Below are positions 1 to 20,000 of a stretch of DNA of 20,000 bases, piece after piece. The notes under the pieces are model-generated. The model was given only the letters and a program-made list of their open reading frames with translations, made no database searches and was not told the origin of the DNA. Each line of letters starts with the position of its first letter. Position 1 is the stretch's first letter. Source of the stretch: Chiloscyllium plagiosum. Its lineage: Eukaryota. The position numbers and the translations under genes were made by a program. The DNA is taken from NCBI RefSeq assembly GCF_004010195.1, contig NC_057757.1, positions 1,337,526-1,357,525 of the forward strand, written 5' to 3'.

Positions 1-970
1 TTAGTCTAATGGTGAAAGATACCTAAACATCTCATTAATATTAAAGAATACTGGGGAGGAATTAAGTACCACTACCGTCATTAGCAAGTTAGTATTAAAC
101 AAACTAATGGGGCGAAAAGCAGATTAGTCCCTGATGGCTTGCATCCGAGAATCCTAAAAGAGGTAGCTACAGAGATAATGAATGCATTGATTATAATTCT
201 CCAAAAGTCCTTGGATTCTGGAGAAGATCCAGAAGATTGGAAGACTGCCAACATGACACCCCTATTCAAAACATTTGCCTAATATGTATTGTTAGGAAAG
301 CATTGGAATCAATTATTAAGGAATTAATAGCAGAACATTTGCAAAATCACAATAATCAGCTTGGCTTCATGAAAGGGAAATCATGCCTGATTAATTTATT
401 AAAGCTTTTTGAGGAAATCTTAACCAAAGTGGATAGAATGGAAGCAGTTGATATATTGTATTTGGACTTTCAGAAGGCATTCAACAAGATACTTCACAAA
501 TAGGTTAAGTCATAATGTGAGAGACCATGGTGTTGGAGGTGATATATTCATATGGATAGAAAATTGACTGATGGATAGGAAACAGCGAATGGGGATGAGG
601 AGTTCCTTTTCGGGCTGGTGACCTGTTACCAGTGCGGTTCCACAGGGATCACTGCTGGGACCACAGCTGTATATGATATATTGTCATGATTTGGAGGAAG
701 AAAGGGAATCTGCCAAATTTGCAGGTAACAAAAACAGATGGGAAGGCAGATTGTGAGAGAGATACAAGCACGTTATGGGGAGATATATTTTAGATTAGGT
801 AAGTGGGCAAGAAGTTGGTAAATGTAGTATAATGTGGAAATGTGAAATTGTTCATTTTGATAGCGTGAACTAAAGACTGGAATATTATTTAAATAGAGAA
901 AAACTGCAGAAAGGTGCAACACAAAAGGACTTGGAGGTAATTGTGCACAAAGCTCGTACACAGATGCAGG
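1..970 (+). mobile_element. CR1-clade LINE copy A, ORF2 reverse transcriptase region (decayed), 5' part
   Basis: 130-270 translates PDGLHPRILKEVATEIMNALIIILQKSLDSGEDPEDWKTANMTPLFK. Then QLGFMKGKSCLINLL..VDILYLDFQKAFNK, SAVPQGSLLGP (631-663) and a degenerate KFAGN at the F/YADD position. Contains stops and frameshifts. Confidence 0.93.
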
Positions 971-1273
971 TCACTATAATCTTTTGGAGTTCCCGGAATA
1001 CAGGAGTTGTATCTCAGTATTGGGAATTTCCTTATGTCTTTAAGAAGGTTGACTGAGGGAAACCAGGGAATTACAGACCTGTCCAACCTAACCTCTGTGT
1101 TGGGGAAATTGTTGGAGCTTTTCATCTAGAATAGGGTCACTGGTGACTTCGAAAAATTTTAGTTAAACAGGTACGGTCAGCATAGATTCATGAAGGGTAG
1201 GTCATGTCTGACAAACCTCAGAGATTATTGAAGGGATGACAAAGGTGGTGGACAGGGGTATGTTGATGGATGT

Positions 1274-1411
1274 CGAAAGTGCGGTGCTGGAATAGTACAG
1301 CTGGTCAGGCAGCATCCGAGGAGCAGGAGAATTGACATTTCACCAGGTATGATGAAGCTCTTCACCATTCTTGACTCTGATCTCCAGCATCTGCAGTCCT
1401 CACTTTCTCCC
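1274..1411. mobile_element. Short PLE-derived insertion (two pieces of the element 3' end in opposite orientation) with 16-bp TSD
   Basis: gtatgttgatggatgt (1258-1273) and gtatattgatggatgt (1412-1427) flank it with 1 mismatch. The left part is the reverse complement of the same sequence type as 2970-3025; the right part resembles 3030-3070. Confidence 0.88.
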
Positions 1412-2268
1412 GTATATTGATGGATGTTGTTTATGTGGACTTCATAAAGTCTCACAGAAGAGACTGTTAGCTAAAGTGGAAGCCCCAAAAAATTGAGGGC
1501 AAATTACTGACATGGGATAGAAAATTGGTTGAGTGGCAGGAAGCAGAGAGTTGGAATAATGGGTAAGTACTCAAATTGCCAGGACATGAGGAGTGCTGTC
1601 AATCATTCACAATATTCATAAATTACTTTGATAATATTATTAAAAATCAAATATCCAAATTTTCTGATGACCTAAAATTGGGCAGTAATTGTAGACAGTG
1701 TTGATGGCGGCATAAAATTACAACAGGATATACACAGATTCGGTGAATTTGCAAAGTTGTGGCAGATGGATTTTAATAGAAGCAAATGTGAGGTTATCCA
1801 TTTTGGACTGGAAAAGAATGGATTGGGGCATTAATTTGGAAGGCAGAAAGTTAAATGCAGTGGATGTTCAATAAGATTTGTGAGTTCAGTTGACTAGCTC
1901 TTTAAAATGCCATGAACAAGGATAGAAAATAGTCAAGAAGGCTAATGGCATGCTGGCTTCCATACCATTCCCCCAGACCTCCCCCTCACTGAGGACGAAC
2001 AATCAGTCCTCAGCAAAGGACTCACCTTCATCCCGCTTTGCCCACGCATCAATGAATTTAATACACGCTGTGACGTCGAACACTTCTTCCGCCGCCTCCG
2101 CCTCTGAGCTTACTTTTACAATCAGTACTCCCGCCCACCTTCCGAGGACCCCTTTGTCCACCTCCAACACACTCCATCCACCTCGACACCCCGCGCTGGC
2201 CTATTACCCGCCTTCGACCTCTTCATTTCCAACTGCCACCAAGACATTAACGGCCTCAACCTCCCTCC

Positions 2269-2620
2269 NNNNNNNNNNNNNNNNNNNNNNNNNNNNNNNN
2301 NNNNNNNNNNNNNNNNNNNNNNNNNNNNNNNNNNNNNNNNNNNNNNNNNNNNNNNNNNNNNNNNNNNNNNNNNNNNNNNNNNNNNNNNNNNNNNNNNNNN
2401 NNNNNNNNNNNNNNNNNNNNNNNNNNNNNNNNNNNNNNNNNNNNNNNNNNNNNNNNNNNNNNNNNNNNNNNNNNNNNNNNNNNNNNNNNNNNNNNNNNNN
2501 NNNNNNNNNNNNNNNNNNNNNNNNNNNNNNNNNNNNNNNNNNNNNNNNNNNNNNNNNNNNNNNNNNNNNNNNNNNNNNNNNNNNNNNNNNNNNNNNNNNN
2601 NNNNNNNNNNNNNNNNNNNN
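2269..2620. other. Assembly gap (352 N)
   Basis: Run of N inside the PLE. Confidence 1.
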
Positions 2621-2940
2621 TCCCTCACCACCAGACGCCTGGAGAAAGAACACCTCATCTTCTGCCTCGGAACACTTCAACCCCGGGGCATCAATGTGGA
2701 CTTCACCAGTTTCCTCATTCCCCCTTCCCCTACCTCACCCCAGTTCCAAACTTTCAGCTCAGCACTGTCCCCATGACTTGTCTTACCTGCCTATCTTCTT
2801 TTCCACTTATCCACTCCACCCTCCTCCCTGACCTATCACCTCCATCCCCTCCCCCACTCACCTATTGTACTCTATGCTACTTTCTCCCCAACCCCACCCT
2901 CCTCTCATTTATCTCTCCACTCTGCAGGCACTCTGCCTCT

Positions 2941-2976
2941 ATTCCTGATGAAGGGCTTTTGCCCGAAAAGTCGATT
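2941..2976 (+). ncRNA. Minimal type I hammerhead ribozyme motif (family 1), stem III palindrome mutated
   Basis: attc CTGATGA A GGGC TTTT GCCC GAAA AGTC gatt. Core and stem II are intact; AAGT replaces the palindromic ACGT. Confidence 0.75.
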
Positions 2977-3683
2977 TTCCTGCTCCTCGGATGCTGCCTG
3001 AACTGCTGTGCTTTTCCAGCACCACTCTAATCTCGAATCTGGTTTCCAGCATTTGCAGTCCTTGTTTTTACCTCCATATCTAAAGGGCTGGATTTATGAA
3101 TGCAGATATTATGCTGCAGTTATACAACACACTAGTTAGACCCCACTTAAAGTACAATGAGCAGATCTTGGCACAACACCATAAGAAGGATACTTTGGCC
3201 TAGAGGGAGTTCAACGCAGGTTTGCAAGGATGTTACCTGGACTTCAGTGGTTACATTATGAGGAGGGATTAGGCAAATTAGGCCTTTATTCTCTAGAATT
3301 AAGAAGGTTAATTGGTGATCTAATTGAGGTGTTCAGGATATTAGCAGGGAAAGACAGGGTGGATAAAGATAAACTATTGCCACTGGTTGAAGATTCTAGA
3401 AATGGGGGCATAGTCTAAGAATTAAAGCCAGGCCATTCAGGAGAGATGTTAGAAAGTACTTCTACACACAAGGAGCACACAGGAGGTTTGGAACCCTCTT
3501 CCTCAAATGGTGGTCAATGCTCACTCAGTTGTTAAATTCCGACTTAGACAATTTTTTTTATTAAGCAAGGATTATGGCCCCAAGCCAGGCACATGGTGTT
3601 AGGCCACAGATCAGCCTTGATCTGACGGAATGGCAGAGTTGGCGCAAGGGGCTGCATGGTTTCCTCCTGTTCCTATACTCCTA

Positions 3684-4310
3684 GTCAGGAAGGCTAATAG
3701 TGTTGGCATTGGAGAGTAAGAGTAGGGGAGCAACTGTACAATGTGCTGATGAAACTACATCTGGAGCACCGCGAGCAGTTTTGCTCCCCTTATTTAAGGA
3801 AAAATATCATTTCATTGGAGGCAGTTCATAGAAGGCTCACGAGGGTGACCATTTGCATGGGGTAGAGTCTTATGAACAAAGGCTAAACAGGTTGGGACTC
3901 AATTTACTGGAAATTCCAAGAATGAGAGATGATCTCATTGAAATATATCAGATTCATAAGCGCTTGACAAGGTCAATGCTGACAGGATGTTTCCCCTCAT
4001 GGGAGGGTCTTGGACAAGAGGACACTGTCTCAGAATAAATGGGCACCAATTTCAGCCTGAGATGAGGAGGAATTTCTTCTCTGAAAGAGTTGGAACTCCT
4101 TGCCAGAGAGAGCTGTGGTGGCAGAGTCTTTGTGTATATTTAAGGCTGAGATAGAGAGATTCTTGATCAATGGAGGAAATAAGGGTTATGAGGAAAATGC
4201 AGGAAAGTGGGTGTGAGGCATGTCAGATCAGCCATGAGCCTATTGAAAGGCAGAGCAGGCTTGATGGGTCAAACCAAGTGCTCTGTTGCTATTTTAATGA
4301 TCTGATGGCC
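3684..4310 (+). mobile_element. CR1 copy A, 3' continuation to tail
   Basis: Resumes VRKAN where 1-970 stops (KDLEVIVH..QMQ). Has SYEQRLNRLGLNLLEIPRMRDDLIEIY and a CR1 3' tail near 4225-4305. Confidence 0.82.
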
Positions 4311-4314
4311 TTTT

Positions 4315-4425
4315 GATAGGAGATTTGAATATTCAGAAGGAATTTCTTAAGGGTTGGCATTAAGAAGTTGTTTCCATTTGTGTGAATACAACAACTAAGG
4401 CACTATAAATATCAGGTAGTCATTA
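4315..4425 (+). mobile_element. Older CR1 3' fragment C, left piece (continues at 5587)
   Basis: Colinear with 10025-10130, e.g. the shared gttgtttccatttgtgtgaataca. Confidence 0.75.
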
Positions 4426-5382
4426 GGGTTTGAGATATAAGGAGAGGCTGGATAAACCATGACTTACAAAGAACATTCCAGCACTGGAAGAGGCCCTTTG
4501 GCCCTCCAAGCCCATGCCGATCCAGATCCTCTATCTAAACCTGCCACCTATTTTCTAAGGATCTGTATCCCTCTGCTCCCTGCCCATTCATGTATCTGTC
4601 TAGATACATCTTAAATGACGCTATCGTTCCCGCCCCTACCACCTCCACTGGCAACGCATTCCAGGCCCCCACCAGCCTCTGCCTGAAGAACTTTGCACAT
4701 ATATTTCCCCCTAAACCTTTCCCCTCTCACTTTGAACTCGTGACCCCTAGTAATTGACTCCTCCACTCTGGGAAAAAGTTTCTTCTATCCAACCTCTCAT
4801 GATTTTGTAGGCCTCAATCAGGTCCCCCCTCAGCTTCCTTGATTCCAATGAAAATAATCCTAATCTACTCAACCTCTCCTATAGCTAGCACCCTCCATAC
4901 CAGGCAACATCCTGGTGAACCTCCTCTGCACCCTCTCTAAAACATCCACATCCTTTTGGTAATGTGGCGACCAGAACTGTCTGCAGTATACCTTTTTTCA
5001 CTGGAGAATAGGAGGCCGTGGGGTGACCTTATGGAAGTTTATAAAATCATGAGGGGCATAGATAAAGCCTTAGGGTTGGGGAGTTTAAACCTAGGAGGTA
5101 TAATTTTATGGTGAGAGGAGAATGATTTAAAGGGAATCTGAGGGGCAGCTTTTTCACACAGAGGGTGGTTCATATGTGGAGTAAACTGCCAGAGGAAGTC
5201 GTTGATGCAGATGCAGTTAAAACATTTAAAAGACATTTGGACGGGTACATGAATAGGAAAGGTTTGGAAGGATAGGGCCAAATGCAAGCAAATGGACTAG
5301 TTTAGCTTGCGAAACTTGGTTGTTATGGACAAGTTGAACCAAAGGGCCTGTTTCTGTGCTGTATGATTCTATGACTCAATGA
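4426..5382 (+). mobile_element. CR1 3' fragment D, interrupted at 4461-4990
   Basis: GLRYKERLDK (4426-4456) continues as LFSLENRRPWGDLMEVYKIMRGIDK (from about 4992). Tail gggcctgtttctgtgctgtatgattctatgactc. Confidence 0.85.
4461..4990 (-). mobile_element. CR1 3' fragment E, antisense, nested in D
   Basis: The reverse complement reads tactgcagacagttctggtcgccacattaccaaaaggatgtggatg (YCRQFWSPHYQKDVD) through to a CR1 tail (ggccaaagggcctcttccagtgctgg). Confidence 0.88.
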
Positions 5383-5573
5383 TTTGGAGATGCTGGTGTT
5401 GGACTGGGGTGTACAAAGTTAAAAATCACACACCACCAGGTTATAGTCCAACAGGTTTAATTTGAAGCACTAGCTTTCGGAGCGCTGCTCCTTCATCAGG
5501 AGCGATGCTCTGAAAACTAGTGCTTCCAATTAAACCTGTTGGACTATAACCTGATGTTGTGTGATTTTTAACT
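5383..5573. mobile_element. PLE-derived fold-back element (family 2) with perfect 13-bp TSD
   Basis: Inverted arms 5416-5491 and 5499-5573. tatgactcaatga occurs at 5370-5382 and 5574-5586. An extra 33 nt at the left is the probable element 3' terminus on the minus strand. Confidence 0.88.
5467..5500 (-). ncRNA. Minimal type I hammerhead ribozyme motif (family 2)
   Basis: Minus strand: c CTGATGA A GGAGC AGC GCTCC GAAA GCTA gtgc. Core intact with palindromic AGCT; predicted cleavage between 5471 and 5470. The 5' strand of stem I is clipped by the inversion junction. Confidence 0.78.
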
Positions 5574-5586
5574 TATGACTCAATGA

Positions 5587-5848
5587 GTAATATATCCCTT
5601 ACAGAATTCAGGAGAAATGTCTTTACTCAGACAGTTATGAGAATGTGGAACTTGTTCTCACAGGCAGTGACGAATATTGATGCATTTAAAGGTGAAGTTG
5701 GACATGCATGCGAGGGTAAAAGAATGAGAAAGATCTGCTGATCAGGTGAAATGAACAGGAGGGGTGGAAGGAGGATTGTGTGCTGCAGAAACACCAGCAC
5801 AGAGCAAGTGGGCAACATGGCCTCATTCCGAGATGCAAATGACTTTCT
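5587..5848 (+). mobile_element. Older CR1 3' fragment C, right piece and tail
   Basis: ttcaggagaaatgtctttactcagacagttatgagaatgtggaac (FRRNVFTQTVMRMWN), colinear with 10130-10380. Confidence 0.78.
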
Positions 5849-6254
5849 GAGCAGACTTTCAAGGGTGGGCCCATTTGGCCCCTCAAACCTCTTCCAGATC
5901 ACAGGAAACTCCACTCACCTGTCTGTCATTCCATATCTTCTTGATGCCCCCACCTGACAAAGTGGTGACAAGTCCCACTAGGCCACCATCAATAGACACA
6001 TAGCAACAGTGGGGCGGGGCAGGGTGTGGAGGGGGTGAACCAAGTCTGAAGTGCAGCAACGTGACGTGTTGGTTGCTGTTTACTGAACCTTGCACAAGGA
6101 CCTCTGTGACACACCCAGTAAACTGCACATGGTGATTCCAATCTGATCAAAGATCTAGTCAAGGACATTCTTGACTGCTCCACTTAACTGAAAATGTTGG
6201 TGCTTATTGTGTTTCTTTTGTCCCCACACCCGAATTCATGAGACAAGGTAAGAC

Positions 6255-6427
6255 GCAGAAACAGAAACTGAAATTACTGGAGAAATTCAGCAAGTCTGGT
6301 ACATAGATTTTGACTACCTGAAAGATTAACACAACTTTCTCTCCATAGACACAGTCAGACTTGCTGTGTGTCTCCAGCATTTTCTGCTTCTGTTCTTTAA
6401 CATCTCCAGCCGTACTTTGTTTTATTT
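6255..6427. mobile_element. Old PLE-like fold-back element (family 3)
   Basis: ctggagaaattcagcaagtctgg (6277-6299) is inverted relative to cagacttgctgtgtgtctccag (6356-6378). The element is absent from the duplicated copy near 10580. Confidence 0.65.
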
Positions 6428-6521
6428 TAAGATAACATTCAGTTGACTGACAGAAAAGTTTGCAAAACTCAGTTTTTTTCTAGCTGGTTATATGTTAAGT
6501 ATGAATTCAATTTAAGTGATA

Positions 6522-6607
6522 TCAGAAACACAGAACTCTGGAGAAACTCAGCAGATCAGGTCGCATCTGTGACAGAATTTGTTTTGAATCCAACTCTTCT
6601 TCAGAAC
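6522..6607 (-). mobile_element. Old family-3 fragment ending at a degenerate hammerhead 5' core
   Basis: ctggagaaactcagcagatcagg...; the minus strand starts agttCTGAAGAagagt. It lies at the position corresponding to 10662-10765. Confidence 0.6.
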
Positions 6608-7175
6608 TGCATTCTTTTTTAATACCGTTGACAAAGGGGAAAGAGAAATCTCTTGGTTTTATTCTCATTGTTTTTGTTCCACTTTATATCTGCTTGGGGA
6701 CCAATAATTTTATTTTTAAAGTAAGTTAGCAGCCGAGAGAGTTGCAAGGTTGCAGGATAGCTCAGTTTTTAAGTTCTGCAAGAGCTGAACTCGTGGTGTT
6801 CTGAATTGCTGATAATGAAAACCGGCAGGTTTTCCAACAGCATTGGCAGCCTCATTGCTGATGAGCCTCACTAGCTATCATTGGTTGAGTTGGGCACTTG
6901 GCATTCTACAGAACGGCCACACCCTGAAACTGTCAGTGAAGTTACCTGAAAGTGTGTTGGCAGTAGATTTGATGACAACTTCCAATAGGGTTTCGAACAT
7001 ATACTTGAAAAGGAAGAATTTGCAGAGCTGTGAAAAGAACAGTGAAGTTAGATTTATTGGATAGGTCATTCAACTGGCATGAACAGGAAGGATCAAACAT
7101 TGGGCAATAAGATTTCATATAAATTCACACAGACATGTATTTTTTATCCAATACACATATCTATTTCATGTATAT

Positions 7176-7382
7176 AGAACATAGGACATGACAGCGCAGG
7201 ACAGGCCCTTCGGCCCTCGATGTTGCGCCGACCTGTGGAACCAATCTGAAGCTCATCTATCCTAAACTATTCCATTCCCATCCATATATTTATCCAATGA
7301 CCATTTAAATGCCCTCTACTACTATTGAGTCTTCTACTATTGCAGGTAATGCGTTTCATTCCCCACTACTCTCTGAGTTAAC
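7176..7382 (-). mobile_element. CR1 3' tail fragment
   Basis: agaacataggacatgacagcgcaggacaggcccttcggccc is the reverse complement of a CR1 tail. Possible TSD tgtatat at 7169-7175 / 7383-7389. Confidence 0.8.
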
Positions 7383-7512
7383 TGTATATTGATATTACCC
7401 TATTTTTACATATATAACATTATTTATAGGTTCAAATATTAAACTAGAAGTAATTTATCTTTGACAATCATGCTTAATTGATTTAATTGAGTTTTTAAAA
7501 CAAATAAGTGCG

Positions 7513-7645
7513 TATGCAGGAGATCTGAAATAAAAACAAATTGCTTGTGAAATGTTTTGGTTCGGTAACTTGAAATGTTACCTCTGCTTCCTTCCCACAG
7601 ATGCTGCCGGATCTGCTGAGTTTCACCGGCAATTTCTGTTTTTGA
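7513..7645. mobile_element. Old family-3 PLE-like fragment with a short inverted left arm
   Basis: tgaaatgttacctctgcttccttcccacagatgctgccggatctgctgagtttcaccggcaatttctgttttt matches the arms at 6255-6427 and 10662-10838. Confidence 0.65.
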
Positions 7646-7649
7646 TTGG

Positions 7650-8190
7650 GTTTTTGGATGAGTAACAAAGAGAGTTGATCATGGTAGTGCCATTAATGTG
7701 ATCTGCACGGATTCAGAAAAGATGTTTGATAAAGTGCCAGATCACAGACACGTTCGCAAATTAGCAGCTCCTTGGAATAAAAGGGACAATGACAGCATGA
7801 CTGAGCAACAGGAAGTACAGTAGCGGGGATTGGGTATTTGTCAGACTGCAGGGTTGTACACACAACAATTTCCCAGGCATTGCCAATAGGACCACTGCCT
7901 TCCTTGATTAATGCTCCTGACTTGCACAGAGGGTGGGCTTTCAACATTTGCCTATGACACAAAACCTTGCGAACTCTGAAGAGAAGTGATAGATTTCAAG
8001 AAGGCACAGGATGATGGGTTTGGAAGACAGATGGCAGATTAAATTTAATTCTGAGAAGTGTAAAGTGATGCATTTTGATAACAAGTACGAAGAAGGGCAT
8101 TTTAAAATAAAGAATCCAATTGTAAAGGTTGCGCAGATAGACCTAAGCATAAACCATTGAAGCAGACAGCTTAGGTTGAGAAAGTGGATA
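7650..8190 (+). mobile_element. Highly decayed CR1 RT fragment
   Basis: VTKRVDHGSAINVICTDSEKMFDKVPD from about 7662, and DRWQIKFNSEKCKVMHF at about 8026-8076. Confidence 0.78.
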
Positions 8191-8197
8191 ATTAGGC

Positions 8198-8262
8198 AGT
8201 TAACTCTTTCTGTCTCCACGGAACTGCCAGACCCACTGAATTTCTCCAGCGCTTTGTTTTAA
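8198..8262 (+). mobile_element. Old family-3 PLE-like 3' fragment
   Basis: gttaactctttctgtctccacggaactgccagacccactgaatttctccagcgctttgtttt. Confidence 0.6.
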
Positions 8263-8739
8263 GAGTGATCTACTCAGTTGTCTGAAACCATGACGGAGAA
8301 AGTTCCGAACCACCTTCTCAGAGTAATTAAGGATGAGCGATAAATCCAAGGAAAGAGATGAATGGCTGTCTGGTAGTGAGTAATGTAAAGCATTGTTCTG
8401 TGACATCATGGTGAAATAACTGACCTGTCAGTAACCATCCTTCAGTTTAAAATGCCAGTTTCCAACAGCATCCGCAGCACGGCTAGTGGAAATAGCTCTG
8501 GATAAATGTATCTTCGGAAAAGCTGACGTGAATCATTCCCAGGACTTGTTAAGTTGGCATGCATGAATACTATGTGATACCAGAAATGGAGAGCCAGTTG
8601 TTCAGCTCGGAATGGAATAGAAGTGCATGTGACATCTTAGGAAGGTGTAATTAAATAGTCACAATATATAAAGATTCAATGTCAACTTTTAAAAAAAAGG
8701 GTGGTGGGAGGTTAATATATTTAACTGTAATAAGTCAGC

Positions 8740-8866
8740 CCACAGCACGTGGACTGCAGCGATTCAAGATGGCAGCTAACCACCACCTTCTCAAGAGGCA
8801 AACAGGGATGGTCTATTAATGCTGGCCAGCCAGCAACACCCAAATCCCACAAATGAATAAAGAAAA
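8740..8866 (+). mobile_element. 3' tail of the LINE family seen at 18605-19215
   Basis: gtggactgcagcgattcaagatggcagct is identical at 8749-8777 and 19120-19148; ends atgaataaagaaaa. Confidence 0.85.
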
Positions 8867-9069
8867 GTGAGGGAATCTGTATATGTGCAACAATGTGAAC
8901 AAAATAATGTACATTGACAACAACGTCAATAGGACTTCTGTAACATGCCAGTGGTTTACCATCTGGTCCCTCCAATTCGAGGCTACTGAGCTGAATTACT
9001 CACCCAAAGGATCAAACCTTTTCCCACTGTATAGAATCCCAATGGATCAAACCTCCTCCCAATCACTCT

Positions 9070-9225
9070 CAAACGGATACCCTGGTACAATATTTATTCC
9101 TCAGATAGTATCACTAACAACAGATTATTTGATTGTCTATGGGAGTTTGCTACACAGATACTGGCTCTTACAACAGGAGACTGATGACTCTTCAAATTCA
9201 CTTCATTCCTTGGCATATCTTAAAT
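9070..9225 (+). mobile_element. DeuSINE (SacSINE1-like) core fragment, old
   Basis: cctggtacaatatttattcctcagatagtatcactaacaacagattatttg...tatgggagtttgctacacagatactggct resembles the Deu domain. Confidence 0.6.
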
Positions 9226-9959
9226 GCTGTAAAACCACTATCGGAATTATTTCTCATTTATGTTCTTCTCTGAAGAACTACTTTTTTTTTACCATACTTT
9301 GTGTTAATTCTTCTTTGAATTCTACATTGACGTTTCTACCAGAGTTTACCAAATAAATTAATCTGTAATTACCATTCTGCTAATAGTGGTGGTGCTGTTG
9401 TCCCACAGTATTGCCTCTGTCTGCAACTCATTGGAGAGAGAGAGAGATACTCCACACAATTTATAGTGAATGCCACCAAAAGATGTACAAGGAATGAAGG
9501 AAAATGATGTCATGGCCAGACAATGATACTGCCATGTACTGGAAGCTAGTTTAATGGCTTTTTTGGCAGCTGGAGGTGTGGGATATCAAGTGCAGTTACC
9601 AAATTCCCCTGGGCACAAGTTCCATGGCTCACAGGTAGTACAGTGTCCAGGTGCTCCAACTCACCACTCTTTGGCGCCAGCCTCCTTACCCTGAGCTGGT
9701 GACACCAGTATATGCATGCGCGGAGGCTTCCTGCGGGTTCTCGTTGCCAGCCAATGTCACGTCCCGCAAGTGGAGAGGGCACTCAGGACTAGTTATCATA
9801 GAGCAACCCTCCCACCACACAAGCTTTCAGTTCTGTGATGTATGTCGAGTCTCCTCAAACTCAGTCCAAACACAACCCAACTCCTGAGTGAAGTGCGAAC
9901 CTAGCAGATCGCACAATGTGAGATTAAATCAAACAAGCTTAGTCTGGTTTGCAGTTCTA

Positions 9960-10380
9960 CATATCAGGAAAGGCTGAACAGGCTGACATTCTTTTCTGCA
10001 ATAAAGTGAAGGCTGAGGGTTAAAGGATAGAAGACGTTAATATTCAGAAGGGGTTTTCACAGGGTTGGCGTAAAGACGTTGTTTCCATTTGTGTGAATAC
10101 AGTAGCTATGACACTACAAATATCAGGCACTAATAAATCCCTTGGGGGATTCAGGAGAAACATATTTACTCAGAACGTGGAACTTGCTCCCACAGGGAGT
10201 CACTGAGGTGCCTCATGTTGACGCATTTAATGGGGAAGATGGATAAGCACATGAGGGCAAAAGGGTGAGAAGGACATGCTGATGGGGTGAGGTCAAAGGT
10301 GGGAAGAGGTGGAGGGGATGGAAGGAGCAGAAACACCAGCACAGAGCAGAGGCATGATTTCAAGCTGCCAATATCTTTCT
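9960..10380 (+). mobile_element. Older CR1 3' fragment (paralogue of fragment C)
   Basis: ERLNRLTFFS at 9968, then colinear with 4315-4425 plus 5587-5848. Confidence 0.78.
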
Positions 10381-10765
10381 GAGCAGATTGTCATTTGGCC
10401 CCTTCAGACTTCTTACAGATTTGTCATCTTTCTTTCATTCGGAATTTTCTTACTGCCTTCACCCAACAGAAATGGCTGAACCAGTTCAAATATGCGGAAA
10501 GACCTGGGCAAGGACATACCAATCCGCTGCAGTGAGCTTAAAATGTCAGTGCTTATTGATTTTTTTTTACAACTGAATGAATAAGATAACCCTGCAGAAA
10601 ATCCCACGTGAGATCTTTCTGGCTGGTTATATATTAAGTATGGATTCAATTTAAATGGTTTTGAAACAAATACGGAGAACGCTGCAGGAAGTCAGCAGGT
10701 CAGGCACCATTTGTGGAGACAGAAACAGAGTTAATGTTTCGAGTCTGCAATACTCTTCTTCAGAG
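10025..10765 (+). repeat. Second copy of an old direct duplication (first copy about 4315-6607, interrupted)
   Basis: Non-TE-looking flanks align: 6149-6209 vs 10498-10558 gives 45/61 ungapped; 6477-6518 vs 10616-10657 gives 38/42; 5916-5965 aligns with 10424-10474. Confidence 0.85.
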
Positions 10766-10850
10766 TAATTAATGTCTTTCTCTCCACAGATGCAGCCAGA
10801 CCTGCTGACTTCATGCAATGTGTTTTGTATTTGTTTCAGACTTTTAGTAG
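10662..10850. mobile_element. Family-3 PLE-like fold-back element
   Basis: tgaaacaaatac (10662-10673) pairs with gtatttgtttca (10827-10838); gaagtcagcaggtc pairs with gacctgctgacttc. Confidence 0.75.
10728..10765 (-). ncRNA. Decayed minimal hammerhead motif (family 3)
   Basis: Minus strand: CTGAAGA A GAGT ATTGCAG ACTC GAAA CATT aactc. ACAT is consistent with a CpG-decayed ACGT. Confidence 0.62.
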
Positions 10851-11089
10851 CTGCCTTTCTTTAAGAGTTATCATTTTTATTTTCAAATTCCCTTATTCCT
10901 CCAGCCCACCTTGCCCACCATCCTACTCCTGGAGATTTCAGAACTCTCCACCCAATCTCTGTGTTCTGAAAGGGCTAGTCATTGTCCTTAAACACATCAG
11001 CAATGCTGTTGAAGGACATATCACAGCTCAAATTTACCTCCGAAAAGCATCAGCAGAAGAGGGTGCTGGAATGTAGGGAGGAAGAGGAA

Positions 11090-11425
11090 AAGACTTGCAT
11101 CACAATTTCAGGATGTCCCAAAACACTTTACAGTCAATGAAATACTTCTTATTGTTGAAACAGGAAATTTAGCAGCTAGTTTGTGCATAGCTCCCACAAA
11201 CAGCAATGAGATAACGATCAGGTTATCTTGTTTTTTTTGGTGATGTTGACATGAGAGTCATGCTGGTAGATCCCTGGATTAATATCTCATTTAAAAAATA
11301 CAACACTGAAACACTCCACTATTGCACTGGGTGAGTCAACCTGGATTATGTGGTGAAGTCTCTGGAGTAAGACTTGAACCCACATGTCTGAATTGGGTAA
11401 GAGAGAGTGCTACCTGCTAAATCAT
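11090..11425 (-). mobile_element. DeuSINE (SacSINE1-like), near full length, decayed
   Basis: Pol III B-box gtgggttcaagtc (reverse complement of 11371-11383), Deu core ctcccacaaacagcaatgagataacgatcaggttatc, tail gacttgcat...caggatgtcccaaa. Confidence 0.72.
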
Positions 11426-12147
11426 AGTTGATAGAGGAAGTTTTCTTACATTTAGACTTATTTGTCGTGGAGATAGATGCTTGACAAGATTTTTCTTTTT
11501 ATTGAGGTGTTGCAGAGTTGCCGTTTTGGGGATTGGTTCAGTTGGTCATGGTTGGTGTCATAATCTCAGTGGATTCTCCTGAGCTACAGAGCATTTAGGC
11601 TGGTTGGCTGTTGGATTTGCACATGCTACTAGGCATGTTAGAGAGCCCTAGGGTATGGAATGGAAATAAGTAAAGCAGAGACTAGGTCCCTGAACAAGGA
11701 GCTTGTGTGGGCCAGAATATTGGCTGAGGGTCAAAATTATGCTTGTGTTTTGGCATCTTCTCCCAGTGATCATGAATAGTCTTACTTGGGTGGGAATGCT
11801 GTTTAAATATCTGTAAAGAATGGGGTCCAAGTGACAAAACCTCCCAATCAGGAAAGTTGTCATGTGCATTGGTCAAATGGGTAAATCTGATTGTTGAGCA
11901 AGGTGGATCTGAGGTGATTGATAACTAAGAGAGAAGGGGGCAACTAATCCTGAGGAGGATCAAGCACTGAACTAAGATCTCTGTAATACTGAAAAAAATG
12001 CTTGGGAGTTTACTCATGCAGCAGGGCCCTTAATGACTCTAATTTATTCATTTACATTTGCTGACAAGTATCATGTTTGAAAGCTGTCAACGTTCACCTT
12101 AAACTCACACAAGAACAGCAGTTTGGTTAGGGTCAGCAACTCTGTTG

Positions 12148-12303
12148 ATCCCCAGGGCATCAATGTGGACTTCAACAGCTTCCTCATTTCCCCTTCCCCC
12201 ACCTCATCTTATTCCTGATGAAGGGCTTTTGCCCGAAACGTCAATTTTGCTGCTCGTCGGATGCTGCCTGAACTGCTGTGCTCTTCCAGCACCACTGATC
12301 CTG
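12148..12303 (+). mobile_element. Family-1 PLE 3' fragment with internal deletion and 10-bp TSD
   Basis: Matches 2681-2737 joined to about 2938-3030. aactctgttg occurs at 12138-12147 and 12304-12313. Confidence 0.9.
12211..12246 (+). ncRNA. Minimal type I hammerhead ribozyme motif (family 1), intact core and palindrome
   Basis: attc CTGATGA(12215-12221) A GGGC TTTT GCCC GAAA CGTC(12242) aatt. The first stem I pair is lost (A at 12243 where the 2973 copy has G). Confidence 0.8.
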
Positions 12304-12609
12304 AACTCTGTTGGTCACCTACCTGCCACCCACTGCTCCCATTCTTGCAATTGGCTAGCTGGCCTGCCCAGCTTAGGAGGCCTCACATCCCTCCTGCACT
12401 AAGTGAACCTTGTTACCAACTGGATGTTTACAGCTCCCTCTCCTATACACTAATTGTCATTATGCAACTGGTAATGAAAAGCCTTCAACGAAGAGAAAAT
12501 CAACACATTTGTACAATCTGAATGGCATTTTCCCTTCCTAGGTCAGGCTCACAGCTACTTCTGTGATGGACACTTGCAATAGTCACTTGATGGTTGTCCT
12601 ACTCCTACT

Positions 12610-12680
12610 TAGGATCTTACAGTACAGGGGAGGCCATTCGATCCACTGTGCCTGTGCTGGCTCGTTAAAAGCCAGTTGTA
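12610..12680 (-). mobile_element. CR1 tail remnant
   Basis: tacagtacaggggaggccattcgatccactgtgcctgtgctggctc. Confidence 0.55.
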
Positions 12681-12929
12681 CCAGCAAACAAACATGAGTC
12701 AGCACCTTTACAGGGGACATGAATTCTGTGGAACAATAAATAATGAATCTGACAAAGCCCATGCCACCCCATTTCATCTGTACATTATAGATCATTAACT
12801 GGGATTATCAGCACATCTAAATTGTTCATTCTCACAATAAATTTTTCAGAATTGAATGTGATGACAATGGCCTTCAGTTCTACAGCCTCATGAACAAAAT
12901 TCCCAGCCACTTCAAAGCAGCAACAACAG

Positions 12930-13125
12930 ACATGTTAGGCAAACGGCTAAACATTTGAACAGGTCAGTTTGAAGGGAGTTGTAAAGTGAAATAGAGAAAG
13001 GATAGAGAAGTTTAAGGAGTAAATTTTAGAGTCTAGTTGAAGGGATAGCTGCCAGTAGTGACGGAGGGGGATTGGATTAAAGTTCAGAATTGGAGGAGAA
13101 ATCTCCAGTACAGGGCTGGGGTACG
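12930..13125 (-). mobile_element. Very old LINE 3' remnant (L2-like)
   Basis: Purine-rich gaagggagttgtaaagtgaaatagagaaagg...aaattttagagtctagttgaagggatagctgcca resembles antisense L2 3' ends; weak. Confidence 0.4.
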
Positions 13126-13224
13126 ATAGACCACACAGCTATTTTGTCTGTGTAAGCTTCCACAAGTTTATGAATGGACTCACCAGTGGACAAAAATTAT
13201 TTTAAATAAGGGAGACTTGGAAAA

Positions 13225-13340
13225 TGAAACCCAAAACAGAAAAATCTGTACACACTCAGCAGGTTGGTCTGTCCTGTGAAGAGAAAAACAACGAAGTTAG
13301 TGTTCGGGACAATGTCTCTCGCTTTCCCAGAAACCTGACG
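13225..13340 (-). mobile_element. Very old family-3 PLE-like fragment
   Basis: aaaacagaaaaatctgtacacactcagcaggttggtctgtcctgtgaagagaaaaac..gttagtgttc parallels 10664-10740. Confidence 0.5.
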
Positions 13341-13594
13341 CTTAAGTGCTGAACACAAACCAATTTACAGCAAACTTAGTACTTTCAAAGTTGCAATGGG
13401 ACAGTGCACTTCCACATGTCATGCCCTATCAAACAACAAGACTTTAGAGATGTTTATTAAGGAGTAAGTATTAATCAGGACAAAGGAGAGAAAACCTCTG
13501 TTCCTCTTGAGTAATGCCATTTTGTGTCCCTCTGAGATGGCAGATTAGTTTTACAGCTAATTTTTAAGATAACGTCTCTGACTGTGCGGCATTT

Positions 13595-13867
13595 CTTTGG
13601 ATTTGGGTACGTATGTGAATGGGAAAGGTTTGGAGGGATATGGGCAAAAGTGAGGACAGAGTTTAGATCAGAGTGGTGCTGGAAAAGCACAGCAGGTCAG
13701 GCAGCAACCGAGGAGCAGGAAAATCGACATTTCAGGCAAAAGCCCTTCATCAGGAATATGGGCCAAGCACAGGAAGGTGAGACTAGTTTAGTTTGGGAAC
13801 ATGGTCAGTGTGGACTGGTTGGACCGAAGGGTTTGTGTCCATGCTGTATGACTCTATGATTCTATAA
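13595..13867 (+). mobile_element. CR1 3' tail, interrupted by a PLE fragment
   Basis: gaatgggaaaggtttggagggatatgggc...gactagtttagtttggg...gctgtatgactctatgattctat, the same type as 5250-5380. Confidence 0.85.
13646..13755 (-). mobile_element. Family-1 PLE 3' fragment starting at the hammerhead, 8-bp TSD
   Basis: Minus strand: tc CTGATGA A GGGC TTTT GCCT GAAA TGTC gattttcctgctcctcgg... atatgggc occurs at 13638-13645 and 13756-13763. Confidence 0.88.
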
Positions 13868-14394
13868 GTTTCTGGAGTGCAGTTTGAATGCACAAACCAC
13901 TGCCTCAGAGCATGGGAGTGCAACCCACTGAGCAAAAATCCACACACTTTGTGCCTGTGTGGAATGGATGAGGCATGACTGTGATTCCACCCACAGTATG
14001 ATAGCCTGCTGACAGACATCCAGCCCAATTCATCCTTCCAAGAGAGTTTTGGGAAGAAAACTGTCAGAACTGTGCACTGTCCATTTGTAAATGGATCCTG
14101 GGCTATTGGACTGAAGCAGCTGAGGATGACTGCTTTCATTTGAAATCTGCACAGGGTCTGTTTCTGGTGATGGTCACTGATTAATGCTCTTGAGAAGAAA
14201 TGCAAAGGGATCACCCTTCACCACCAGAGGGATTTAGGTTAATGGGATTAATATATTATCTGAGATTATCTAAATAAATGCAGGCCACTGATCAAAAAGG
14301 GGAACTTCCTACATCTGTGCCACATAGTAACACGTAACTATCATCAGTAATGAAGGTCAATGTCTGACCATATCCATCAGTTTTCAAACGTGGT

Positions 14395-14670
14395 GATAGG
14401 TGATTTTCAGTTGAGACATTAAATCAAGGCATTCTTTAAAGACTGTTTTCTCCAGCCAATTGCAGGAGGAATTCTTCCAATGCCCTGGACCAATTTTATC
14501 ACTCGACTAATATTACAACACAAAAAATATAGGTGGCTGTGGGCTATTTCTCTCATCCGCTGTTTGTGTGACCTTGCTGCGTGCTAAATAATTGCCATGT
14601 TTGTCTACATAATTGTTATTGTTAGACCTGAAACATTCTGCAATGTCCCTTAGGCGTGGAAGGCTTTGTG
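14395..14670 (+). mobile_element. DeuSINE core and tail, old
   Basis: ttttcagttgagacattaaatcaagg...ccctggaccaattttatcactc...gctgtttgtgtgaccttgctgcgtgctaaataattgcc. Confidence 0.62.
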
Positions 14671-15446
14671 CCTTGTGGTCTGACAAGTTCAAAATAACTT
14701 TTAAATTCAAAACGCTGCAGCTGCATTAAATGTACTTCTCAGAACATACTATTGTTTGGTACCTTGATTGAAGTGACTGGTTAGGTATTCTGGGTCCATA
14801 TACACGGACGTACTGTTTATAAATAAACCATACAAGTACTAAATCTTCTTTTTAGTCAGATGATCTGCCCGGAGGGATGAGGTTTGGGGACACAGCAGAA
14901 TCCCATTTGAGGGGTGTCATTGTTTATTGAAACAGGGAGATTTTCTGTTTCCTGTTTGAAAACAGAACAGGTGAAATTGGCTTTCACATGCAGTTTGGTT
15001 TGCTGTTTCTCAGCTTGTGCAACCACTGTCCAAGTCAAACTTATAGACAGAAAAGGACAGCACCCACCCCACCTCAGAAACTCACAAGGCAGGAGGGACA
15101 TGAAAGTGATTATTGTGTTCGCAGGCAAACACAAGAACTTGTGAAAGGGGAATGGAGACAACATCTGGGACTCATTCCGAAACAACACTTGCATAATTAC
15201 ATTCCAAACATAGAGATGGCAGACTGATTGATAACACTGTCGTTCACTACTACGATAGAATGCCCTGCTACTTTACTCAGTTTGCCTCTGTTGACTCTTT
15301 CTTCCTTATTTTGCATGCTCAATATTCTTTCTTTACCTATTTAAATGAAAGGACATTGGAGTAAATGCAAGTTTTTTTTTTAAAAAAAAAGGTTTATAAC
15401 TGCCTGTCCAGCTAGTGAGTTATTTTGCCTTGGAGGATTGAACTTC

Positions 15447-15761
15447 GGATGGCACGGTGGATCAGTGGTTAGCACTGCTGCCTCACAGCGCCAGGGACCC
15501 AGGTTCAATCCCAACCTCAAAAGACTGTCCGCGCGGAGTTTGCACATTCTCCCCGTGTCTGCGTGGGTTTCCTCCGGGTGCTCCGGTTTCCTTCCACAAT
15601 TCAAACATTTGCAGGTCAGGTTAATCAGCCACGCTAAATTGCTCGTAGTGTTAGGTACATTAGTTGGAGGGAAATGGGTCTGGGTGGGTTACTCTTCAGA
15701 GGATTGGTGTGGACTTGTTGGGCCGAAGGGCCTGTTTCCACACTGTAGGGAATCTAATCTA
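15447..15761 (+). mobile_element. HE1-type V-SINE, full length
   Basis: tRNA-derived head (tggatcagtggttagc; ggttcaatccc), V-domain tctccccgtgtctgcgtgggtttcctccgggtgctccggtttcc, CR1-like tail gggccgaagggcctgtttcc...atctaatcta. Confidence 0.93.
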
Positions 15762-15864
15762 CTTAAGTTGACCCACCTTTGCACCTCATGTCAGACTCTC
15801 AAAGTTTCAGAATTTTGGAATTTCCCTACAAAATCTTAAAATCTACAAGTGTCTGGAGTCAAGC

Positions 15865-15985
15865 CTGTTGGATAAGGGGGTAATTATAATCAAAAGGTAG
15901 GAGAATGAAGTTGAGACACAGACCGGTCACCATCTAATTGAATGACAGAACAGGCTCCTGGGACTGAATGGCCTCCACCTTTGTC
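15865..15985 (+). mobile_element. Old CR1 tail remnant
   Basis: gaatgaagttgagacacagaccggtcaccatctaattgaatgacagaacaggctcctgggactgaatggcctcc. Confidence 0.6.
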
Positions 15986-16014
15986 TCAAAGCCGAAGGTC
16001 GGAAATTAGCTGGC

Positions 16015-16031
16015 TGCCAGTAGGGGGCATT
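16015..16031 (+). promoter_or_regulatory. Candidate CTCF site
   Basis: tgCCAGTAGGGGGCAtt fits the CCASYAGRKGGCR core. Motif match only. Confidence 0.45.
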
Positions 16032-16044
16032 TGTGAGCAGATAA

Positions 16045-16250
16045 AAACAGGTATATGCGCAGGATCACACAGCAATAAGCTGAGGAAGAACAAGGGTGAA
16101 GTCCCTGATGTCACTGCTGACAGTTATCCAATAGCAATAAGAAACAGATTAACTGCTTGTTGTTATTTCTTTTGTGAGAACTTGCTGTACAGACACTAGC
16201 TGCTGTATTTTCTACACTGCACTTCAGAAACAGCTCTAAAGTGTTATGGA
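16045..16250 (+). mobile_element. DeuSINE core fragment, old
   Basis: gaagaacaagggtgaagtccctgatgtc...aaacagattaactg...ttttgtgagaacttgctgtacagacactagctgctgtatttt. Confidence 0.55.
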
Positions 16251-16299
16251 GGTTACTCTTCTTATTTTGCCCCCGAACTTTCATTAAAAATGCCACTGA

Positions 16300-16390
16300 A
16301 TAGGAGCTGTAAGATGTAAGACAGACAAGGGCCATTCAGCCCATCAAGCTGGCTCAGCCAGTCAATGAGATCATGGTTTACCTGATAATT
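16300..16390 (-). mobile_element. CR1 tail remnant
   Basis: ggccattcagcccatcaagctggctcagccagtcaatgagatcatgg. Confidence 0.65.
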
Positions 16391-16771
16391 CTTAAAAGAC
16401 AGGGCATTAGTGCATCATTCCTACCTCACTTACCGTTGGTAAATTTACCTAAAGTTACGAAGAAGAGCTTGAAATCAGTGTTGCCTGCGACACTGATCCC
16501 TTTTTTCCTCATTCTTCTGCATTTTGTCAGAGGCATTCACAATAAACATTGGCCTTGCTGGAAATGTTCACATCCCATGAAAGAATCATTAATAAAGGGC
16601 TCAATCTTAAGTTGCAATTCACCACTGCAGGACGGCAAACTAATGGTCTACACACTCTTTCACCATAAGTAGCAGCAACTGGTTCTGGGAATAAGACTGA
16701 CTGTGGGACAAGATAAAGAAAATCTTCAACAGCTGCCAGCAGCCCCCTCCCCCTCCTCATCCACTCACTAT

Positions 16772-17360
16772 CTTAGAAACATACAGCATGGAGCAAGATA
16801 TTCAGTCCGTCGGATATGTATCTGCCCCCTTGGAATGAGCTATCCAATTAGTTTCACCACACCCCATAGACCTGTCCCTTATTCACTCAATTCCCTTTTG
16901 AAAGTGCCTTTTAAATTTGCTTCCACTGCCCTTTCAGATCACAACTACGCCCCGCCTGAAAGAAAGTTTCTTTGCGCCTCTGTTTCTCTCCTCAGTAATC
17001 TTAAATGGGTTCCTGTAGTTATTGGGCAAAAGTGAGGACTGGAGATGCTGGAGATTAGAGTAAAGTGTGTGGTTCTGGAAAAGCACAGCAGGTCAGGCAG
17101 CATCCGAGGAGCAGGAGAATTGACGTTTCAGACATACATCGGTCAGGATGTATGTCCTGACGAAGGGTTTTTGCTCAAAATGTCAATTCTCCTGCTCCTC
17201 AGATGCTGCCTGACCTGCTGTACTTTTCCAGCACCACACCCTGTAGTTACTGACACTTCTTGGCAGTGGAAACAGTTTCAGCCTACCCGGTCTTAACAAA
17301 TTTTTTGCTTCCTGCAAACCCGATTTCATCTCCTCCAACCTTCTCTATCCTAAGGAAAAC
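16772..17360 (-). mobile_element. Old CR1 3' fragment, interrupted by the 17025-17239 hairpin
   Basis: tagaaacatacagcatggagcaagatattcagtcc (tail), aattcccttttgaaagt..gcttccactgccctttcag, continuing ctgacacttcttggcagtggaaacagtttc after the insert. Confidence 0.6.
17025..17239. mobile_element. Family-1 PLE fold-back element with 13-bp TSD and degenerate hammerhead
   Basis: Arms 17067-17128 and about 17177-17239. cctgtagttattg (17012-17024) and cctgtagttactg (17240-17252) flank it. CTGACGA A GGGT TTTT GCTC AAAA TGTC lies at 17157-17184. Confidence 0.9.
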
Positions 17361-17889
17361 AGTTCCAGCCTTCCCTTTTTCTCTTCCTTTTAAAATGCTT
17401 CACTGTTCCTGACATGGCCTGATAATCAATACCTAGAGACAGAACAGAAATGAATAAGAAGACGGCACCTACCAAGCACTTGATCCCAACAGTCTGAAAC
17501 GTTTCAAGCTCCCTTGACCAGCTGAAGCTATTTAAAGGCTGCAGCTGTCCCACAGGAACACATTGAGGTTTAAGCATGAATGCAAATTGAAGGGGAGATT
17601 TAGTGTCTGATAATAAAGGGGTATGAGGGTCCTTTGGCCAGTGAGAGGCTGCACTGTTTTAAAGTGACAGGGCCTCTGTTGTTCAAATGGACAGGCCAGC
17701 TTTCAAAAAGCCGTCAAGAAAAAATGTAACTTCCCAATGTCTCAGCTGACCTCCTGACATCAGCTTGTCACTGACATTTCACTGTATCGTGTTAATTAGG
17801 TATCTAATGAATGTATTAAAATATTAAAATACAGCTGGATACTATTGGACAATCTACCACTTGTAATATGACTTTTTAAAAGTTGAACA

Positions 17890-18212
17890 ATGACTTGCAT
17901 TTATATAGCACTGTACGTGCCTTCAGGATGTCCCAAAGCAGAGCCTTTTGAAGTTTTTAGGTTCCAGAAACAGCACCATCAGTTATATTTGGTGCAAGAT
18001 AAATATTGGCCTGGACATCAGGTAGACCTTCCATGCTCTTCTCTGAAATAGTACTGTGGAATCTTTTGTACTGCAAAAGCAGATGGAGCCTTTGTTTGAA
18101 GTTACTGAGACAGCACATCAATGCAGTTCCACCTCAATCCTCCACTGGGAAGGTCAGCCTGGATGATACACCTTCTGCCTCAGAGCTGGGAGTGATGTCA
18201 CAAAGCCAAGAC
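17890..18212 (-). mobile_element. DeuSINE (SacSINE1-like), decayed
   Basis: Tail gacttgcatttatatagcac...caggatgtcccaaagc; core gataaatattggcctggacatcagg..tgctcttctctgaaatagt...ccactgggaaggtcagcctggat. Confidence 0.7.
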
Positions 18213-18233
18213 TAAATACAGAGGATTGAGACT

Positions 18234-18444
18234 GGGTGGCTCAGTGGTTAGCACTGCTGCCTCAAAGCGCCGGGGGGGGGGGGGAACAGGGTTTGATTCC
18301 AACCTCAGGTGACTATTTGTGTACAGTTTGCGTGTTTTTCCCATATCTGCGTGGGTTTGCTCCAGAGGTTTGGTGGATTGGCCATGCTAAATTGCCCATA
18401 GTGGCCAGGGATATGTTGGCTATGGGTTAGCCATGGGAAATGCT
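18234..18444 (+). mobile_element. HE1-type V-SINE, internally deleted and 3'-truncated
   Basis: ggtggctcagtggttagcactgctgcctcaaagcgcc..., tctgcgtgggtttgctcc, ggattggccatgctaaattgccc. Has an expanded poly-G run. Confidence 0.88.
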
Positions 18445-18451
18445 AGGCCAA

Positions 18452-18602
18452 ACTGGGTAAGGATAGCAGATTTCCTTCCCTGAAGGTGACTGGTGGGCCA
18501 GGTAGGTTTTCACAATAACCAATTGTACTTTTGTGTTCACTGTTAATGAAACTAGCTGTTAATTCTGGATTTTCTTGTTAATTCAGTTTAAATTCCACCA
18601 GT
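18452..18602 (-). mobile_element. Fragment of another interspersed repeat (probable SINE body)
   Basis: gggtaaggatagcagatttccttccctgaagg...ttaattctggattt...aaattccacca, recognised as a common shark repeat. Head not present. Confidence 0.55.
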
Positions 18603-18604
18603 TT

Positions 18605-19215
18605 TGACCAGAAATTCAACTGGACTCACCATATCAATATCGTGGCTACTAGAACAGGTCAGAGGCCAGGAATACCTCAGCATGTAACTCACCTCCTGAC
18701 TCCCAAATCCTGTCCACCATCAACAAGGCACAAGTCAGGAGTGTGATGCAATACTCCCCCCTTGCCTGGATGAGTGCAGTCCCAACAACACTCAAGAAGC
18801 TTGACATCATCCTACCTGTTTGATTTGCATTATATCCATAAGTATCCACTCCCTCCACCACCGATACTCAGTAGTAGGTGTGTACCATCTACAAGATGCA
18901 CTGCAGCAATTCACCAAAGATCCTCAGACAGCACCTTCCAAACCCACAACCACTTTCATCTAGAAGGACAAGGGCAGCAGATACATAGGAACACCACCAA
19001 GCTTCCCTCCAGGTCACTCACCATCCTGACTTGGAAATATACTCCTGTTCCTTCACTGTCACTGGGTCAAAATCCTGGAATTCCTACCCCGAAGGGCATT
19101 GTGAGTCAACCCACAACAAGTGGACTGCAGCGATTCAAGATGGCAGCTCACCCCCACTTTCTCAAGGGGCAACTAGGGACTGGGCCCAGCCAGTGACACC
19201 CACATTCCACATGTA
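18605..19215 (+). mobile_element. 5'-truncated LINE (CR1/L2 group) ORF2 C-terminus and 3' tail
   Basis: DQKFNWTHHINIVATRTGQR...LSTINKAQVRSVMQYSPLAWMSAVPTTLKKLDII...SFTVTGSKSWNS. Tail shared with 8740-8866. Confidence 0.85.
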
Positions 19216-19859
19216 CATAGCAATAGAAAAAGCTGCTACAATTCCACCACAGGAACTCGTGTTCTTAGGGGACTTGCTGGGGCCTCTACATTACTAGGTG
19301 ACTGACCTTACTATTACACCAACTCCTGCCCATCCTATTGTTCTTCTATCTGATGCCCCTACATCAATCTGTCTACTTCTGTCCACAAAGAGTGTTTCAT
19401 TCTCTCTATATTTTTCCCTCTCTACTTTGCTGTTGTCTCTTGCCTATTGGTTAATTTCATTGCCTTGATTTCTAACTAGCTGTCAGTCTGCCAATGTATG
19501 ACCTACTGCAATTCTCAACATAATTCAACCTGCTCAGGAAAAATAATTCAACTCCTACATTCCACATACAAAAACACAAACAAAGCATTTATCATGAATA
19601 CTGACCTCTCCCATCTGCAAGTCAGCTCTTGATTTCTAATTCTGTCATTCACTCCACCTGAACGGTCACATTGGATCGTATAGCTCACTGGCTGTTTAAA
19701 TACAAGGGAGAGGCTGTGATGATGTAGTACTAGGAGTCCAGCTCACTGCCACAAACCATTACAAATGTCCTTATCCTGTAATACTGAGTATGCATGGAGT
19801 TTCACTACACCACAAAGATCCGTAAATGTTCATTCTCGTCCAAGAGACTGTTCAATGTC

Positions 19860-20000
19860 AGTGTCTCAAGGTTCTTGCCTTTGAATCAGAGGATTGTCGC
19901 TAATTGTAGCCATTTCAGGGCTATGATTGCATTAGAGCTGCTGTGACAGACTGACAGTATCCTCACTGTCGGAGGATCAGTCCCGAGGGAGCCCTCACTG
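19860..20000 (+). mobile_element. Probable DeuSINE 5' part running off the window
   Basis: tcttgcctttgaatcagagg (head-like) and cagtcccgagggagccctcactg / cactgtcggagg (start of the Deu domain, locally duplicated). Confidence 0.5.

Follow-up and report, generated by a model that had tools for sequence, protein, structure and literature searches.

The closest described relatives of the elements reported here are the Penelope-like retroelements (PLEs), for which the comparison draws on parts of the papers cited. Those bearing an endonuclease show 5' truncation, an adjacent inverted 5'-truncated copy with palindromes at the inverted junction, a one-sided tail of 30-40 bp, variable target duplications and microhomology joins, and the site of truncation is variable (Arkhipova et al. 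2013, PMC3846280; Craig et al. 2021, PMC8557442). Metazoan PLEs carry minimal hammerhead ribozymes with the core boxes, an extra base after position 9, a palindromic helix III stub and a short helix I. These are mostly solo motifs from truncated PLEs, opposite-strand pairs also occur, and the role proposed for them is cleavage and circularisation (Cervera and De la Pena 2014, PMC4209133). In the Poseidon element of Anolis carolinensis (PAc) the hammerhead lies about 100 nt upstream of two internal reverse transcription starts that make the tail, and the ribozyme is copied uncleaved; the available parts of the paper describe where genomic copies end on the 3' side but mention no constant 5' boundary at helix I (Frangieh et al. 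2024, PMC11167929). Transcription of the Drosophila virilis Penelope begins within the pseudo-LTR under the control of an upstream copy's 3' UTR; the start is followed by 46 nt and then by a 75-nt intron reaching as far as helix I (Schostak et al. 2008, PMC2377424). Non-LTR retrozymes are short hammerhead-bearing units from PLE ends and are defined by tandem arrays (Li et al. 2026, bioRxiv 10.64898/2026.07.22.740005). How PLEs come to be inserted head-to-head, and what their hammerhead is for, are stated as open questions (PMC3846280, PMC8557442, PMC11167929).

The shark copies share the insertion features listed above for endonuclease-bearing PLEs and, from the metazoan hammerheads, the core boxes, the extra base, the helix III stub and the occurrence as solo motifs and opposite-strand pairs; their helix I may be short as well. 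The arrangement of hammerhead and tail is that of PAc, and copying through the uncleaved ribozyme probably is too. However, where truncation is variable in the PLEs described, their short copies mostly have one edge, 1-6 nt before the core, and this main edge is 32 nt upstream of the cut site. The start proposed here would, as in D. virilis, lie inside the pseudo-LTR and depend on an upstream copy's 3' UTR. A splice acceptor at the edge was rejected for family A, because there is no AG at 2939-2940. Unlike the retrozyme arrays, the copies are dispersed single or head-to-head units. The literature searched, which left most subscription papers and Repbase outside, holds no report of a fixed 5' edge at a PLE hammerhead, although Fig. 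S2 of PMC11167929, on anole genomic coverage, may bear on this.

The copies lie in a window of 20,000 nt, the whole stretch of Chiloscyllium plagiosum NC_057757.1 that was analysed. Positions relative to the hammerhead are counted from C3 of its core as 0, which is 2945 in the long copy. All pieces derive from the 3' ends of PLEs and carry a minimal hammerhead, in agreement with the first-pass annotation, which had recognized hammerhead-bearing retroelement ends. Evidence for a PLE-type reverse transcriptase (RT) is indirect, the RT core being inside the window's N gap: over its N-terminal 101 aa the ORF is 80-84% identical to proteins that carry RVT_1, those at 84% and 80% being RT-bearing and labelled Chiloscyllium punctatum. 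The C-terminal peptide matches PLE-type loci, among them L065, which scores above the GIY-YIG cut-off and is 48% identical to the 51-aa C-terminal piece over 29 aa. This piece has no Pfam match and no alignment to a distant relative (P0005, 36% identical) with a Neptune-type cysteine linker, a region that falls into the N gap of the long copy. A Pfam search of three PLE fragments returned nothing, a protein atlas search gave no usable match, and the family A pattern had no match in viral or metagenome contigs.

The hammerhead is in a terminal repeat, as in endonuclease-bearing PLEs. The one-sided 33-nt extension of the 5.4-kb copy and the 3' ends at 3025-3033 and 3062 fit a PLE tail of 30-40 bp with two 3'-end zones, and both the adjacent inverted 5'-truncated copy and target duplications are present in the window. 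Duplications of 10-16 bp exceed the null maximum for four insertions, those of 8 bp and 6 bp do not, and a search of family C found none. Core boxes, the extra base after position 9, stem II and the palindromic 15.2-16.2 are all present, and the ATG inside the core opens no long frame. The motif is intact at 12215-12242 and decayed in most other window copies. Rfam gave no hammerhead match at E<=1; its microRNA matches, hairpin-driven and below their cut-offs, were set aside.

In seven of the nine measurable independent insertions the junction falls 1-6 nt upstream of the core (Table 1); an internal rejoin and a degraded copy are counted among the seven. The window holds 11 independent insertions, of which two (6258-6394 and about 7515-7647) are unmeasurable. 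The binomial p is 3e-6 to 4e-11 if uniform spans of 60-300 nt are assumed. About half of the insertions are head-to-head and none is head-to-tail, so that a tandem hammerhead array is absent from the window.

Table 1. Features of the PLE copies, in coordinates of the window
Feature	Position	Strand	Remarks
Family A head-to-head insertion, deletions in both arms	1274..1411	.	centre about 1347-1349, -1/+1 of core; tail on right arm
Long family A copy	1965..3072	+	ORF N-terminal part 1965-2268 (one stop), 352-N assembly gap, ORF C-terminal end, then 3' part
3' part of long copy	within 1965..3072	+	3' UTR rich in pyrimidines, then hammerhead and tail
Pile-up site, 5' strand of helix I	2941..2944	+	putative first template-RNA bases; loose ends, depth step, joints
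Minimal hammerhead core, 4-bp stem II	2945..2972	+	motif scan, fold; cut site after 2972
Two 3'-end zones, PLE tail	3025..3072 (about 3025-3033 and 3062-3072)	+	loose ends behind 3025, 3033, 3062
Family B fold-back	5383..5573	.	core 5499-5471 on minus strand; one-sided tail 5383-5415; 13-bp exact target duplication
Degraded family C fold-back	6258..6394	.	junction lost through deletion; edge unmeasurable
Family C arm	6521..6605	-	paralogous duplicate of 10.66-kb insertion
Degraded family C fold-back	7515..7647 (left limit approximate)	.	left arm mostly deleted; edge unmeasurable
Family C copy without core	8199..8263	+	start about 3 nt before cut site; counter-example absent from earlier list
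Family C fold-back	10662..10838	.	core 10763-10733 on minus strand; junction -1 to -5; second arm from near cut site
Family A copy	12148..12303	+	59 nt of ORF end fused to hammerhead module; core 12215-12242; 10-bp exact target duplication
Degraded family C arm	13228..13325	-	ends about -3/-4 from decayed core; fits pattern; absent from earlier list
110-bp family A copy	13646..13755	-	core 13753-13726; 8-bp duplication 13638-13645 and 13756-13763
Family A palindrome	17025..17239	.	core 17157-17184; tail on left arm

The first-pass annotation had proposed a pile-up of junctions at the core's 5' edge, which holds both here and in reads and contigs of related organisms. Its junction 1 nt before the core at 5.4 kb is correct: -1 is the last position of the antisense arm, and stem II contains the start of the second. 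The 110-bp copy does start at -2, as claimed, or at -4/-5 when the 2-3 nt shared with the target are counted. At 17.1 kb the centre placed 13 nt before the core is that of a small secondary hairpin (10 bp, 17131-17156). Both long arms, however, break at -2, with a 6-nt spacer (17149-17154) and a centre at about -5.5 by manual reading, while the automated repeat search puts the break at -4; the target duplication is 10 bp exact, or 13 bp with 1 mismatch. The 12.2-kb copy rejoins at -4 to -6, near the core as described, but its own 5' end is in the ORF end, about 265 nt upstream. The ends at 6.6 and 10.76 kb are both at -1 to -5, as had been noted, but they represent one duplicated insertion and not two events, since 4315-6605 and 10026-10764 are collinear paralogous blocks (65-80% identity) in which the pieces begin at the same point after a homologous flank. 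The supposed strand switch after an antisense GAAA arm at 1.34 kb reads instead as a palindrome. Aligned with the sense core and the 3' part that follows, its spacer outscores 1977 of 2000 shuffles, and its target duplication is 16 bp with 1 mismatch (1258-1273 and 1412-1427). The long copy, absent from the earlier list, is a counter-example, its 5' end being in the ORF N-terminus, far from the ribozyme; its 6-bp duplication is not above null. A second arm was sought at 13.33 kb, and no alignment was obtained.

Public reads (X21) and contigs (X1, X10) of two related organisms were mapped to the long copy. The loose ends and joints given here are the best supported, with 135 further joints and 1515 further loose-end entries, and X1 and X10 are saturated. 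Loose ends, strand switches and tandem joints all pile up at 2941-2943, 2-4 nt before the core. Loose ends at 2941 number at least 1478 contigs in X1, at least 1444 in X10 and 230 reads in X21; those at 2942, at least 454 and 472 contigs; those at 2943, at least 378 (X1). Six of the seven opposite-strand joints among those listed have one side at 2941-2943. Raw-read depth falls five-fold, from 894 at 2941-2956 to 179 at 2925-2940, and is about 89 over the ORF end; the loss is about 6% per nt between 2957 and 2925 and 0.3% per nt further upstream. Depth also drops from 2166 to 894 between 2989 and 2941, so many pieces either have their start within the core or downstream of it, or are cross-mapped from other families.

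The edge could be an artifact if only core-bearing pieces had been noticed and alignments stopped at 2941 where subfamilies diverge upstream of a conserved ribozyme. The 2941 loose-end consensus does end in the upstream letters of a second subfamily, two cases in the window (6.6 and 10.76 kb) are one event, and the "skip" joints with unknown letters, which were excluded from the deletion counts, may be unaligned 3' UTRs. However, at 2941 the loose ends reach a high median length, 255, and differ widely from one another (agreement 0.33), and their unique flanks are long. In simulation one continuing subfamily accounts for about 10-15%, and smooth truncation of a divergent subfamily would give an agreement of about 0.8. 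Depth is low over the conserved ORF end, and target duplications fix the ends of window copies independently of alignment. An artifact is thus extremely improbable. The loose ends at 2978, with a median of 41-62, an agreement of 0.5 and a consensus equal to the element sequence, illustrate how a subfamily artifact appears and were attributed to divergence between subfamilies.

The clustering is real; the cause first proposed for it, the ribozyme, is probably wrong. Simple self-cleavage had been rightly dismissed at the outset. The suggestion was that the enzyme stalls or switches at the core on account of the ribozyme fold or of cleavage, be it in a dimer or in a partner RNA. It finds some echo in the second arms, which often begin at ribozyme helices: at 2978-2980 in the family A joints, in stem II for the 5.4-kb copy and close to the cut site for the one at 10.76 kb. 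The start of the 8199 copy fits as well. A stall would, however, be expected on the 3' side of the fold, and an enzyme moving 3' to 5' would at -4 already have copied it. A dimer, too, is cleaved after position 17 (PMC4209133). The monomer fold of family A is no better than shuffles (z-scores -1.5 to +0.5 for its pieces), with little beyond the 4-bp stem II; helix I, read from the sequence as 2 pairs, a mismatch and 1 pair, is absent from the predicted folds. As a weak point, 2973 is not among the loose ends listed. Ribozyme mutants of the anole element had no effect in vitro (PMC11167929). Among 56 PLE-type copies of other hosts with the same core motif, measured by a different procedure than the shark copies, 3 end within 6 nt of the core and 52 beyond 12 nt. 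In the largest control family, edges spread over -22 to -213, and two 3-copy families have common edges at -21/-22 and -24/-25. The control set has 47 unmeasurable singleton loci and 3 singletons added manually to families 0 and 1; 3 of 18 paired loci, with an upstream flank under 20 nt, were left out of the pair tally. As there is no pile-up with the same core motif elsewhere, the fold alone does not set the edge. The stall idea is largely disfavoured and must be considered quite improbable.

In families A and C the edge falls on the base that opens helix I, and in B it is found at -1 or further out. A longer precursor might be trimmed from its 5' side up to a protein-bound or folded hammerhead and then copied to its end, so that the ribozyme domain and no promoter would fix the 5' end of the RNA; some 5' exonucleases are halted by RNA structure. 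The anole protein binds the region that holds the hammerhead and assists cleavage, according to the parts of PMC11167929 available. The control figure of 3 in 56 and the weak monomer fold make such trimming unlikely.

Most likely, most short copies begin just before the hammerhead since the template RNA starts there, and not because the ribozyme halts copying. A peak at the RNA start is a case in which the first-pass annotation had itself held the pattern to be real but not due to the ribozyme. Run-off of reverse transcription at the 5' end of the RNA is probably the best explanation. The template's 5' end would coincide with the opening base of helix I, 4 nt ahead of the core, or adjoin it; most simply, transcription would start there under the influence of the 3' UTR of a partial copy situated upstream. 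The enzyme would prime on nicked DNA and begin internally at the tail, as the two 3'-end zones suggest and as has been demonstrated for the anole PLE (PMC11167929). Copying would then pass the uncleaved hammerhead and run off about 85-130 nt later, the tail being only that far from the 5' end of the RNA, which is why the enzyme would fall off after the hammerhead. The resulting short, fixed-end cDNA would resemble the strong-stop DNA of LTR elements. Its free end could anneal to the target through 2-3 shared bases (110-bp copy), snap back on itself to give head-to-head forms, or jump to another position on the RNA (12.2-kb copy; tandem 3025-to-2941 joints). The products are observed; their order is conjectural. 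The ribozyme would be a passenger at the front of the RNA, complementarity in helix I or stem II at most guiding the register of snap-back. Helix I may set where the second fold-back arm begins: for a cDNA ending at 2941 the nearest register is 2976/2977, and the second sides of the listed joints vary (2978, 2979, 2980, 2984, 3013), those at 2978-2980 being the commonest.

Run-off is favoured because the edge is sharp, with a plateau upstream, and because one site serves truncations, strand switches and tandem joints. In the available accounts, the length of the anole insertion product tracks the template's 5' end while ribozyme mutants leave insertion unchanged (PMC11167929), and promoter and transcription start are within the pseudo-LTR (PMC2377424). 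Several observations count against it. Initiator-like motifs, judged by the general initiator consensus, number 6 in 2740-2950, and that at 2941 is just one of them. A cap-templated extra G is absent from the loose-end consensus at 2941, which ends in C. Three unrelated families have about the same offset (-1 to -5), for which a promoter model must invoke shared architecture, whereas a fold- or protein-linked boundary explains it directly. RNA molecule starts (X21) show no pile among those listed, a poly(A) single-cell library being unlikely to show one.

In D. virilis the start is about 120 nt before the hammerhead, as the available parts of PMC2377424 and PMC4209133 indicate, so that a start at helix I is not general.

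The same edge might be inherited from short master RNAs, that is, SINE-like elements of 85-130 nt, or hairpins, transcribed alone and copied in trans. RNA reads cover core-bearing sequence about 15 times more deeply than the ORF end, at least 12 contigs of X1 and 10 of X10 contain head-to-tail 3025-to-2941 joints, and PLE-derived non-autonomous repeats have been described (bioRxiv 10.64898/2026.07.22.740005). However, the junctions vary between copies, both in the window and among the listed joints; the four short family A copies, a small sample, have four different junctions and not one common internal structure, as a SINE- or MITE-like family would. The edge recurs in three unrelated families, the family A reads are polymorphic at several sites, and a reason for the first master's start would still be needed. 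Master RNAs are therefore improbable, and to speak of "non-autonomous units", as was done before, is an overstatement: since junctions differ between copies, most units look built at insertion.

Head-to-head palindromes have been argued to need an antisense template (PMC3846280), and their share in the window fits an antisense RNA with its 3' end at this point that primes itself, as for rotifer PLEs. This would leave unexplained the single-arm copies with target duplications and the same start base (13646-13755), and the anole enzyme copies a sense template (PMC11167929, in the part available). Self-priming of this kind is very improbable as the source of the edge.

As elements they belong to a known kind, and the window copies are dead. 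In a very abundant family, a 5' edge that is sharp to the base preserves a fossil record of where the template ended, and it makes models of sense run-off, antisense self-priming and ribozyme stalling separable. It is conceivable, though somewhat doubtful, that the hammerhead is the very first element of the shark PLE RNA. Transcription would then start on helix I, and cleavage would clip a 32-nt leader, with the catalytic core and the cap, as a switch of RNA fate, while uncleaved RNA would give strong-stop-like cDNA that snaps back on helix I into the head-to-head form. If this is true, one mechanism would account for solo hammerheads, palindromic insertions and tandem formation, and an antisense template would be unneeded.

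The window consists of repeat-rich vertebrate DNA. Its longest piece of a Penelope-like element (PLE), a family A copy, opens with 101 codons, including one stop, that are 84% and 80% identical to reverse-transcriptase proteins labelled Chiloscyllium punctatum, which makes a carpet shark the probable host. An assembly gap of 352 N (2269-2620) inside this copy hides most of the ORF. A Pfam search with the C-terminal coding stretch gave no match; the stretch resembles PLE-type loci of other hosts, one of which has a GIY-YIG domain above the cut-off. Two related copies of one repeat, which we take to be SINE-like with a tRNA-like head, lie at 15456-15760 and 18235-18440. Besides the long copy, the window holds four short relatives of it (family A), a single fold-back of family B and six pieces of family C. 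Several PLE pieces appear inserted in LINE-type debris such as the decayed reverse-transcriptase fragment at 135-503 (RVT_1 match, E 5e-5, below the cut-off). The window copies show target duplications, head-to-head arms and one-sided tails, as do endonuclease-bearing PLEs (PMC3846280; PMC8557442).

PLE copies of the window and their junctions, relative to C3 of the hammerhead core (position 0, 2945 in the long copy; negative, upstream)
Copy	Position	Organization	Junction
Long copy	1965-3072	101 codons, N gap, short coding stretch, pyrimidine-rich 3' UTR, minimal hammerhead core (2945-2972), about 100 nt more	
1.34-kb copy			-1/+1
5.4-kb copy			-1
10.76-kb copy			-1 to -5
12.2-kb copy			-4 to -6 (internal)
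13.7-kb copy			-2 to -5
17.1-kb copy			about -2 (both arms)

The first-pass annotation held that element breakpoints cluster at the ribozyme. The clustering is confirmed by seven of the nine measurable events in the window, out of 11 independent events in all (binomial p <=3e-6 for uniform spans of 60-300 nt), and by a pile-up at 2941-2943 in contigs and reads of related organisms. The fold-back centre placed 13 nt from the core in the 17.1-kb copy is that of a secondary hairpin, and the centre of the long arms falls between -4 and -5.5. This perfect 10-bp hairpin (17131-17156) lies at the palindrome centre; in it the reverse complement of the palindrome's spacer replaces the stem II region of the left arm, and it looks like a second templated repair. 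The 1.34-kb junction is indeed at the core, but the locus is not a strand switch following antisense sequence: it is a palindrome in which each arm has suffered deletions. Of 2000 shuffles of its spacer, 1977 align less well to the sense core than the spacer itself does. Both corrections tighten the clustering. The 6.6-kb and 10.76-kb pieces do have junctions near the core, but they represent a single insertion within an old local duplication rather than two cases. The duplication is seen as collinear blocks of 65-80% identity (4315-6605 and 10026-10764), the first of which later gained more insertions, including the family B fold-back. Two counter-examples had been passed over: the long copy, and a family C piece (8199-8263) whose start lies some 3 nt upstream of the hammerhead cut site and which is possibly a copy of cleaved RNA or the result of a later deletion. 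Also unlisted were a degraded copy at 13228-13325, which supports the clustering, and two copies too degraded for their junctions to be placed.

Outside the window, two DNA runs (organisms A and B) supplied contigs that were aligned, together with raw RNA reads, to 2621-3080 at 80% likeness. Contigs favour unique flanks, and RNA reads derive from dispersed copies. Among the best-supported positions listed, where DNA-run counts are saturated and thus lower bounds, alignments stop on the 5' side most often at 2941 (at least 1478 and at least 1444 contigs, 230 reads), followed by 2942 (at least 454 and at least 472 contigs) and 2943 (at least 378, in contig set X1 of one organism). Reads cover the core to a depth of 1368; the figure is 894 for 2941-2956, 179 for 2925-2940 and roughly 89 at the end of the ORF, a drop of about 6% per base at the edge versus 0.3% per base further upstream. 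Six of the seven strand-switch joints listed have one side at 2941-2943, with the partner mostly at 2978-2980. Head-to-tail joints among those listed connect 3025 back to 2941; this 85-nt unit (2941-3025) is joined in at least 12 and at least 10 contigs in the two organisms, possibly as seeds of retrozyme-like arrays. Loose ends on the 3' side, at 3025-3033 and 3062, match the PLE tail. None at 2973 is among the best-supported positions listed, which is weak as a negative.

The main confound is a second subfamily that diverges upstream of 2941 and whose letters appear in the loose-end consensus. In simulations, one continuing subfamily accounts for 10-15% of the 2941 loose ends, and smooth truncation of a divergent subfamily gives an agreement of about 0.8, which several different subfamilies would reduce. 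The loose parts at 2941 have a median length of 255 and an agreement of 0.33 (0.31-0.32 at 2942-2943). Those at 2978 are short, agree at 0.5 and read as element sequence; they exemplify the artefact of subfamily divergence, and the 2941 ends are unlike them. That the edge is an artefact is extremely improbable.

The pattern is thus real, but the ribozyme is probably not its cause. The annotation had proposed that the ribozyme fold, or cleavage in a dimer or partner RNA, sets the stop, a proposal that we now consider quite unlikely. For family A, the fold of the monomeric hammerhead region is no stronger than that of shuffled sequence (z -1.5 to +0.5), with little beyond stem II, and the reverse transcriptase would already have passed through the fold before -4. 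Whether it takes place in a monomer or in a dimer, cleavage puts the end after the position equivalent to 2972 (PMC4209133).

Control families in other hosts also argue against this proposal. A generic-core scan gave at least 121 metagenome loci, 80 with full flanks; most have stem II and helix I complementarity, and GIY-YIG was found in upstream frames of two of five scanned above the cut-off and of a third below it. Seven families have at least three copies each (56 in all); family homology stops no more than 6 nt from the core in three of these copies and runs beyond 12 nt in 52 (3/56 versus 7/9 in the window, Fisher p 6e-6, the two sets being measured differently). Ends in the largest family are scattered from -22 to -213, with at most 3 of 18 uncensored ends in any 6-nt interval, and the same dispersed positions are where its inverted arms meet. 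Family 4, with an ORF end like that of the shark element, has none of four copies ending within 6 nt and one at -8. Two three-copy families (L029, L056, L100 and L060, L072, L095) have sharp common 5' edges at -21/-22 and -24/-25, respectively, which are candidate RNA starts. Because control families mostly end elsewhere, the motif does not by itself fix the edge; in families that have an edge, the edge-core distance is family-specific.

The shared edge is probably set by copying that runs off the 5' end of the RNA. This reading is favoured by the weak fold, the order of reverse transcription, the cleavage position, the anole PLE data and the pseudo-LTR promoter. In the anole PLE, copying begins at two internal sites, which give rise to the tail, product length tracks the template's 5' end, and ribozyme mutants have no effect (PMC11167929). 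The D. virilis promoter lies within the pseudo-LTR (PMC2377424). Some 85-130 nt would separate the tail from the 5' end of the RNA, and copying would yield a short run-off cDNA, whose end would then meet the target through 2-3 shared bases, snap back, or jump. For a cDNA ending at 2941 the nearest snap-back register would be 2976/2977, the helix I partner, near the commonest joints. The ribozyme sequence may shape the product solely through this register, in which three of four bases match. Both 17.1-kb arms appear to have the same variant base in the core, in keeping with a shared template.

Several points weigh against run-off. The RNA start at helix I is one that we infer, and in D. virilis transcription starts some 120 nt farther upstream. 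The UTR holds six matches to the initiator consensus, that at the edge among them, and the loose-end consensus has no cap-derived G. The offset is, moreover, common to three unrelated families, which would be explained directly if a protein- or fold-protected RNA boundary set the 5' end, an unlikely alternative overall; an origin from short master RNAs is slightly less likely still, and an antisense template is very unlikely.

PLE elements, solo minimal hammerheads and palindromic junctions are already described. The literature searched yielded no report of a 5' edge fixed at helix I's first base, a point to which a supplementary figure in PMC11167929 may be relevant. The pattern brings a step of PLE replication within reach of a test.

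Follow-up and report, generated by a model that had tools for sequence, protein, structure and literature searches.

Minimal hammerhead ribozyme motifs in probable end-pieces of Penelope-like elements in a 20-kb stretch of a shark genome

Does a 20,000-nucleotide stretch of the Chiloscyllium plagiosum genome (NC_057757.1, positions 1,337,526 to 1,357,525; hereafter the window, to which all coordinates refer) carry true hammerhead ribozyme sequences, and if so, what brought them there and do they still act? A first-pass annotation had listed six minimal hammerhead motifs from three families, plus a remnant. Our analysis favours, with a probability of about 0.88, minimal type I hammerheads in the 3' end-pieces of Penelope-like elements (PLEs), present here as truncated, mutated or inverted copies that are likely inert.

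An independent descriptor recovered the six motifs and the remnant at 6604 (-) at the same coordinates and on the same strands, and the predicted cuts after 12242 (+) and 5471 (-) agree with hammerhead numbering. Under a strict descriptor (exact CTGANGA, exact GAAA and a stem II of at least 4 bp) we found five motifs in the window (2945, 12215, 13753, 5499 and 10763), whereas 500 dinucleotide shuffles gave 0.052 on average and never more than 2; five in 19.6 kb is a high density compared with the families of PMC4209133. The core CUGANGA...GAAA is exact at five of the seven loci, 17157 and 6604 having G12>A. Both the extra A after A9 and a pairable stem II (wobbles counted) occur at all seven, as had been claimed. 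The G10.1-C11.1 pair is G-C at six loci and G-U at 13753, and an NUH cut site follows 15.1-16.1 at six. The 13 Rfam matches (E up to 10) included no hammerhead. A loose descriptor also returns several unrelated matches, as would be expected if the motifs were chance matches, but the strict count refutes this explanation and the motif copies have homologous tails in common; we give it practically no credence. The seven motifs are thus confirmed, at the level of sequence, as real minimal hammerhead-ribozyme sequences.

The link to PLEs comes from a family-1 copy in LINE-like sequence (1964..3072, +), which consists of ORF remnants, a pyrimidine-rich 3' region, a hammerhead and a tail to ~3069. 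An N-terminal ORF remnant with one stop (1964-2266) is followed by an assembly gap of 352 N, where the middle of the ORF is missing, and then by a C-terminal remnant (2621-2713). An RT protein of Chiloscyllium punctatum shows 84% identity to the piece at 1970-2266, and there are full-length relatives, with both RVT_1 and GIY-YIG, that match 1964-2263 as well as the last codons (2630-2713), which lie ~230 nt upstream of the 2945 motif; Pfam gave no match on the two short ORF pieces. The assignment of the motifs to the PLE-type minimal type I hammerheads is therefore upheld, family 1 lying directly 3' of PLE ORF remnants and the architecture fitting the consensus of PMC4209133; it is in family 1 only that a hammerhead is found 3' of an RT and GIY-YIG ORF. 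Among the 73 relatives listed (at least 780 aa), all 63 with a GIY-YIG-like motif have a CX2-5CXXC linker before GIY-YIG. Such a zinc-finger linker is typical of the Neptune clade as defined in PMC8557442 and is lacking in the Penelope/Poseidon clade; it is also present in Nematis elements, and the window copy itself lacks the linker region. The ORF remnant looks like a Neptune-like RT/GIY-YIG.

The hammerhead of this copy (2941..2976, +; C3 at 2945) keeps both core and stem II intact, with a stem I of 2 bp, U-U and 1 bp and an A at 15.2, where most family-1 copies show C. The flanks of the copy share only a 6-bp repeat, no more than chance. A second family-1 end-piece (12148..12303, +) comprises the last ORF codons, an internal deletion, a hammerhead with C3 at 12215 and a short tail, within a 10-bp target duplication (12138-12147 / 12304-12313); its palindrome is ACGT, and the closing pair of stem I is mismatched (C2.1-A1.1). 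The mini copy at 13646..13758 (-) starts ~4-5 nt before C3 (13753) and has a target duplication (13634-13645 / 13752-13763) that overlaps the front end of the element. Two C>T changes give its hammerhead G-U wobbles, with which it is the only copy able to pair stems I, II and an intermolecular stem III. At 17022..17239 lies a head-to-head hairpin insertion with a 10-bp target duplication (17012-17021 / 17240-17249): the right arm carries the hammerhead with C3 at 17157 (+), and the left arm consists of a tail in inverted orientation with an extension of ~40 bp. Absent from the earlier list was an inverted insertion at 1274..1411, with a rearranged motif remnant near 1365 (-) and a 16-bp target duplication with one mismatch (1258-1273 / 1412-1427).

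Family 2 is present as one copy, a hairpin insertion with 77-bp arms (5383..5573, -), an extension on the left arm only and a perfect 13-bp target duplication (5370-5382 / 5574-5586). In its hammerhead (C3 at 5499) the core is intact, stem II has 5 bp and the palindrome is AGCT, but the inverted arm occupies the place of the 5' strand of stem I. Since this single copy has no ORF link, it is the architecture that argues for a PLE origin of family 2. Family 3 also forms a hairpin insertion (10647..10853, -), in which the hammerhead (C3 at 10763) retains its core and stem II, the palindrome has decayed to ACAT and an inverted arm again stands in for the 5' strand of stem I; a target duplication was looked for here and none was found. 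A family-3 remnant at 6505..6604 (-) has lost U16.1 in addition to G12>A. Tail homology revealed four more family-3 insertions without an intact core, likewise additional to the earlier list: two inverted arms at 6248..6412 and single remnants at 7515..7654 (+), 8192..8271 (+; beginning near the cut-site region) and 13214..13308 (-). In the four family-3 insertions tested, no target duplication exceeded the chance level. Family 3 is linked to PLEs by its tail, which is homologous to that of family 1 (score 37, reached by none of 500 shuffles); family 2 is unrelated to either. We therefore count two lineages, and the idea of three separate waves is weakened: family 2 does stand apart, but families 1 and 3 are related by their tails. 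With a likeness between hairpin arms of 55/72, against 59/65 in family 1 and 54/57 in family 2, family 3 looks older.

Stem I had been left unchecked in the earlier, sequence-only reading. Its two closing pairs are both possible only at 2945 and 13753, two of the seven loci, and no copy has every hammerhead feature in Watson-Crick form. The family-1 stem (2 bp, U-U, 1 bp) occurs at two of the four family-1 loci, and position 1.1 is A in four of six family-1 arms. The 5' strand is lost in family 2; for family 3, a 4-bp pairing that appears only by cross-comparing two copies (the 5' flank of 6604 with the 3' strand of 10763) suggests what stem I may have been. The 4-nt palindrome described as stem III stands at 12215 (ACGT) and 5499 (AGCT), but 15.1-16.1 is no longer self-complementary at the other five loci (AAGT, ATGT, ATGT, ACAT and ACAA). 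Because position 2969 is C in 76% and 73% of contigs from two organisms and in 82% of RNA reads, the family-1 majority palindrome is ACGT; in family 3 we infer one. A single lesion per copy, claimed earlier for most, is what we see at just 2945 and 12215: there are two C>T changes at 13753 and a G12>A at both 17157 and 6604, and stem I lacks its 5' strand at 5499 and 10763. Given the stem I mismatch at 12215 and the loss at 5499, both loci proposed for cleavage tests would be poor substrates.

Motifs from elsewhere bear on the architecture. In 109 distinct metagenome motifs, stem II reaches at least 4 bp in 77 (shuffle mean 7.8) and stem I at least 3 bp in 54 (permutation mean 11.5), and an inverted arm lies in front at 18 of 106 loci; the hammerhead architecture shows covariation in other genomes as well. 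Inspection by eye picked out no shark-type family in the 109, so that this set tests the architecture and not the families of the window. The family-1 pattern had no match in viral contigs.

Target duplications of 10-16 bp flank five of the ten insertions tested, with scores of 9-13; of 288 random box pairs, five score 9 or more and none above 10. Half of the six motifs (5499, 10763 and 17157) are centres of head-to-head hairpin insertions, where the inverted arm takes the place of the front strand of stem I. Such long, stable hairpins (z = -7 to -17), three of them with sub-threshold Rfam microRNA matches, could in principle be DNA-transposon MITEs or microRNA precursors whose hammerhead look is incidental. 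This is largely refuted by the arms, which have the same sequence as single-arm, ORF-linked PLE ends; in addition, the arms are asymmetric, all three duplication-bounded hairpins having a tail or extension of 30-40 bp on one arm only, duplication length varies from 10 to 16 bp, and every Rfam match falls far below the gathering score, which leaves this explanation a very slim chance. We also think it quite improbable that some loci are active host-level ribozymes cutting their own transcripts, even with five exact cores, with 13753 forming all three stems if wobbles count, and with abundant family-1 sequence in RNA (2,759 reads in run X21). A dimer partner is required, yet same-family copies lie kilobases apart; in models with 260 nt of context, forcing a hammerhead-like fold would cost 3-31 kcal/mol, and the stem I closing pairs have a predicted probability of at most 0.012 at all seven loci. 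Activity in vitro is low even for intact dimers (PMC4209133), and RNA read ends do not pile up at the cut site, although this is a weak test. The 5499 motif, moreover, is buried within its 77-bp hairpin. The copies in the window are predicted to be mostly inactive, through damage or hairpin folding.

A further rival sees the short copies as a self-propagating non-autonomous family, SINE- or retrozyme-like, whose short RNA, beginning immediately ahead of the ribozyme, is transcribed in its own right and mobilised by PLE protein. Several observations fit: contig depth rises at 2944 by 2- to 9-fold (X1) and 3- to 14-fold (X10) over the 2638-2926 bins, although depth is not copy number; 5' ends are concentrated at 2941-2943; 14 and 11 contigs contain head-to-tail joints 3025>2941; and a preprint (bioRxiv 10.64898/2026.07.22.740005) derives animal retrozymes from PLE pLTRs. 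However, the window contains no tandem array, two of the four listed family-1 copies extend upstream into the ORF, and RNA reads are about equal on both strands, 95% of them continuing into unlike sequence, with no start pile-up found, which fits passive read-through. We consider this rival unlikely, though worth keeping in mind.

Our preferred reading, end-pieces left by PLEs, can be followed at the boundaries of copies in contigs. The best-supported loose ends are at 2941-2943 (5') and at 3025, 3033 and 3062 (3'), which makes two favoured 3' ends, 3025/3033 and 3062, and the cut site (2972/2973) is absent among the 18 best-supported rows, besides which there are 1504 weaker ones. At 2941 the consensus of the loose ends finishes with CCTC, as does the element's own upstream sequence; part of this peak is therefore probably a one-base-deletion subfamily, with the true boundary a few bases further up. 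As family-1 copies mostly start just before the core and not at the cut site, they were likely copied from uncut RNA. At one well-supported junction, from 2943 to 2975 (7 and 3 contigs), the microhomology coincides exactly with the two pairs of stem I, and the cut site is a possible starting point of the inverted arm. Splicing was rejected as the source of joints at 2941, the skipped ends being TC..CT, not GT..AG, in the joints shown. Because family-2 and family-3 hairpins turn at the N2.1-C3-U4 / 10.1-10.2 point, we considered a mini-hairpin (N2.1-C3-U4 / extra A, G10.1, N10.2) as a selected fold-back primer; this too was rejected, 2.1-10.2 being Watson-Crick in 17 of 65 good outside motifs, about as expected by chance.

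By analogy with other PLEs, the motif of an active parent would cleave weakly, as a dimer via the ACGT/AGCT palindrome and probably with help from the element's protein. Once the parent's GIY-YIG nuclease had nicked the target, its RT would set out from either of two points, ~50 or 90-95 nt behind the cut site, read through the uncut ribozyme and usually stop no more than ~10 nt ahead of C3. The resulting DNA may be joined either to the target, giving a solo copy of 85-130 bp, or to a second, oppositely oriented copy, giving a hairpin whose extension sits on a single arm; the motif would later be eroded by CpG decay. A speculative extension, to which we attach little confidence, is that the hammerhead fold is a hand-over point of reverse transcription more than a cutter: copying would end at its front edge, and stem I complementarity, carried into two cDNAs primed from opposite target strands, would seal head-to-head hairpins. 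If this were true, shark genomes would preserve PLE second-strand synthesis, and the use of cut versus uncut templates, in a natural record of very large size. More than 100,000 contigs per run match one family end, so that junction positions could serve to test how reverse transcription of PLEs comes to an end and whether the inserted copy is ever shaped by ribozyme cleavage.

How do these motifs compare with known systems? Cervera and De la Pena (2014; PMC4209133) describe a minimal hammerhead consensus in metazoan PLE pseudo-LTRs, with solos, opposite-strand pairs and weak dimer cleavage; dimer cleavage is also attributed to Lunse et al., as cited in PMC6765202. The window motifs have in common with that consensus the type I form, the CUGANGA core, the extra base between 9 and 10.1, the G10.1-C11.1 pair, a palindromic 15.2-16.2, the absence of loop III and a putative short stem I, and likewise occur as several families per genome, mostly solos with some opposite-strand pairs. 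The extra A and the palindrome are thus standard for PLE minimal hammerheads, and not surprising. Acropora Neptune, in Fig. S3 of that paper, has the 4-bp GGGC stem II and CGUC cut site of family 1; cartilaginous fish are not among the examples of this figure. Stem I is typically 3-5 bp there, with 2-bp cases listed, and is weaker in family 1. The Poseidon PLE of Anolis carolinensis, PAc (Frangieh et al. 2024; PMC11167929), uses two RT start sites to make its tail, with unprocessed RNA as the main substrate in vitro and a protein-assisted ribozyme. Our copies resemble it in the pLTR hammerhead, the presumed two RT starts with optional tail, the likely copying from uncut RNA and the lack of RNA-seq ends at the cut site; unlike them, PAc has an ORF that begins inside the ribozyme, and behind the window motifs a long ORF of this kind was not observed. 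Inverted truncated PLE copies with a tail at one end are described in PMC8557442. Animal non-LTR retrozymes (PMC7229834; bioRxiv 10.64898/2026.07.22.740005), reported by the preprint in its one chondrichthyan genome, are similarly non-coding type I hammerhead repeats from PLE ends, but form tandem arrays with a ribozyme per unit, whereas the window copies are solos or head-to-head hairpins. In our literature searches, hammerheads of shark PLEs were not the subject of any paper; the motif class, the dimer model and the inverted layout are already published, and our finding mainly extends them to shark families.

Six minimal hammerhead motifs and a remnant at 6604 (-), described in the first-pass annotation, were all recovered by our own descriptor scan of both strands. 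Named by the position of C3, they comprise 2945 (+), 12215 (+), 13753 (-) and 17157 (+) in family 1, 5499 (-) in family 2, and 10763 (-) with the remnant in family 3. A strict descriptor (exact core, stem II 4 bp or longer) matched five times in the whole window (2945, 12215, 13753, 5499 and 10763), whereas 500 dinucleotide shuffles gave 0.052 matches on average and never more than 2; the motifs are thus real and were rightly recognised as hammerheads. An Rfam search of the window (E up to 10) returned no hammerhead among its matches. The claimed extra A after A9 is present in all seven motifs, the G10.1-C11.1 pair and the NUH cut site in six of the seven each, and a self-complementary 15.1-16.1 is retained in two. 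The cuts predicted after 12242 and after 5471 were also correctly numbered.

The deciding feature for the folding of a locus is stem I, which had been overlooked. Among the seven loci, both closing pairs of stem I are possible only at 2945 and 13753; at 12215, A1.1 faces C2.1 at the closing position. In the supplement of PMC4209133, loss of the stem I closing pair serves as the mutant control. The motifs at 5499, 10763 and 17157 occupy the centre of long inverted repeats (hairpin folding z of -17, -7 and -13, respectively), where the inverted arm has supplanted the 5' strand of stem I. With 260 nt of context, a monomer model, which is blind to dimers, gave a closing-pair probability of at most 0.012 at all seven loci and a penalty of 3 to 31 kcal/mol for an imposed hammerhead-like fold. 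None of the seven copies is Watson-Crick throughout core, stem II, palindrome and stem I; 13753 is the sole one able to pair at every stem, G-U counted. The loci in the window are likely inert. The centre of the family-1 hairpin (17133-17158) holds an extra 10-bp hairpin whose sequence is unlike both the element and the flanks, and stem II of its left arm has been deleted via a short microhomology.

The 2945 motif forms the end of an insertion that starts with an ORF remnant (1964-2266), 84% identical to an RT-domain protein of Chiloscyllium punctatum and with full-length relatives carrying RVT_1 and GIY-YIG domains. The Chiloscyllium match is the one direct indication of the host, which would be a shark and probably a near relative of bamboo sharks. 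All nine relatives tried matched 1964-2263, and the last residues of four of them matched 2630-2713; the family-1 ribozyme therefore follows the end of a Penelope-like element (PLE) ORF at a distance of about 230 nt. Among 73 listed relatives of at least 780 aa, 63 have a GIY-YIG-like motif, in every case preceded by a CX2-5CXXC linker, a mark of Neptune and Nematis according to PMC8557442. This sole ORF-bearing PLE copy is interrupted by an assembly gap (2269-2620, 352 N), in which about 1.8 kb of the ORF would be lost were the copy whole. Ahead of the motif, a long pyrimidine-rich run (2713-2927 (+)), with its final CAG (2925-2927) 17 nt before C3, looks by sequence like a splice acceptor; the Penelope intron of Drosophila virilis has its 3' end at the front of stem I (PMC4209133).

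Five of ten insertions tested carry target duplications, which are 10-16 bp long and score 9-13; among 288 random box pairs, a score of 9 was reached by five, 10 by one and above 10 by none. The other five insertions, including the long family-1 copy and all four family-3 insertions tested, had no duplication above chance. The tails of families 1 and 3 share homology (score 37, reached in 0 of 500 shuffles), and the family-2 tail showed similarity to neither. PLE ends, in 12 intervals drawn by hand, make up about 12% of the called bases (2,360 of 19,648). Stacked, decayed LINE fragments (1-1273, 1412-1963, 3073-5370 and 13600-13870) are host sequence for four PLE-end insertions; an RVT_1 match in LINE-like 135-500 (E 5e-5) was below the cut-off. 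Two related tRNA-like SINE copies (repeat D9; 15447-15760 and 18232-18450) presumably resemble the shark HE1/V-SINE type.

The end of family 1 (2621-3110) was compared with four of 24 listed runs at a threshold of 82% likeness, matching 110,216 and 103,282 contigs of two coded organisms (X1 and X10) and 2,759 RNA reads (X21); the fourth run, X22, yielded no matching reads. Position 2969 is C in 76% and 73% of contigs and 82% of RNA reads; the palindrome of the family is therefore ACGT, with copy 2945 mutated. Depth at 2944-2960 exceeds that of the upstream bins (2638 to 2926) 2-9x in X1 and 3-14x in X10, and the top 5' loose ends fall at 2941-2943, 2-4 nt ahead of C3. Since the 2941 peak is probably in part a one-base-deletion subfamily, we put the 5' boundary no more than about 10 nt ahead of C3. 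Another loose-end peak, at 2978, is a subfamily clip, its loose part being ribozyme sequence. The top 3' ends are 3025, 3033 and 3062, and head-to-tail joining, 3025 onto 2941, was seen in 14 and 11 contigs. The cut site (2972/2973) was absent among the best 18 loose-end rows (1504 weaker rows besides; X1 counted in part). The RNA reads come from both strands and 95% continue into unlike sequence; no pile-up of starts or ends was listed. Being a fragmented poly(A) single-cell library, X21 tests for cleavage only weakly. A loop II variant, TTAT at 2959, makes up 30-36% of RNA reads vs 5-6% of contig depth, and may belong to a subfamily that is younger or more transcribed.

Anatomy, the family-1 ORF link, duplications, hairpins with one-sided extension and boundary clusters are observed for these elements. 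By analogy with other PLEs, the parent ribozyme would act weakly, as a dimer through its palindrome (PMC4209133), and would be assisted by the element protein; reverse transcription would begin at two internal sites, yielding an optional tail, on a template of mainly uncut RNA (PMC11167929). Two start sites and an uncut template are consistent with copies that retain the whole ribozyme and have two preferred ends.

Candidates for the stop of copying ahead of the ribozyme are a local transcription start, a bound protein, or two cDNAs annealing through stem I. If the hammerhead fold were the hand-over point of reverse transcription, copying would stop at its front edge and stem I complementarity would seal two cDNAs into head-to-head hairpins. 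Strand-switch joints do connect 2941-2945 to 2975-2997, and the two letters shared at joint 2943-2975 (7 and 3 contigs) are the stem I pairs. However, the 2941-2978 joint is commoner (11 and 15 contigs, 5 reads) and lies one base off the stem I diagonal, from which further joints deviate more. We consider this hand-over reading unlikely, with a probability of roughly one in five. A literature search, thin for subscription journals, found no published work on ribozyme-guided inversion junctions.

A core-only pattern, with the first stem II pair alone fixed, was scanned against one of 64 parts of a metagenome collection and yielded 124 loci (109 distinct motifs). Stem II reaches at least 4 bp in 77 of the 109 (shuffle mean 7.8, maximum 17) and stem I at least 3 bp in 54 (permutation mean 11.5, maximum 21), counts that are not independent because many motifs are related to each other. 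Of the 106 loci whose flank was long enough, 18 show an inverted arm ahead of the motif. Architecture and hairpin layout are therefore general, not peculiar to this genome. Some metagenome contigs (loci L006, L046/L047, L037/L038, L094/L095 and L103/L104) carry two minimal hammerheads nearby, some on opposite strands.

Retrozymes are described in one chondrichthyan (bioRxiv 10.64898/2026.07.22.740005), and the species list in Fig. S3 of PMC4209133 includes no cartilaginous fish. Our search, with subscription journals thinly covered, found no published work on shark PLE hammerheads; the supplements of the bioRxiv study may name shark families. For PLE hammerheads, PMC4209133 already describes the extra base, G10.1-C11.1 and the palindrome, the presence of several families per genome, and both solo copies and opposite-strand pairs. 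The motif class is known from the PLEs of other animals, and the motifs in the window are added shark members.
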